Origin: Hyphomicrobiales bacterium
GTDB taxonomy: Bacteria; Pseudomonadota; Alphaproteobacteria; Rhizobiales; Aestuariivirgaceae
Length of the DNA stretch: 64,000 nucleotides
Reading direction: 5' to 3'
Assembly (NCBI GenBank): GCA_031423845.1
Contig: JANPGD010000054.1
Location: forward strand, 1,058-65,057
The notes below the pieces were generated by a model. The model saw nothing but the letters and a program-made list of their open reading frames with translations. It was not told where the DNA came from and ran no database searches. Below, in pieces: positions 1 through 64,000 of this stretch. Within the stretch, counting starts at the first letter, position 1, and every line of letters begins with the position of its first letter. The translations under genes were made by a program, and so were the position numbers.

Positions 1-243
1 CATACCAGAGGCAAACAAGAGTGCTGCTTTACCGAGTTCAAGTTCCGCAAGAATTGCTTCAGCCTGCCAAAGATTTGGACTGCCATTGCGGATATAGTTT
101 TCTTTCAGCAGCGGCGCATAGTTCTCATCACGCGCATAAGTCGTTGATAGATAAAGCGGCGGAACGACGGCCCCAGTTGTTTTATCGGTGGAACGCAAGG
201 CGTGAGCAGCAATAGTTTCAGGGCGCAGTTTATCGTTAGACAT
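1..243 (-). CDS. PLP-dependent transsulfuration enzyme (cystathionine gamma-synthase/lyase family), 5' part; runs off the window edge
   Basis: Manual translation from ATG at 243: MSNDKLRPETIAAHA...TGAVVPPLYLSTTY...YIRNGSPN...LAELELGKAALLFASGM, a typical Cys/Met-metabolism PLP enzyme N-terminus. Not in the ORF track. Confidence 0.85.
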   Translation of the reverse strand, partial: MSNDKLRPETIAAHALRSTDKTTGAVVPPLYLSTTYARDENYAPLLKENYIRNGSPNLWQAEAILAELELGKAALLFASGM

Positions 244-985
244 GTTGTCCGCCATTAATGTGAAGTTCGGCACCGGTCACATAACTGGATGCGTCGGTGC
301 AAAGAAAATAAATCGCTTTAGCCACTTCTTCGGGCTGGCCCAAGCGCTGCAGCGGCAGGTGCTCAACAATTTTCTCAGTGCCGGGAGACAAAATAGCTGT
401 TTCAATTTCACCAGGAGAAATAGAATTCACCCGCACCCCGCGTGGCCCAAAATCCGCCGCCATTTCTCGGGTGAGTGAAGCAAGTGCGGCTTTCGATGTT
501 GAATATGCTGCCCCCGCAAAAGGATGTACGCGTGAGCCTGCAATAGAAGTTACATTCACCACCGCACCCTTGGCTGTGGTCAACTCATCAATCAATCCGC
601 GCGCCAACATAATGGGTGCAAAGAAATTCACTTGGAATACGCGCTTCCATTCGTCTTCGTCAGACTCAATCGTGTTGAGCCGCGCACCCCCTGATTTCTT
701 GGGGCTTATCGCGGCGTTGTTAATTAGCGCGTGAAGGCCGCTGCCTTGCTTTTGTAATTTTTCCCGCATCACCAATATGGCTCGGGCCGTATCTTCCGAC
801 GACGCAAGATCAACAACAATATGATCTTCAGGTCCAGCATCCCAAGGACAGTTTTCAGGAAACGGATGGCGCGAGCAGGTGATCACCCGCCAGCCGCTCG
901 TCGAAAAGCGCTTCACGGTTGCATGCCCTATGCCGCGAGACGCTCCGGTGAGAATTACAGTTTTACGGGATTCTAAATTGGGCAT
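236..985 (-). CDS. Short-chain dehydrogenase/reductase
   Basis: TGASRGIG, NNAA, YSTSK (YxxxK) and GVRVNSISPG motifs. Confidence 0.93.
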   Translation of the reverse strand: MPNLESRKTVILTGASRGIGHATVKRFSTSGWRVITCSRHPFPENCPWDAGPEDHIVVDLASSEDTARAILVMREKLQKQGSGLHALINNAAISPKKSGGARLNTIESDEDEWKRVFQVNFFAPIMLARGLIDELTTAKGAVVNVTSIAGSRVHPFAGAAYSTSKAALASLTREMAADFGPRGVRVNSISPGEIETAILSPGTEKIVEHLPLQRLGQPEEVAKAIYFLCTDASSYVTGAELHINGGQHV

Positions 986-988
986 GAA

Positions 989-1621
989 TTATGGATACAA
1001 CTTTGCCTTGGTCCAGCCAGCACTTTGATTTTCGCGGCGGAACACAACTCTATCATGTAAGCGGAAAGGCCTGTCGTGCCAGAACTCAATGGACAAAGGT
1101 AAAATGCGAAAACCACTCCAATGTGGTGGGCGCGGCACGGTGCCAATGGCATATTTGGCAGCATACATGGCCACAGCCGTTTCTAATGCAAAGCGGCCTT
1201 CCAGTGGGCGTGATTGCGCACTGGCCCATGCGCCAATGCGACTGTCGCGTGGGCGCGAATTGAAATAGGCATCGGCTTCGGCTTCTGTCACTTTTTCAAC
1301 TAAACCACGCACCCGCACTTGGCGACGCAATGATTTCCAATGCCACATGACAGCGGCCTTCATGGTCGCCTGAATTTCTTGGCCCTTCTGGCTTTCATAG
1401 TTTGTGTAAAACACAAAACCTTTTTCGTCGAAGTCTTTCAATAAAACCATGCGAACATTGGGTAAGCCTTCTTCATCCACAGTGGAAAGCGCCATGGCAT
1501 TAGGATCATTGGGTTCTGATTTTTCAGCATCCTTCATCCATTCGGCAAACAGTGCGAAAGGATCATTGCGTTCAGTGAAACCTTGTTGAGCAGTGGTGAC
1601 GGCTAGACGTTCGAGATCCAT
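989..1621 (-). CDS. pdxH: Pyridoxamine 5'-phosphate oxidase
   Basis: [30 protein letters not shown]...RLHDR. Confidence 0.96.
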
Positions 1622-2145
1622 TATTTTTCCACGGTCGCTTTCAGATTGGCAAGACCATTTTCAAAATCCTTGCCGACTATCTTGTCCATATTCATAAACA
1701 TATGCATGGCCTTCATCATCAAATTAAGGTCGCCACGCATTTCCCATTTGATGGTAGTGGAAGCGCCTTGCGGCACAAGTGTAAATTCCGTCACATTGTC
1801 GGCCTTGAAGGGTTTCAAAAAATGCAAATCAAGCTGCACGGTGGAAGAGGGAACCGAGTGGGTGATTTCCATACTACCTTCGCCCACTTTTTTATTGCCT
1901 AGCCACGCATACTTGGCACCTTTGCCTGTGGTAGGGCCTGTGTAGTTGCGTTGCATGGAGGGGTCCATCTTGTCCCAAGGTGACCAATTGGCCCAGTTTT
2001 TAAAATCATTAATCTGAGCAAACACTTTAGCTGGTGAGGCGTTGAGTGTGGCACTGCGCGACATTGAAAATGTGCCTGGCCTGCTATTAGCCAGCAACAG
2101 AAATGCGACGATGACGATGGCAATAATGATCAGCGCTGTTAACAT
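1621..2145 (-). CDS. SRPBCC/polyketide-cyclase-like protein with N-terminal TM helix
   Basis: WSPW...[29 protein letters not shown]; start moved to ATG 2145 behind GGAG. Confidence 0.85.
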
Positions 2146-2226
2146 AAAGCTCTCCCTCAAGACGGCGTGAAATAAGCATAGAGCCTATAGAGGGTTCCCG
2201 TCCAGCCCGTTGCGACCAGCAAGTGC

Positions 2227-2871
2227 CTAACTCTTTTTGTAAACCAGATGCAAAGCCCCTTCACCTGCTGCCACTTCGACACTGGCATAGCCGAGCCCAG
2301 GCAAGTCGATGCCGGAAAGCAGGTTCTCTCCTGCGCCTAGAACGACGGGAGAGACTGCAAGATGCAGATGATCAATCAGCCCGGCTTGCAGAAATTGCCG
2401 CACAGTGTGTACCCCGCCACTCAACCGCACGTCTTTTCCAGCAGCGGCAGCATTCGCTTTTTTTAGCACCTCAGCGGGGCTACCGGTGACAAATTCAAAG
2501 ACTGTGCCTCCTTCCATCGTGATGGGTGGTCGGGGATAATGGGTCATTACAAAAATTGGCGAATGATAAGGCGGGTTTGGCCCCCACCAGCCTTTCCAAC
2601 CATCGTCAGGCCACTCGCCACGTTGCGGCCCAAACATGTTGCGCCCCATAATCGCCGCACCGATATTTTCGAAGCCGCGTGAGGCGTATTTGTTATCTAC
2701 ACCTGTTGTGCCTTCTGTCTTGCCGAACATTGTTTGAAAGGTTTTGGTGGCCACAAACCACTTGCCCAAATCCATGCCGCCATCACCAAATGGTTTTTCG
2801 AAACTCTGGTTAAGGCCAGTCGAAAAGCCGTCCACGGAAACTAAAAAACTTTCAACACGCAATTTGCTCAT
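2227..2871 (-). CDS. Dihydrofolate reductase/RibD C-terminal family protein
   Basis: SVDGF, IMGRNMFGP, GWWGPNPPYH, GG...FLQAGLID, PVVLGAG. Confidence 0.88.
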   Translation of the reverse strand: MSKLRVESFLVSVDGFSTGLNQSFEKPFGDGGMDLGKWFVATKTFQTMFGKTEGTTGVDNKYASRGFENIGAAIMGRNMFGPQRGEWPDDGWKGWWGPNPPYHSPIFVMTHYPRPPITMEGGTVFEFVTGSPAEVLKKANAAAAGKDVRLSGGVHTVRQFLQAGLIDHLHLAVSPVVLGAGENLLSGIDLPGLGYASVEVAAGEGALHLVYKKS

Positions 2872-3063
2872 TTCCACTCATAATCCTCGGTTGGAAATTT
2901 TGGCAGAAAGTTTATTATAGTGAAGGGCCAGAGAAGTTAACAACTGCAATCCGCGCGAATCCCTGTAATTTTTCGTAACCTGCCGTTACTTTCTTTCTCC
3001 AGTTAACTATGCAAGAACGCGGCGCTGAGGGTGCTTTGGGCAAAAAATTGGGTTAGGATTATT

Positions 3064-3888
3064 ATGACTTTGAAATCGGGTATAATGGCTGGCAAGCGCG
3101 GCCTTATCATGGGTGTGGCCAACAACCGTTCAATCGCCTGGGGTATTGCTAGGGCCTGTGCCGATCATGGCGCTGAACTGGCCTTCACCTATCAGGGCGA
3201 TGCGTTGAAGAAGCGTGTGGAACCCTTGGCCGCAGAGGTCAATTCGCCGTTGGTTTTGCCTTGCGATGTGAGCGACATGGCCTCCATCGATGCCACGTTT
3301 GATGCGATTAAAGAAAAATGGGGCAGCCTCGATTTTGTGGTCCACGCCATTGGCTTTTCCGACAAGAATGAGTTGACCGGCCGCTATGTCGATACTTCAG
3401 CCGAAAACTTTACGAAGACAATGTTCATCAGTGTTTACAGCTTCACAGCGGTGGCCCAACGTGCCGAAAAAATGATGCCCAATGGTGGCTCACTTCTCAC
3501 GCTCACTTACTACGGTGCAGAAAAATGGATGCCGCATTACAATGTCATGGGTGTTGCCAAAGCCGGACTTGAAGCTTCAGTACGCTATATGGCGGCTGAC
3601 TTAGGCGTGAAAAACATTCGCGTGAATGCCATTTCTGCAGGCCCCATCAAAACCCTCGCAGCATCTGGCATCAGTGACTTCCGCTATATTCTCAAATGGA
3701 ACGAATATAATTCGCCACTCCGCCGCACAGTGACAACTGAAGAAGTGGGCGATGCTGGCATGTATTTCTTGTCGGATTTATCACGCGGTGTCACCGGTGA
3801 AATTCATCATGTGGATTCAGGCTATCATGTTGTTGGCATGAAAAACCCCGAAGCGCCTGACATGTCGGTTGATAATGCTCCAGAATAA
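3064..3888 (+). CDS. fabI: Enoyl-ACP reductase
   Basis: GVANNRSIAWGIA, YNVMGVAKA, AGPIKTLAA; start could also be 3085. Confidence 0.97.
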   Translation: MTLKSGIMAGKRGLIMGVANNRSIAWGIARACADHGAELAFTYQGDALKKRVEPLAAEVNSPLVLPCDVSDMASIDATFDAIKEKWGSLDFVVHAIGFSDKNELTGRYVDTSAENFTKTMFISVYSFTAVAQRAEKMMPNGGSLLTLTYYGAEKWMPHYNVMGVAKAGLEASVRYMAADLGVKNIRVNAISAGPIKTLAASGISDFRYILKWNEYNSPLRRTVTTEEVGDAGMYFLSDLSRGVTGEIHHVDSGYHVVGMKNPEAPDMSVDNAPE

Positions 3889-4483
3889 TCTGCCGATCAT
3901 TTATTTCATCCGCCATGGTGAAACCGATTGGAATAAGCAGGGTCTCATTCAAGGCTCAATCGATACGGATTTGAATGCCCATGGCATTGAGCAAGCCAAA
4001 GAGGTGGCGCGCGCGCTATCTGAAAAGACGGGTGAGTTTGATCGGTTTAATTTTGTCGTCAGCCCACAGCGCCGCGCCCGCGAGACCATGAATTATATCG
4101 CCACTGCTTTAAAGCTGGATGAAGGTGAAATCAAAATTGAACCGCGTGTGCGCGAACTGGGCTTTGGCATTTGGGAAAACCGTCCCTTCTGGGAATTGAA
4201 AGATTCTCCCATTTATCCAGCCGATGCCGAAACCCGTTATAGCTGGCGCCCCGAAGGCGGTGAAAGTTATGCCGATGGCGTGGCCCGTGTGGATGATTGG
4301 CTGGCGACAGTTGAAGGCCCCACACTGGTCGTGGCCCATGGTGCCGTGGGTCGTTGCCTCATGGGCCGGGTCGCCGGACTGTTGCCCGCCCAAATTGTTA
4401 CGCTGAAAACTCCACAAGGCTGTTATTGCCGCTTGCAACAGGGCAAGATTGATTGGTTTGACGCGAACCACGATGCAGCTTAA
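3875..4483 (+). CDS. Histidine phosphatase (phosphoglycerate mutase-like) family
   Basis: RHGETDWN, SP..RA.ET, GGES, VAHG; sits between fabI and aroC. Confidence 0.9.
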   Translation: MLQNNLPIIYFIRHGETDWNKQGLIQGSIDTDLNAHGIEQAKEVARALSEKTGEFDRFNFVVSPQRRARETMNYIATALKLDEGEIKIEPRVRELGFGIWENRPFWELKDSPIYPADAETRYSWRPEGGESYADGVARVDDWLATVEGPTLVVAHGAVGRCLMGRVAGLLPAQIVTLKTPQGCYCRLQQGKIDWFDANHDAA

Positions 4484-4492
4484 TTAGGGTCT

Positions 4493-5578
4493 ATGTCACA
4501 CAACACCTTTGGTCACCTCTTCCGCATCACAACATTTGGCGAAAGCCATGGGCCCGCCATTGGCTGCGTGGTGGATGGGTGCCCACCCGGCATTTTGTTG
4601 ACACCAGATGATATTCAAGGCTTCCTTGATAAGCGCAAACCCGGCCAGAACCGCTTCACCACCCAGCGCCGCGAAGCTGATGAAGTGAAGATTCTTTCTG
4701 GTGTGTTTGAAGATGAGCGAACAGGTGGCCCGCGCACCACGGGTGCACCCATTATGCTGATGATCGAAAACACCGATCAGCGCTCCAAAGATTATTCCGA
4801 AATTCGTGATAGCTATCGCCCCGGTCATGCTGATTTTACCTATGACGCAAAATATGGCATCCGTGATTATCGTGGCGGTGGAAGGTCAAGCGCGCGCGAA
4901 ACCGCAAGTCGTGTGGCCGGTGGTGCCGTGGCCCGCAAAATTATCCCTAATGTCACCATTCGTGGAGCCTTGGTGCAAATGGGTCCACATAGAATTGATA
5001 ATAAAAATTGGGATTGGTCCGAAGTTGATCGTAACCCATTCTTCTGCCCTGACGCAAAGGCAGCGGCGGATTGGGAAATCTATTTAGACGGTATTCGCAA
5101 ATCAGGCTCATCCTGTGGTGCGGTAATCGAAGTCACAGCTTCTGGTGTGCCCGCCGGATGGGGTGCTCCGATATATGCGAAATTAGATTCGGAATTGGCC
5201 GCCGCCATGATGAGCATAAACGCCGTTAAAGGTGTTGAGATTGGCGATGGCTTTGCCTCGGCCGCTCTCACCGGCGAAACCAATGCCGATGAAATTCGCA
5301 TGCGCCACGGCAAGCCAGAATTTTTGTCGAACCATGCAGGGGGCATTTTGGGCGGCATATCATCCGGCCAAGATGTTGTGGTGCGCTTTGCCGTAAAACC
5401 CACATCGTCCATTTTAACAGCGCGTAAAACCGTAACCAAAAAAGGCGAAGACGCCGACATCATCACCAAAGGTCGTCACGATCCATGTGTGGGCATTCGT
5501 GCCGTGCCTGTGGGCGAAGCGATGATGGCTATTGTATTGGCAGATCAATTTTTACGGCATAGAGGGCAGGTGGGTTAA
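4493..5578 (+). CDS. aroC: Chorismate synthase
   Basis: [27 protein letters not shown]. Confidence 0.98.
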
Positions 5579-5592
5579 CCCCAGTCCCGTAC

Positions 5593-5640
5593 TTGAATAT
5601 CAAACACGTATGTGTTAAGTGTTGTGTAGAGGTTCACACA
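5593..5640 (+). promoter_or_regulatory. Putative vapBC promoter with two operator-like inverted repeats
   Basis: TTGAAT at 5593; AACAC-gtat-GTGTT (5603-5616) and TGTGT-N8-ACACA (5623-5640) directly before the antitoxin ATG. Confidence 0.5.
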
Positions 5641-5837
5641 TGACAACTAATCTCGCCCTTGACCCAAAACTCCTTGATCGTGCCCTGAAAATCAGCGGTC
5701 AAAAAACTAAGAAAGCCGCGGTCACGCTGGCTTTAGAGGAATTCATTGCAAAGCGTTCGCAGAAGAACATGCTTGATCTCATGGGCAAGCTCGAATGGGA
5801 TGAGAGCTTCGACTACAAAGCCGAACGCTCGCGCTGA
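5640..5837 (+). CDS. vapB: VapB-family antitoxin
   Basis: MTTNLALDPKLL...KTKKAAVTLALEEFI; stop overlaps the start of the PIN toxin. Confidence 0.88.
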   Translation: MTTNLALDPKLLDRALKISGQKTKKAAVTLALEEFIAKRSQKNMLDLMGKLEWDESFDYKAERSR

Positions 5838-6244
5838 TGGCGTTTTTTGTGGACACAACAGTTTGGTCGCTGGCCTTGCGCCGCGATGTGGTTGTTGATG
5901 TTCCAGAAGTCAAAGCCCTGAAACATGCCTTGGCTGAGGGCGGGCAGATCGTGACGACAGGATTGGTCTTGCAAGAAATTCTACAAGGTTTTGTTGGCCC
6001 CAAAGCCAAGTCAGATATCATCGACCGCTTTGCCGCAATCCCCTTTGTCTCGCCTGACCGCGCCGATCACATCGCAGCAGCAGACTTGCGCAACACATGT
6101 CGAAGGGCAGGTGTGCAAGTGGGAACGGTGGATGCAATCTTGGCGCAACTTTGCATCAGGCATAAGTTGATTTTGCTATCTACAGACAATGACTTCAAAA
6201 ATATGGTCAAACATTTAGACTTGAGAGTGTGGTCAGCGATCTGA
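5837..6244 (+). CDS. vapC: VapC PIN-domain toxin
   Basis: VDTTVW, LQEILQG, TVDAILA, LSTDNDF acidic PIN residues. Confidence 0.92.
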   Translation: MAFFVDTTVWSLALRRDVVVDVPEVKALKHALAEGGQIVTTGLVLQEILQGFVGPKAKSDIIDRFAAIPFVSPDRADHIAAADLRNTCRRAGVQVGTVDAILAQLCIRHKLILLSTDNDFKNMVKHLDLRVWSAI

Positions 6245-6270
6245 TTCCAACTCGGTTCATCCCCACAACA

Positions 6271-6357
6271 TGTATATTTCCGCGAAGGCGGCAATCCAAC
6301 TAGCCTTAAGTTATAAATCAAAAGATAGGCCACCGCGTTCGCCGGTGTAACGGTGGC
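6271..6357. repeat. Degenerate paired REP-like palindromes
   Basis: TTTCCGCGAAGGCGGCAATCCA and, inverted, TAGGCCACCGCGTTCGCCGGTGTAAC; resemble alphaproteobacterial GTCAT-CCCGCGAAGGCGGG-ATCCA repeats. Confidence 0.4.
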
Positions 6358-6410
6358 AAGTGTGTACGGCCATCGAATCCGCTACCACCGAATCTCAGTT
6401 TATTTGATAA

Positions 6411-7049
6411 CTATTGCAGCCTCTTAATTTCTGTAATGTATTTGCTTAGTCTTAAATAGTCCACACAGTGAGCCGAAATGTCTTCAACACCCAACTGCGG
6501 GACTTCTACCAATATCCGATACTCTTTTTCCCATTCCAGATTTGGGTTCTTGAATAAATATGCTTGAAACGGCTCCGACTTTTCAGACTTCCTATCCAAT
6601 AGTCCAGTCTTGTAAATTGGCTTTGTAGCGATGATTCTTGCGGAGGGAAAGCGAATTCGAATTTTTCGAGCCAACTGTTCGATCAAAGGTCGGGTATCCA
6701 ACTTCAAGCAGACATCATAGCCGCAACCTTTTCTGTTAAACCAGCGCAAGTGATCATTTGGATTGTATTCAAAAGAGGTGCAGAAAACTAGGGCGTTGAC
6801 TGTCCGACTTATGATGAGTGCCCCTTTTGAAGGGATGACTAGGCCGCCCACATTGCCTGGCGGTGAATACAAAAGATGCTCTGCGCCCTCGTGAGAGTCA
6901 CCGTACTCAGAGCCATCAATTTCGTTCACACTTCTGTAATTAGCCAGCGTTCCAAAACGAAACGATCCTTTAGCCAAATACTCATCATAAGTCCTATGTG
7001 TGCAATACTTATAAAGAAACTCAGGGCACTCATCCTTAAAAATTAACAT
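6411..7049 (-). CDS. Hypothetical protein, DUF2971-like
   Basis: LYKY...FCTS...W...VCL...Y...FK...EWEKEYR pattern; visibly AT-richer than flanks; TTG start at 7073 also possible. Confidence 0.55.
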   Translation of the reverse strand: MLIFKDECPEFLYKYCTHRTYDEYLAKGSFRFGTLANYRSVNEIDGSEYGDSHEGAEHLLYSPPGNVGGLVIPSKGALIISRTVNALVFCTSFEYNPNDHLRWFNRKGCGYDVCLKLDTRPLIEQLARKIRIRFPSARIIATKPIYKTGLLDRKSEKSEPFQAYLFKNPNLEWEKEYRILVEVPQLGVEDISAHCVDYLRLSKYITEIKRLQ

Positions 7050-7090
7050 GGAAATATCTGCACGCGAGGTCAAAAGCTATTGCGCTCCCA

Positions 7091-8398
7091 CTAGTTCCCC
7101 AGCACCGCCGCTTCAAGAATATCCATGCCTTCATTTAAAATCATATCGCTGGCGGTGAGTGGCGTGAGCAAGCGCACTACATCGCCGTAAACGCCACAGG
7201 TCAGAATCAAAAGCCCGCGCTCCAAACATTTGGCAGCCAGCGCCCTAGCGCCGCCAGCATCCGGCTTGTTGCCGCCATGCTCGGTCACCATTTCAAATGC
7301 GCACATGGCCCCAAGGCCGCGAATATCGCCAATCGGCATACCTTGCTTTTTGGCTTTGATGGCATTGAGGCGCTTCATCATCATCTCGCCTTGCTTGACT
7401 GATTTCTCCAGCAAGTTCTCAGTCTCAAAAGCTTCAAACACACCCAGCGCTGCCGCACAGGCAATGGCGTTACCAGCGTAAGTGCCACCAATGCCGCCCG
7501 GATCTGGAGCATCCATAATTTTGGCGCGGCCCGTGACAGCAGCCAGTGGGAAGCCACCTGCCAGCGATTTAGCGGATGTTACGAGATCAGGCTCAACGCC
7601 ATAGTGCTCCATGGCGAAGAATTTTCCGGTGCGGCCAAAGCCGGATTGAATTTCATCAGCGATCAACAAAATGCCATGCTCATCACAAAGAGCACGCAGG
7701 CGCTCCATCAATTCTTGAGGGGCAATATAAAATCCACCTTCGCCTTGAACTGGCTCAATGATGATTGCCGCGACACGCTGTGGCTCGACATCGCATTTGA
7801 ACAGAAGCTCAATGGCGTGAATAGAGTCTTCCACTGAAATGCCTTTATGCGCCACTGGAAATGGCACATGCCAAATCCCGCCGGGCATGGGCCCGAACTT
7901 TGCTTTATAAGGCAGCACTTTGCCTGTCAGCGCCATGCCCAAAAGTGTGCGGCCATGAAAGCCACCATGAAACGCAATCACATCCGATCGACCAGTATAG
8001 CAGCGCGCATATTTAATGGCGTTCTCGACAGCCTCGGCACCTGTTGTGACCAAAGCCGATTTCTTTTCACCAGAAATAGGTACTGCTGCATTCAGCTTTT
8101 CACACACTTCAATGAAGGGCTCATAGGGCATAACCATCGCGCAGGTGTGGGTGAATTTTTCCAGCTGCTCATAAACCCGCTTCATCACCAGCGGGTGACG
8201 ATGACCTGTGTTGACCACCGCAATGCCACCGCCAAAATCCACATAGCGGTTGCCTTCAATATCCCAAATCTCAGAATTCTCAGCTTTCGCGGCCATAACC
8301 GCAGCGCCCATGCCAATCCCACGGGAAACGGCTTTGGCGCGGCGTTCAACCCAAGCCTTGTTGGAACCAGCGGGTTGATTGTGGATTGGTGCGTTCAT
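7091..8398 (-). CDS. gabT: 4-aminobutyrate--2-oxoglutarate transaminase
   Basis: DFGGGIAVVNTGH, GAEAVENAIK, EPVQGEGG, DEIQSGFGRTG, AKSLAGG. Confidence 0.93.
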   Translation of the reverse strand: MNAPIHNQPAGSNKAWVERRAKAVSRGIGMGAAVMAAKAENSEIWDIEGNRYVDFGGGIAVVNTGHRHPLVMKRVYEQLEKFTHTCAMVMPYEPFIEVCEKLNAAVPISGEKKSALVTTGAEAVENAIKYARCYTGRSDVIAFHGGFHGRTLLGMALTGKVLPYKAKFGPMPGGIWHVPFPVAHKGISVEDSIHAIELLFKCDVEPQRVAAIIIEPVQGEGGFYIAPQELMERLRALCDEHGILLIADEIQSGFGRTGKFFAMEHYGVEPDLVTSAKSLAGGFPLAAVTGRAKIMDAPDPGGIGGTYAGNAIACAAALGVFEAFETENLLEKSVKQGEMMMKRLNAIKAKKQGMPIGDIRGLGAMCAFEMVTEHGGNKPDAGGARALAAKCLERGLLILTCGVYGDVVRLLTPLTASDMILNEGMDILEAAVLGN

Positions 8399-8565
8399 GG
8401 GAAATCTCCGTAAAATGATGTCTGTAATCTAGCCTTGGCCTTGGTACGGGAGCAATTGAAATGAATGGGGCCAGATTTACCAGCATTTCCACAGGCGAGT
8501 TGGGCCAGTTGCGCCCATGCCAACACTGCTTTAAACAGCACCCACAATAACATGGGAGCGCTAAA

Positions 8566-9144
8566 TTGAACACGTCATCAAACACACTTGCCAACCAACT
8601 CTGGCATCCAACATCATCGTTTTTCTCGATTAGAAATCTTGTTCTGGCCGTCGCGGGCAGCTTGCTGGTGGCCATTGCAGCGCAGGTCAATATTCCAATG
8701 TATCCCGTGCCGATGACATTGCAAACATTGGCCGTGCTTGCCATTGGTGCTGCTTTCGGCGCGCGTTTGGGTGCAGCTACTTTGGCGCTCTACGCCATTG
8801 AAGGTGCTGCGGGCCTTCCATTTTTTGCACAAATGAAATCGGGTCTCGCTGTTATCACTGGAGCGTCCGGCGGCTATATTATCGGCTTCATTTTGGCTGC
8901 GGCCTTGGTGGGTTATTTGGCCGAACGGGGTTGGGATAAATCACTCGGGAAAATGATCTTAGCTTCGTTGCTGGGTGCCGCCGTGCTTTATATTCCGGGA
9001 CTCATTTGGTTGCACAATTTTGCAGCGGATTGGGCTCAGACATTTGAATGGGGCATCACACCATTCTTGGCAGGTGATGTTGTGAAAGCTGTTCTTGCTG
9101 CGCTTGGTTTTCAAGCGGCATGGATGGGCTTAGGTACGAAGTAA
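8566..9144 (+). CDS. bioY: Biotin transporter BioY
   Basis: PVPMTLQTLAV, GAAGLPFFA, GGYIIGF; TTG start with GGAG upstream. Confidence 0.92.
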   Translation: MNTSSNTLANQLWHPTSSFFSIRNLVLAVAGSLLVAIAAQVNIPMYPVPMTLQTLAVLAIGAAFGARLGAATLALYAIEGAAGLPFFAQMKSGLAVITGASGGYIIGFILAAALVGYLAERGWDKSLGKMILASLLGAAVLYIPGLIWLHNFAADWAQTFEWGITPFLAGDVVKAVLAALGFQAAWMGLGTK

Positions 9145-10479
9145 TTACATCGGCTCAAAGTCACTCGCTCCACGCACAAATTCATTGAGTGCGGCGGGGC
9201 GAGTGGCAGGGGGCTCGCGTCGTAGCTTGCAATTTTTAATATCGCAAAGTCGGCAGGTTGGGCCGAGTGGTCGTTGAGCTGTTGCGCTATAAATCGTTCT
9301 ACTCAGCTGATCCGGCGAAAACACAATTCCAGCCATTTTATGTTGATCGCGCACAGCCAGCATCACAAGCTGTTTGCCATCATTGCTTTTTAAAGCTGTC
9401 GCTTTAATTTCACGATCACAATCAAACAACGGTAGTTGCCCGCACAAGCTGCCGGATTGCGGCAGGTGAAAACCAAGCGGGCCAAGTTTTTCAATTACGG
9501 CGCCCGTTGTGTCCACAGCGAGAAATCCAACCCCATTTGTCATTGCCATGCGCTTCATAATTTTCAGACGACTGATACTGAATCGTAAAGCGAGGGCTTC
9601 AATATCAAACTTCAAGTCCTCAGCCGAAGAAACAAATTTCCCCGCAGGACATAAAATCGCCAATGCTAAAACATGAGCGAGTTCTTGGCGTAACAGGCGG
9701 CTGCCTTCGGGCTGCTTGGCAAATGGTGATGCAGAAATAATTTCATTAAACTTTGCCCTGCCCTCAAGTTGAGCCACTAGCAATGTAACTTCCCACAATC
9801 GTTGCTCCGCGTTCAATTTTTCCGAAACCAACAAGCGTTGTGAATGCCGATCATAACGCGCTCGGTCATGGCCCATAATATCAGTTGGGATAATACGCAC
9901 ATCAATTCCTGAATGCCCCCGCAACTTCGCCTTCAACCCTGCCATCGGATCATCCTTCGGCGAAAGATCAAACCAAATTTCCTCTGCTAAGGCTTCAAGA
10001 GATGGAAATGTAACTTGCTCCTGCACAAAGCGGCGAACGGCATCAAATGGAATTTCTGTTTGCGCAGCGCCACCCATCGCTATATTTTGTGAAAGCTCAC
10101 CAAGGCGCTTCAACACTTCACGGTAAGCCTGATAAAGCTTCACAGTAGCGCCCACTAAGTTGGGCGCCACTTGGGCTGCTTCCTGCAATTCGGTGACAGC
10201 CGGAATTTCACCAACCAGCAGAGGATCGGAAATCACTTCCTTCAACTTGGCTAAACTGTCACCAGATTCGGGGGTAGCCCCCAGCTCAGCAATATCCACC
10301 CCATGCAGCGCATTCAACTTTATCAGTAGTTGTGCCGTGACGGGTCGCTGGTCGCGCTCAATAAGATTGAGATAGCTCGGTGAAATGCCCAAGCTCTCCG
10401 CCAGTGCCGCTTGGCTAAACTGCAACCGATTGCGAATGCGCCGCAGCCGCGCTCCGGCAAATATCTTACTTCCAGCCAT
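9145..10479 (-). CDS. XRE-family short-chain fatty acyl-CoA regulator (ScfR/RamB/PrpR type)
   Basis: KIFAGARLRR, LGISPSYLNLIERDQRPVT HTH, C-terminal CRLCDIKNC; divergent from aceA. Confidence 0.9.
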   Translation of the reverse strand: MAGSKIFAGARLRRIRNRLQFSQAALAESLGISPSYLNLIERDQRPVTAQLLIKLNALHGVDIAELGATPESGDSLAKLKEVISDPLLVGEIPAVTELQEAAQVAPNLVGATVKLYQAYREVLKRLGELSQNIAMGGAAQTEIPFDAVRRFVQEQVTFPSLEALAEEIWFDLSPKDDPMAGLKAKLRGHSGIDVRIIPTDIMGHDRARYDRHSQRLLVSEKLNAEQRLWEVTLLVAQLEGRAKFNEIISASPFAKQPEGSRLLRQELAHVLALAILCPAGKFVSSAEDLKFDIEALALRFSISRLKIMKRMAMTNGVGFLAVDTTGAVIEKLGPLGFHLPQSGSLCGQLPLFDCDREIKATALKSNDGKQLVMLAVRDQHKMAGIVFSPDQLSRTIYSATAQRPLGPTCRLCDIKNCKLRREPPATRPAALNEFVRGASDFEPM

Positions 10480-10480
10480 A

Positions 10481-10590
10481 TTTACAATCTTTACAAATTA
10501 TCGAATATATATTTACAAAATATAACACATTATCTTGAAGTTGCTAGCTTTAGCGGCGTTGAAATGTAAATATTTGTCATGGATTTACAG
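10481..10590. promoter_or_regulatory. Cluster of TTTACA(A) boxes between the regulator and aceA
   Basis: TTTACA at 10481, 10490, 10512 and 10584; inverted TGTAAA at 10565. Confidence 0.6.
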
Positions 10591-10599
10591 GAGCACCCC

Positions 10600-11877
10600 A
10601 TGATCAATTTCGACGCCATCACCCCATCTGCACCACAAGGCCGTTTTGATGGCATTTCACGCAACTACACGGTGGCCGATGTGCAGCGCCTGCGTGGTTC
10701 CACTCAAATCCGTCATACATTGGCTGAAAATGGAGCGAATCGTTTGTGGTCGTTACTCAAGGAAGAACCTTTCATCAACGCGCTCGGTGCACTCTCCGGC
10801 AACCAAGCCATGCAAATGGTGCGCGCTGGATTGAAGGCGATTTACCTTTCGGGCTGGCAAGTGGCGGCCGATGCCAATGTTGCCGGCGGCATGTATCCCG
10901 ATCAGTCATTGTATCCCGCAAATTCCGGACCAGAGCTAGCCAAGAAGATCAACAAGACTTTGCAACGCGCTGATCAGATCGAACATGCTGAAGGCAAGAT
11001 GTCAGTTGAGAATTGGTTTGCGCCAATCGTGGCCGATGCTGAAGCCGGCTTCGGTGGCCCGCTCAATGCCTTTGAAATTATGAAGGCCTACATAGAAGCT
11101 GGCGTTGCCGCCGTGCATTTCGAAGATCAACTCGCCTCAGAAAAGAAATGCGGTCATTTGGGCGGCAAAGTGTTGATCCCAACATCTGCTCACATTCGCA
11201 ATCTCGTTGCAGCGCGTTTGGCGGCTGATGTGATGGGTGTTCCTACCTTGATCGTGGCGCGCACCGATGCGGAAGCAGCAAAACTTCTCACCTCCGATAT
11301 TGATGAGCGCGACAAGCCTTTCGTGATGTTTGGGGAACGCACCAGCGAAGGTTTCTATCATGTGCAAAATGGCATTGAACCTTGCATTGCGAGAGCCATC
11401 GCCTATGCGCCCTATGCCGATCTCATTTGGTGCGAAACTTCAACACCTGATTTGGCGCAGGCTAAGAAATTTGCTGAAGCTGTGCGCAAAGAATATCCAA
11501 ATAAGATGCTCGCCTATAATTGTTCACCCAGCTTTAATTGGAAAAAGAAATTGGATGATGCCACCATTGCAAAATTCCAAAAGGAATTGGGTGCCATGGG
11601 TTATAAATTCCAGTTCATTACGCTGGCAGGCTTCCACCAATTGAATTTCGGCATGTATGAATTGGCCAAGGGCTATCAAGCCACGCAAATGAGCGCCTAT
11701 TCAAAATTGCAGGAAGCTGAATTTGCCGCTGAAGCCAATGGCTACACAGCGACGCGCCACCAACGTGAAGTGGGAACGGGTTATTTTGATGCCGTCTCCA
11801 CCGTCATCAGCGGTGGCCAATCTTCCACCGGGGCGATGCACGAATCCACCGAAACTGCACAATTCAAAGCCGCATAG
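10600..11877 (+). CDS. aceA: Isocitrate lyase
   Basis: [39 protein letters not shown]. Confidence 0.98.
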
Positions 11878-11883
11878 GAGGCC

Positions 11884-12123
11884 GTGATGTTAAAAACTCA
11901 CGTAAAAGATCGCGCCGTTGCTCAAAGCTCTGAAATGAGCGACCGCCAAAAGCTGGCCATCAATCGCTTGGCCAATGAATTGCACCGCTTGAACAATGCC
12001 GTGATTGCCGCAGTTGAGTCCGGCATTTCAGTGGAATTGCAGCGTGGCGCAAGGCATCATGCCGAGGGTGGCTACTGGGGCGATTTGATGATCCCGATCG
12101 TCGTTAAACAATCCGCGATTTGA
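11884..12123 (+). CDS. Small conserved protein downstream of aceA (SMc00767-like)
   Basis: LANELHRLN...G.SVEL.R.ARHH...WGDLMIP; position matches the rhizobial aceA partner gene; GGAGG RBS. Confidence 0.75.
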   Translation: MMLKTHVKDRAVAQSSEMSDRQKLAINRLANELHRLNNAVIAAVESGISVELQRGARHHAEGGYWGDLMIPIVVKQSAI

Positions 12124-12205
12124 TCTAATATGTCGCATAGAAATGATTGCCCAAAGCAATCGAAGCAGCTATAGACGCGCCAACAAAGCACTTATCGAGT
12201 GCTGT

Positions 12206-12280
12206 TGGGGCGTCGCCAAGCGGTAAGGCACCGGATTTTGATTCCGGCATTCGGAGGTTCGATCCCTCCCGCCCCAGCCA
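12206..12280 (+). tRNA. tRNA-Gln (TTG)
   Basis: TGGGGCG/CGCCCCA acceptor stem, CCGGA-TTTTGAT-TCCGG anticodon arm, GTTCGA, 3' CCA. Confidence 0.97.
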
Positions 12281-12409
12281 AACCTTTCCAAGCCAATTGA
12301 ATTTCCCAAGGGTTTCTAATTTCTTTCTTTCGATTTTTAGACACTTTGTTTACAACTTATAAATGCTTTATCCACGATACACTACTTATACGATAGTGGA
12401 TTTTGCCTA

Positions 12410-15400
12410 ATGAATATGTCGGTTCCTGCCTCCCCAATTGGTTCGCCTCCCCATGTCAGATCTATGGGTTGGATTGGTACAACAGCTTTGGCCATGGGTG
12501 GGAGCAATCAAAGTCTCTTTCTGATAGCGGCGTTGTTTGCGGGTCAAGGTGACATTCTAGGTCAAGGCAGTGCTGCCGTACCGCTCTTAATTATTGGCGT
12601 TTTGCTCAGTTGGGCAGCAGCCCCTGCATGGACCGAATTGGTGTTAATGTGGCCTAACCGCGTAGGAGGCATTGCGGCTGCCTGCTCGGAAGCTTTTCGC
12701 CCCTATAGTGCCGTGCTCTCCTGCTTGGCGGGCACCTGCTATTGGTGGGGCTGGGTGCCAACTTGCGGATTGACGGCGTTGCTATCAGCCTCGGCAATTC
12801 AACAATGGTATTTGCCTTGGCTTCCGGTTGAAGCCGTCGCTTGCGCATTGGTGATATTTTTCACGATTGTGAATTTATGCGGCATAAAATGGGTTACACG
12901 TCTGATGATCCCCGTTGCCGGGGCCTCTGCGTTACTGGCTCTGATATCGTCACTTGTTCCTATAATGACAGGCAGTGTTGATTGGCACCAAGCCACAGAT
13001 TTTAAATTGACCTCACCGTTTTCAGGCTGGTTTGGTGATCTTACATCGGTAATGGCAGGGCTTTATATCATAGGCTTTGCCGCACCTGCCTTTGAAGCAG
13101 CCACCTGTCATGTGGGCGAAACCATTAACCCCAACCGAAATGTGCCGCGCGCTGTCCTGGCCAGTGCTGCGATGGCGGGTGTCTATTTCATCATCATTCC
13201 GGTTGTTTGGTTGGGGGTTCTTGGCCCAGAGCCGCTGGGAAAAGATCTCGCCGTTTCTCTGGGTCCGGTATTTGCTCCGTTGTTTGGCAGTTTGGGTAAA
13301 GCCGCCGCGATTTGGTTTATGATGCTCAATATGTTTCATGGCACCATGCAGCCTCTTGCAGGTGCCGCACGTTCGTTGTCACAACTGAGTGAAGATGGTC
13401 TATTGCCACGATTCCTTGCTTTGCGTTCAAAGACCGATTGCCCATGGGCGGCAACTCTACTCACAGCCACCATGTCAATTGTATTCCTTCTGATGGGCGA
13501 TCCGATCTGGCTGATTGCGGCTGCGAATTTCACTTATTTAATCGCCGTTTGTTTGCCCAATGTGGCGGCGTGGTTGTTACGCCGCGATTTGCCTTTGGCT
13601 CACCGTCCTTACCGTGCGCCGCGTGGCACCATTGGGCTTGGACTTGTTGCTTCAATCATTTGGTTGCTCTCGGCCATTCTCGGCTTTCAACAGTTTGGTC
13701 TGCCCACTGTGCTTATTGGTTTGGCCATGGCCTATTCTGGTGCTGCACTTTACGCTTGGCGCAAAATTGAAGATCGGCGTTTGCAAGGGCTTCCGGCTTT
13801 CACGCAAACGCTGCATCTAAAATTGACTGGTGCGATGCTGCTTGTTCTCGTTCTTGATGGCGCAGGATACGTTCTTGCCGTTGGCAATGTGCCTGCCGAA
13901 CACACGGCCATGGTTGCAGCTCTTGAAGATATTTTTGTCGTTGTGGCAATGCTCACCGTTACCGTGGGGTTAGTGATGCCGGGGATCATTGCGCATGTCG
14001 CCACGCAAGTGAGCGACGCTGCAAAGAAACTCACTTCTGAAACCCTCTATGACTTTTCGCGGGCCATGACGGCGCTGGGCAAAGGCGAACTAGAATCGGC
14101 TTTCGCCACAGTTAACATTTCTCCAGTTCTTGTTCATTCCAATGACGAACTTGGTGAGATGGCAAAAAGCTTTAACCTTCTTCAGGACGAGGTCGCCGTT
14201 GCAGCACTAGGTCTCAACGAGGCCCGCAAGCATCTCTCAACTGCGCGGAGTGAACTTACGGCATCCTATGAGAACATGACCTATCTGGCACACCATGATG
14301 CCTTGACCAAACTTCCAAACCGATTTGCATTCTCCAAACATCTCAAAGAAACTTTTGATGAAGCGGTGACTGAAGGCGGTCGATTTGCCATTTTCTGCCT
14401 TGATGCTGACAGCTTTAAGGAAGTGAATGATGTTTATGGTCATTCAGTGGGTGATGACCTTCTGTGTGAGCTTTCACGACGGTTGACCGTTGAGGCCAAC
14501 GGAAATTACATCGCGCGGATTGGTGGCGATGAGTTCATTCTCGTTTCAAAGTGCACCGATCAAGATGAGATTCAAGAGCTTGGTAGAAGGTTACTCGCAA
14601 CAGTCGCGGATCTTTTTGAGCTTGGTGTTCACCAGCTTCGCATTGGACTCAGCATTGGCGTTGCTGTATTTCCAAAAGATGGGGACGATATTCACACCCT
14701 GCTTTGCAATGCGGATACGGCGCTTTACCGCGCCAAGGCCGATGGCCGTATGGATATGCGATTATTTGTCCCTGAAATGGATGCCCATGCGCGAGACCTC
14801 CACGCCTTGACCGTTGATTTGCGCTCGGCAATTGCCAAGGGCGAGATGACTTTGCACTACCAGCCGCAGGCTGAAACGAATGGTCGTGTTTTTGGCTTTG
14901 AAGCTCTGCTGCGCTGGCAGCACCCAACCCGGGGTTTTGTATCGCCGCAAACCTTTATTACATTGGCTGAGCAAAACGGCCTCATTGCCGCAATCGGTGA
15001 ATGGGTGTTGCGCACAGCCTGCTGTGAAGCGGCAACGTGGTTGCAGCCTCTTACAATTGCGGTCAATCTTTCTCCTGTACAATTCCAGCATGGCGATGTT
15101 GTGGGCCTGGTCCATTCCATACTTTTGGAAACTGGTTTGGCGCCTTCAAGACTTGAGTTGGAAATTACCGAAGGTGTTCTTATCAAGGATCAACTTACAG
15201 CATTGTCGATTCTGCGCCGTATAAAAGCACTTGGTGTTAAGATCGCCATGGATGATTTTGGCGTGGGTTATTCTTCGCTGTCTTCATTGCAATCATTTCC
15301 ATTTGATAAAATCAAAATTGATCGCAGCTTCGTATCGGGTGCTGATGTAAACGGAAAATCCGCGGCAATCGTGCGCGCCATTATTGCTCTTGGAACGTCA

Positions 15401-15598
15401 TTCAAAATACCCGTCATTGCTGAAGGTGTTGAAAACGAGAATGAACGACAATTCCTGTTGTCCGAAGGCTGCCATGAATTCCAAGGTTATTTGGTAGGTC
15501 GCCCCGCTGCAATATCCACTTATGCTCACATAACGCTCGGAAATGCGGAACCTATCAAAGCCATTGAAATTTTTGCGGTGAAGGCTGCCGGAGCATAA
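12410..15598 (+). CDS. APC-family amino-acid permease fused to HAMP-GGDEF-EAL domains
   Basis: Multi-TM APC-like N-terminus (GG..A...EAF, FEAA...GE..NP.RNVPRA, RPYRAP); DELGEMAKSFN; DALTKLPNR; GGDEF; FEALLRW; DDFGVGYSS; AEGVE. Confidence 0.9.
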   Translation: MNMSVPASPIGSPPHVRSMGWIGTTALAMGGSNQSLFLIAALFAGQGDILGQGSAAVPLLIIGVLLSWAAAPAWTELVLMWPNRVGGIAAACSEAFRPYSAVLSCLAGTCYWWGWVPTCGLTALLSASAIQQWYLPWLPVEAVACALVIFFTIVNLCGIKWVTRLMIPVAGASALLALISSLVPIMTGSVDWHQATDFKLTSPFSGWFGDLTSVMAGLYIIGFAAPAFEAATCHVGETINPNRNVPRAVLASAAMAGVYFIIIPVVWLGVLGPEPLGKDLAVSLGPVFAPLFGSLGKAAAIWFMMLNMFHGTMQPLAGAARSLSQLSEDGLLPRFLALRSKTDCPWAATLLTATMSIVFLLMGDPIWLIAAANFTYLIAVCLPNVAAWLLRRDLPLAHRPYRAPRGTIGLGLVASIIWLLSAILGFQQFGLPTVLIGLAMAYSGAALYAWRKIEDRRLQGLPAFTQTLHLKLTGAMLLVLVLDGAGYVLAVGNVPAEHTAMVAALEDIFVVVAMLTVTVGLVMPGIIAHVATQVSDAAKKLTSETLYDFSRAMTALGKGELESAFATVNISPVLVHSNDELGEMAKSFNLLQDEVAVAALGLNEARKHLSTARSELTASYENMTYLAHHDALTKLPNRFAFSKHLKETFDEAVTEGGRFAIFCLDADSFKEVNDVYGHSVGDDLLCELSRRLTVEANGNYIARIGGDEFILVSKCTDQDEIQELGRRLLATVADLFELGVHQLRIGLSIGVAVFPKDGDDIHTLLCNADTALYRAKADGRMDMRLFVPEMDAHARDLHALTVDLRSAIAKGEMTLHYQPQAETNGRVFGFEALLRWQHPTRGFVSPQTFITLAEQNGLIAAIGEWVLRTACCEAATWLQPLTIAVNLSPVQFQHGDVVGLVHSILLETGLAPSRLELEITEGVLIKDQLTALSILRRIKALGVKIAMDDFGVGYSSLSSLQSFPFDKIKIDRSFVSGADVNGKSAAIVRAIIALGTSFKIPVIAEGVENENERQFLLSEGCHEFQGYLVGRPAAISTYAHITLGNAEPIKAIEIFAVKAAGA

Positions 15599-15618
15599 AT
15601 AATATTTGCCAAAGGCAA

Positions 15619-17547
15619 TTATTTCCAAGCCGCCAGTTGTTGAGGTTTTACTGAAGCAGAACCCAGAATTATTTTTGCAGTGCTTGGAGCTTTCCAAGTT
15701 TTGGTGCCGTAATTGAAAGCAAAAGTCAGGCCGCCGCGTTTACGCAAACGAATATAGTCCGGCAATGTTACCGTTTTCAATTTTGCCTTTCGCGTGACAA
15801 GCCCTATCACTTCAGTGAGCAAATCGGCATCTGGCCAGCAGGCTAAATAATGATGCTGACCATTGGCCACCAAAGCAGGATCTTTGTTGGTAAAGCGCGC
15901 CAACACGGTGGCCGTTGTTTCAAGATATTCGCGCCAACGCGAAGTGGTGCCGGACACTTTTCCCGTGACGACATCGCTTAAGCCGGGTCGCAATGAAGAC
16001 ACTTGGGTTACACGCAAATTCAAAACTTCGCGCAGCGGCCCCGGTGCAAGCCCTTCTGGAATCGCACAGTGCCGCGTCTTTGATCCGCTGCGTGGACCAT
16101 AAAGAACCACCGCATCGGATTGTTCAAAGGCTTTGAGTGCCGCTTCTGAAACATGAGGCAGGGAGGGCACTAGGACCAGTCTATAATCTTTCAGTGAATG
16201 CCCCGGCGGCACAAAATCAACATTCAAGCCCAATCGCCGCACCGCTTCATACCAGCGGAACACAAGTTCTGGATATCTGAAATCCAAACCTTGCGGTTGA
16301 ATGCGCGTAATCCACGAGGCTTCGTAGTCATAAACGATAGCCACGGGTGCTTGTTCAAGGGCTGGAAGTTTACCCAGCTTTTTCAACTCAACTCCAACAG
16401 CCTCGGCCTCTTTTCCGCCCGGCGACAATTCAGACAGGCCTGCCATATTAAGACCAGAATGCATTTGCTCTTGCGCAAAGGGCGCCTGCCTCCAGCGGAA
16501 ATAACTGACGACTTCAGCACCGTGCGCCAAAGCTTCCCATGTCCACAGGCGCACCATGCCGGGTTTGGGCACCGGGTTCCATGGTGCCCAATTTACCGGG
16601 CCGGGCTGTTGCTCCATCACCCAGAACCGCCCACGCCCAACACCTCGATAAAGATCATGGTGGAAAGGCGCTATGTCGGGATGAGACGTCTCGGCCCATC
16701 GCACATGTTCGTCTTCAGAAAACGGAAATAATTCTGCAAAGCCTGATGGATAGGAATCATGGGATGCGAAATCGAGATTCTTCGAAACTTTCCAATGATC
16801 AAACTCATTGAAAAAGCCCATGAAGTTATGAGTAATCCAACGGCCCGGTGAATGGGCGCGAATAATCTCACATTGCATTTTATCTTAGGCGGCAACTTGG
16901 CTTGATTGGAACCGCCAGAAATCTAGTCGGGCTGCGGGATTGGTTTCGGTGACAGTAAGATGCGGCAAAGTAATCTGATCAAAGTTTGTTACTTCCATAG
17001 ACCAAAAAACGTTGCCCCAAGCTTCGTTTAACTGGTCTGTGGTCTGATAGGCTTTGCGCAACCAATTTTGAAACGCCTTCAGATCTTCCGCACCCCAGGA
17101 CAGCACGGTATTGTGACAACCATATTCATTGTCAGTCTGCCAGCCCGCAATGGCGGGATGTTTGCCGTAGCGCTTGGCCAAAACTTCGACGATGCGTTTG
17201 GTCTCATGATGATATGTTTCTGAAGAAAATGAATAATGGCGGCGCGAACCAAAGCTGCGCGCAATGCCGTGTTCGTCAACTGGTGCTATATCAGGATGCT
17301 CATCCATCAACCATTTTGGCGGCGTTGCTGTGGGTGTTCCGAGAACAACTTTCAATCCTGCATCGCCAAGCACTTCAATAGCCCGGTCAAGCCAACCGAA
17401 ATCATACGCGCCACGCGATGGCTCCATGCGCGACCAAGCAAATTCACCAATACGAACAAAGCTGATGCCAAGTTCGCGCATCCGCTTTGCGTCATTTGCC
17501 CACCAGCTTTCTGGCCAGTGTTCAGGATAATAACAAACGCCCAACAT
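15619..17547 (-). pseudogene. GH42 beta-galactosidase interrupted by an in-frame TAA at 16885-16887
   Basis: [16 protein letters not shown] and DNEYGC before the stop; THNFM, MEQQPG and YFRW after it; the same frame reads ...QVAA*DKMQCEII... Confidence 0.88.
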
Positions 17548-17749
17548 TATTTTAAAATTTCACCGTGTTAAGTTGTGTGATTAGCTTTAGTCAGCAAATG
17601 GCACGCCTGAACAAAAACATCAAACTGCATTTTGTATGACATAAACGACTTTAAAAAGTTATCCAATTGAGTTTTTGACCATTCGATCAGGAAGTGCTTA
17701 GCTCTCACCAATGCCCAAGATGGGGCTTAATTGTTTGAGGGAGTTAAAT

Positions 17750-19348
17750 ATGAAAACACGACATCTATTTGCAACAGCGTTATTGATGGGCACCATGCTT
17801 GTCAGTGCTGCGGTACAGGCCAAATCATTGGTCTATTGCTCGGAAGGCTCACCCGAAAACTTCACCCCCGCGATGAACACCACCGGCACCAGCTTAGATG
17901 CCGCTCGCCCCGTTTATAACCGGCTGGTTCAATTTGAACCCGGCACAACTACTGTGAAGCCCGCACTTGCAGAAAGCTATGACGTGTCTGCTGATGGTTT
18001 GGTAATCACTTTTCATCTGCGCAAGGGTGTCAAGTTTCACTCCGGCGTGAATGGTTTCACCCCAACGCGTGATTTGACTGCTGAAGATGTTATCTGGTCG
18101 TTTGATCGCCAATGGAAGCCAGACCATCCTTATGCAAAAGTGTCAGCGGGGGCTTATGATTATTTCAACGATATGGGCATGCCAGACCTATTGGCTTCAA
18201 TCGTAAAGGGCGCTGATGACCTCACTGTTATAATGACCTTGAAGGAACCAAACGCTCCAATCATGGCAAACCTCGCCATGGATTTTGCAACCATTCAGTC
18301 TGCTGAGTATGCTGACTTCCTGCTGAAGAAGGGAACGCCAGAACAGTTTGACCAAATGCCAGTGGGCACAGGTTCGTTCCAATTTGTCGATTATCAAAAA
18401 GACGCCGTCATTCGCTTCAAGGCATTTGATGGCTGGGCCGGTAAGCCAAAGGTCGATGATCTTGTTTTTGCCATCACGCCTGACGCAACTGCGCGTTATG
18501 CTAAGATGAAGGCCAATGAATGCCAGATTATGATTGCGCCAAATCCGGCTGATCTTGCTGCCATGGGCAAGGATGGTGATATTCAACTTCTGCAACAAGC
18601 AGGCTTAAACATCGCATACCTTACAATGCAAACTCAAAAGCCTCCTTTTGACAAGAAAGAGGTGCGTCAGGCGATTGCCATGGCCATTGACCGCGATTCA
18701 ATTCTGAAGGAAGTCTATCAGGGGGCAGGACAGAAAGCCAAAAATCCAATTCCACCAACTATCTGGTCCTATGATGATTCAACGGTCGACTACAGCTATG
18801 ATCCAGCCAAGGCTAAAGAGATGTTGACTGCCGCAGGTGTCACGTCGCTCGATACGGATTTGTGGTGGATGCCAGTGCAGCGCCCCTACAACCCTAATGC
18901 CAAACGCATGGCGGAAATGATGCAGGCCGATTTAGAAAAAGTGGGCATTCACGCCAAGCTCGTTTCTTACGAGTGGGGCGAATATCGCAAACGCTTACAG
19001 GCTGGCGAACATCAAATGGGCTTGATCGGCTGGACTGGCGACAATGGTGATCCAGACAATTTCCTGTTCCTGCTCTCCTGCAAGGCCGATGGAACACCGG
19101 CGAGCCAAAACCAATCCAAGTGGTGCAACAAGCAATACGATGCCGATCTGCTAAAGGCGCGCACATTGTCCGATCAAGCTGAGCGGACCAAGATCTATCA
19201 AGAAATGCAGAAAATTCACCACGATGAAATGCCGTGGATGAACATTGCACACTCCACCGTGTACGAGCCAGTGCGCAAAGAAGTTTCGGGCTATAAGGTC
19301 AGCCCCCTCGGAGCGCATGAGTTCCAAAACGTAGATGTGACTGAATAA
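17750..19348 (+). CDS. dppA: Dipeptide ABC transporter substrate-binding protein
   Basis: Signal peptide, LVYCSEGSPE, MPVQRPYNPNAKR, GWTGDNGDPDNF. Confidence 0.94.
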   Translation: MKTRHLFATALLMGTMLVSAAVQAKSLVYCSEGSPENFTPAMNTTGTSLDAARPVYNRLVQFEPGTTTVKPALAESYDVSADGLVITFHLRKGVKFHSGVNGFTPTRDLTAEDVIWSFDRQWKPDHPYAKVSAGAYDYFNDMGMPDLLASIVKGADDLTVIMTLKEPNAPIMANLAMDFATIQSAEYADFLLKKGTPEQFDQMPVGTGSFQFVDYQKDAVIRFKAFDGWAGKPKVDDLVFAITPDATARYAKMKANECQIMIAPNPADLAAMGKDGDIQLLQQAGLNIAYLTMQTQKPPFDKKEVRQAIAMAIDRDSILKEVYQGAGQKAKNPIPPTIWSYDDSTVDYSYDPAKAKEMLTAAGVTSLDTDLWWMPVQRPYNPNAKRMAEMMQADLEKVGIHAKLVSYEWGEYRKRLQAGEHQMGLIGWTGDNGDPDNFLFLLSCKADGTPASQNQSKWCNKQYDADLLKARTLSDQAERTKIYQEMQKIHHDEMPWMNIAHSTVYEPVRKEVSGYKVSPLGAHEFQNVDVTE

Positions 19349-19358
19349 TAGGTTTGAG

Positions 19359-19403
19359 GCCCTCATCTGAGCGATTTATCTTAAAATCGCCTAGGTGAGG
19401 GCA
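19359..19403 (+). other. Intercistronic stem-loop after dppA
   Basis: GCCCTCATCT-GAGCGATTT...AAATCGC-CTAGGTGAGGGC; probable mRNA-stabilising or attenuating hairpin. Confidence 0.55.
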
Positions 19404-19410
19404 TTTTCAT

Positions 19411-20424
19411 ATGATCAAATATCTTCTCAAGCGCGCAGCTCTCACGCTGCCCACTTTTATTGCCCTTATGTTCGTCACCTTCACGATGATCCGCCTGGTT
19501 CCCGGCGATCCTATTGAGGTGCGCCGGGGCGAGCGCGGAATTTCGCCGGAACGCTTGGCCGAGCTGCGCCATGTGATGGGCCTTGATCAACCTGTCTGGA
19601 AGCAGTTTCTCGATTATGTCTGGGCCTTGCTGCATGGTGATTTTGGTACGTCGATCGTTTCCAAAACTCCGATCACTACAGAATTTTTCACGCTGTTTCC
19701 GGCCACTGTAGAGCTCACTATGTGTGCTATGTTGTTTGCGGTGATCATCGCAGTGCCAGCAGGTGTCATCGCCGCAGCAAAGCGCGGTAGCATTTATGAT
19801 CAGTCGATGATGGGTGTGGCTTTAGTGGGTTATTCCATGCCGCTATTCTGGTGGGGCCTCATGCTCATCCTGTTGATGTCCAACACCCTGCACCTCACAC
19901 CTGTTTCTGGTCGCGTCGATCTCATTAAATATTTCTATCCGCAAGTCACCGGATTCTTCCTGATTGATTCAGTTTTGTCGGGTCAGAAAGGCGCATTCCT
20001 GGATGCTGTGCGCCACCTCATTTTGCCCACCATTGTGCTGGGCACAATTCCTTTGGGGGCCATTGCCCGCATGACGCGATCTTCGATGTTAGAAGTTCTT
20101 GAAGAAGATTATGTGAGGACTGCACGCGCTAAAGGGCTTTCTGTTTTTCGTGTGATCGGTTTTCATGCGCTTCGCAATGCGCTCATCCCTGTGGTCACGA
20201 TGATTGGAGTGCAGCTCAGCTTTCTGCTGGCGGGTGCGGTTCTCACGGAGACTATTTTTTCGTGGCCGGGTGTGGGCAATTGGTTGATCCATTCCATAGA
20301 ACGCCGAGATTATCCCGCCTTGCAAGGCGGCATTATGTTGATTGCCAGTTTGGTGATCGTGCTGAACTTTATAATGGACATGCTCTATGGCCTGATCAAT
20401 CCGAGGATCCGCCATGGTCGTTGA
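19411..20424 (+). CDS. dppB: Dipeptide ABC permease
   Basis: PGDP, RSSMLEVL.EDYVRTARAKG, RDYP, NPRIR. Confidence 0.94.
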   Translation: MIKYLLKRAALTLPTFIALMFVTFTMIRLVPGDPIEVRRGERGISPERLAELRHVMGLDQPVWKQFLDYVWALLHGDFGTSIVSKTPITTEFFTLFPATVELTMCAMLFAVIIAVPAGVIAAAKRGSIYDQSMMGVALVGYSMPLFWWGLMLILLMSNTLHLTPVSGRVDLIKYFYPQVTGFFLIDSVLSGQKGAFLDAVRHLILPTIVLGTIPLGAIARMTRSSMLEVLEEDYVRTARAKGLSVFRVIGFHALRNALIPVVTMIGVQLSFLLAGAVLTETIFSWPGVGNWLIHSIERRDYPALQGGIMLIASLVIVLNFIMDMLYGLINPRIRHGR

Positions 20425-21304
20425 AGCGCTTAATCCGGCACCACCCAGCGCCTTGCGCGCTTTCTGGTATTCCTTCCGCGAAAATCGTGGTGCAGTCATT
20501 GGCGCCATTATCGTTGGTTTAGTGATTCTGTGCGCGATTTTTGCAAATGTGTTGGCCCCTTACGATCCGCTTGAACAATTTCGAGGCTTCACCAAACTGC
20601 CACCTGTATGGGTTGAGGGCGGCACGTGGAAATATCCATTAGGCACCGATCCATTGGGACGTGATATGCTCTCGCGCATACTTTATGGATCGCGCATTTC
20701 GCTGTTCATCGGCTTGTCCATCATGGTGGTCTGCGCCTTCATCGGCACCTGCCTTGCATTGCTCGCAGCGTTTGTCGGTGGCATTGTTGATGTGATTATT
20801 ATGCGCATCATGGATTTGATTTTGGCCATTCCTGATTTGGTTTTGGCTATTCTTATCATTGCCGTCATCGGCCCCAATCTCACCAACACCATTATCGCAA
20901 TCACCATTGTGTATCTTCCGCGGTTTGTCATCCTGGTGCGAGCGACTGCGCTTGGTGAACTGAGCAAGGATTATGTGACCGCAGCAAAAGTCGCTGGCGT
21001 TGGCCCGTGGCGCTTGATGTTCAAGACCGTATTGCCAAATTGTGTTGCGCCCCTGATCGTTCAAGCAGCCCTTGGTGTTTCTGACGCCATTCTTGAAGCT
21101 GCGGCTTTGGGTTTCTTAGGTCTTGGCGCGCAGCCGCCACTGCCTGAATGGGGTTCCATGCTGGCTGATACGCGTGATCTCATCACCTCAAACCCGTGGG
21201 TTATGGCACTGCCCGGCATTGCCATTCTCATCACTGTGCTGGCCATCAATCTCATGGGTGATGGCTTGCGTGACGCGCTTGACCCACGCCTGCGGAGAAG
21301 CTGA
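20414..21304 (+). CDS. dppC: Dipeptide ABC permease
   Basis: LGTDPLGRD, FLGLGAQPP.PEWG, GDGLRDALDP. Confidence 0.94.
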   Translation: MVVEALNPAPPSALRAFWYSFRENRGAVIGAIIVGLVILCAIFANVLAPYDPLEQFRGFTKLPPVWVEGGTWKYPLGTDPLGRDMLSRILYGSRISLFIGLSIMVVCAFIGTCLALLAAFVGGIVDVIIMRIMDLILAIPDLVLAILIIAVIGPNLTNTIIAITIVYLPRFVILVRATALGELSKDYVTAAKVAGVGPWRLMFKTVLPNCVAPLIVQAALGVSDAILEAAALGFLGLGAQPPLPEWGSMLADTRDLITSNPWVMALPGIAILITVLAINLMGDGLRDALDPRLRRS

Positions 21305-21307
21305 GCC

Positions 21308-22261
21308 ATGGCCCTTCTCGAAATCCAAAATCTCACAGTTGAATTCAAAACCTCCAGTGGCGCATTCCGTGCAGTGGATGGCGTATCCATGAACGTGGAT
21401 GCGGGCGAAGTGCTAGCGGTTGTTGGTGAATCCGGTTCCGGAAAATCCGTAGCCATGTTGGCCGTGATGGGGCTTCTGCCATGGACCGCTAATGTGACAG
21501 CTGACCGCATCAACTTTGATGGTCGCGATCTTCTGAACATCTCTCCCGAGGATCGCCGCAAAATCACTGGCAAAGATATGGCGATGATTTTTCAGGAGCC
21601 GATGACCAGCCTCAACCCCTGTTTCACTGTGGGCTTTCAATTGATGGAGGCGATGCAAACTCATCTTGATCTCGACAAAGTTCAGCGCCGCAAACGCGCG
21701 ATTGAACTTCTTGAAGAGGTGGGCATTCCGGCCCCTGAAACACGCCTTTCATCATACCCGCATCAACTTTCCGGCGGCATGAGTCAGCGGGTGATGATTG
21801 CCATGGCTTTGGCCTGCAATCCGAAACTGTTAATTGCCGATGAACCCACCACCGCGTTGGATGTCACCATTCAAGCGCAAATTCTCGAACTGCTCACATC
21901 CCTACAAAAAGACAAAGGCATGGGTCTAGTGTTGATCACGCATTCGATGGGCGTTGTCGCTGAGACCGCTGAGCGGGTGAGCGTGCAATATGCTGGCCAA
22001 AAAGTGGAGGAACAGCCCGTAGCAGGATTATTCGCGACCCCGCGCCACCCTTATACATCCGCATTATTATCGGCCCTGCCAGAGCGCGCCACAGGCCGCA
22101 GGTTGCCCTCTATTCAAGGCGTGGTGCCGGGTCAGTTTGATCGACCCAAGGGCTGCTTGTTTGCGCCCCGCTGCACCTTTGCAACTGATCTATGTCGGTC
22201 AACACCACCCACAATGCACTTGGGCGCACTGTGTCATTATCCTTTGGGTAAAACAGCATGA
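21308..22261 (+). CDS. dppD: Dipeptide ABC ATPase
   Basis: [29 protein letters not shown]. Confidence 0.94.
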
Positions 22262-23220
22262 CCCAGATTCTCAACGCCCAAAATCTCACGCGCTATTATA
22301 GTATTTCACGCGGGCCATTCAGCGAAGCAGCCACACTTAAAGCTGTCGACGGTGCAAGCTTCACGTTGGACCGAGGAAAAACACTGGCAGTTGTCGGCGA
22401 GTCAGGCTGTGGAAAATCGACGCTAGCCCGATTGGTGACGATGATAGAACCACCAACCTCAGGCACCTTAAATATCGCGTGCAAAGATATTGTTGGAGCA
22501 AGTTCAGAGACCCTGCGCGGTCTTCGCCCTAAAGTGCAGATCGTTTTTCAAAATCCCTATGGTTCGCTCAACCCGCGCCAAAAAATTGGGGCCATTCTCG
22601 AAGAGCCTCTGTTGGTTAATACCAACCACACTAAAGCCGAGCGCACCGAAAAAGCCCGTGCGATGATGGTGAGTGTGGGTTTGCGCCCGGAGCATTATGA
22701 GCGTTACCCCCACATGTTCTCCGGCGGCCAACGCCAGCGCATTGCTATCGCGCGGGCCCTGATGCTTGAACCTGAAGTGCTGGTGTTGGATGAACCCGTA
22801 TCGGCCCTTGATATTTCAATTCAAGCCCAAGTGCTAAACCTGCTGGCTGATCTGCAAGAAAAACATAATCTCGCATATTTGTTCATCAGCCATGATCTTT
22901 CCGTGGTGAAGCACATCGCTGATGATGTGATGGTGATGTATTTGGGCCGCGTGGTGGAACAGGGCACCCGCGACGCAATATTTGCCAATCCGCAGCACCC
23001 TTATACCAAGGCCTTGCTGTCGGCTACACCAACGCCTGATCCTATGAGAAAACGCGAGCGTATGATTTTGAAGGGCGAGTTGCCATCACCGCTCAATCCA
23101 CCGTTGGGCTGCACCTTTCATCCGCGCTGCCCTATTGCATTTGAAAAATGTCACACGGTCAATCCAGAATTCAAGCAACACGGAAAAACTTTCGCTGCCT
23201 GTCACGCGCTAGATATCTAG
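22258..23220 (+). CDS. dppF: Dipeptide ABC ATPase
   Basis: [37 protein letters not shown]. Confidence 0.94.
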
Positions 23221-23940
23221 GGCTTCGATATTCACGAATGCTGAGCGCAAAGCTTTTGACCATTCCGTAGATAGCATTTTGAAATAAGGGTCATCCAAAC
23301 CAATGCGCTTGGTGTGTTCGATTTTCAAACTATCTACCTCATAGGTGAGCAGATCAATTGGTAGGCCTACGCTGAGGTTCGAACGCAAGGTGGAATCGAA
23401 TGATACGAGGATCATTTTTGCGGCGTCGCCTAAGCCCATGTCACTGCGGGCCACACGGTCCAAGATTGGTTTGCCGTATTTATGTTCACCGATCTGAAAA
23501 AATGGTGTGTCCGGCGTGGCTTCAATAAAATTTCCAGCGGCATAGATGTTAAACAGACGAGGGCGTTCGTTACCGACCTGACCGCCAAATATAAAGCTTG
23601 CAGCAAAGGCTTCACCATTGGCCGTGAGAAAGCCTTCATCGCTAGCCTTAACTGAGCGCACCGCATTGCCAACCACTAAAGCGGCTTGAAACATAGTGAC
23701 GGCAGATTTCAACGTGTCGCCGGTTTCAGGAGGGTGGGCAATTTGCTCCGACAACATGCTGGTCACAGCTTGTGTCACCGCCAGATTGCCAGCGGTGAGC
23801 AAAACAAAAATTCGGTCACCCGGAAATTCCCATGTGAAAAGTTTTTTGAACTTGCCCACATTGTCCACACCGGCATTGGTGCGCGTGTCCGCTGCCATGA
23901 CGAGGCCTTTTTCTAAAAGCATTCCAACACAATAAGTCAT
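23209..23940 (-). CDS. Proteasome-type Ntn protease (Anbu)
   Basis: MTYCVG...DTRTNAGVD, AGNLA.TQ, QIGEHKYGKPILDR, SNLSVGLPID; N-terminal Thr. Confidence 0.92.
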   Translation of the reverse strand: MTYCVGMLLEKGLVMAADTRTNAGVDNVGKFKKLFTWEFPGDRIFVLLTAGNLAVTQAVTSMLSEQIAHPPETGDTLKSAVTMFQAALVVGNAVRSVKASDEGFLTANGEAFAASFIFGGQVGNERPRLFNIYAAGNFIEATPDTPFFQIGEHKYGKPILDRVARSDMGLGDAAKMILVSFDSTLRSNLSVGLPIDLLTYEVDSLKIEHTKRIGLDDPYFKMLSTEWSKALRSAFVNIEALDI

Positions 23941-23966
23941 AAAACTGATTCCAAATCCATTCCGGT

Positions 23967-24785
23967 CTACTGTTGCGCAATCTCGACCCGAACTTCAACT
24001 GTCATGTGTTCGTCACTGGGGCTGCCGCGCCGTGAGCCTTTTATCGGAGCAACCGCCGCCGCATCAAGCCCCGCTGCAACCCGCACATAATGCTCAGTGG
24101 GGCATTGGCCATTGGCGGCATCAAACCCAACCCAACCTAAATCAGCCACCAACAATTCCGCCCAAGCATGGGACGCAACCGACGAGGCACCCACCCCTGT
24201 CACCAAATAACCCGTTACATAGCGCGCCGGAATACCAAGGTGGCGAGCCATGCTGATCATCACATGGGCATGGTCTTGGCACACGCCGTGCCCAACCACA
24301 AAAGCCTCCGCTGCAGTTGTGTGATAGTCAGAAGTTCCGACTTCGTAAGTGATTTTTTCATTCACAAATTTCATCAAACTGTGGGCTTGTTCAATTCCTG
24401 AACCATTCAAGTTTAATTTCTTGCACGCTAATTTTAGAGCTTCATCAGGCATGGTGACAGCTGTTTGGCGCAAGAATACTGTATCGGGTGCCATGCAGCT
24501 GAGCCCACGCACCACGCCGGCAGAATCCTGCGTATCAACTTCACCAACCGCGATGATTACATTTTCCAACCCAAGATTTTGTGCGGTGACGAGATGAATC
24601 CAATTTCCAAATCCATCGACATAGACCAGTGCTTTATCTATGCCAGCTGTGGTGATTTTCCAATTCACGGCCTTCTGCGATGCAAAATCCGCTGGCTGTA
24701 AGTGCAATCGCTGCACCAGATAACTGGATTTTGCATCATATTTATAGTGAGTTTCATGATGGATTTTGATGCGCATGATTTTCAC
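23967..24785 (-). CDS. Transglutaminase-like protein
   Basis: GVCQDHAH, ARYVTGY, HAWAE, FDAAN (Cys-His-Asp triad). Confidence 0.92.
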   Translation of the reverse strand: MKIMRIKIHHETHYKYDAKSSYLVQRLHLQPADFASQKAVNWKITTAGIDKALVYVDGFGNWIHLVTAQNLGLENVIIAVGEVDTQDSAGVVRGLSCMAPDTVFLRQTAVTMPDEALKLACKKLNLNGSGIEQAHSLMKFVNEKITYEVGTSDYHTTAAEAFVVGHGVCQDHAHVMISMARHLGIPARYVTGYLVTGVGASSVASHAWAELLVADLGWVGFDAANGQCPTEHYVRVAAGLDAAAVAPIKGSRRGSPSDEHMTVEVRVEIAQQ

Positions 24786-25729
24786 GGAAAATTATAAGTC
24801 TGGCTGATGGCGGCCGACAAGTTTGTGTTGGTGGTGATGAATTTGCGTAGATATTCATGCAAGCCACTTTGGAAAATATCTTCCATTTTTCCAGACCGTA
24901 GCCGCGCCAAAGATTCTGCAATCATATCGTGGCAGACGTATTTTTGCCCATGCAAATTGGCCAAGCCTTCTAATGCAGTGTTGATCCACTGATGGCTAAA
25001 CACCAGTGAGCGTGGCATTTCTTCGCGCAAAATCAAAAACTCCGCAACCAGCCAAGGCCGATAGCGACTATCCCTATAAAACCAACGATAAGATCGATGC
25101 GCCGATACGCTGCGCAAAATCTGCGCCCATTGCTGCATGTCTAAATCACTGCCCACATCGGAAGGCTTGGGTAGCAGAATGAAATATTTCACATCAAGAA
25201 TGCGCGCCGTATTATCCGCCCGTTCAATAAAATTGCCGAGCTGGCTGAAATAATAATTTTCATTGCGCAACATCGTGCCAAGCACCGCACCGCGAAATGA
25301 CATGGATCGATGTTTCACCCATTCGAGAAAAACTGGCAATCGATCCGAAGTAAGTTCGGAAGGTTTCACCGTTAACAATTCATTCCACGTGGAATTGATG
25401 CTCTCCCATACGTCGCGGGTCAGCGCTGTTCGCACCGCGCGGCCATTATCACGCGCGGCATGTATAACAGATTTGATACTCGAAGGATTGCTCTCATCAA
25501 AAATTAGAAAATCGACAACCTTGGCGGCAACGATATCATCATGCTTGGCGTTATAAGTGTGTTCGCAAGCCGCACTCATCAAGGTTGATCGCCATTCATC
25601 ACGGTGACCTTCCACAGCCCCCGGCATAAGCGAAATGCGGTGCCCCACTTCCAGCAAGCGTGCCATATTTTCGGCGCGCTCCATATAGCGCGACATCCAA
25701 TAGAGCGAAGAAGCGGTACGTCCGAGCAT
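24782..25729 (-). CDS. Alpha-E domain protein (DUF403)
   Basis: LYWMSRYMERAENMARLL and a second IERADNTARILDVK repeat. Confidence 0.92.
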   Translation of the reverse strand: MLGRTASSLYWMSRYMERAENMARLLEVGHRISLMPGAVEGHRDEWRSTLMSAACEHTYNAKHDDIVAAKVVDFLIFDESNPSSIKSVIHAARDNGRAVRTALTRDVWESINSTWNELLTVKPSELTSDRLPVFLEWVKHRSMSFRGAVLGTMLRNENYYFSQLGNFIERADNTARILDVKYFILLPKPSDVGSDLDMQQWAQILRSVSAHRSYRWFYRDSRYRPWLVAEFLILREEMPRSLVFSHQWINTALEGLANLHGQKYVCHDMIAESLARLRSGKMEDIFQSGLHEYLRKFITTNTNLSAAISQTYNFP

Positions 25730-27144
25730 CAGTCCTCCAGAACCCAAGTGTCTTTTGTGCCGCCGCCTTGGCTGGAATTCACCACCAACGAACCTTCCTT
25801 CAAAGCCACACGCGTGAGGCCGCCGGGTGTGATGCGAATTTGGTCACCCGACAAAACAAAGGGCCGCAAATCAACATGGCGTGGTGCCACACCTGAAGCC
25901 GTGTAAGTTGGCACTGACGAAAGAGCCAATGTGGGTTGTGCAATATAGTTTGTTGGACGCTGTTTGAGTTTGGCGCGGAAAGTTTCAATCTCCGCCTTGG
26001 TCGACGTTGGTCCCACCAACATGCCGTAACCACCAGAGCCATGAACCTCTTTCACCACCAGTTCTTCCAGATGATCAAGCACATAAGACAATGATTCCGC
26101 CTCACCGCAGCGCCAAGTGGGCACGTTTTTCAGCAGCGGTTTTTCGCCTGTGTAAAATTCAATCACATCGGGAATGTAAGTGTATATGGATTTGTCATCG
26201 GCAATGCCGGTGCCCGGTGCATTGACAATTGTCACGCGACCTGCACGATAAAGATCAATAAGCCCCGGCACGCCAATCGAAGAATCTGGACGGAACGACA
26301 GGGGGTCAAGATAATCATCATCGATCCGGCGATAAACCACATCCACCCTTTTAGGGGCTTGCGTGGTGCGCATGTAGAGATAGCCATCCGACACAAACAG
26401 GTCACCACCCTCGCACAGCTCCACACCCATCTCGTCGGCCAGAAAGGCATGTTCAAAAAATGCCGAATTGTAAATTCCAGGAGTGAGGATGACGATCGTC
26501 GGGTCACCGTTGCAACCAGCAGGCGCCACACTTTCCAATGTCTTACGCAGCAATGCCGGATAATTATCAACGGGGGCCACACGTTGTTTTGAGAAGAGAT
26601 CGGGAAACAAATGCATCATGGCCTCGCGGCCTTCGAGCATATAGGACACACCTGAGGGGGTGCGGCAGTTGTCTTCCAAAACATAGAATTCATTTTCAGC
26701 AATGCGCACAATATCGATGCCGATGATATGAGCATAAATGCCGCGCGCCGGATTTACGCCAACCATCTCCGGCACAAAGGCGGCATTCTGCGTAATGATT
26801 TCATGGGGTATCCGCCCCGCCCTAATAATTTCTTGGCGATGATAAATGTCATGGAGGAAGGCGTTTAAGGCTCGCACCCGCTGCTCAATGCCTGCCGATA
26901 GCCTGCGCCATTCCAACGCTGAAAACACCCGCGGAATAATATCAAACGGAATAAGGCGCTCGGATGCAGCACCATCACCATAAACTGAAAAAGTTATGCC
27001 TTGTCTGCGGAAGATGTTTTCGGCCTCGCGCTTGGCGCGCTCAACATCAGTGATGCTGAGTGTCTCTAGCCATTGCTCAACACTAGCATATGGTGCTCGC
27101 ACAGCGCCCTTGCCTAAACCCATTTCATCAAAAAGCTTAACCAT
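25729..27144 (-). CDS. Circularly permuted type 2 ATP-grasp protein
   Basis: IPFDIIPR, VLEDNCRTPSGVSY, YRRIDD, GSGGYGM, VVNSSQGGGTKDTW. Confidence 0.94.
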   Translation of the reverse strand: MVKLFDEMGLGKGAVRAPYASVEQWLETLSITDVERAKREAENIFRRQGITFSVYGDGAASERLIPFDIIPRVFSALEWRRLSAGIEQRVRALNAFLHDIYHRQEIIRAGRIPHEIITQNAAFVPEMVGVNPARGIYAHIIGIDIVRIAENEFYVLEDNCRTPSGVSYMLEGREAMMHLFPDLFSKQRVAPVDNYPALLRKTLESVAPAGCNGDPTIVILTPGIYNSAFFEHAFLADEMGVELCEGGDLFVSDGYLYMRTTQAPKRVDVVYRRIDDDYLDPLSFRPDSSIGVPGLIDLYRAGRVTIVNAPGTGIADDKSIYTYIPDVIEFYTGEKPLLKNVPTWRCGEAESLSYVLDHLEELVVKEVHGSGGYGMLVGPTSTKAEIETFRAKLKQRPTNYIAQPTLALSSVPTYTASGVAPRHVDLRPFVLSGDQIRITPGGLTRVALKEGSLVVNSSQGGGTKDTWVLED

Positions 27145-27238
27145 TCAATACCCCAGAATTGCAGTGTGGTTCCAATGTGAGGGTGTTGGCAAGTACAAAT
27201 TTGTCACAAGCCCTAGTTGACGGTTTTTTTAAGAGAAC

Positions 27239-27314
27239 TGGTGCTGCTTAGGTGACTCGAACACCTGACCCCCGCATTACGAATGCGGTGCTCTACCAAC
27301 TGAGCTAAAGCAGC
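27239..27314 (-). tRNA. tRNA-Thr (CGT)
   Basis: GCTGCTT...AAGCAGC-ACCA, anticodon arm CCGCA-TTCGTAA-TGCGG, GTTCGA. Confidence 0.97.
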
Positions 27315-27358
27315 AATGCGCGGAAAGTATCTGCTTTTTGAGCAGAGTTCAACCGCTT

Positions 27359-28756
27359 CTACTCGACTCCAGGGTCGTCGGGAGCGCGCATTGTTTCTAC
27401 AGTTTTTTGTTCGGTCGCCTTTGTCGTGAGCAATGGCGATTCGACTGGTGCCGACACTTGCCAATGACCGCTTGAAAGCAGCTCAAACGGCGGTTTCCAC
27501 TCGCATGGTACGATTTCTCCCGTCACAGGAGAAACGGGAGTCCAGCGCGTTGAGGCTACTCCATCAGAAACCCACACGGGGTCACGCGGTGCATGCAGCG
27601 AACGCGCCAGCCATTCGCGGCTGCGGCCTCTATCGTCTGCTGCATCTTCAATCTCGGCCATCAAACCACACATCCGGGCTTGTGGTTTGTTGTCGACCAA
27701 TGGCTCCAGCGTTGAACGTGCAACATCAAACCGTTTGGCGTTAATGGCGGCCCGCGCGAATGCATAAGCGGCTTCTAAGTTTTCACCGGGCTTGCCAACA
27801 AGATCGCGCACCCGTTCAAAGCGCTCGTCAGGACCATCAGTCGATTTAGCGTTAGCCATCACTTCTGCGAGCTGAGAGTGTGGGGTAAGGCCCCATGTAG
27901 TGCGCAATATCTTGTTAGCTTTGCGCTGATTATTATCAGCCACATAACAGCGTGCGGCCACCAAGGCTGCAGGCACCAAACTGGCATCTAAACTGTGAGC
28001 TTGAACGGCTAATGCCAAAGCCCGTTCACGGTTGTTATCTTCTTCCACCAAAGCCTGCGCTGTCAATAAAGCGGCCTGTTTTTTTGTCGCTTCGTCGCGC
28101 GGCAACAAACCAACTTTGGCCTGATTGGCAATTGTAGCGGCGGCGGCGGCCCAATCTTTGGCGGCAGTTTGAACTTGCAACACAGCAGTGGACGCCCATG
28201 GAAGACGCGGATTTTTTACCAAGGCCCGATCGGCAATACTGCGCGCCATGGCCCAATCGCCAGCTTGTTTGGCTTCAGCGAAAAGGCCGCGCAAACCGAG
28301 CAGTTCAGTTTCAGGAGACTTCGTCATTTCCTCAAACGCTCGTTTCACACCAACGCGGTCACCCTTTAATTGTGCCGATTGTGCGATGAGCAGGGTGATA
28401 AGCGGCTCATGTTTTAACGTTTCACCAGCAATGTTCGCATGGCGGGCTGCGGCTTGCGCATCACCGGCACCAGCTGCGATGATGCCCCGCGAAAGTGAAT
28501 CATAAGCTTTGCGATGTTTACGAAAGCGCAAGCTTTCGCGCACTGCAGTTGGGCTGCGCCAGATGCGTTGGGTGACACGCCACACAAAATAGAGCACGGC
28601 CATTGCTGCCGCAAGCAGCACCACGCCTACCAAAACTGAGAGATGAATTTCACGGCCCAGCCATTGAATTGTAATGCTGCCCGGACGGTCAGCAAGCCAA
28701 GCGAATGTCACTGCAGCCAAGATGAGAAGTGAAAATCGCCACAGCAGCTTGATCAT
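27359..28756 (-). CDS. hemY: HemY-like TPR membrane protein
   Basis: WLADRPG N-terminus, two TM helices, TPR-like helices, W.PVSPVTG; last gene of the hemCD-COG4223 operon. Confidence 0.88.
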   Translation of the reverse strand: MIKLLWRFSLLILAAVTFAWLADRPGSITIQWLGREIHLSVLVGVVLLAAAMAVLYFVWRVTQRIWRSPTAVRESLRFRKHRKAYDSLSRGIIAAGAGDAQAAARHANIAGETLKHEPLITLLIAQSAQLKGDRVGVKRAFEEMTKSPETELLGLRGLFAEAKQAGDWAMARSIADRALVKNPRLPWASTAVLQVQTAAKDWAAAAATIANQAKVGLLPRDEATKKQAALLTAQALVEEDNNRERALALAVQAHSLDASLVPAALVAARCYVADNNQRKANKILRTTWGLTPHSQLAEVMANAKSTDGPDERFERVRDLVGKPGENLEAAYAFARAAINAKRFDVARSTLEPLVDNKPQARMCGLMAEIEDAADDRGRSREWLARSLHAPRDPVWVSDGVASTRWTPVSPVTGEIVPCEWKPPFELLSSGHWQVSAPVESPLLTTKATEQKTVETMRAPDDPGVE

Positions 28757-28761
28757 TAAAC

Positions 28762-29859
28762 TCAGCCCTTCGCAGCTATTTCGCGCAGCACAGCGCTTGA
28801 AGTTTTATCCAATGCTTGTTCAAGGCTCAATCTTAACGCAGCCCTGTCATGCCACTGTTGCAATTCGGCTGGCAATGCACCTTCGGATTGCTCCAATAAT
28901 GTAATAGCCTTTTGCAAATCTCCTCGCTCTGCCAAACCTGCGCATTCGGTCGCCAGCTGTTGCCAGTCGGCAATTCCAACGGTTTTAATTGTAACGAGGC
29001 CCGACATCATATTAACAGCTGAACCCCACCAACTTTCATCTTGTGGTGACGATGCTGAATCCACTTTCGGAAGCGTGGGGATGATGGCCTTGAGTTCGAC
29101 GCTAAGGCGCTGCGCAGTGGGCAGGCCCGTTACTGCTTGCGCTTGCAAAATATCGAGCCCTTCAGCAGCAGGCACCATGCGGGCAATGCGGCCAACTTCA
29201 TCGGGGTATGCTGCACCACCTGCGACTTTTGCCTTAAGGTCAGCCAAGGATTGCGAAAGTAAAGCGGTATCGGCTTTGGCTGTGCCGCCTGTCGCCTTCA
29301 AGCTCGCCACATCTTTTTCCAATCGATCAATGCGGCCCGAGAGACTCGATGTATCCACGCCGCCTGAAATTTGCGGCGCTCCGCCGGTCGCAATTTTTGA
29401 TTTCAAATCATCGACGGTTGCTGCGGCGGCAACCAAAGATTTTTCTAGCGTTGCAATACTATTTTTGGTGGTTGTCGATTCAAGCATCAATTCACCGGAC
29501 TGCTTTTTAGCCAATTCAGCGGCACTGAGGGCAGCACCCAATTGCGATTTCAGTTCATCGGTGAAACCGACAACGGCTTCCAGTTTGTCGCCCTGCGCTT
29601 TGCTTGTGTCTTCCAGTGTTTTGATTCGCGCCGCCACGGCTTGTGTTTGATCAGACGGCAGATAATTTGCGAGCAGGTCACGGTAAATCCAGCCGCCACC
29701 CACAGCGCTGGCTGCAACAAGCAGCGCAGCCACGCCAACTTGGGCGCGTTTACGTGACGGTTTGGGCGCTGCCGCTTTCTCATCGGCATTATGCTCGATG
29801 ATATCTTCAGGTGAAATGTCGATGATGTCGGATTGATTTTCTGTATTGGTCATGGTCAT
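28762..29859 (-). CDS. COG4223 / alphaproteobacterial Mic60 (mitofilin-like) protein
   Basis: N-terminal TM, long coiled coil, C-terminal LV.I and W...A..R; syntenic between hemD and hemY. Confidence 0.8.
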   Translation of the reverse strand: MTMTNTENQSDIIDISPEDIIEHNADEKAAAPKPSRKRAQVGVAALLVAASAVGGGWIYRDLLANYLPSDQTQAVAARIKTLEDTSKAQGDKLEAVVGFTDELKSQLGAALSAAELAKKQSGELMLESTTTKNSIATLEKSLVAAAATVDDLKSKIATGGAPQISGGVDTSSLSGRIDRLEKDVASLKATGGTAKADTALLSQSLADLKAKVAGGAAYPDEVGRIARMVPAAEGLDILQAQAVTGLPTAQRLSVELKAIIPTLPKVDSASSPQDESWWGSAVNMMSGLVTIKTVGIADWQQLATECAGLAERGDLQKAITLLEQSEGALPAELQQWHDRAALRLSLEQALDKTSSAVLREIAAKG

Positions 29860-29863
29860 TCAC

Positions 29864-30568
29864 CTATTCCGCTTTGCGGTTTTGTTCAAGCGCTGCGAGA
29901 AGTGAAGTTTCCGTGGCCTCAAGCGCGACGATTTTGGGCCAACTTTGTGGCAGGGAAGCGGCAACGCTGGTGGCGAGGCAAAAATGAGAGATTTTTTTGG
30001 CGATGTCTCCTAATCCGAGACGCATAATTTCATTGTGCCAAATTTTTGCGCTGCGTGGTGAATAGAGTAAAACAGCACTCGCTTTGCTGATTTCGGTTTC
30101 GCGGTTAGATAATTTTGCCGGCACGGCATCATAAGCAATAATCCGGTCTACAGTAAACCCAGCGGACTTCAACCGACCTTCCAGATCACCGGACGTTTCT
30201 GACCCTGAAATATATAGAATGGGGCCAGTAGTCGGATCATAATTTTCCTTCACAAAGACTGTCAGTCCGTCCACATCACCACCATGGGCAGTGGCATCAC
30301 GAAACCCAGCATGAATTGCCGCTTGCCGTGATTGCGGCCCCACAGCCACAAGCGGAACATCTTCCAAACTAGAAATGCTGCTCAGTGACCGTATTCCATT
30401 TGCGCTCGTGAGACATATCGCTTGATAAATGCGATTTGGAATTTCGACATTGGAACGCGGAACGATACTCATCAATGGCATAATCAAAACATGATGGCCC
30501 ATGGCCTCCAGCTTTTTCGCCAGTGGCGCAGCATCTTCTCCGGGCCGTGTGATGATGATGTTCATCAA
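29864..30568 (-). CDS. hemD: Uroporphyrinogen-III synthase
   Basis: ITRP, TSANG, AVG, LYSPRSA. Confidence 0.92.
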   Translation of the reverse strand: MMNIIITRPGEDAAPLAKKLEAMGHHVLIMPLMSIVPRSNVEIPNRIYQAICLTSANGIRSLSSISSLEDVPLVAVGPQSRQAAIHAGFRDATAHGGDVDGLTVFVKENYDPTTGPILYISGSETSGDLEGRLKSAGFTVDRIIAYDAVPAKLSNRETEISKASAVLLYSPRSAKIWHNEIMRLGLGDIAKKISHFCLATSVAASLPQSWPKIVALEATETSLLAALEQNRKAE

Positions 30569-31479
30569 TACGCAATCAGCGGGCCGCCTTTGGCCTTCAC
30601 CTCTTCACCGGCATCGAGGCCCATGGCGGCAGCATCCGCCAATGCGCCGTGACGAGATACCGTGAACACATGTTTGCCATCTAGCGTAAGGGCCTCACCT
30701 TGGAATTTTAAAATTCCATTTTCAATAATCGCATGGCCCGCAATGGGTGTGCGGCACGAACCATCAAGCGCCGCCATAAATGCGCGCTCACACGTAACGG
30801 CGATTGATGAATGCGGATGATTGAGGGGTGCCAGTGTTTTGCGTGTCGCTTCATCACGTGTATTAATTTGAATGCCAATCGCCCCTTGCGCCACCGCAGG
30901 CAACATTTCACTCATCGGCATGATGCAAGTTATTTTATCGGCAAGGCCTAATCGGTTCAGGCCGGCACAAGCCAGAAACGTAGCGTGTGCCACACCGTCT
31001 TGTAACTTCTTAAGTCGTGTATCCACATTGCCGCGAAACGGCGCTGATTTTAAATCAGGCCGCCCCCGCAATGCTTGTGCCGTGCGCCGCACTGAAGATG
31101 AACCCAGAATGGCACCTTGCGGCAAGGCCATCAGATTTGGAGCTGTAAAACTGATAAATGCGTCTCGGGCATCTTCGCGCGGCAACACGGCAGCAATGTC
31201 GAGTCCTTCTGGCATATTGGCGGGCATATCTTTGAGTGAATGCACCGCAAGATCAATAGCCCCTGCAAACAAGGCTTCTTCCAGTTCCTTAGTGAATAGA
31301 CCTTTGCCGCCAATCTCGCTCAAGGGTCGATCACGAATTTGATCACCCGTTGTGGTGAAGGTGATAATCTCAATCTCATCTTCCGAAAGTCCATGCGCCG
31401 CTATAAGCCTTGCACGCGTTTCGCGGGCTTGCACCAGGGCGAGGGGCGAACCTCGGGTTCCAATTCGAATTCTGTTCAT
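30565..31479 (-). CDS. hemC: Hydroxymethylbilane synthase
   Basis: GTRGSPLA, GGKGLFTKE, VHSLKD, RGNVDTRL, DGSCRTP. Confidence 0.97.
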   Translation of the reverse strand: MNRIRIGTRGSPLALVQARETRARLIAAHGLSEDEIEIITFTTTGDQIRDRPLSEIGGKGLFTKELEEALFAGAIDLAVHSLKDMPANMPEGLDIAAVLPREDARDAFISFTAPNLMALPQGAILGSSSVRRTAQALRGRPDLKSAPFRGNVDTRLKKLQDGVAHATFLACAGLNRLGLADKITCIMPMSEMLPAVAQGAIGIQINTRDEATRKTLAPLNHPHSSIAVTCERAFMAALDGSCRTPIAGHAIIENGILKFQGEALTLDGKHVFTVSRHGALADAAAMGLDAGEEVKAKGGPLIAY

Positions 31480-31542
31480 TTGCCAAGTTTAGGGTGTGGA
31501 TGCTAGAGCGGCAAGTCTTGAGATCAAATCAACATTGGACTG

Positions 31543-32637
31543 ATGGCCGCAGCACCCACCCATATCCTTGGAATTGAAACCTCCTGCGATGAAACCGCAG
31601 CGGCCGTGGTGCGCCGCTATGATGGTGGACGTGGCGAATTGCTGAGCAATGTGGTTCTGTCCCAACTCAAAGATCATGCGCCATTTGGCGGTGTGGTGCC
31701 GGAAATTGCGGCCCGGGCTCATGTTACTCATCTCGATCGCTTAGTCGCTCAAGCTGTGCACGAAGCGGGGTTGCTGTTTGATCAATTGGATGCCGTTGCC
31801 GCCACGGCAGGCCCTGGATTGCTTGGTGGATTAATTGTGGGTCTCATCGCAGGCAAAGCGATTTCTATGGCGCACGACATCCCGTTCCTTGCCATCAATC
31901 ATTTAGAAGGCCATGCCTTAACGCCTCGCCTTCTGGCCGAATGCCAGTTTCCGTATTTACTATTACTCATCTCCGGCGGCCACACGCAATTCCAAATGGT
32001 TTCTGGCGTGGGTCAATATCATCGTCTTGGCACCACGATTGATGATGCTTTAGGTGAAGCGTTTGACAAGACTGCTAAGCTTTTGGGCTTGGGTTATCCC
32101 GGAGGCCCGCGCGTGGAAGCCTATGCTAAGCGTGGCAATGCTAAGCGCTTTAATTTCCCGCGCCCGCTGAAAGGCCGCGATGACTGTAATTTTTCTTTTT
32201 CCGGTTTGAAAACGGCAGTGCGCGAAACCGTACGTTCTCTTGGCGAGTTATCCGACTCGGATGTCGCAGATGTTTGTGCCAGTTTTGAGCTTGCAGTGGC
32301 AGAAACTTTGGAAGATCGTTTAAAACATGCTTTCGCAGCGTTTAAATTGGCTCATCCCGATACGATAAATCCGGTTCTGGTTGTTGCGGGTGGTGTCGCT
32401 GCCAATGCACGCTTGCGTCAGGTGTTTGAAACCTGTGCCAGTAAGCATGGCTTTGTTTTGAACGTGCCTCCATTTCATCTGTGTACGGATAATGCTGCCA
32501 TGATCGCTTGGGCAGGGGCTGAACGTTTAGCGCTTGGCCACAGTGACGACATTAATTTTGCGGCCCGCCCGCGCTGGCCACTGGATACCGTTTCAGCTCC
32601 CGTTTATGGTTCGGGCCGATTGGGAGCCAAAGCATGA
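31543..32637 (+). CDS. tsaD: tRNA t6A37 threonylcarbamoyltransferase
   Basis: [33 protein letters not shown]. Confidence 0.97.
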
Positions 32638-33515
32638 AAATAACTGTAATGGGCGATGGTGCGTGGGGCAAAGCTTTAGCATTTGTGTCCACCAAAGCTG
32701 GCCATGATGTGACTATCTGGTCGCGCCGCAAACCAATTCATTCGCATGCCGATGCCAGCATATTGGCCGTGCCAGCCCAAGCCGTGCGTGATGTGGTTCC
32801 GCATGTAAAATCATCCATCATTATTTCTGCGGCCAAAGGCATTGAGCGCGAAACGGGACTGACCATGGCCGAAGTTGTGAAACAGCTTGCGCCAAGTGCC
32901 GAGTTCTATGCTCTGTCTGGACCTAGTTTTTCAGCTGATGTGTTGGCTGGCTTGCCCACCGCTGTAACATTGGCGGGACCAAATTTAGAAAATGCCACTA
33001 GATGGGCCGCCGTACTCATGCTCCCCAGTTTCCGCATCTACGCGTCCGATGATGTAACAGGTGTTGAGATTGGGGGAGCTTTAAAAAATGTGTTGGCCAT
33101 TGCTTGCGGCATAATTGATGGCTGCGGCCTAGGCGAAAGCGCCAGAGCCAGCTTGATCACCCGCGGATTTGCTGAGCTCACACGCTATGGCCAGAAACTT
33201 GGAGCAAGGCCTGAGACTCTGATGGGCCTTTCGGGCTTAGGTGATTTACTGCTCACCAGTTCCAGCGCAAAATCCCGCAATCATGCTTTTGGTTTAGCAA
33301 TCGGGCGCGGCGCAACGGCAGCCGAAGCGATGAAACAATCATCAGGTGTGGTCGAAGGCGCACACACAGCGGCCATTGCCGCCAAGCTTGCCAAACACCA
33401 TGGTGTTGACATGCCAATCATCAATGCCGTTCATGCAATCATTAACGGCGGCTCTAATCCCGCTGAAGAAATTGCCAAATTATTAGCCCGCCCGGTGAGC
33501 GTTGAATTTAAATAG
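32634..33515 (+). CDS. gpsA: NAD(P)H-dependent glycerol-3-phosphate dehydrogenase
   Basis: GDGAWG, KGIE, SGPSF, GGALKNV, GLGDL, SRN, VEG. Confidence 0.92.
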
Positions 33516-33518
33516 GAG

Positions 33519-33815
33519 ATGAATATGCTTTTCGTTTTGCTGTGTACGGATAAACCAAACAGTCTTGATTTGCGCCTGAAAGTGCGGCCCGAGCATCTAG
33601 CCTATCTGGCAAGCCTTCAAGATAAAATGAAAACCGCTGGACCTTTTCTTGATGAAGCTGGAAACCCCTGTGGCAGCATGGTTATTATTGAAGCCGCAAA
33701 TCGCGCTGAGGCGGAAGCCATGGCTGCGAAAGACCCCTATGCCATTGCCGGATTGTTTTCATCAGTTGAAATTAAACCGTGGAAATGGGCTTTGAAAAAT
33801 CCGGAGGCAATATAA
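33519..33815 (+). CDS. YciI family protein
   Basis: R...RPEHLAYL, AGP, GS, DPY..AGLF. Confidence 0.9.
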   Translation: MNMLFVLLCTDKPNSLDLRLKVRPEHLAYLASLQDKMKTAGPFLDEAGNPCGSMVIIEAANRAEAEAMAAKDPYAIAGLFSSVEIKPWKWALKNPEAI

Positions 33816-34249
33816 TGGCCTACTGGCTTTTCAAATCGGAGCCCGATGTTTTTTCATTTGAGCAGCTTTTGAAAAAAGGTGCTGCAGGCGAAGAGTGGAC
33901 TGGCATTCGCAATTATCAAGCGCGCAACAATATGCGTTTGATGAAGTTGGGTGACAAAGGATTTTTCTATCACTCCAACATTGGTAAAGCCGTGGTGGGG
34001 GTGGTCGAAGTTTGCAAACTCGTCCATCCGGATTCGACAGCAGAGAAGCCTGCTTGGGAATGTGTAGATATTCGTGGCCTCGTGCACATGCCGCGTGGAA
34101 TAACTTTGGACGAAATCAAATTGGATTCTCGTTTAACAGAAATGGTTTTGGTCAAGAACTCAAGACTTTCAGTGCAGCCCGTCTTGCCCGAAGAGTGGAA
34201 GATGATTTGTGATTTAGGGGGTCTTAAACTCCCACCAAAGCTGTCGTGA
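33815..34249 (+). CDS. EVE domain protein
   Basis: YWLFKSEP, WTGIRNYQARN, FFYHS, SRLSVQPV. Confidence 0.93.
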   Translation: MAYWLFKSEPDVFSFEQLLKKGAAGEEWTGIRNYQARNNMRLMKLGDKGFFYHSNIGKAVVGVVEVCKLVHPDSTAEKPAWECVDIRGLVHMPRGITLDEIKLDSRLTEMVLVKNSRLSVQPVLPEEWKMICDLGGLKLPPKLS

Positions 34250-34881
34250 ATCACGCGAGCTTCATTCGAAAAAACACCAGTATTCTATCGCCCCCTTTGG
34301 TGCCGGAAGTGAAATTACATCTTGCCTATGAAGCCTTGCCCATTTGGCAAAAGACTGAGGAACAGTTGGGTGAAATCGGATTGCCGCCACCGTTCTGGGC
34401 TTTCGCTTGGGCAGGTGGCCAAGCTTTGGCGCGCTATATTTTAGATAATCCAGAAATCGTGCGCGGCAAGCGCGTTATTGATATTGCGTCAGGTTCAGGC
34501 CTTGTTGCTATTGCGGCCATGAAGGCGGGCGCCAATTCCGTGTTGGCGGCTGATATTGATAATTTCTCAGTGGCGGCCATTGAATTGAATGCTGCGCTCA
34601 ACAAAGTTCATTTGAATATTACAGCCGAGGACCTTCTCTCTAACACAACGCCTGACGTCGACGTTATATTGGTCGGTGATTTATTTTATGAGAAGGGTGT
34701 AGCCGAGCGCTGCCTTGCTTGGTTGCACCAAGCGCAAAATGTCGAAATCCTCATTGGCGATCCCGGCCGCAGTTATTTACCAAAATCAGCGCTCACGAAA
34801 ATTGCGGAATATTCGGTGCCAGTCTCGCGTGATTTAGAAGATTCAGAAATCAAACAGACCTCAGTTTGGAAATTAATTTAA
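34246..34881 (+). CDS. Class I SAM-dependent methyltransferase (METTL20/PrmA-like)
   Basis: PPPFWAFAWAGGQALAR, DIASGSG, GDLFY, GDPGR.YLP. Confidence 0.87.
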   Translation: MNHASFIRKNTSILSPPLVPEVKLHLAYEALPIWQKTEEQLGEIGLPPPFWAFAWAGGQALARYILDNPEIVRGKRVIDIASGSGLVAIAAMKAGANSVLAADIDNFSVAAIELNAALNKVHLNITAEDLLSNTTPDVDVILVGDLFYEKGVAERCLAWLHQAQNVEILIGDPGRSYLPKSALTKIAEYSVPVSRDLEDSEIKQTSVWKLI

Positions 34882-35792
34882 AGCGGGTGCGATTCTGGGT
34901 TCACTGCCGCAATCGCTTTGTCATCATGGCCAGTGTTGTTAAAATAAAGCGCCACCATCAAAACCGCGAGCGACAACCACAACCAAATATCGGTGCCACC
35001 ACCAAAGAATATTGCTCCGATCATCACAGCAGCTGGCGTTGAAACGTAAGTGGCTTGCACGGTGTAAACCGCACCTTTTTGTGTGATGAGCGTGAAATAA
35101 ACAACGCGCTCCACCACCCACATCAAAGTGACTGCAATGAGTACCCAATGATTGAAAAGGCTGGGGCTGGTTGCACCAATTGGCTCATAGAAATAGATAA
35201 ACGGCAAAACGGTGATGCCTGACCACAGGCTTTCAAAGGCTCCCGCTTGAATTGTATCGGCGCCAACTGGCCAAGCACGTGCCGCAAATGTGTTATAGGC
35301 ACAATACAATATGGGAATTGAAATCGAAGCAATCAGCGGCCAAGAAATAGAACCGGACAAAGTGCCTTGACGCGACAGAATGAGAATGAGGGTTGAGACA
35401 AAACCAAAAGCAATAGCAAGCAATTTGCGGGGGCTGGAATTTTCATGGCGTGTCACCAAAGCCAGCACATAATTGAAAAACGGCGACATGGTGATGATGA
35501 TAGCAAGTTCAGTCGGCGGCACAAACCCTGCCAAATAGAGATTGAGGCCAAATGGAATATTCATCAGCAGCGCACAGCCAAAGCCATAATAGACCAGTCG
35601 CCTATCAAAATTGCGAAATCCTGTGCGATAACAAGCCATGCAAAACATAATCAAGCCCACACCTATGCCTGTATAGAATATGGTGTGGGTGACAGGCATG
35701 TGAATGCTGCTGAGGTGCTTGTAAACACTGGGAGACACCCCCCAAAACAAACCGAGCAGCATAAAATATAAAAAATGGTTGGGTGTTTTCAT
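34878..35792 (-). CDS. DMT/EamA-family transporter
   Basis: About 10 hydrophobic segments in 304 aa with an EamA-like repeat organisation. Confidence 0.75.
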   Translation of the reverse strand: MKTPNHFLYFMLLGLFWGVSPSVYKHLSSIHMPVTHTIFYTGIGVGLIMFCMACYRTGFRNFDRRLVYYGFGCALLMNIPFGLNLYLAGFVPPTELAIIITMSPFFNYVLALVTRHENSSPRKLLAIAFGFVSTLILILSRQGTLSGSISWPLIASISIPILYCAYNTFAARAWPVGADTIQAGAFESLWSGITVLPFIYFYEPIGATSPSLFNHWVLIAVTLMWVVERVVYFTLITQKGAVYTVQATYVSTPAAVMIGAIFFGGGTDIWLWLSLAVLMVALYFNNTGHDDKAIAAVNPESHPL

Positions 35793-35810
35793 GGGGGCTT
35801 TTTAAAAAAC

Positions 35811-35836
35811 TGATTTGCAAGCTATAGTGCAAATCA
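35811..35836. promoter_or_regulatory. Operator-like palindrome between the DMT gene and acs
   Basis: TGATTTGCA-N8-TGCAAATCA, perfect 9-bp arms. Confidence 0.6.
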
Positions 35837-35861
35837 AAGTATCTCGGGAGATGAATACGCC

Positions 35862-37805
35862 ATGTCAGATAAGATCTACGCCGTGCCAGCCGCTTGGAAA
35901 AAGAAGGCGTATTTTGATGAAACATCTTATCAAAAGGCTTATGTCGAGTCGGTCAAAAATCCTGAGAAGTTTTGGGGCAAGCAGGCTAAGCGCTTGGATT
36001 GGATCAAAGCACCAAAGAAAATCAAGAACACCAGCTTTGCTTATCCAGACGTTTCAATCAAATGGTACGAAGATGGTGTACTGAACGTTTCTGCGAATTG
36101 CATTGATCGCCACCTGAAGAAGCGCGGTAATCAAACCGCCATCATCTGGGAAGGCGACAATCCTTATGATGACAAAAAAATAACGTATCGTGAACTTTAC
36201 GAACACGTGTGCCGCCTTGCCAACGTGATGAAAAAACATGGCGTGAAAAAAGGTGATCGCGTTACGATTTATATGCCGATGATCCCTGAAGCGGGTTATG
36301 CCATGTTAGCTTGTGCACGCATTGGGGCCGTGCATTCAGTGGTGTTCGGCGGTTTTTCGCCTGAGTCACTGGCGGGACGCATTGATGATTGTGATTCTAA
36401 ATTTGTGATCACGGCTGACGAGGGTTTGCGCGGCGGAAAGAAAATTCCACTGAAAGCCAATACCGATGCGGCACTGGCCAAAACCAAGGGGAAAGCAAAA
36501 GTTTTGGTGGTGCGCCGCACAGGGGCTACCGTGGCCTTCGATCCTGCGCGTGATCTCTGGTATCACGACGAAGTGCAAAAAGTCTCGGCTGAATGCAAAC
36601 CGGAAAAAATGAAAGCGGAAGACCCGCTGTTCATTTTATACACCTCAGGCTCAACCGGAAAACCTAAAGGCGTGTTGCACACAACAGGCGGCTATCTGGT
36701 TTATGCGTCGATGACTCACCAATATGTGTTCGATTACCATGATGGCGATGTTTACTGGTGCACGGCGGATGTGGGCTGGGTGACCGGACATAGTTATATT
36801 CTCTATGGCCCGCTGGCCAATGGCGCCACCACGCTGATGTTTGAAGGTGTGCCCAATTACCCGAACACGTCGCGCTTCTGGGAGGTGATCGACAAGCATC
36901 AGGTCAATATTTTTTACACAGCGCCAACTGCTTTGCGGGCCCTCATGCAACAGGGCGATGAGCCTGTGAAAAGAACGTCGCGCAAATCTTTGCGGCTTTT
37001 GGGTTCGGTGGGAGAGCCGATTAATCCTGAGGCGTGGGAATGGTATCACCGCGTGGTGGGCGAAGGGCGTTGCCCCATTGTTGACACATGGTGGCAAACG
37101 GAAACAGGTGGCATTCTCATTTCACCATTGCCGGGGGCAACTAAACTAAAACCGGGTTCGGCCACCAAACCGTTCTTTGGCTGCCAGCCTGCTTTGGTTG
37201 ATGAGAAGGGCGCTTTCCTCGAAGGGGCTGCTTCCGGCAATCTGGTCATTCTGGATTCTTGGCCGGGCCAAATGCGTACACTTTATGACGATCATAAACG
37301 TTTTGTTGAAGCTTATTTCTCCACCTATAAAGGCATGTATTTCACAGGCGATGGTTGTCGCCGTGATGAAGATGGATATTACTGGATTACCGGCCGCGTG
37401 GATGATGTGATCAACGTCTCTGGCCACCGTTTGGGAACTGCTGAAGTTGAATCGGCTTTGGTTTCCCATAGCAAAGTATCTGAAGCTGCTGTTGTGGGTT
37501 ACCCGCATGACATCAAAGGCCAAGGCATTTATTGCTATGTGACTTTGATGGCTGGTGAGCAGGGCGATGATGCTTTACGCAAAGGCTTGATCGATCATGT
37601 TCGCAAGGAAATTGGACCACTGGCGACACCCGATAAAATCCAATTCGCCCCCGGCTTGCCCAAAACCCGTTCTGGCAAGATTATGCGCCGCATTTTGCGC
37701 AAAATTGCTGAGGATGATTTTGGAGCGCTGGGTGATACTTCCACCCTCGCTGATCCAGCAGTGGTGGATGATTTAGTTGTAAATCGTCAAAATAAAAGAT
37801 CTTGA
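35862..37805 (+). CDS. acs: Acetyl-CoA synthetase
   Basis: [37 protein letters not shown]. Confidence 0.98.
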
Positions 37806-37828
37806 ACTATAGGAATTTATAACTATAT
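37801..37828 (+). promoter_or_regulatory. Candidate promoter for the lemA operon (RpoH- or sigma70-like)
   Basis: CTTGAA-N16-CTATAT. Confidence 0.4.
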
Positions 37829-37862
37829 ACGCCCATGAGTGGTTTAGAAATAGGAGTTTCTA

Positions 37863-38462
37863 ATGCGGTTTTTAAACTTTGTACTTCTCGTCGTCGTGGC
37901 CGGTTTTTTGGCAGGTTGTGGCATTAACAATGTGCCCACTTATCAGGAGGCCATGAAGGCCAAGTGGAGCGATGTGCAAAACCAATATCAGCGCCGTGCG
38001 GATTTGATTCCGAATTTGGTGGAAACGGTGAAGGGCTATGCCGCGCAAGAAAAAGATGTGCTTACTGCAGTGGTTGAAGCGCGCGCCAAAGCCACACAAA
38101 TGACTTTGCCTGCAGATATTGTGAACAACCCCGAAGCGTTCAAGAAATTCCAAGATGCGCAAGGTCAACTTTCGCAAGCGTTAGGAAAGTTACTTTCGAT
38201 CACCGAAGCTTATCCTGATTTGAAATCGAACCAAAATTTCTTGGCTTTGCAATCACAATTGGAAGGGACAGAAAACCGCATCACGGTTTCGCGTAAAGAC
38301 TATATCGAAGCCGTGCAGGTCTATAACACTGAGCTTCGTACTATTCCGGGTCGGTGGTGGGCATCTTGGTTCTATCCAGATGCTAAGCCAGCGGAAACCT
38401 TTGCTGCTGATCCAAGTGCAGCGACCCCACCCAAAGTGGACTTCAATAAGCCAAAAGTCTGA
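37863..38462 (+). CDS. lemA: LemA family lipoprotein
   Basis: LAGC lipobox, YQRRADLIPNLV, YPDLK, LEGTENRI. Confidence 0.94.
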   Translation: MRFLNFVLLVVVAGFLAGCGINNVPTYQEAMKAKWSDVQNQYQRRADLIPNLVETVKGYAAQEKDVLTAVVEARAKATQMTLPADIVNNPEAFKKFQDAQGQLSQALGKLLSITEAYPDLKSNQNFLALQSQLEGTENRITVSRKDYIEAVQVYNTELRTIPGRWWASWFYPDAKPAETFAADPSAATPPKVDFNKPKV

Positions 38463-39199
38463 TGCTCAAATTGCGGGCCATGTTCGTAATCGTCGTGGTA
38501 TTTTTTGCCGCGACGTTTGCATGGGCTGATCCACAATTTCCTGCTCTCACCGCACCCATAGTTGATGCTGCCAATGTCTTGGATACGGACGCCAAAACCA
38601 TCATCGAAAATCGCTTGCGTGATTATGAAACCTCAAGCCACCATCAAGTGGCCGTGGCCACAGTGCCATCGCTTGAAGGCTATGATATTCGCGACTATGG
38701 AAACCGCCTTTTTCGTTTCTGGGCCTTGGGCGACAAGCAACGCAATGATGGTGTGCTGATTTTAGTGGCACCTACCGAACACAAAGTGTCTATCGAAGTG
38801 GGCTATGGTTTGGAGGGTGATCTCACTGATGCCATGTCACGCATGATCATCGAAAATGCCATGGTGCCGCGCTTTAAGGCTGGCGACTATGTTGGCGGCA
38901 TTCATGCTGGTCTTGACGATATTGAAAAAGTTGTCGGCGGCCAGGGCAGTCAAGTGGTGGAGAGAGTCCAAAACCAATCCGCGGATAGCAGTGGCGATAT
39001 TTTACCTTTCGTCATCTTTTTTATTATCGTCGTTTTTATTCTCATCAACGCTTCACGCGGCCGCCGCATGATTATTATACCGGGTGGTTTGAGCAGCGGT
39101 GGTTTTGGCGGTGGAGGCGGTGGTGGTTTTTCGGGTGGCGGTGGTTGGTCGGGCGGTGGCGGAAGCTCCGGCGGCGGTGGCGCGTCGGGTGGGTGGTAA
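38462..39199 (+). CDS. TPM domain protein (YgcG-like) with Gly-rich tail
   Basis: VDAANVL, IEVGYGLEG, GGGGSSGGGGASGGW. Confidence 0.92.
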   Translation: MLKLRAMFVIVVVFFAATFAWADPQFPALTAPIVDAANVLDTDAKTIIENRLRDYETSSHHQVAVATVPSLEGYDIRDYGNRLFRFWALGDKQRNDGVLILVAPTEHKVSIEVGYGLEGDLTDAMSRMIIENAMVPRFKAGDYVGGIHAGLDDIEKVVGGQGSQVVERVQNQSADSSGDILPFVIFFIIVVFILINASRGRRMIIIPGGLSSGGFGGGGGGGFSGGGGWSGGGGSSGGGGASGGW

Positions 39200-39202
39200 A
39201 AT

Positions 39203-39841
39203 ATGAAGCATGATTTTGCCCACGCAGATCGCCAAAAGGTGACCCTCGCAATCAAGAAGGCTGAACTTCTCACCAGGGGTGAGATTGTGGTGATCGCCGC
39301 ACGCCAAAGTGATGATTATGTTCATGTTCCAATTCATATTGCAGCCGGTGTTGCCCTCGCCATACCGTTCATATTGCCGCTTTTGTCCAGGTTTTTCCCG
39401 TGGGCTGCCGTGTCGTTGTTCTGGGTATTTATGACGCAGCTATTGGCGTTTATTGTTGTAGCACTTATCCTCAGTTTGCCGCAGCTGCGCTATTGGGTGA
39501 CACCAAAAAAACTCATGCGAAAATATGCACACCGCAATGCTGCCACGCAATTCCTCGCAGTCAACACCCACGGCACCGGCGGGCGTACTGGCGTTTTGAT
39601 TTTTGTTTCACTGCTCGAACGCTATTGCGAAATTATTGGTGACACAGCAATTGCCAACAAAGTGAACCATCAAACTTGGCAAAATATCATCGATGAAATG
39701 CTGCCCCATCTTCGTTCCGGCGATCTCACTGAAGGCTTGGTTCAAGCGATTGGCCGATGTGGCCATGAGCTGACGAAGCACTTTCCGCCCGGTGCCGCCA
39801 ATCCCAATGAATTGCCTGACCATTTTATTGTTCTTAATTGA
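39203..39841 (+). CDS. TPM domain membrane protein
   Basis: AE..TRGEIV, RTGVLIFVS, NELPD. Confidence 0.88.
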   Translation: MKHDFAHADRQKVTLAIKKAELLTRGEIVVIAARQSDDYVHVPIHIAAGVALAIPFILPLLSRFFPWAAVSLFWVFMTQLLAFIVVALILSLPQLRYWVTPKKLMRKYAHRNAATQFLAVNTHGTGGRTGVLIFVSLLERYCEIIGDTAIANKVNHQTWQNIIDEMLPHLRSGDLTEGLVQAIGRCGHELTKHFPPGAANPNELPDHFIVLN

Positions 39842-39882
39842 CGGCTAAACTGCCGCCTTGTAATTTCCCGTCTGGTGTGTTT

Positions 39883-39897
39883 TTAAGAATGCCTTAA
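39883..39897. promoter_or_regulatory. CtrA-box-like site upstream of the L,D-transpeptidase
   Basis: TTAA-GAATGCC-TTAA (TTAA-N7-TTAA). Confidence 0.55.
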
Positions 39898-39923
39898 AAG
39901 TGTTTTGACTGGGGAAAACTGAA

Positions 39924-40565
39924 ATGATTGCGCGTCGCTCTTTCTTACGCTTCTTGGCCACAGGTTTGATTGCTCTGCCGCTGGACGTGCAAGCAGCATC
40001 AATTTTTGGCAAGCATATTCCGAAAAAACTGCTTAAGAAAAATGGTAAATCTGTTGCCAATGTAAAACGCCATGCCAAGCCCACGAAATTCAAGCGACCA
40101 GTCTACCAAGGTTTTACAGTCGTGGATTTCTCATCGCCTGAAAAGCCCGGCACTCTTATTATCAAAACCAATGAACGGGCCCTTTACCAAATTCTTCGCG
40201 ATGGCAAAGCCAACCGCTATTTAGTCGCCGTGGGCAAAGAAGGTTTCTCATGGGCGGGTGTTGCAAAAGTGGGAATGAAGCGCGAAAATCCTGTATGGAC
40301 GCCACCGCCCGAAATGATCGAACGCACTCCGAAATACGCGCAATGGGCCAATGGCATGCCGGGTGGTCTGGCAATTAATCCTCTCGGTCCGCGCGCTATG
40401 TATCTCTACAACAAAGCGGGCGACACGGGCTTCCGCATTCATGGAACCATTCACCCAGAATCGATCGGCACCGCTGCTTCATCGGGCTGTATTCGAATGC
40501 TGAACCGCGAAGTGATTCAGCTTTTCGATCAAACCCGCATTGGCACCAAAGTGATTGTGATTTGA
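39924..40565 (+). CDS. L,D-transpeptidase with Tat-like signal
   Basis: ARRSFL, NPLGPRA, RIHGT...SSGCIRM. Confidence 0.93.
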   Translation: MIARRSFLRFLATGLIALPLDVQAASIFGKHIPKKLLKKNGKSVANVKRHAKPTKFKRPVYQGFTVVDFSSPEKPGTLIIKTNERALYQILRDGKANRYLVAVGKEGFSWAGVAKVGMKRENPVWTPPPEMIERTPKYAQWANGMPGGLAINPLGPRAMYLYNKAGDTGFRIHGTIHPESIGTAASSGCIRMLNREVIQLFDQTRIGTKVIVI

Positions 40566-40583
40566 GCTGGGTTGATCCACCTA

Positions 40584-40943
40584 TTATGGATGGACAAACT
40601 TGCCCCGCACCCAACCAATTTTATAATTGCCGGAGCCATTTGGCACCTCATGCCAAATCTTGCACCACACATTTGGCTTGGACATTTTCCAATAGCTTGT
40701 TGTGTTGAAAGTAAAAGTCACATTGCTGACGATGTTCTTGCATTTGCCTGTGAGGCTCAACATGTCACCATTGATATAGGTGCGTTGCACTGTTGAGGAG
40801 GTGGAAGGCCAAGCCCGAGCATTCAGTGGATTGGACGCCGGTGCCATGACCACGGTGCCACCAACAAAAGCACTGGCCATGGCAGGAGCAGTAATTAACA
40901 AGCTTATGCCCATGCCGCACATAATTTGAGGAAGTCTCAACAT
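40584..40943 (-). CDS. Secreted SH3b-like protein
   Basis: Signal peptide; LNAR..P...G.C...WC.I...GWV...F pattern. Confidence 0.6.
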   Translation of the reverse strand: MLRLPQIMCGMGISLLITAPAMASAFVGGTVVMAPASNPLNARAWPSTSSTVQRTYINGDMLSLTGKCKNIVSNVTFTFNTTSYWKMSKPNVWCKIWHEVPNGSGNYKIGWVRGKFVHP

Positions 40944-41171
40944 TGTTTCATCTCCAAAATTCTATTTCGGCAGCATATGAGATTGAGAATGAATGCAAAA
41001 TGAATAGGCTTTAAAAGCGCTGAATGGCAGCCCGTGCGACTTTTCAACCAAATCCGGGAAGGCGAGGTGGTCGTAGTGAGAGCGTTAGTCGATTATTCCG
41101 AAGTGCCCACTGTATTATTTGCTTTGTTGCAATGCACCCGCTAAAAGGCCGCTTCGTTTAAAGGTCAATTT

Positions 41172-41570
41172 ATGTCGCAAAATAAAGTCTCGTCTCGGCC
41201 GCTGTCGCCGCATCTGCAAATTTATCGGCCCATGCTGTCCACAGCCATGTCGATTTTCCACCGTATTACAGGTGTGGCCTTAAGTGTTGGCATGATTTTG
41301 CTGGTGTGGTGGTTTATGGCGGCTGCCTCGTCCGATGACTATTTTAATTTTGTGAATGGCCTCTTAGCGCATTGGCTCGGACGCTTAATGTTGTTTGGTT
41401 TCACTTGGGCGTTGATGCATCATATTTTGGGTGGCTTGCGCCATTTCCTCTGGGATACGGGCCGGGGATTTGAATTGAATAAGGTGGAATGGCTGGCTCG
41501 GGCCAATCTCATTGGTTCAATTGCGCTCACGCTGCTTCTCTGGATTATTGCTTACGGAGTGCGAGCATGA
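41172..41570 (+). CDS. sdhC: Succinate dehydrogenase cytochrome b556 subunit
   Basis: RPLSPHLQIY, SIFHRITG, H..GGLRHFLWD. Confidence 0.97.
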   Translation: MSQNKVSSRPLSPHLQIYRPMLSTAMSIFHRITGVALSVGMILLVWWFMAAASSDDYFNFVNGLLAHWLGRLMLFGFTWALMHHILGGLRHFLWDTGRGFELNKVEWLARANLIGSIALTLLLWIIAYGVRA

Positions 41571-41938
41571 GTGACCTTGGCAAAGTGCGTGGGCTTGGCT
41601 CGGCCAAATCTGGCACGGAACATTTCTGGATGCAGCGCGTAACAGCAATTGCCAATCTGCCACTGGTTATCTTCCTAATTTATTTCATCCTTGCGCATCT
41701 GGGGGCGCCGCGCGCCGCCGTTGTGGCCTCAATCAAAAATCCATTCTGTGCCGTGACGCTTTCATTGGCCATGGTCTCAATCCTCTGGCACATGCGCCTT
41801 GGGCTACAAGTGGTCATCGAAGATTATGTCCACAGTGAGGGTCGTAAACTGGCCGCATTGTTGATCATCAATTTCACAACATTCATTCTGGGTGCGCTTG
41901 CACTCTATGCAATTTTAGAAATGAGCTTCGGACTTTAA
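41567..41938 (+). CDS. sdhD: Succinate dehydrogenase membrane anchor
   Basis: [30 protein letters not shown]; start moved to 41567. Confidence 0.96.
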
Positions 41939-43728
41939 TGAACGCCTATCCAATTACTGATCATTCTTTTGATGTTATCGTCGTGGGTGCTGGTGGCTCA
42001 GGCCTGCGGGCAGCGCTTGGTGCTTCGCAAGCCGGATTAAAAACCGCCTGTATCAGCAAAGTGTTTCCCACCCGCTCACACACTGTGGCAGCGCAAGGCG
42101 GCATTGCTGCATCGCTCTCCAACATGGGCCCCGATTCGTGGCAATGGCACATGTATGACACCGTGAAGGGTGCTGATTGGTTAGGCGATCAAGACGCCAT
42201 TGAATATCTAGTGCGCAATGCACCAACCGCTGTTTACGAACTCGAACATTTCGGCATGCCATTTTCGCGCACTGAGGAAGGCAAGATTTATCAACGCCCC
42301 TTCGGCGGTCACATGATGAACATGGGCGAAGGCCCTCCCGTGCAGCGCACCTGTGCGGCGGCTGATCGCACCGGTCATGCCATGCTGCACACGCTTTATG
42401 GGCAGAGTCTTAGATATGACACAGCTTTCTTCATCGAATATTTTGCACTCGATCTGATCATGGAAAATGGTGAGTGTCGTGGCATCATGGCTATGTGCAT
42501 GGAAGATGGGTCGATCCATCGCTTCCGCGCCCACCAGACGATTTTGGCCACAGGCGGTTATGGCCGCGCCTATTTCTCGGCAACGTCTGCCCACACTTGC
42601 ACAGGTGATGGCAATGCCATGGTGCTGCGCGCTGGGCTGCCATTGCAAGATATGGAATTCGTGCAATTCCACCCCACCGGAATTTATGGCGCAGGTTGCC
42701 TGATCACTGAAGGCGCACGCGGCGAAGGTGGTTACTTAACCAATTCCGCTGGCGAACGCTTTATGGAACGCTATGCACCATCCGCCAAAGATTTGGCTTC
42801 GCGCGATGTGGTGTCGCGATCCATGACCATTGAAATTCGTGAAGGCCGTGGCGTTGGTCCGCTCAAGGATCACATCCACCTCCATCTCGAACATTTGGAC
42901 CCTTCAGTGTTACATGAGCGTCTGCCCGGCATTTCTGAGAGTGCAAAAATTTTCGCAGGTGTCGATGTGACCAAGGAACCAATCCCAATCCTGCCCACAG
43001 TCCATTACAACATGGGCGGCATTCCGACCAATTATCATGGTGAGGCTCTGGCTGGCGATAAGCGCAACCCCGAAAAAACTGTACCGGGCCTTATGGCAGT
43101 GGGCGAGGCCGCTTGTGTGTCCGTTCACGGAGCAAATCGCTTGGGGTCCAATTCGCTGATTGACTTGGTGGTCTTTGGCCGTGCTGCTGCATTGCGTTGC
43201 GTAGAAAAAGTAAAACCCAACTCTCCCCACGCCGATATCAAAACCGGCATGGGCGACGAGGCCATCGCGCGTCTGGATCATTATCGCAACGCCAATGGCG
43301 GAACACCCACAGCGCAGCTTCGTGCGAAAATGCAACGCACCATGCAAGATGATGCGGCGGTTTTCCGCACAGGGGAAACTCTCGCGCAAGGTGTGAAAAA
43401 AATCGGCGAAATCTGGAATGCCACTAACGATATTAAAGTGACTGACCGCTCACTGGTGTGGAACAGCGATCTCATCGAAACGCTGGAATATGAGAACTTG
43501 ATTTTGCAAGCCGCAGTAACCGTAACCAGCGCCGAAGCCCGCAAAGAAAGTCGTGGCGCCCACGCTCGTGAAGACTTCCCCAAGCGTGACGATAAAAACT
43601 GGATGAAGCATAGCTTAGCGTGGGCCGATAACGCAAAGCGCAAAGTAACATTAGGCTCCCGCCCCGTCCACGATTTCACCATGAGCAAAGACATAGACTA
43701 CATCAAGCCAAAGGCGCGGGTTTACTAA
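41938..43728 (+). CDS. sdhA: Succinate dehydrogenase flavoprotein
   Basis: [29 protein letters not shown]. Confidence 0.98.
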
Positions 43729-43729
43729 A

Positions 43730-44506
43730 ATGGTTGAATTTGCACTGCCGAATAACTCCAAACTCACCCCCGGAAAAATCTGGCCTATTCCTGCCGCCAA
43801 GAATCTCCGTGAGTTTAAAATCTATCGTTGGAATCCTGATGACGGTCAGAACCCGCATGTGGATACATACACGCTGGACATGGACCAGTGCGGGCCAATG
43901 GTTCTTGATGCGCTGATTAAAATTAAAAATGAGCAAGACCCAACGCTCACCTTCCGCCGCTCGTGCCGCGAAGGGATTTGCGGCTCTTGCGCCATGAATA
44001 TTGATGGCACCAACACGCTGGCTTGTTTGAAATCTTGTGATGATGTGAAAGGGGCGGTGAAAATTTATCCACTGCCGCACATGTCTGTGGTGAAAGATTT
44101 AGTTCCGGATATGACGCATTTTTACGCGCAGCACCGCTCCATCGAGCCTTGGCTCAAGACCACGACGCCAACCCCCCAAGCCGAATGGAAACAATCTGAA
44201 TCCGAACGTGCTTTATTGGATGGCCTTTATGAATGCATTCTCTGCGCCTGCTGCTCGACATCCTGCCCAAGCTACTGGTGGAATGGCGACCGTTACTTAG
44301 GCCCCGCCGTTTTGCTGCAAGCCTATCGCTGGTTGATCGACAGCCGCGACGAAGCCACAGGCGACCGCCTCGATAATCTTGAAGACCCGTTTAGGCTCTA
44401 TCGTTGCCACACCATTATGAACTGCGCCAAAGCTTGCCCGAAAGGCTTAAGCCCCGCGAAAGCAATTGCTGAGATTAAGAAGATGATGGTGGAGCGGCGG
44501 GTTTGA
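43730..44506 (+). CDS. sdhB: Succinate dehydrogenase iron-sulfur subunit
   Basis: [33 protein letters not shown]. Confidence 0.98.
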
Positions 44507-44526
44507 TTTTGCACCAACGCGAGCTA

Positions 44527-44793
44527 ATGAAGTTTCGTGAAGAGATTGACGCCGTGGACGCGGAGTTGTTTGCGCTGATTCAAAAACGTTTCGCCATTGT
44601 CGATCGCGTGATTGATGTAAAACAGGCGGCAAGCATTCCAGCCATGTTGCCAGATCGCATTGAGCAAGTGGTACAAAATGTTCTGCGCCGCTCCAAGGAA
44701 ACTAAAGTTCCGCCGCAAGCAATTGAAAAACTCTGGCGCGTGCTTATTGCCGAAACCATTGCCTATGAAGAAAAAGTTTTAAACGCCAAATAA
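44527..44793 (+). CDS. Chorismate mutase type II-like protein
   Basis: REEIDAVD..L..LI.KRF...K......PDR..QV; TTG start at 44503 also possible. Confidence 0.75.
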   Translation: MKFREEIDAVDAELFALIQKRFAIVDRVIDVKQAASIPAMLPDRIEQVVQNVLRRSKETKVPPQAIEKLWRVLIAETIAYEEKVLNAK

Positions 44794-44835
44794 TAAAGCC
44801 TATAGCGAACCTAAATTCTGCACACGAGGATCACC

Positions 44836-47565
44836 ATGTCACTTGATAGCTTCAAATCCCGCAAAACTCTTAAAGTTGGCACCAAAACCTACACTTACTT
44901 CAGCTTGAAGGCGGCGGAAAAGAATGGGCTGAAGGGTATTTCTGCTTTGCCAGCTTCGATGAAAGTGCTGCTGGAAAACCTTCTGCGCAATGAAGATAAT
45001 CGCACTGTAACCAAAGCCGATATTCAAGGCTTTGTTGCTTGGCTTTCTAACAAAGGCAAGGAAGACAAAGAAGTGGGCTTCCGCCCCGCCCGCGTGTTGA
45101 TGCAAGATTTCACCGGAGTTCCAGCTGTAGTAGATTTGGCCGCCATGCGCGATGGCATGAAGCAACTCAAAGGCGATGCGCAGAAAATCAATCCATTGGT
45201 GCCGGTTGATCTGGTGATCGACCATTCGGTGGTGGTTGATAGTTACGGCAGCAGCAAATCTCTGGCCGCCAATGTGCAGCGCGAATATGAACAGAACATG
45301 GAGCGCTATAAATTCTTGAAATGGGGGCAAGGCGCCTTTGAAAACTTCCGCGTAGTGCCGCCCGGCACTGGCATTTGCCATCAGGTGAATCTCGAATATC
45401 TCTCGCAAACCGTATGGACTCGCGAAGAAAAAGTGAAGGGAAAAAAGGTCACCATGGCCTATCCCGATACGCTCGTGGGAACCGACAGTCACACCACTAT
45501 GGTGAACGGCCTTGGGGTTCTCGGCTGGGGTGTGGGCGGCATTGAAGCCGAAGCCGCCATGCTCGGCCAGCCGCAATCCATGCTGCTGCCTGAAGTGATC
45601 GGTTTCAAATTGACCGGCAAACTTAAAGAAGGTGTGACGGCAACAGACCTTGTTCTACTCGTCACCCAAATGCTGCGTAAAAAAGGCGTGGTTGGAAAGT
45701 TCGTGGAATTCTTTGGCCCCGGCCTTCCTGCCCTCACATTGGCGGACCGCGCGACAATCGCCAATATGGCCCCTGAATATGGAGCAACCTGCGGCTTCTT
45801 CCCGGTGGATAGCGTGACCTTGAGCTATCTCAAATTCTCTGGCCGTAAAAATGATCGCATCGCGCTCGTCGAAAAATACGCCAAGGCGCAAGGCATGTTC
45901 TTGACCGCCAAAAGCGTTGACCCAGTATTCACCGACACAGTGGAACTCGACCTTGCATCAGTTGTGCCCGCCATGGCAGGCCCCAACCGGCCCGAAAAAT
46001 TTGTGCCATTGCAAGATATTAAGGCGGGCTTCCGCTCTGCATTGGATGCGCCGAAGGACAAGGCAGGCTTTGCCAAAACCGGCGAGCAAGACAAGCGCGT
46101 AAAAGTGGAAGGCAAAAACTTCGAGATCAGCCATGGTGATGTGGTGATTGCTGCCATCACGTCCTGCACCAACACCTCAAACCCATCCGTGTTGATCGGC
46201 GCTGGCTTGCTCGCGAAAAAAGCGGCAGCACTCGGCTTGCAATCAAAGCCTTGGGTGAAAACCTCATTCGCCCCCGGCAGCCAAGTGGTGAGCGAATATA
46301 TGAATAAGTCTGGCTTGCAAAAGGAACTGAACAAGATCGGTTTCTATCTTGTGGGTTATGGCTGCACCACTTGCATCGGCAATTCCGGCCCGCTGGACCC
46401 GGCCATTTCCAAAGCGATCAATGACAATGGCATGGTCGCAGCTGCGGTGATTTCGGGCAACCGTAACTTTGAAGGCCGCGTCTCGCCAGATGTGCAAGCA
46501 GCTTACCTCGCCTCGCCTCCCTTAGTGGTGGCTTACGCGCTGGCAGGCTCCACCCAGATTGATCTCACCATGGAGCCATTGGGCCACGATAAAAAAGGCA
46601 AGCCCGTTTTCCTCAAAGACATTTGGCCCACCAACAAAGAAATCGAAACCTTCGTGAGGAAAAACATCACCGCGAAAATGTTCAAAACCCGTTATGCCGA
46701 TGTGTTCAAGGGCGACAAAAATTGGCGTGGTGTAACCACCAGTAAAGGCGAAACCTATGCTTGGGATAACACCTCAACCTATGTTCAAAACCCGCCCTAT
46801 TTTGAAGGCATGCAGAAAGCGCCAAAGCCGATCACCGATATTAAAGGTGCGCGCATCCTCGGCCTGTTTGGTGATAAAATCACCACCGATCATATTTCGC
46901 CCGCAGGTTCCATCAAGGCCGCATCGCCTGCCGGAAAATATTTAACCGACAATGGCGTGCGCCCGATTGACTTCAATCAATACGGCACGCGGCGCGGCAA
47001 CCATGAAGTGATGATGCGTGGAACCTTCGCCAACATTCGCATTAAGAACCACATGGTCAAAGGCCCCGATGGCAATGTGAAGGAGGGCGGCTTCACGCTG
47101 TATCAGCCTAAAGGCGTTGAAATGGCCATCTATGATGCCGCCATGCTTTATGCCCATGAGAAAGTTCCGTTAGTTGTATTCGCCGGCATCGAATATGGCA
47201 ACGGCTCATCGCGCGATTGGGCGGCCAAGGGCACCAGTTTGCTCGGCGTGCGCGCCGTGATTGCGCAAAGTTTCGAGCGCATCCACCGTTCAAACTTGGT
47301 GGGCATGGGTGTTGTTCCATTGCAATTCATGGAAGGCCAAAGCTGGGAATCTTTGGGTTTGAAGGGCGATGAAACCATCGCCATCAAAGGTTTGGCCGAT
47401 GGCCTAAAACCCCGCGAAACCATGAAGGTTGAAGTAACCCGTGCCGATGGCACCACATCGTCATTCACAGCCCTATGCCGCATCGATACGCTGGACGAGA
47501 TTGATTACTACAACAACGGTGGCATCTTGCAGTTTGTGCTGAGGAACTTGGCGAAGGCGGGGTGA
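44836..47565 (+). CDS. acnA: Aconitate hydratase A
   Basis: MQDFTG, GTDSHT, AITSCTN, GCTTCIGN, TTDHISP, GSSRDWAAK. Confidence 0.98.
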   Translation: MSLDSFKSRKTLKVGTKTYTYFSLKAAEKNGLKGISALPASMKVLLENLLRNEDNRTVTKADIQGFVAWLSNKGKEDKEVGFRPARVLMQDFTGVPAVVDLAAMRDGMKQLKGDAQKINPLVPVDLVIDHSVVVDSYGSSKSLAANVQREYEQNMERYKFLKWGQGAFENFRVVPPGTGICHQVNLEYLSQTVWTREEKVKGKKVTMAYPDTLVGTDSHTTMVNGLGVLGWGVGGIEAEAAMLGQPQSMLLPEVIGFKLTGKLKEGVTATDLVLLVTQMLRKKGVVGKFVEFFGPGLPALTLADRATIANMAPEYGATCGFFPVDSVTLSYLKFSGRKNDRIALVEKYAKAQGMFLTAKSVDPVFTDTVELDLASVVPAMAGPNRPEKFVPLQDIKAGFRSALDAPKDKAGFAKTGEQDKRVKVEGKNFEISHGDVVIAAITSCTNTSNPSVLIGAGLLAKKAAALGLQSKPWVKTSFAPGSQVVSEYMNKSGLQKELNKIGFYLVGYGCTTCIGNSGPLDPAISKAINDNGMVAAAVISGNRNFEGRVSPDVQAAYLASPPLVVAYALAGSTQIDLTMEPLGHDKKGKPVFLKDIWPTNKEIETFVRKNITAKMFKTRYADVFKGDKNWRGVTTSKGETYAWDNTSTYVQNPPYFEGMQKAPKPITDIKGARILGLFGDKITTDHISPAGSIKAASPAGKYLTDNGVRPIDFNQYGTRRGNHEVMMRGTFANIRIKNHMVKGPDGNVKEGGFTLYQPKGVEMAIYDAAMLYAHEKVPLVVFAGIEYGNGSSRDWAAKGTSLLGVRAVIAQSFERIHRSNLVGMGVVPLQFMEGQSWESLGLKGDETIAIKGLADGLKPRETMKVEVTRADGTTSSFTALCRIDTLDEIDYYNNGGILQFVLRNLAKAG
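47479..47565 (+). repeat. acnA 3'-end direct repeat, copy 1 (within the gene)
   Basis: 87 nt matching 48281-48367 with 7 mismatches (manual alignment). Confidence 0.95.
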
Positions 47566-47578
47566 GGTTCACCATAAC

Positions 47579-48061
47579 TTACTTTACGCGTTTCGCGACG
47601 CGATCACACAATGGCAGCCAAACTTCACCCGGTTTGCGCCATTCCCATGCGATCACTTGCGTCTTTCCGCCGTCCGTGAATTCGATGCGAGCGCGTTCTG
47701 TGGCGCCGACGAATGTCCAAGTATCGCCCTCGACTTTTGTGACATAGTCGCGGATAAACCCGTGGTTTTCATAAGAGCGCGTCGCATAGTTGCCCGTGTC
47801 GGCGTCAAGATTGATGATCGCGGTGCCCTTGAATGGGTTCGTGCCAGTCTTGGCGTCCCAATTTTGAATGACGAAGAACTTTCCGGGTAGCCAATCATAA
47901 GTCTCGTCGCTGACCCATTTTTCCACTGAGCCGCGCGGTTCCTTCTTCGTCTGACCCACCGCATAGGACTCTCCTTCGGCGTGCCATTTGCCGATGAAAA
48001 CGTTCATGTACTGGTGCGCCGCACTGGATTTGGAGGGTTGGTCTGTAGCTTTATAAGTCAT
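47579..48061 (-). CDS. DUF1579-like protein
   Basis: FIGKWHAEG, ETYDWLPGKFFV, W.PLCD; codon style differs from flanks. Confidence 0.7.
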   Translation of the reverse strand: MTYKATDQPSKSSAAHQYMNVFIGKWHAEGESYAVGQTKKEPRGSVEKWVSDETYDWLPGKFFVIQNWDAKTGTNPFKGTAIINLDADTGNYATRSYENHGFIRDYVTKVEGDTWTFVGATERARIEFTDGGKTQVIAWEWRKPGEVWLPLCDRVAKRVK

Positions 48062-48280
48062 CAGTTTTCTCTTTGTTTCAAAAACTTAGGGACGAACCGG
48101 AGAGGGACTCGTCCAACTCGACGTTGGTCAAAGGAAAAACCGGACAAACAATTTATATCCGATGCCTTCTCGACAGGATAAGGCGCACCCGCGAATAAAA
48201 CACGTCATATTCCAGAAAGTTCCCCTGCTAAAATAGAATTAAATTACCGTGAAGTTGCACAGAACTCCTCACTTTTGCAC

Positions 48281-48367
48281 CGCATCGATACGCTGCATGA
48301 GATTGATTATTACAACAATGGTGGCATCTTGCAGTTTGTGCTGAGGAACTTGGCGAAGGCGGGTTAG
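48281..48367 (+). repeat. acnA 3'-end direct repeat, copy 2 (orphan tail)
   Basis: Encodes RIDTLHEIDYYNNGGILQFVLRNLAKAG*, with no acnA similarity upstream. Confidence 0.95.
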
Positions 48368-48404
48368 GTTGCGACGGCTTTCTGTGGAGCGCCTCAGGTG
48401 TAAA

Positions 48405-48848
48405 TCATGCAGTCGGTTCTATCCATTTGGCGTTGACCTTACCACGACCAAGAATGTCACAACTCCTTTCGAGCGTAACAATAGTAAAGTGCTGCCACGA
48501 CTTGTGTTCAAGTGTCTCAGAAATAGCTCTTGACTAAGTAAAATCAGCATTTCGATACCAGTCGGAGTCGGTAATTTCGAGTAAGGCTCTGGTAAATCCA
48601 AGTGAATCTCTCGGCAGCTCCACTTTTTCATTCAAGCTAGGACCGTTAGCGTCGTAAAACGTCCTGAATGCAAGTACCTCGGGGATGTGGATGTGCAGGT
48701 CTAATGTGTTTCCTATAACCCAGCTATAGCGAAGAATAAGCTCTATACTTCTGTCCTCATGGCTCGTCAGCTTGAAGTCGGCACATGTCGAATCTGGAAT
48801 TCCTTCCAGAGGTTCCCATCTTATTACTTGCTGCAGTAGTTTGGTCAT
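48405..48848 (-). pseudogene. Hypothetical gene with an in-frame TAG at 48534-48536
   Basis: The frame continues after the stop as SRAISETLEHKSWQHFTIVTLERSCDILGRGKVNAKWIEPTA* to TGA at 48405. Confidence 0.55.
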
Positions 48849-48962
48849 TGTTTCAGCATAGCCAAGTTTGCTGTTTATTAAAACCTCACCCGACTAATAG
48901 TTTAAGGAAGGTACGAACTGTAAATTGTGCTTTGATATTCATTTGTGAAGACGGATTAGTTC

Positions 48963-49458
48963 ATCACCCTTCTCCCATCGGGAGAAGGTGCCCGAAGGGC
49001 GGATGAGGGTCTTAACGCAGCTTCGATTGTTTCAGGATGATTAGAATTCCATCCAAGACGTCAGTCATGTGGTTGAACACATCCAAGCTATTCACCCGGT
49101 GAACAGTGAAACCTTTGGTCCTCATATATTGTGTCCTGCGTTCGTCGTATAGAACTTCATGCTGGTCACCATGTGTTACACCATCCACTTCGACGACCAA
49201 ACCGTGGCTAAGACACGCAAAGTCTGCGATGAAAGGTGGGATTGGCACTTGCCTTCTGAATTTGAAGTTGGCCAGTCTGCGGTCACGTAAATACCCCCAT
49301 AGCTTGATTTCAGCCTCAGTTTCACTCTTGCGCAAAATACGCGCTCTGGAAAGTGTGAGTGGGGATTTTTCCATGGCAGGATATTCTATTAAATCGGAGT
49401 GTGCGGCAAGGCCCTCATCCGCCCTTCGGGCACCTTCTCTCGAAGAGAGAAGGGTGAT
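48963..49458. mobile_element. Putative element: DUF559 nuclease between 47-bp structured inverted repeats (CIR/DIR-like)
   Basis: Arms 48963-49009 and 49412-49458 are reverse complements with 3 mismatches. Confidence 0.7.
49012..49374 (-). CDS. DUF559 / Vsr-like endonuclease-domain protein
   Basis: AR.LRK..TEAE..LW..LR, KFRRQVPI, ADFAC, VEVDG..H, D..R...M...GF.V.R; start moved to ATG 49374. Confidence 0.9.
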   Translation of the reverse strand: MEKSPLTLSRARILRKSETEAEIKLWGYLRDRRLANFKFRRQVPIPPFIADFACLSHGLVVEVDGVTHGDQHEVLYDERRTQYMRTKGFTVHRVNSLDVFNHMTDVLDGILIILKQSKLR

Positions 49459-49503
49459 AGCACTGTGGTTTGGAGCATTCCTGTACGAATAACTCGATGA
49501 AGG

Positions 49504-49818
49504 ATGAAACCTGTGGCCAAAGGATATTGGATTGCGCATGTCGATGTGAGCGACACTGAAGGATACAAAGAGTATCAAGCCGCAAACGCGGTTGCATTCC
49601 GCAAATACGGAGCGCGATTCTTAGTGCGCGGCGGCACATCAAAACTGCCGGAGGGTAAGCTGCGATCCCGCCATGTTATCATCGAGTTTAAAGATTATGC
49701 GACTGCACTCGCCTGCTACAGTTCGCCGGAATATGCTGTCGCGATAGAAAAACGCAAAGGCAGAAGCGACATGGACTGTGTCATTGTTGAAGGTTATGAT
49801 GGCGTACAGCCAATTTAA
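49504..49818 (+). CDS. DUF1330 family protein
   Basis: KGYWIAHV, YGARFLVRGG, IEF...A.ACY.SPEY. Confidence 0.88.
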   Translation: MKPVAKGYWIAHVDVSDTEGYKEYQAANAVAFRKYGARFLVRGGTSKLPEGKLRSRHVIIEFKDYATALACYSSPEYAVAIEKRKGRSDMDCVIVEGYDGVQPI

Positions 49819-49847
49819 TTCACGGCAATTTAGAAGGGAAGTTTAAT

Positions 49848-50201
49848 ATGTATTTCGATTTCATGGTCATTCCAATTCCTACAGCAAACCTCAAAGCCTA
49901 CAAATCACTCGTCAAAAAATCCGCCGCAGCGTGGAAGCGTGCTGGGGCTTTGGCGTATGTTGAAGCCATTGCTGAAGACGTGAAAGAAGGCAAAGTCACC
50001 TCATTCCAAAAGTCGGTAAAACTCAAAGCTGACGAAACAGTGGGTTGCGCTTATCTGGTATTTAAATCTAAGGCGCATCGCAACCAGTGTTGGAAAAAGA
50101 TCATGGCTGATCCCTTTATGACAGAGTTTGACCCCAAGACCATGCCGTTTGATGGCAAGCGCATGTTTTTTGGTGGCTTCAAACCCATCGTGCAATTCTA
50201 A
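49848..50201 (+). CDS. DUF1428 (YbaA) family protein
   Basis: GKVTSF..SVK, M.DP, MPFDGKRMFFGGF. Confidence 0.9.
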   Translation: MYFDFMVIPIPTANLKAYKSLVKKSAAAWKRAGALAYVEAIAEDVKEGKVTSFQKSVKLKADETVGCAYLVFKSKAHRNQCWKKIMADPFMTEFDPKTMPFDGKRMFFGGFKPIVQF

Positions 50202-50295
50202 GCAAAAATATTTTAAGCTCCGCGAACCGTTTTGCAGTTCTCATGTCTCTTATGTTTACGTGGCACATATGCGCCACTCAACAGGAGAGCGTTTG

Positions 50296-50514
50296 ATGTT
50301 CTATCGTAAAAATATTTACACTTGGGAGCAGGGCTTGCGCATTATCGCCAGTGCCGCACTTGTGGCCTATGCTGCCTTGGTGATACCTGCGAGCATGTTA
50401 AGCTATACCTTGATCGCTGGTGGCATTGGCTTTGGCCTTACGGGTGTGTTTGGCTTTTGCCCCATGTGCGCGATGGTGGGTAGACGGCTTAAAACAGCCA
50501 ACGAAATTAAATAA
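50296..50514 (+). CDS. DUF2892/YgaP-like small membrane protein with CPMC
   Basis: KNI..WE..LR, two TM helices, TG..GFCPMC; AGGAG RBS. Confidence 0.8.
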   Translation: MFYRKNIYTWEQGLRIIASAALVAYAALVIPASMLSYTLIAGGIGFGLTGVFGFCPMCAMVGRRLKTANEIK

Positions 50515-50516
50515 CC

Positions 50517-51035
50517 GTGGCACGGGCTGATCAAGCAATGGTGCAAGCCGCAATGGCTGGCGACCAGCACGCGGTGGTGAGCCTGCTCACCATCGTGCAG
50601 CCCGATGTCCGACGTTTTGCCAGAGCTCAATGCCGAACCTCAAGTGACGTTGATGATGCCGTGCAGGAAGCTTTGTGGCTGCTCTATCGGCGCATTGGTA
50701 TGTTGCGGGTGGCGGGTGCTTTATCGGCGTGGTTATTCACCGTGGTGCGCCATGCGTGCCTGCGTCTCGCCAGTTCGGCATTTCATAAAACGCTGGCGCT
50801 TGAAGATTATGACAATGATCTCAAATTCGCTTCTGTTCCCACAGCAGATTTGCGCATTGATGTGGCGGCGGCAATCAGCTCGCTGCCGCCCCATTACCGC
50901 GAAATTATAATTCTACGTGATCTACAAGAAATGACCATTGATGAAATCGGATTATCTCTCATGCTCAGCCGTGAATCGGTGAAGGGCCGCTTGCACCGTG
51001 CACGAATGCTGTTGCGAGAATATCTCTCGAAATAG
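50517..51035 (+). CDS. ECF RNA polymerase sigma factor
   Basis: AAMAGD, DDAVQE, AWLFTVVR, LP..YREIIILRD...EI...VKGRLHRAR. Confidence 0.92.
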   Translation: MARADQAMVQAAMAGDQHAVVSLLTIVQPDVRRFARAQCRTSSDVDDAVQEALWLLYRRIGMLRVAGALSAWLFTVVRHACLRLASSAFHKTLALEDYDNDLKFASVPTADLRIDVAAAISSLPPHYREIIILRDLQEMTIDEIGLSLMLSRESVKGRLHRARMLLREYLSK

Positions 51036-51139
51036 CGATCTGGCGTTTAAAATTTTATGTTTATTATTCTAATCAAATCACAAATTTATAAATCATTCCA
51101 CTTTAGGCTGAGCGATGATGAATCCTGAGGTTAGAAGCG

Positions 51140-51394
51140 ATGGCCGTTAGAGATCTATTTGCGAGCGCAACTTTGCCGGAACATTTCGTGCGTGGTGCTA
51201 TTGGCATTGGCGCCTATTACACAGCTGGAAAACTGCTGGCCTTGCCATCAATGATCTCTCTGGTCGCGGCTGTGGCACTGGGAATTGCCTCGCTCGTCAT
51301 CATGCGTGGTTGCCCTGTGTGCTGGACGATCGGCTTGATGAACACAACCCGAAATAAAGTGTGCCCCATTCCATCACCCAAGCGTGATTTGTAG
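51140..51394 (+). CDS. Small two-TM protein with RGCPVCW
   Basis: 84-aa ORF with hydrophobic helices and a CPxC motif. Confidence 0.7.
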   Translation: MAVRDLFASATLPEHFVRGAIGIGAYYTAGKLLALPSMISLVAAVALGIASLVIMRGCPVCWTIGLMNTTRNKVCPIPSPKRDL

Positions 51395-51423
51395 GTGTTT
51401 TTGTTTTTGCCCATATTGAGGGC

Positions 51424-52155
51424 ATGGAAAACAATCTTGCTTTCACCCGCCGCAAAGCCCTTGGTCTGGTCGCCGCTGGCTTAGCCGCACCATTCATCAC
51501 AACTGAAGCCTCAGCAGCCTCTGCGCCTGTGCTGGTGGAGCTTTTCACCAGCCAAGGCTGCTCATCATGCCCACCTGCAGATCGTTTGGCGGGTTCTCTC
51601 GCAAACCAACCCGGTGTGATGGTTGTCTCTTTTAATGTGGATTACTGGGATTATCTAGGTTGGCGTGATACGCTTGCCAGCCCTGCCTACACTAAACGCC
51701 AAATGGATTATGCCCATGGGCGCGGCGATAATGATGTTTACACGCCGCAAATGGTGATCAATGGTTCGGCCCATGTGGTAGGTAGCAATAAGGGCTCAGT
51801 TGAAAGCGCGATTGCAAATGCACGGCGTTCATTTTCGTTGAATATGAGTGCTACTGATAATGAAATTAAAATTGATATGCCAAATGGTGAAGCGAGCACT
51901 GCTACATTGTGGGTGATGTCGATTGCATCGGCTGTAAATGTTAAAATTGAACGTGGTGAAAATATTGGCAAAACCGTCACCTATCACAACGTGGTGCGTA
52001 AGCTTTCCAATGTCGCCACATGGAATGGCGCGTCGTCGTCCATCACCTTGCCGCGCAAAGGTATATTGTCGGGTGATTGCCGCAGCTGCATTGTTGTTTT
52101 GCAAAAGGGCCTTGTGGGACCAATCATCGGCATTGGTAAATTTAACGAAATTTAA
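51424..52155 (+). CDS. DUF1223 thioredoxin-like exported protein
   Basis: TRRKAL Tat-like signal, VELFTSQGCSSCPPAD, VDYWDYLGW, YTPQ. Confidence 0.92.
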   Translation: MENNLAFTRRKALGLVAAGLAAPFITTEASAASAPVLVELFTSQGCSSCPPADRLAGSLANQPGVMVVSFNVDYWDYLGWRDTLASPAYTKRQMDYAHGRGDNDVYTPQMVINGSAHVVGSNKGSVESAIANARRSFSLNMSATDNEIKIDMPNGEASTATLWVMSIASAVNVKIERGENIGKTVTYHNVVRKLSNVATWNGASSSITLPRKGILSGDCRSCIVVLQKGLVGPIIGIGKFNEI

Positions 52156-52206
52156 GTCCTCACGTTTTCGTGAGATTTTGCTAGCCCTTTGTGACTGATC
52201 CAACCT

Positions 52207-52232
52207 GAACCATAAGCTTAATCCTCCCGTTT
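52207..52232 (+). promoter_or_regulatory. ECF-type promoter candidate for the fasciclin genes
   Basis: TGAACC-N15-CGTTT upstream of 52287. Confidence 0.4.
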
Positions 52233-52286
52233 CATATTCAGATCGTGCAATTGAGCAAGATCAGAAATTCAAATCGGGAGACGACT

Positions 52287-52832
52287 ATGCGCAAGACAAT
52301 TATTGCATCGCTTTTACTTGGCCTCATCTCAACAGCATCCTTCGCTGCCAACCCAATGGTGGGTGGTTCAGAAATGTTCCCAGCCAAGAACATTGTTGAA
52401 AATGCAATGAACTCCAAGGATCACACAACATTGGTAGCTGCTGTTGCTGCTGCTGGTTTGGTAGATACATTGAAGAGTGCAGGCCCTTTTACAGTGTTTG
52501 CGCCAACCAATGATGCCTTTGCGAAATTGCCAGCAGGCACAGTGGAAACATTGTTGAAGCCAGAAAACAAAGACAAGCTTGTGAAGATTCTCACCTGCCA
52601 TGTGATTGGTGCCAAGGCGATGGCTGCTGACGTGATGGCAATGGTTAAGACTGATGGCGGAATGCACAAGGTGAAGACTGTAGGCGGTTGTGAGCTGACA
52701 TTGAAAGTAGACGGCGACAAAGTAACGGTAACCGACGAAGCCGGCGGCGTTGCGAACGTGACGATTGCTGACGTTACGCAATCAAACGGCGTCATCCACG
52801 TGATCGACAGTGTGTTGCTGCCAAAAATGTAA
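52287..52832 (+). CDS. Fasciclin (FAS1) domain protein 1
   Basis: Signal peptide, [21 protein letters not shown]. Confidence 0.94.
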
Positions 52833-52843
52833 GGACGGCGACG

Positions 52844-52886
52844 GCAGCGGGCCAAGTTTCATTGGCTCTGGTCCGCTGCAATTTTT
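52844..52886 (+). terminator. Intrinsic terminator-like hairpin
   Basis: GCAGCGGGCCA...TGGTCCGCTGC followed by AATTTTT. Confidence 0.6.
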
Positions 52887-52922
52887 CAAGCAATCACAAA
52901 CTCATTCAAAGGAATTTTAAAA

Positions 52923-53474
52923 ATGTTGAAAACATCCCTCATAGCACTTGCTCTCGTCATTGGCGTTTCGAGCGGTGCAGCAATTGCAAAGACCCCTATG
53001 GTTGGTGGCGCTAAGATGTTCCCATCCAAAACAATCGTCCAAAATGCTTCTAAAGCTCGGAATTTGACAACGCTTGTTGCAGCAGTTGGTGCGGCTGGAT
53101 TAGTGGACACGCTTTCGAGCGCTGGCCCCTTTACAGTATTTGCTCCAACAAATGAAGCTTTTGCAGCCCTGCCTACCGGCACAGTTGAAAACTTGCTGAA
53201 GCCAGAAAACAAAGCGACACTCACTAAAATCCTCACCTGTCATGTTGTGTCAGGTAAGGTGATGGCCAAAGCTGTTATGGGTATGGTAAAAGATGACGGC
53301 GGTGCACATTCAGTGAAAACGGTTGGCGGTTGCACCCTGACTTTCAAAATCAAGGGCAAGAGCGTGACGGTAACCGATGAATCCGGCGGTGTGGCTGTTG
53401 TTTCTCAAGCTGATGTTGTTCAATCCAACGGCGTTGTGCATGTGATTAACAAAGTGCTGTTGCCGAAGATGTAA
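52923..53474 (+). CDS. Fasciclin (FAS1) domain protein 2, tandem paralogue
   Basis: [21 protein letters not shown]; both copies end in VLLPKM. Confidence 0.94.
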   Translation: MLKTSLIALALVIGVSSGAAIAKTPMVGGAKMFPSKTIVQNASKARNLTTLVAAVGAAGLVDTLSSAGPFTVFAPTNEAFAALPTGTVENLLKPENKATLTKILTCHVVSGKVMAKAVMGMVKDDGGAHSVKTVGGCTLTFKIKGKSVTVTDESGGVAVVSQADVVQSNGVVHVINKVLLPKM

Positions 53475-53491
53475 TCGAACTAGTTTTTGGA

Positions 53492-53523
53492 AAGGGGCCA
53501 AGCATTAGTTTGCTTGGCCTTTT
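53492..53523 (+). terminator. Intrinsic terminator
   Basis: GGCCAAGCA-loop-TGCTTGGCC-TTTTT. Confidence 0.75.
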
Positions 53524-53603
53524 GCATTGGTGTTAAAATATCACATCAGCAATGCACCGATTGCATATACGGTATCCCCAAATAAGGCGCATACCAGCTT
53601 CCC

Positions 53604-53620
53604 ATGTTGCGCTGCAACAT
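53604..53620. promoter_or_regulatory. Palindrome upstream of kup (PhaR/AniA-like GC-N3-GC core)
   Basis: ATGTTGC-GCT-GCAACAT. Confidence 0.5.
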
Positions 53621-53636
53621 TAACAGGAGAAGTCAT

Positions 53637-55565
53637 ATGACCACCACTCAAACTGCAAGCGGAGATGAAGACGCCGCCGCAATTCAGGGACACGGCCTCG
53701 CACGGCCGAGTAGTTTCTTAGTTTTAGCTTTAGGGTCCATCGGCGTTGTTTACGGCGATATCGGCACCAGCCCTATTTACGCGTTTCGTGAAGCCATCAA
53801 AGCCGCAATGGGCGAAAATGGCACCGTTAGCCAGCCTATCGTATTTGGCATTTTATCGTTGATGATCTGGGCGCTCATCCTTGTTGTCACCGTTAAATAT
53901 GTTTTGATCATGCTCAACGCCGATAATCGCGGTGAAGGTGGCATTCTTTCACTCATGGCGGTGGCCCAGCGCGGGCGCGGCAAATTTTTTATTATCATCC
54001 CCATTCTCGGCATGATTGGTGCGGCCTTGTTTTATGGCGACGCGATGATCACGCCTGCAATTTCCGTATTGTCGGCGGTGGAAGGCCTCAGCCTCGTCAC
54101 ACACGCGCTTGATCCCTATATATTACCGATCACTTTGTTGATCATTGTTATACTATTTGCCGCCCAATCTTATGGCACCGCAAAAGTGGCGCAGCTCTTT
54201 GGCCCGATAACCTTGGTGTGGTTTGGCGTTTTGGCTGTGTCGGGATTCACCCATATCCTCAGCTATCCAGCAATTTTACAATCAGCCAATCCGATTCATG
54301 GCTTCAATTTTATGATGGCCAATGGCAAGCTTGGCTTGCTCACGGCGGGTGCGGTATTCTTGGTGGTGACAGGTGGTGAAGCACTTTACGCTGACCTTGG
54401 CCATTTTGGCAAAAACCCCATTCGCTATGCTTGGTTTGTTGTGGTGCTGCCTTCTTTGCTGCTTAATTATTTGGGCCAAGGTGCATTGTTGTTGAACAAC
54501 CCTGCAGCTTTAGAAAACCCTTTCTTTATTATGATGCCGCAATGGGCCTTGCTGCCAGTGGTGATTTTGGCAACAGCAGCCACAATCATCGCCAGCCAGG
54601 CCGTTATTACCGGAGCCTTCTCACTCACCCGCCAGGCCATTCAGCTGGGCTTGTTGCCACGCATGCAAGTGTTGTTCACCAGCGCTTCAACCTCCGGCCA
54701 AATCTATATGCCGCAAGTGAATTGGATAGTTATGATCGGGGTTATTCTGCTGGTGCTGGCCTTCAAATCATCTTCAAATTTGGCCGCAGCTTATGGCATT
54801 GCCGTTTCTGGCACCATGGTTGTCACCACCATCCTCGCCATGTTTGTGGTGCGCAATCGTTGGAAATGGTCATACCCTTCAACCTATGCGGTGATGCTGC
54901 CATTGCTGGCTATCGACATTTCCTTCCTTGGTGCCAATAGCTTGAAAGTGGCTGAAGGCGGCTGGGTTCCTCTCAGCATTGGCGCAGCTATTTTCGCTGC
55001 AATGTGGACATGGCGAAAAGGTGTTTTGCAGATTAGAAACGCGATCAAAAAATCTGCACTACCACTCAAATCTTTGGTTTCTTCGTTGAATAAGTCCACT
55101 TCAGTTCACCGCGTCAAAGGCACGGCTGTTTACTTCACTTCGCAGAAAGACAATGCCCCATCGGCTTTGTTGCACAGCATGAAACATTTCAAAGTGCTGC
55201 ACGAAAACAACTTCATTTTGAATTTGGATTTGGCTGATGTGCCTTATGTCGAAGAGGGCAAGCAAATCGTCGTCACAAAACTTGCTGATGGTTTTTGGAG
55301 TGTGAATGCAAAATTTGGCTATCTTGATTCAACTGATATTCCAAAAGCACTGACCCGCACGAAATGCGGCGGTGTAACGTTTGAAAACATGCAAACCACT
55401 TACTTCTTGTCGCGTCGCTCATTGCAACGCTCTAAAACCAGTGAACTTTCATTGTGGCAAAGTCTGTTGTTTGTAACGCTTTCCAGAAATGCCGATGATG
55501 CAAGCCGATATTTCCATCTGCCTGCGGACCGTGTGGTGGAAATTGGAAGTCGTCAAGAACTATAG
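53637..55565 (+). CDS. kup: Potassium uptake protein
   Basis: GVVYGDIGTSPIY, GEGG, TPAISVLSAVEG, EALYADLGHF; start 53637 behind AGGAG. Confidence 0.96.
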   Translation: MTTTQTASGDEDAAAIQGHGLARPSSFLVLALGSIGVVYGDIGTSPIYAFREAIKAAMGENGTVSQPIVFGILSLMIWALILVVTVKYVLIMLNADNRGEGGILSLMAVAQRGRGKFFIIIPILGMIGAALFYGDAMITPAISVLSAVEGLSLVTHALDPYILPITLLIIVILFAAQSYGTAKVAQLFGPITLVWFGVLAVSGFTHILSYPAILQSANPIHGFNFMMANGKLGLLTAGAVFLVVTGGEALYADLGHFGKNPIRYAWFVVVLPSLLLNYLGQGALLLNNPAALENPFFIMMPQWALLPVVILATAATIIASQAVITGAFSLTRQAIQLGLLPRMQVLFTSASTSGQIYMPQVNWIVMIGVILLVLAFKSSSNLAAAYGIAVSGTMVVTTILAMFVVRNRWKWSYPSTYAVMLPLLAIDISFLGANSLKVAEGGWVPLSIGAAIFAAMWTWRKGVLQIRNAIKKSALPLKSLVSSLNKSTSVHRVKGTAVYFTSQKDNAPSALLHSMKHFKVLHENNFILNLDLADVPYVEEGKQIVVTKLADGFWSVNAKFGYLDSTDIPKALTRTKCGGVTFENMQTTYFLSRRSLQRSKTSELSLWQSLLFVTLSRNADDASRYFHLPADRVVEIGSRQEL

Positions 55566-55566
55566 A

Positions 55567-55600
55567 AAAAGGGCGGGTGTATTCCCGCCCTTTCGTTTTT
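55567..55600. terminator. Bidirectional terminator
   Basis: AAAAGGGCGGG-tgtatt-CCCGCCCTTT between convergent genes. Confidence 0.8.
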
Positions 55601-56530
55601 AGAACGGCGAATCTGGGAAATAGAATTCCGCAGCGTTTTCTTTGGTCACCAATGTGGCATCTAAAATATAGCGGCCACGCACGGGCACTTTGTCCATAAG
55701 GCCAGCTACAGTAAGCTCAATCGCTGTCCCCACCATGGCTGGTGGATAAAGCACGTTGATGGGCATCATGGCATCGCCATCGGAAACTTTCTTCACCATT
55801 TCCTTCATGCCAGCACCGCCAACCACCAATTTCACATCTGAGCGGTTTGCATTTTTGATGGCTTCCAGAACACCCACAGCCATATCGTCATCTTGGCACC
55901 ACACAGCGTCAATCTTCGGATACTTGGTGAGGTAATCCTGCATCACTTTGAAGGCGTCATCACGCGACCAATTGCCGAACTGGCTATCGAGCACTTTAAT
56001 TTCACTGCCAGCAATCGCGTCAGCAAAACCCTTTTGGCGTTCTTCATCGATGACGATTGGCATACCTCGAATAATCACCACGTCGGCTTTGCCTAAAGCA
56101 CCTTTCATATAATCACCAGCCACTTTGCCCAAAGCGGGATTGTTGCCGGCGACATAAATATCATTGATGGTTGGATCAGAAAGGGCACGGTCAACCACGG
56201 TGATAAACACACCTTTGGCTTTAACGGCTTTCAATGGTCCGGTGAGTTCATCTGAGTTATGAGGAAGCACGACCAGCGCGTTTATGCCTTGCGTTGTAAG
56301 ATCCTCCAAAGCAGAAGCTTGCGAAGCGCCATCTGGTGACGTTTTCACAATCACTTTCAGGCCCTTGTGGGTAGCTTCTAAAGCTTTAGCGATGCGTTCC
56401 GCGTGATAGACCACACCACCCGTCCAACCGTGGTCGGCAGCGGGTATTGATACAGCAACGGTGAGAGCCGTATCATCGGCCTTTGCTCCAGTTGCAGCAG
56501 CAGCCACAGCAGCAGCGGCGGCAAATCCAA
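55599..56530 (-). pseudogene. Sugar ABC substrate-binding protein missing its 5' end
   Basis: Mature domain is open (PAADHGWTGG, QDDDMA), but the signal peptide starts mid-way (GFAAAAAVAAAATGAKA) and is joined directly to permease sequence. Confidence 0.75.
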
Positions 56531-57067
56531 AATGACGAGCAGCGGAATGGGCAGGCCAAGCAATGTGCCTTTATATACCGGCGCGTAAATATCTTTCAGC
56601 GCAGGGCTGATAGAGATTGAACCCCCATTGGCCAGATAAGTGAACAGCGAACGCATAATCACTATGGTGCCCAGCGTGGCTATGAACGGTTCAATTTTTC
56701 CGACCGTGATGATAAACTCGTTTGCTAAACCACAAAGGCCCCCCACCGCAATGGCCAAACCTATGGCCAAAGCGATAGTGCCCACTCCGGCGTCAGCCTC
56801 TTGTGACTTTAAAAATAGCAGCATCACACCCGCTGTGAATGCCGCCATGGAGCCCACTGAAAGATCCAACCCACCTGCCGCCATAACAAACGTTGCGCCT
56901 ATTGCAATGATTGCAATGAACGATGTGCGCGTGGCAACATTTTGAATGAGATTATCGAACGTCAAAAAATTAGGGTGTACGAAACTGCCCAGCAAGATGA
57001 GAGCGATCAGCGCAATGAACGGAGCTGCACCGCGAACGTCAAAGTTTTTGAAATCGAATAAAGGCAT
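56531..57067 (-). pseudogene. Truncated RbsC-type sugar ABC permease
   Basis: GGLDLSVGS and PFIATLG present; similarity stops at LGLPIPLLVIL (about 180 aa), so the C-terminal part is absent. Confidence 0.8.
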
Positions 57068-58599
57068 TAGGCAGCGTCCTTATGTGTGCCGGTGGCCAGC
57101 ATCACGATTTTATTTTCGGTAATGTTTTTACCCGTCACTTCGCCGACAATGGCACCGTTACGCATGACGATGATACGGTGGCAAAGCCCAATAAGCTCCG
57201 GCATTTCAGAAGAGATCACCACCACCGCTTTTCCAGCTTTGGCGAGGCCTGATATGAATTCATAAATCTGTTTCTTCGCGCCAATATCCACACCGCGTGT
57301 TGGCTCATCAACCACGACAACGTCTGGGTTCAGCAACATCATTTTAGCCAGCAATAATTTTTGCTGGTTGCCGCCAGAAAGTTGGCCAGCGTCCATTTTT
57401 CGAGACTTGGCGCGAATATCAAACTCTTCAAATGCAGCATCTAAAGCTTTCGCCTCTCGGCTTGTATCCATCAAAAATCCAGCTGTGAAACTCTCGGCAG
57501 TGGCCAGTGTGAGATTGTTGGTCAGCGGAGAAGCCAACAGCAGACCTTTGCCTTTGCGATCCTCAGTGACATAGGCAATGCCCTCATCCATCGCTTGTCT
57601 GGGAGTTTTGAAATCCACTGCTTTACCATTCTTAAGCACGCGTCCTTTGCCAAAGCGCAAACCCAAAACGCCCTCAAGTAATTCTGTGCGGCCAGCACCA
57701 ATCAGACACGCAAATCCTAATATCTCACCCTTCGCTACCGAGAAACTGGCATGATGCACAAATCCTGGAACTGAGAAATCTTCGACCTGTAAGGCAGGGG
57801 CTCTATCATGCTGCGTGGGCTTTGCAGGGTAGAGTTCTCCCATCTCTCGGCCTACTATCAGATTGGCCATTTGCGCGGGCGTGAGATCATTCGTGCTAAA
57901 GGTGCCAACCGATTTTCCATCGCGCAGAATGCTCACGCGGTCTGAAATGCGTTTCACTTCGTCCAATTTGTGAGAGATATAAATAACCCCACAACCTTGT
58001 TGTTTAAGACGGGCAATCACTCCGAACAGAGCCTCACTTTCCACTGGGGTTAAAGTGGCTGTGGGTTCATCAAAAATGACGAAGTGATGTTCACCAGAAA
58101 GAGCGCGTGCAATTTGCACCAACTGGCGATTGGCAATTGATAAGTCCTCCACCCGCGCTGTGGGGCTGGCCAAGCAGTCTAACTCTGCAAGCGCCGTGGC
58201 GGTTTGCGCATTCATCTTCACGTCATCCACCAGCAGCCCACGGCGCAACTCGCGCCCTAGAAAAATATTTTGCGCCACAGTTAAATGCGATGCCAACAAG
58301 ATTTCCTGATGCACCAAAACGATGCCCGCTTTTTCGGCTTCCTTTGGAGAAGCAAATTTAACATCCGTCTTCGCCAAATTAAGTTGGCCTTGCGTGGCGG
58401 TGAGATAATCACCAAGTATTTTCATCAATGTGGATTTGCCAGCACCATTCTCACCAATAATGGCGTGAACCTCGCCGCGCCTGAAATCCAAACTCACATC
58501 ATGCAGCACGGTGTTGCCCGCAAAAACCATGCGCGCATTGCTCACTGCAAATCGGTTTTCATCTCGTTGCTGAGTCTGGTTCACGAACGTCCCATTCAT
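57067..58599 (-). CDS. RbsA-type sugar ABC ATPase (two NBDs), possibly decaying
   Basis: GENGAGKS, DEPT, EDRKGKG, LSGGNQQK. Confidence 0.88.
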   Translation of the reverse strand: MNGTFVNQTQQRDENRFAVSNARMVFAGNTVLHDVSLDFRRGEVHAIIGENGAGKSTLMKILGDYLTATQGQLNLAKTDVKFASPKEAEKAGIVLVHQEILLASHLTVAQNIFLGRELRRGLLVDDVKMNAQTATALAELDCLASPTARVEDLSIANRQLVQIARALSGEHHFVIFDEPTATLTPVESEALFGVIARLKQQGCGVIYISHKLDEVKRISDRVSILRDGKSVGTFSTNDLTPAQMANLIVGREMGELYPAKPTQHDRAPALQVEDFSVPGFVHHASFSVAKGEILGFACLIGAGRTELLEGVLGLRFGKGRVLKNGKAVDFKTPRQAMDEGIAYVTEDRKGKGLLLASPLTNNLTLATAESFTAGFLMDTSREAKALDAAFEEFDIRAKSRKMDAGQLSGGNQQKLLLAKMMLLNPDVVVVDEPTRGVDIGAKKQIYEFISGLAKAGKAVVVISSEMPELIGLCHRIIVMRNGAIVGEVTGKNITENKIVMLATGTHKDAA

Positions 58600-58660
58600 C
58601 AGTTATATTTTTAACCGTTTGATCAAAACTTTTCTACAGATGCGTGGGGTTGTCAAACAC

Positions 58661-58674
58661 TCAAAGCGCTTTGA
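58661..58674. promoter_or_regulatory. LacI-family operator-like palindrome
   Basis: TCAAAGCGCTTTGA, perfect 14-mer next to a minus-strand TTGACA (58651-58656). Confidence 0.6.
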
Positions 58675-58706
58675 AAAGCAGAAAATTAAATAATTGTAGG
58701 ATAAAT

Positions 58707-58739
58707 AAAAATGCCGCCGTCACAGGTGTGACGACGGCA
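58707..58739 (-). terminator. Intrinsic terminator after asd
   Basis: TGCCGTCGTCAC...GTGACGGCGGCA-TTTTT on the minus strand. Confidence 0.75.
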
Positions 58740-58763
58740 GGCGTTCAGTCCAATCAAAAGTGA

Positions 58764-59801
58764 TCATGCCACTTTTTTGAGCAATCCACGATTGATAATG
58801 CATTCGGCAATTTGCACGGTGTTCAATGCGGCACCTTTGCGCAGGTTGTCCGACACCACCCACAAGTTCAAACCATTCTCAATCGTTGAATCTTCACGGA
58901 TGCGGCTGATGAATGTGGCGTAATCGCCAGCGCATTCGACAGGTGTAATGTATCCACCTTCTTCGCGCTTGTCGATCACCATGCAACCCGGTGCTTCACG
59001 CAGAATATCGCGTGCCTCATCGGCAGTGATGGGTGATTCAAATTCGATGTTCACAGCTTCCGAATGGCCAACGAACACCGGCACGCGCACGCAAGTGGCT
59101 GTCACTTTGATTTTTGGATCGAGAATTTTCTTGGTCTCAACAACCATTTTCCACTCTTCTTTGGTATCGCCAGAATCCAAGAACACATCAATTTGTGGAA
59201 TCACGTTAAACGCAATCTGCTTAGTGAATTTCCTCGGCGTCGGGTGGTCATTCACAAATATACCTTTGGTTTGAATCCAAAGTTCATCCATGCCTTCCTT
59301 ACCCGCACCTGAAACCGACTGGTAAGTGGCAACCACCACACGCTTGATCTTGGCCACATCATGCAAAGGCTTTAGCGCCACAACCAGCTGTGCTGTAGAG
59401 CAATTCGGGTTGGCGATAATGTTGCGCCTAGTATTGCGCTTCATATACTCTTCCAGCGCGTGAGCATTCACTTCCGGAACGATCAACGGCACTTCTTGGT
59501 CATAACGCCAGCATGAGGAGTTATCGATCACGATAGGCCCCAGCGCACCAATTTTCGGTGACCAGATTTTTGAAATTTCAGAACCAGCTGACATCAAAAC
59601 GAAATCAACTTTTGAGAAATCAAATTGCTCAAGGTCCTTGCACTTTAAAATCTTGTCGCCAAAGCTCACTTCCATGCCAATTGAACGGCGCGAAGCAATG
59701 GCAAAGCATTCATCCACCGGGAATTCCCGCTCGGACAGAATGTTCAACATTTCACGGCCCACATTTCCGGTGGCGCCTACGACTGCAACTTTATAACCCA
59801 T
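58764..59801 (-). CDS. asd: Aspartate-semialdehyde dehydrogenase
   Basis: GATGNVG, ANPNCST, YQSVSGAG, RVPVFVGH, DNLRKGAA; start moved to 59801. Confidence 0.97.
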   Translation of the reverse strand: MGYKVAVVGATGNVGREMLNILSEREFPVDECFAIASRRSIGMEVSFGDKILKCKDLEQFDFSKVDFVLMSAGSEISKIWSPKIGALGPIVIDNSSCWRYDQEVPLIVPEVNAHALEEYMKRNTRRNIIANPNCSTAQLVVALKPLHDVAKIKRVVVATYQSVSGAGKEGMDELWIQTKGIFVNDHPTPRKFTKQIAFNVIPQIDVFLDSGDTKEEWKMVVETKKILDPKIKVTATCVRVPVFVGHSEAVNIEFESPITADEARDILREAPGCMVIDKREEGGYITPVECAGDYATFISRIREDSTIENGLNLWVVSDNLRKGAALNTVQIAECIINRGLLKKVA

Positions 59802-59907
59802 CAGACTTCTTCCTTTTTCCGGTCCGCCCCCAAGAGCCAAGGCTCCATCATCGGTCCAATCTATCGACCATCCACCCCCGCGGGGGTGATTGACCGGGGG
59901 AGGGGCC

Positions 59908-60003
59908 TTAGGCCGTTTTTGTGGTGTGTTTGGCAGTGGTCGAGCAGAAACGCGCTGCGCTGGCAGCGGTGGATTTGCGTTTTATGGTCAAAGTCCTGCT
60001 CAT
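59908..60003 (-). CDS. Putative asd leader peptide (31 aa, Thr/Lys-rich)
   Basis: MSRTLTIKRKSTAASAARFCSTTAKHTTKTA*; 8 Thr, 4 Lys; too short for the ORF track. Confidence 0.7.
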   Translation of the reverse strand: MSRTLTIKRKSTAASAARFCSTTAKHTTKTA

Positions 60004-60011
60004 AGAGCGGG

Positions 60012-60039
60012 CTTCTAGCATTTTCAGCCCTCAAGTCAA
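60012..60039 (-). promoter_or_regulatory. Sigma70-like promoter for the asd leader
   Basis: TTGACT-N16-TAGAAG ending 8 nt before the leader ATG; no Shine-Dalgarno. Confidence 0.55.
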
Positions 60040-60115
60040 TCGAGGCCTAACAAAGGGGTTGGCAGTCGTGCACGGCTTCGCTAATGAACGCCCACGACCG
60101 AATTTTACACTTCGC

Positions 60116-60208
<93 letters not shown>

Positions 60209-60649
60209 ATTCCTGCGATATGCATAATAGTTCTGGCGCTATCATGAACCGTGCAAACCGCTAGCCAATTGCGCCTGCGTCCTTTGCCAATGAAGTCCAG
60301 TCTAGATGACCGCGAAAACATATTTTTCTGCGCACAAGTTTTGTTGCGCGCCTATGATGGATGGGAACGACAATCCCAATAAAACAATATGTTTGCAGGC
60401 ATCGTGTGCACTGGGTGTGCAGTAAGGGAAGGCTTTTTCCGTGAACCGAAGTGAATTAATCTTGAAAACGGTCAGTCCCATTCTCCAAGCCATTGCGATT
60501 TGAATTTCAAAAAGTACCTTATCTCTCAGTCCATTAAACCGGCAGCAATCCCTATATGAAACAAGTCAGTGGGGCGAAACCACATCCGCACTTCAATCTA
60601 CCCCAGTTTTTTCCAAGGGCTTGGGAAATAAGTGTGGTCTATCGACAAC

Positions 60650-61684
60650 TTACCTATATCTAATCTGATTCCATCTATGTCCGAGCAGTGAGAGAATAAT
60701 TATAAGGCCGTTGAAGAACTGGACATAGAAGCCGCTGAGCCCCGCGCCCACAATGCCTGTTTGAATGAATGAGACAGTCAGAGCACCAATAGCACCGCCG
60801 AGTACGGTTCCAATGCCGCCCCAAGTTGGGGTGCCGCCCACGAATACTGAGGCCAAAACTGGCAACAAATAACCGTCTCCCGATGTAGGCCACCAGGTGA
60901 AGTTGATCATGGTCGAAAATACACCGGCAATGGCTGCCCCAATGCCCACAAAGATGAAAGCTCCAATGCGTACGCGATTGACGTTGATGCCCATTTGAGC
61001 TGCGCTATCTGGATTATCGCCAACGATGTGGATATGCACCCCGAAGCGATGCCTCGTATAAAGGAACATAGAGAATATGGTGAAGGCAATGGCCCAGTAG
61101 ATCTGCACAGGAACGCCGTAGAGTTCTGATGAAAACAGCTGGAACACCCAACTGTCGCTCAGCGATGGCAGTGAAATAGACTTCCCCTCAGTGAAGATCA
61201 AGATAATGCCACGAAGCACAAAGTTCATTCCCAGTGTGGCAATGAGCGATGACAAATTGCCCTTAACCACCAAGGCACCAACGAACCAGCCAAGAATTGC
61301 GCCTGTGACCAAAGCGGCAGCAAAGCCGATGATGGGGTCATAGCCAGCCTGAACCACAAGCGCAAATGCCCATGCGGCACATCCCATCGTGGCGGGGAAG
61401 GACAAATCGATCTCTCCCACCGTGACGATAAATACGAGAGGAACAGTCAAAAAAATTGCAACGGGAAGTGTTGTCAAAACTGACGCATAAAGCGTCCAAT
61501 TGGTGAATACGACGGGGTTGGCAATAGTGAACATCAACAACATTGCCAAAAAAACAGCGAGCGAACCCAAGGCGGCGCGATTGGTCAGCAGGAATCGGCG
61601 CAAGGGCTGGTCAGAAGGATGGCTCCACGTTTCAGCTGATGCAGCACTCGTCGAAGATTGCTCTGGTGATAGCTGTTCCATCAA
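60650..61684 (-). CDS. Sugar ABC permease
   Basis: GEIDLSF, IATLG, GDN..SA..MGINV, VFVGGT..GG.G. Confidence 0.92.
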   Translation of the reverse strand: MMEQLSPEQSSTSAASAETWSHPSDQPLRRFLLTNRAALGSLAVFLAMLLMFTIANPVVFTNWTLYASVLTTLPVAIFLTVPLVFIVTVGEIDLSFPATMGCAAWAFALVVQAGYDPIIGFAAALVTGAILGWFVGALVVKGNLSSLIATLGMNFVLRGIILIFTEGKSISLPSLSDSWVFQLFSSELYGVPVQIYWAIAFTIFSMFLYTRHRFGVHIHIVGDNPDSAAQMGINVNRVRIGAFIFVGIGAAIAGVFSTMINFTWWPTSGDGYLLPVLASVFVGGTPTWGGIGTVLGGAIGALTVSFIQTGIVGAGLSGFYVQFFNGLIIILSLLGHRWNQIRYR

Positions 61685-62484
61685 AGTTTTCCCGTCTTCC
61701 GTTTTAGTGTTGGTTCATCGGCCTTTTGGTCTCTGGGTTCCGGGTGGGCAATCTGTTCCATGAAGCGGATGAGTTCCTCAGCTGTTTTGACTTTGTCTCG
61801 GGAAATTTGCATCGCAACCTTGCCGCGATCCATAACCACAAATCGATCCGCAATGTCGTAGACGTGATGAATGTTGTGGCCGATAAAAAGAATTGATCTT
61901 CCACTGGCACGCACTTGGCGCACGAAATGAAAAACCTTGGCAGTTTCGGTAAGAGAGAGAGCTGTTGTTGGCTCATCAAGGATGATCAAATCTGCCTGTT
62001 TGTAAATGGCCCGGGCAATGGCAACGCCTTGCCTTTCACCGCCGGAAAGTTGGCCGACAATGGAATTGGGTGTGAAAACTTTCGAAGTAAAGCCTATCTC
62101 ACGCATCAACCGGCTGGCTTCGGCGATTTCATGTTTCAAGTTGAGAAAGCCCAATCGGTTGCCCTGCTCATTGCCCATGAAAATATTGCGGACAATGGAT
62201 TGCTGCACCGCCAGCGCCCTGTCCTGGAAAACAGTTTCAATGCCAGCATCGCGCGAACGAGCCGCATTCCATCTAGTCACGGGCTTGCCACGAACAAGTA
62301 TTTCACCATCAGTGGGTTTTACAGCACCAGCGAGAATTTTGATCAGGGTTGATTTGCCTGCGCCATTGTCGCCGAGCAATCCAACAACCTCGCCTTTGTC
62401 CACATGCAAATTCACGCCACCTAAGGCGTAAACATTGCCGTAGGATTTTCTTATATTTTTTAGTTCAATCAATCTTTCTGCCAT
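61681..62484 (-). CDS. Sugar ABC ATPase (single NBD)
   Basis: GDNGAGKS, LSGGERQ, DEPTTAL. Confidence 0.93.
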   Translation of the reverse strand: MAERLIELKNIRKSYGNVYALGGVNLHVDKGEVVGLLGDNGAGKSTLIKILAGAVKPTDGEILVRGKPVTRWNAARSRDAGIETVFQDRALAVQQSIVRNIFMGNEQGNRLGFLNLKHEIAEASRLMREIGFTSKVFTPNSIVGQLSGGERQGVAIARAIYKQADLIILDEPTTALSLTETAKVFHFVRQVRASGRSILFIGHNIHHVYDIADRFVVMDRGKVAMQISRDKVKTAEELIRFMEQIAHPEPRDQKADEPTLKRKTGKL

Positions 62485-62501
62485 GGGGCACCTCTCATGA
62501 G

Positions 62502-62532
62502 GGGGCCGCCAGCATGGGAAACTGGCGGCCCA
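62502..62532 (-). other. Intercistronic hairpin after the binding-protein gene
   Basis: GGGCCGCCAG-N9-CTGGCGGCCC. Confidence 0.6.
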
Positions 62533-62543
62533 CTCGGACTCAA

Positions 62544-63536
62544 TTAGCGAAGACCTTCTTTGGCCAAGTCACCGACAACTTTGTAGTTGTCGGGCGTCAC
62601 GAAACCCGCACCAGTATCGACGTTCATCGCGCCAAGTCCGTAGACGATCTGCGAGCAAAGGCTGAGAATTGGCAGATAGCCTTGCAAGAATGGTTGCTGA
62701 TCTGCCGTCAGCTGAACCCATTTGCCGTCAAAGGCCTCGACGATTTGGGGACTAGTATCAAAACCAAAGTTGAAGATTTCACCTGGCTTCTTCTTTGCTG
62801 CTTGCATATAGGCAGGCACGTTTCCGAGGAGTTGGCCACCGGGATAACCGATTGCCTTAACATCTGGATTATTCAAGATGGCAGCGGTGATGATGGGCAA
62901 GGCCAAGTTCGGGTCTTTTGCCCACTCTGTGGCTGAATTGATCTTCACCACTTTGATGCCAGCTTCTTCCATCGCTGTAACTGTGCCAAGCTCACGCGCG
63001 CCACGGTTTACGTTTTCGAATGGACCAATCATAATGGCTGTGTCACCCTTCTTCAGGCCAGCCAAGCGTACTGCTTCAACGCCAAGAGCGTGGCCTTGCG
63101 AGGCTTGCTGCGCACCAACATAACCACCACCAAAAGCCGCGGACACTGTGGGCACTGGTACGTTCTGATACATCATCTTGATACCAGTTGCCGATGCCTG
63201 CTTGGCCAAAGGCATGATTGCATCATCGCCAGGATGACCCATCATGGCAATGCCGGCTGGCTTTGATGCAACCGCTTCACGCAATTGCTGCACCATCTTT
63301 TCAGAATCCCAGCCCGAGAACACGAAATCGACTTGGGCACCTGTGTCATTCTGCGCTTGCTTGGCGCCATTGTAAACGATGGAACCAAAAGCATCACCTT
63401 CAGCGCCACCCACGAAGAAGCGCAGGTGCACATCCTTACACCATTTATCACGCAAAGCTGCCGCTTCACTGAAGCTAGTGCTAGCGACGGTGAGTGCAAT
63501 TGCTGTTGCACCTAAAAGAAAAGTTCTCTTCAACAT
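62544..63536 (-). CDS. Sugar ABC substrate-binding protein
   Basis: Signal peptide, GFD, DQQPFLQGY, DTGAGFV. Confidence 0.9.
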   Translation of the reverse strand: MLKRTFLLGATAIALTVASTSFSEAAALRDKWCKDVHLRFFVGGAEGDAFGSIVYNGAKQAQNDTGAQVDFVFSGWDSEKMVQQLREAVASKPAGIAMMGHPGDDAIMPLAKQASATGIKMMYQNVPVPTVSAAFGGGYVGAQQASQGHALGVEAVRLAGLKKGDTAIMIGPFENVNRGARELGTVTAMEEAGIKVVKINSATEWAKDPNLALPIITAAILNNPDVKAIGYPGGQLLGNVPAYMQAAKKKPGEIFNFGFDTSPQIVEAFDGKWVQLTADQQPFLQGYLPILSLCSQIVYGLGAMNVDTGAGFVTPDNYKVVGDLAKEGLR

Positions 63537-63630
63537 GTTGATCCTCCATTGCCCATGAACGGGCTGTTATCGTTTCCTAGTTCTCGGCTTGACACCGATG
63601 TTTTGTTGTCTGGCCGCAAAGCCAGAAGGA

Positions 63631-63999
63631 CTAAACCGGATTGGCAATGAAATTTGCGCCGCCTCGGCATTCTTTCAAATAATTCAGAGCACGCAACTGC
63701 CCCGTCATCTCCAATTCATCGCGGTAAACGGGATCGTGCCAGCCTTCGATATCAATGGCACCCGTGAAGCCCGCCAATCTGAGTTCACTGATGACGCGCG
63801 ACCAATCTGATTCACCAAAACCCGGTGTGCGCATTTGCACGAAGGGGTGTTTGCCAAATACCCCATGTTCTTTGATCACATCCCAGCGAATGGTGGCGTC
63901 CTTGCCGTGAACATGAAATATACGGTCTGCCCATTTCCGGATTTGCGGGATGGGATCAATAAGATAAACCAATTGATGGCAGGGTTCCCATTCTAAGCC
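63631..63999 (-). CDS. Sugar phosphate isomerase/epimerase (TIM barrel), 3' part; runs off the window edge
   Basis: GLEWEPCHQ, HVHGKDA, RTPGFG..DW, IDIEGWHD. Confidence 0.85.
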   Translation of the reverse strand, partial: GLEWEPCHQLVYLIDPIPQIRKWADRIFHVHGKDATIRWDVIKEHGVFGKHPFVQMRTPGFGESDWSRVISELRLAGFTGAIDIEGWHDPVYRDELEMTGQLRALNYLKECRGGANFIANPV

Positions 64000-64000
64000 C

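Follow-up and report, generated by a model that had tools for sequence, protein, structure and literature searches.

What is the function of a short ORF rich in Thr and Lys codons in the 5′UTR of asd? Aspartate-semialdehyde dehydrogenase (Asd) is the last enzyme common to the synthesis of lysine, threonine, methionine, isoleucine and diaminopimelate, and the regulation of asd in Alphaproteobacteria is, to our knowledge, essentially undescribed. The locus lies in a 64,000-nt stretch of DNA, called the window here, from an Aestuariivirga-clade MAG of the Hyphomicrobiales. A first-pass annotation of the window had proposed a Thr/Lys-sensing leader peptide, an idea that is well supported by the comparative data below and by the published translation of a related ORF, SEP5. 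The probability that the element regulates asd in response to Thr and Lys charging is put at about 0.8. It would use the translating ribosome to sense how far Thr- and Lys-tRNA are charged and would control asd accordingly.

The asd gene is located at 58764..59801 on the minus strand and was identified with the NCBIfam models PRK14874 (500.9 bits, E 1.6e-150) and TIGR01296 (443 bits), both above the cut-off. Its Shine-Dalgarno (SD) sequence, AAGGAAG, was read at 59809..59815 (minus strand). The leader ORF is on the same strand, at 59908..60003, and consists of 31 codons and a stop; between its stop and the asd ATG at 59801 there is a spacer of 106 nt. A −35-like hexamer, TTGACT, was read in the sequence at 60034..60039, and a −10-like hexamer, TAGAAG, follows 16 nt from it at 60012..60017, both on the minus strand. 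The first-pass annotation had described these hexamers, the ORF with its 8 Thr and 4 Lys and the length of the spacer correctly. TAGAAG received no score in a generic sigma-70 scan. A TTGAC-N16-19-TA(G/C)AAN pair was found 5′ of 57 of the 72 leader loci scanned, and by eye the hexamer pair was also recognised in front of asd genes without a leader in the same genus (L005 and L008). The putative −10 hexamer is backed by conservation, not by consensus. A divergent tRNA-Ser(CGA) gene is located upstream at 60116-60205.

The leader ATG at 60003 is 8 nt past the −10 hexamer. Among the 57 loci with a recognisable promoter, the start lies 6-11 nt past the −10 hexamer in 23, as expected of a leaderless or nearly leaderless transcript, and most of the others start 24-30 nt past it, with an SD-like GGCAGG or AAGG that was recognised by eye. 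The ATG had been noted before as lacking an SD, which is explained by its position so close to the hexamer: the transcript of the window is probably leaderless or nearly so. The leader ORF is probably translated, to judge from its kept start signals and its conservation at the codon level.

The leader translates as MSRTLTIKRKSTAASAARFCSTTAKHTTKTA, followed by a TAA stop at 59910-59908. All four Thr codons (ACT, ACC, ACA and ACG) are used for its 8 Thr residues, and the last ten sense codons, TTAKHTTKTA (59911..59940, minus strand), include 5 Thr and 2 Lys; we designate them the regulatory codon tract on the basis of tail conservation. Most relatives have a short ORF 5′ of asd with its stop adjoining a C-rich strand. 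The leaders of the relatives range from 10 to about 40 codons with unrelated N-terminal parts, and only the last 3-7 residues are conserved. In 69 distinct tails the motif is K(−3) T(−2) x(−1) stop, with Lys at −3 in 59 and Thr at −2 in 60; Ala or Val predominates at −1 (46 of 69), and Thr and Lys together account for 70-81% at −4 to −7.

The codons themselves point to selection on their meaning. Thr is encoded in the leaders by ACC (110), ACG (80), ACA (27) and ACT (26), and since all four codons are in use, selection acts on the peptide or the meaning of the codons and not on the bases. The share of ACG among Thr codons is 33% in the leaders against 27% in asd, so G at the third position is not avoided. 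For Lys, the AAA:AAG ratio is 174:19 in the leaders (90% AAA) and 273:1312 in the asd coding sequences of the same loci (17%). AAA is read by tRNA-Lys(UUU) only, and the genome of the window has one Lys tRNA gene with UUU and one with CUU. A bias to the codon of a single isoacceptor would be expected of a charging sensor. No other convincing short ORF with a Thr/Lys tail was found in this genome when 6 or more Thr/Lys were required among the last 8 codons; the asd leader, with 5, would not itself pass this filter. Programmed frameshifting, suggested by A-runs before the candidate pseudoknot described below, was rejected, as the slippery heptamer is out of frame and not general.

The spacer consists of C-rich and G-rich strands, all given here on the minus strand. 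R1 (GGCCCCUCCCCC, 59896..59907) is C-rich, lies directly 3′ of the leader stop and is complementary to both R3 and R5. P2 (59866..59895) is a long hairpin, recognised by folding and co-variation, of the C-rich R2 (GGUCAAUCACCCC) and the G-rich R3 (GGGGUGGAUGGUC). P3 (59853..59869), read in the sequence and in the fold, is a small hairpin, GGUC...GACC, whose 5′ arm shares bases with the 3′ end of P2; among relatives it is weak and varies. P4 (59833..59846) is the hairpin GGAGC-CUUG-GCUCU and has the strongest covariation of the element. R5 (GGGGGCGGACCGG, 59819..59831) is G-rich and ends 3 nt before the SD, with an A-rich linker in between. The hairpins CACCCC/GGGGUG, GGUC/GACC and GAGC/GCUC of the first-pass annotation and its closing CCGGUC/GACCGG pairing were all recovered.

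The fold alone is no evidence for a structured element, because C-runs and G-runs pair in any order: the MFE of the spacer is −40.1 kcal/mol (z = +0.26 against dinucleotide shuffles), no better than that of shuffled sequences. RNAalifold on the whole MAFFT alignment gave an uninformative consensus, with the C- and G-runs slipping in register, and was replaced by a model-guided alignment and by duplex tests. In the model-guided alignment of 82 distinct sequences, the nested structure R1:R5 + P2 + P4 had 82.6% of cells paired against 75.8% in shuffles, although these pair counts lean towards the structure tested, to which the alignment is fitted. The covariation score was 0.306 against 0.192 in shuffles, none of 500 of which reached 0.306, and at most 0.127 in slid controls. 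Helices 2 and 3, which form P2, had 80-92% of cells paired with compensatory changes present, and P4 (helix 4) had the most double changes, up to 28 per pair. The stems that had been expected to covary among relatives exceeded both controls.

The duplex test needs no alignment and compares the energy of a strand with its own partner and with partners from other genomes. P4 was the strongest (cognate −6.1 against non-cognate −2.6 kcal/mol, z −16), followed by R1:R3 (−18.4 against −15.7 kcal/mol, z −11.5), R2:R5 (−16.8 against −14.8 kcal/mol, z −7.6) and R2:R3 (−18.4 against −16.4 kcal/mol, z −7.4). R1:R5 showed the weakest co-evolution (−14.0 against −13.5 kcal/mol, z −2.7). These z-scores are inflated by the relatedness of the sequences and their ranking is still informative; cognate partners were better than non-cognate ones for P4, R1:R3, R2:R5 and R2:R3, and weakly so for R1:R5. 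One subgroup has R2 CGCUCU and R5 AGAGCG instead of CCCCCG and CGGGGG, that is, three compensated pairs.

On transcripts truncated behind R3, the two competing helices taken singly were nearly equal in energy, −17.4 kcal/mol for R1:R3 and −16.0 kcal/mol for P2. These data indicate a predicted co-transcriptional switch: R3 would be captured by either R1 or R2, and R2, if displaced, would pair with R5. R1:R3 together with R2:R5 would make an H-type pseudoknot with plausible loop lengths, a combination that nested folding models cannot score; in the nested MFE folds, R1 mostly pairs with R5 and closes a junction.

A covariance model was derived from 69 asd upstream regions of the leader type, with P3 omitted. 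It matched 61 of 77 named Aestuariivirga-clade asd loci, and it had one match in the genome of the window. The alignment of asd upstream regions that the first-pass annotation had proposed yields a conserved Thr/Lys leader with a fixed K-T-x tail. Among 151 genomes drawn evenly from the order, the matches were 4 of 4 in family f1, 4 of 4 in f8, 1 of 2 in f4 and 1 of 4 in f16. Beyond other members of the same genus, several further families of the order have the leader, but it is not universal: in a survey of 120 genomes of the order, many families had no such leader.

One relative of the element has been published. SEP5 is a 39-residue sORF of S. meliloti 2011, located between SM2011_c04408 and c04410 and ending in ...ARKTTAKTTTKTV, with a cluster of six Thr and three Lys at its 3′ end; its translation was demonstrated by Ribo-seq and by Western blot of a tagged fusion (Hadjeras et al. 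2023, Microlife, PMC10117765). It is mentioned there once as a "possible leader peptide" in the asd 5′UTR and given as conserved only in Sinorhizobium, and its regulation was not studied (PMC10117765). When the SEP5 DNA was used as a query across the order, three genomes of one Sinorhizobium-like genus were found. Their leader ends in ...KAKTTTKTV before the stop and is 111-112 nt before asd, and the covariance model matches weakly at this site (E about 0.01).

SEP5 and the leader of the window are alike in being short ORFs directly 5′ of asd. The C-terminus of SEP5, ...AKTTTKTV, is comparable to ...AKHTTKTA of the window and to ...KRTKTV of the relatives, K-T-x-stop being common to all, and in both types a spacer of about 110 nt opens with a pyrimidine-rich strand. 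SEP5 differs in having its own SD and 39 codons, against 31 codons and a probably leaderless start in the window. The post-stop strand pairs with the purine-rich RBS tract in the Sinorhizobium-like genus, whereas its partners in the window sit upstream of the SD. By these likenesses the element of the window is a predicted member of the SEP5 family, and the family is far wider than stated in PMC10117765, since it spans several families of the order. The published record is a single sentence, in which the element is taken to be genus-specific, and no further literature on the element was found. The suspicion that the element had not been described holds for Rfam, from which it is absent, and gives way at SEP5, which has been called a possible leader peptide. 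A 2026 uRBS paper was rejected as a further source, as its only "aSD" is the anti-Shine-Dalgarno sequence and not asd.

How might the position of a ribosome be passed on to asd? We infer the stalling, the identity of the ON state and the involvement of Rho as follows. A transcript beginning a few bases 5′ of the leader ATG would be engaged by a ribosome, which would translate the 31 codons of the leader. Whether this ribosome is stalled on the Lys and Thr codons before the stop, or stands at the stop over the first bases of R1, would select the captor of R3, R1 or R2; this choice follows the logic of the trp leader. On stalling, R1 would be free, R1:R3 would form and later R2:R5, so that all C-rich strands are hidden and the codon tract is covered by the ribosome. 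On termination, R1 would be blocked as R3 emerges, and P2 (R2:R3) would form. After release of the ribosome, the A/C-rich codon tract and R1 would be naked, and when Thr and Lys are plentiful this naked, C-rich and G-poor tract round the stop would serve as a loading site for Rho, as in the tna operon.

The dimensions of the ribosome bear on this scheme. When the A site holds K(−3) or T(−2), the mRNA is unwound to about the stop codon and covered for about 4-5 nt more. By this geometry, a ribosome stalled there would reach about 1-5 nt past the stop and would hardly cover R1, and a ribosome with the stop codon in the A site would cover about 7-10 nt, roughly half of R1. The proposal of the first-pass annotation that the stalled ribosome covers the C-rich strand is not borne out by these estimates; a terminating ribosome would cover about half of it.

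Intrinsic termination is excluded as the read-out on the grounds of sequence. A pattern scan of the spacer (59908-59801) found no stem followed by a U-tract, in agreement with the first-pass annotation, and the sole terminator-like site in 59600-60500 is inside the leader (59968-59953). No intrinsic terminator was seen by eye in the aligned relatives, and P4 is followed by a G-run. Since there is neither an intrinsic terminator nor RBS occlusion in this lineage, Rho-dependent premature termination is the read-out that we favour, tentatively. In the window, the 63 nt around the leader stop have 48% C, 16% G and 18 YC dimers. The corresponding tract of the relatives has on average 39% C, 21% G and 15.5 YC dimers, against 8.8 ± 2.9 YC dimers in asd. 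About 2% of asd coding sequence windows reach the mean C-G skew of the relatives, and the tract of the window, with G-rich partners nearby, exceeds that mean; the excess of C over G is partly a by-product of ACN/AAA codons and C-rich helix strands and is not independent evidence of a rut site. The genome contains rho (690 bits). The time available for Rho loading would be short, because the C-rich strands have G-rich partners close by, and the lack of any avoidance of G in the third position of the Thr codons is a further caveat. In the full form of this reading, where the ribosome stands on the last Lys/Thr codons would decide between the pseudoknot state (R1:R3 + R2:R5) and the hairpin state, and the pseudoknot would hide the C-rich strands from Rho. 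We regard this form as possible but doubtful.

Leader peptides that act through Rho are known from tnaC-tnaA of E. coli and mgtL-mgtA of Salmonella. As in these, an intrinsic terminator is lacking, the stop adjoins a C-rich, G-poor tract, and exposure of the tract would depend on where a ribosome stands as it ends the leader. In tnaC the peptide is arrested by a ligand, whereas here the proposed stall comes from uncharged tRNA. The C-rich strands here, unlike those of tnaC and mgtL, have dedicated G-rich partners, and Rho dependence is only proposed. If the pseudoknot reading is true, the branch-point gene asd would be under a mechanism akin to that of tna but responsive to starvation, and conserved in several families of Hyphomicrobiales.

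The same sensor could instead act on translation. A helix of R1 (or R2) with R5, 3-10 nt before the SD, would hinder the 30S subunit or remove a standby site, and a ribosome at the end of the leader would keep R5 single-stranded and allow more asd translation, compare ermC and secM-secA. In all families R5 is a neighbour of the RBS. The SD tract itself is paired with the post-stop pyrimidine strand in family f25 and in the Sinorhizobium-like genus, where the tract is purine-rich. In that genus, opening the RBS cost 7.0 kcal/mol with this strand available and about 4-5 kcal/mol with it masked; two or three other families, but not all, also show a drop, and in some families it amounts to 1-3 kcal/mol. 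The pairing in the Sinorhizobium-like genus suggests a translational read-out there, which was perhaps also the ancestral one.

In Aestuariivirga-type loci, the opening energy did not change. Masking of the first 15 nt left the cost of opening the RBS (−16 to +5) at 6.53 kcal/mol, compared with 6.38 kcal/mol in the free state (13 up, 16 down, n = 72). For −16 to +12, the cost was 7.2-7.3 kcal/mol in all four states modelled, namely free, P2 formed, P2 formed with R1 masked, and all four strands engaged. With R5 free or sequestered, it was 7.26 or 7.24 kcal/mol (18 up, 20 down, n = 82). The mean unpaired probability of the GG of the SD was 0.40-0.54; with R1 masked it rose by 0.10 at most and that of R5 by up to 0.16, a shift in the direction expected of translational control. 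As far as nested secondary structure goes, the modelled asd RBS is indifferent to the switch in this lineage, and the RBS occlusion suggested by the first-pass annotation finds no support in any modelled state. A pairing of R1 with the SD, noticed by eye, was rejected, since it is not conserved across subgroups. The R1:R5 helix on which the translational reading depends has the weakest co-evolution of the pairs tested, and the short reach of a ribosome stalled at K(−3)/T(−2) also speaks against it. We consider a translational read-out unlikely on balance. The likeness to ermC, cat and secM-secA is that a ribosome held up late in an upstream ORF would change a helix near the RBS of the following gene; the difference is that in this lineage the SD is outside the helix and its modelled accessibility is constant.

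A third read-out of the same sensor would be the stability or processing of the mRNA. A stalled ribosome would shield the 5′ end and the A-rich codon tract, or the junction closed by R1:R5 would be a substrate of RNase III or RNase E, and the half-life of asd mRNA would depend on translation of the leader. The leaderless ORF of 10-12 codons in short-leader relatives is about the size of one ribosome footprint, so that a stalled ribosome would cover the 5′ end, and some leader-less relatives have a 5′-terminal hairpin in place of the leader. The lack of an evident terminator or RBS occlusion also fits this reading, which nevertheless leaves the co-evolving competition of R1, R2 and R3 unexplained, and no conserved cleavage motif was identified. 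Such a read-out seems improbable to us.

If the ORF encoded a small protein with an independent function, or were translated without regulating asd, the spacer would be just a structured 5′UTR. SEP5 is detectable as a tagged protein, and S. meliloti leader peptides with functions in trans exist, such as peTrpL (cited in PMC10117765). Against this stand the restriction of conservation to the last 3-7 residues, the variable length (10 to about 40 residues) with unrelated N-terminal parts, the stop codon that always adjoins R1, the constant linkage to asd, and the tail residues, which are end products of the pathway; we consider this reading very improbable. A classical thrL-type transcription attenuator with an intrinsic terminator would account for the leader peptide with regulatory codons and for the mutually exclusive helices, but it is hardly credible in view of the missing stem and U-tract between the leader stop and asd, the absence of one by eye in the relatives, the G-run after P4 and the lack of a match to Rfam Thr_leader at E ≤ 10.

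The element is best described as a terminator-less variant of leader-peptide attenuation, whose family is mentioned once in the literature and absent from Rfam. In the search with Rfam cmscan at E ≤ 10, nothing was found on the 5′UTR, including RF00506, and the only matches were the neighbouring tRNA and chance matches on that tRNA. Like thrL (RF00506), trpL, hisL and pheL, the element has a leader rich in codons of end products and competing helices downstream, and as in pheL the regulatory codons are near the stop. Thr and Ile are sensed by thrL, which controls thrABC, whereas here Thr and Lys would be sensed and asd controlled. Unlike the classical attenuators, the window has no intrinsic terminator and no Rfam match, and it has two C-rich and two G-rich strands, with a pseudoknot as the alternative of P2. 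A leader for two end products without an intrinsic terminator would, if true, be a new design among the few known ribosome-mediated attenuators. Cultivable relatives with the same kind of leader, for example Sinorhizobium, make the element directly testable.

A further likeness to the classical attenuators lies inside the leader ORF. The terminator-like site of the pattern scan is the hairpin CGCUGC-CAGC-GCAGCG (59953..59968, minus strand), followed by CGUUUCUGCU, and it is a possible pause site for RNA polymerase. Folds of such pause hairpins in long leaders had z-scores that were not significant overall (mean −0.49). Other long-leader relatives have hairpins of differing sequence at the same place.

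The Thr/Lys-tailed leader ORF (59908-60003, minus strand) and the 106-nt structured spacer between it and asd (58764-59801, minus strand) were absent from 15 of the 77 named Aestuariivirga-clade asd loci. Because these loci are without the element, it has been lost or gained repeatedly inside the genus. At three asd loci of the same genus (L005, L008 and L037), neither the leader nor the structured spacer was present in the 60 nt before asd, and the asd UTR was about 20-25 nt. The promoter TTGAC...CTAGAA, the same as that of the leader loci, was read within these 60 nt, immediately upstream of asd.

Two further relatives (L019 and L086) showed a natural internal deletion upstream of asd when L026 was used as the reference. 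The deletion took out the Thr/Lys codons and stop of the leader together with the spacer segments R1, R2 and R3, while the leader start, the hairpins P3 and P4 and the G-rich segment R5 were retained. The upstream region of both loci is a degenerate remnant of the element. In one genome of the genus, the spacer and the first bases of asd have a second match on another contig (G007:C9:202754-202895), which may mark a further copy of the element in front of an asd paralogue.

At four loci of relatives (L034, L062, L072 and L073), one GC-rich hairpin with a U-run after it took the place of the Thr/Lys leader, in the last 70 nt before asd, directly 5′ of the SD and near the predicted 5′ end. It might serve to stabilise the 5′ end, or it might be an attenuator of another type. 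A U-run after a hairpin, immediately 5′ of the asd SD, was also seen in the last 60 nt before asd in some other families of the order that have no Thr/Lys leader (L151 and L143), which suggests that asd in such families is under a different candidate control element.

Within the leader ORF itself, a hairpin followed by CGUUUCUGCU (59953-59968, minus strand) was scored as terminator-like. Relatives with long leaders have hairpins of different sequence at the matching place, and these account for the Ala-rich middle of the long leaders. The fold z-scores of the intra-leader hairpins were not significant. Possibly, the hairpin at 59953-59968 acts as a transcriptional pause site and keeps the ribosome and the polymerase in step.

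Over 69 loci (alignments A1 and A2), AAA made up 90% of the Lys codons in the leader tails, and 83% of the Lys codons of the asd genes from the same genomes were AAG. Long ORFs of the window's own genome already have AAA as the commoner Lys codon (64%); the AAA bias of the leader is therefore apparent only when relatives are compared.

In the window, asd and the divergent tRNA-Ser(CGA) gene (60116-60205) are flanked on both sides by genes of a sugar-type ABC transporter. The gene for its ATP-binding protein (57067-58599, minus strand) follows asd in the same direction after a gap of 165 nt, and a permease and a further ORF (60650-62484, minus strand) lie upstream. The tRNA-Ser gene also adjoins asd in several relatives, as read by eye.
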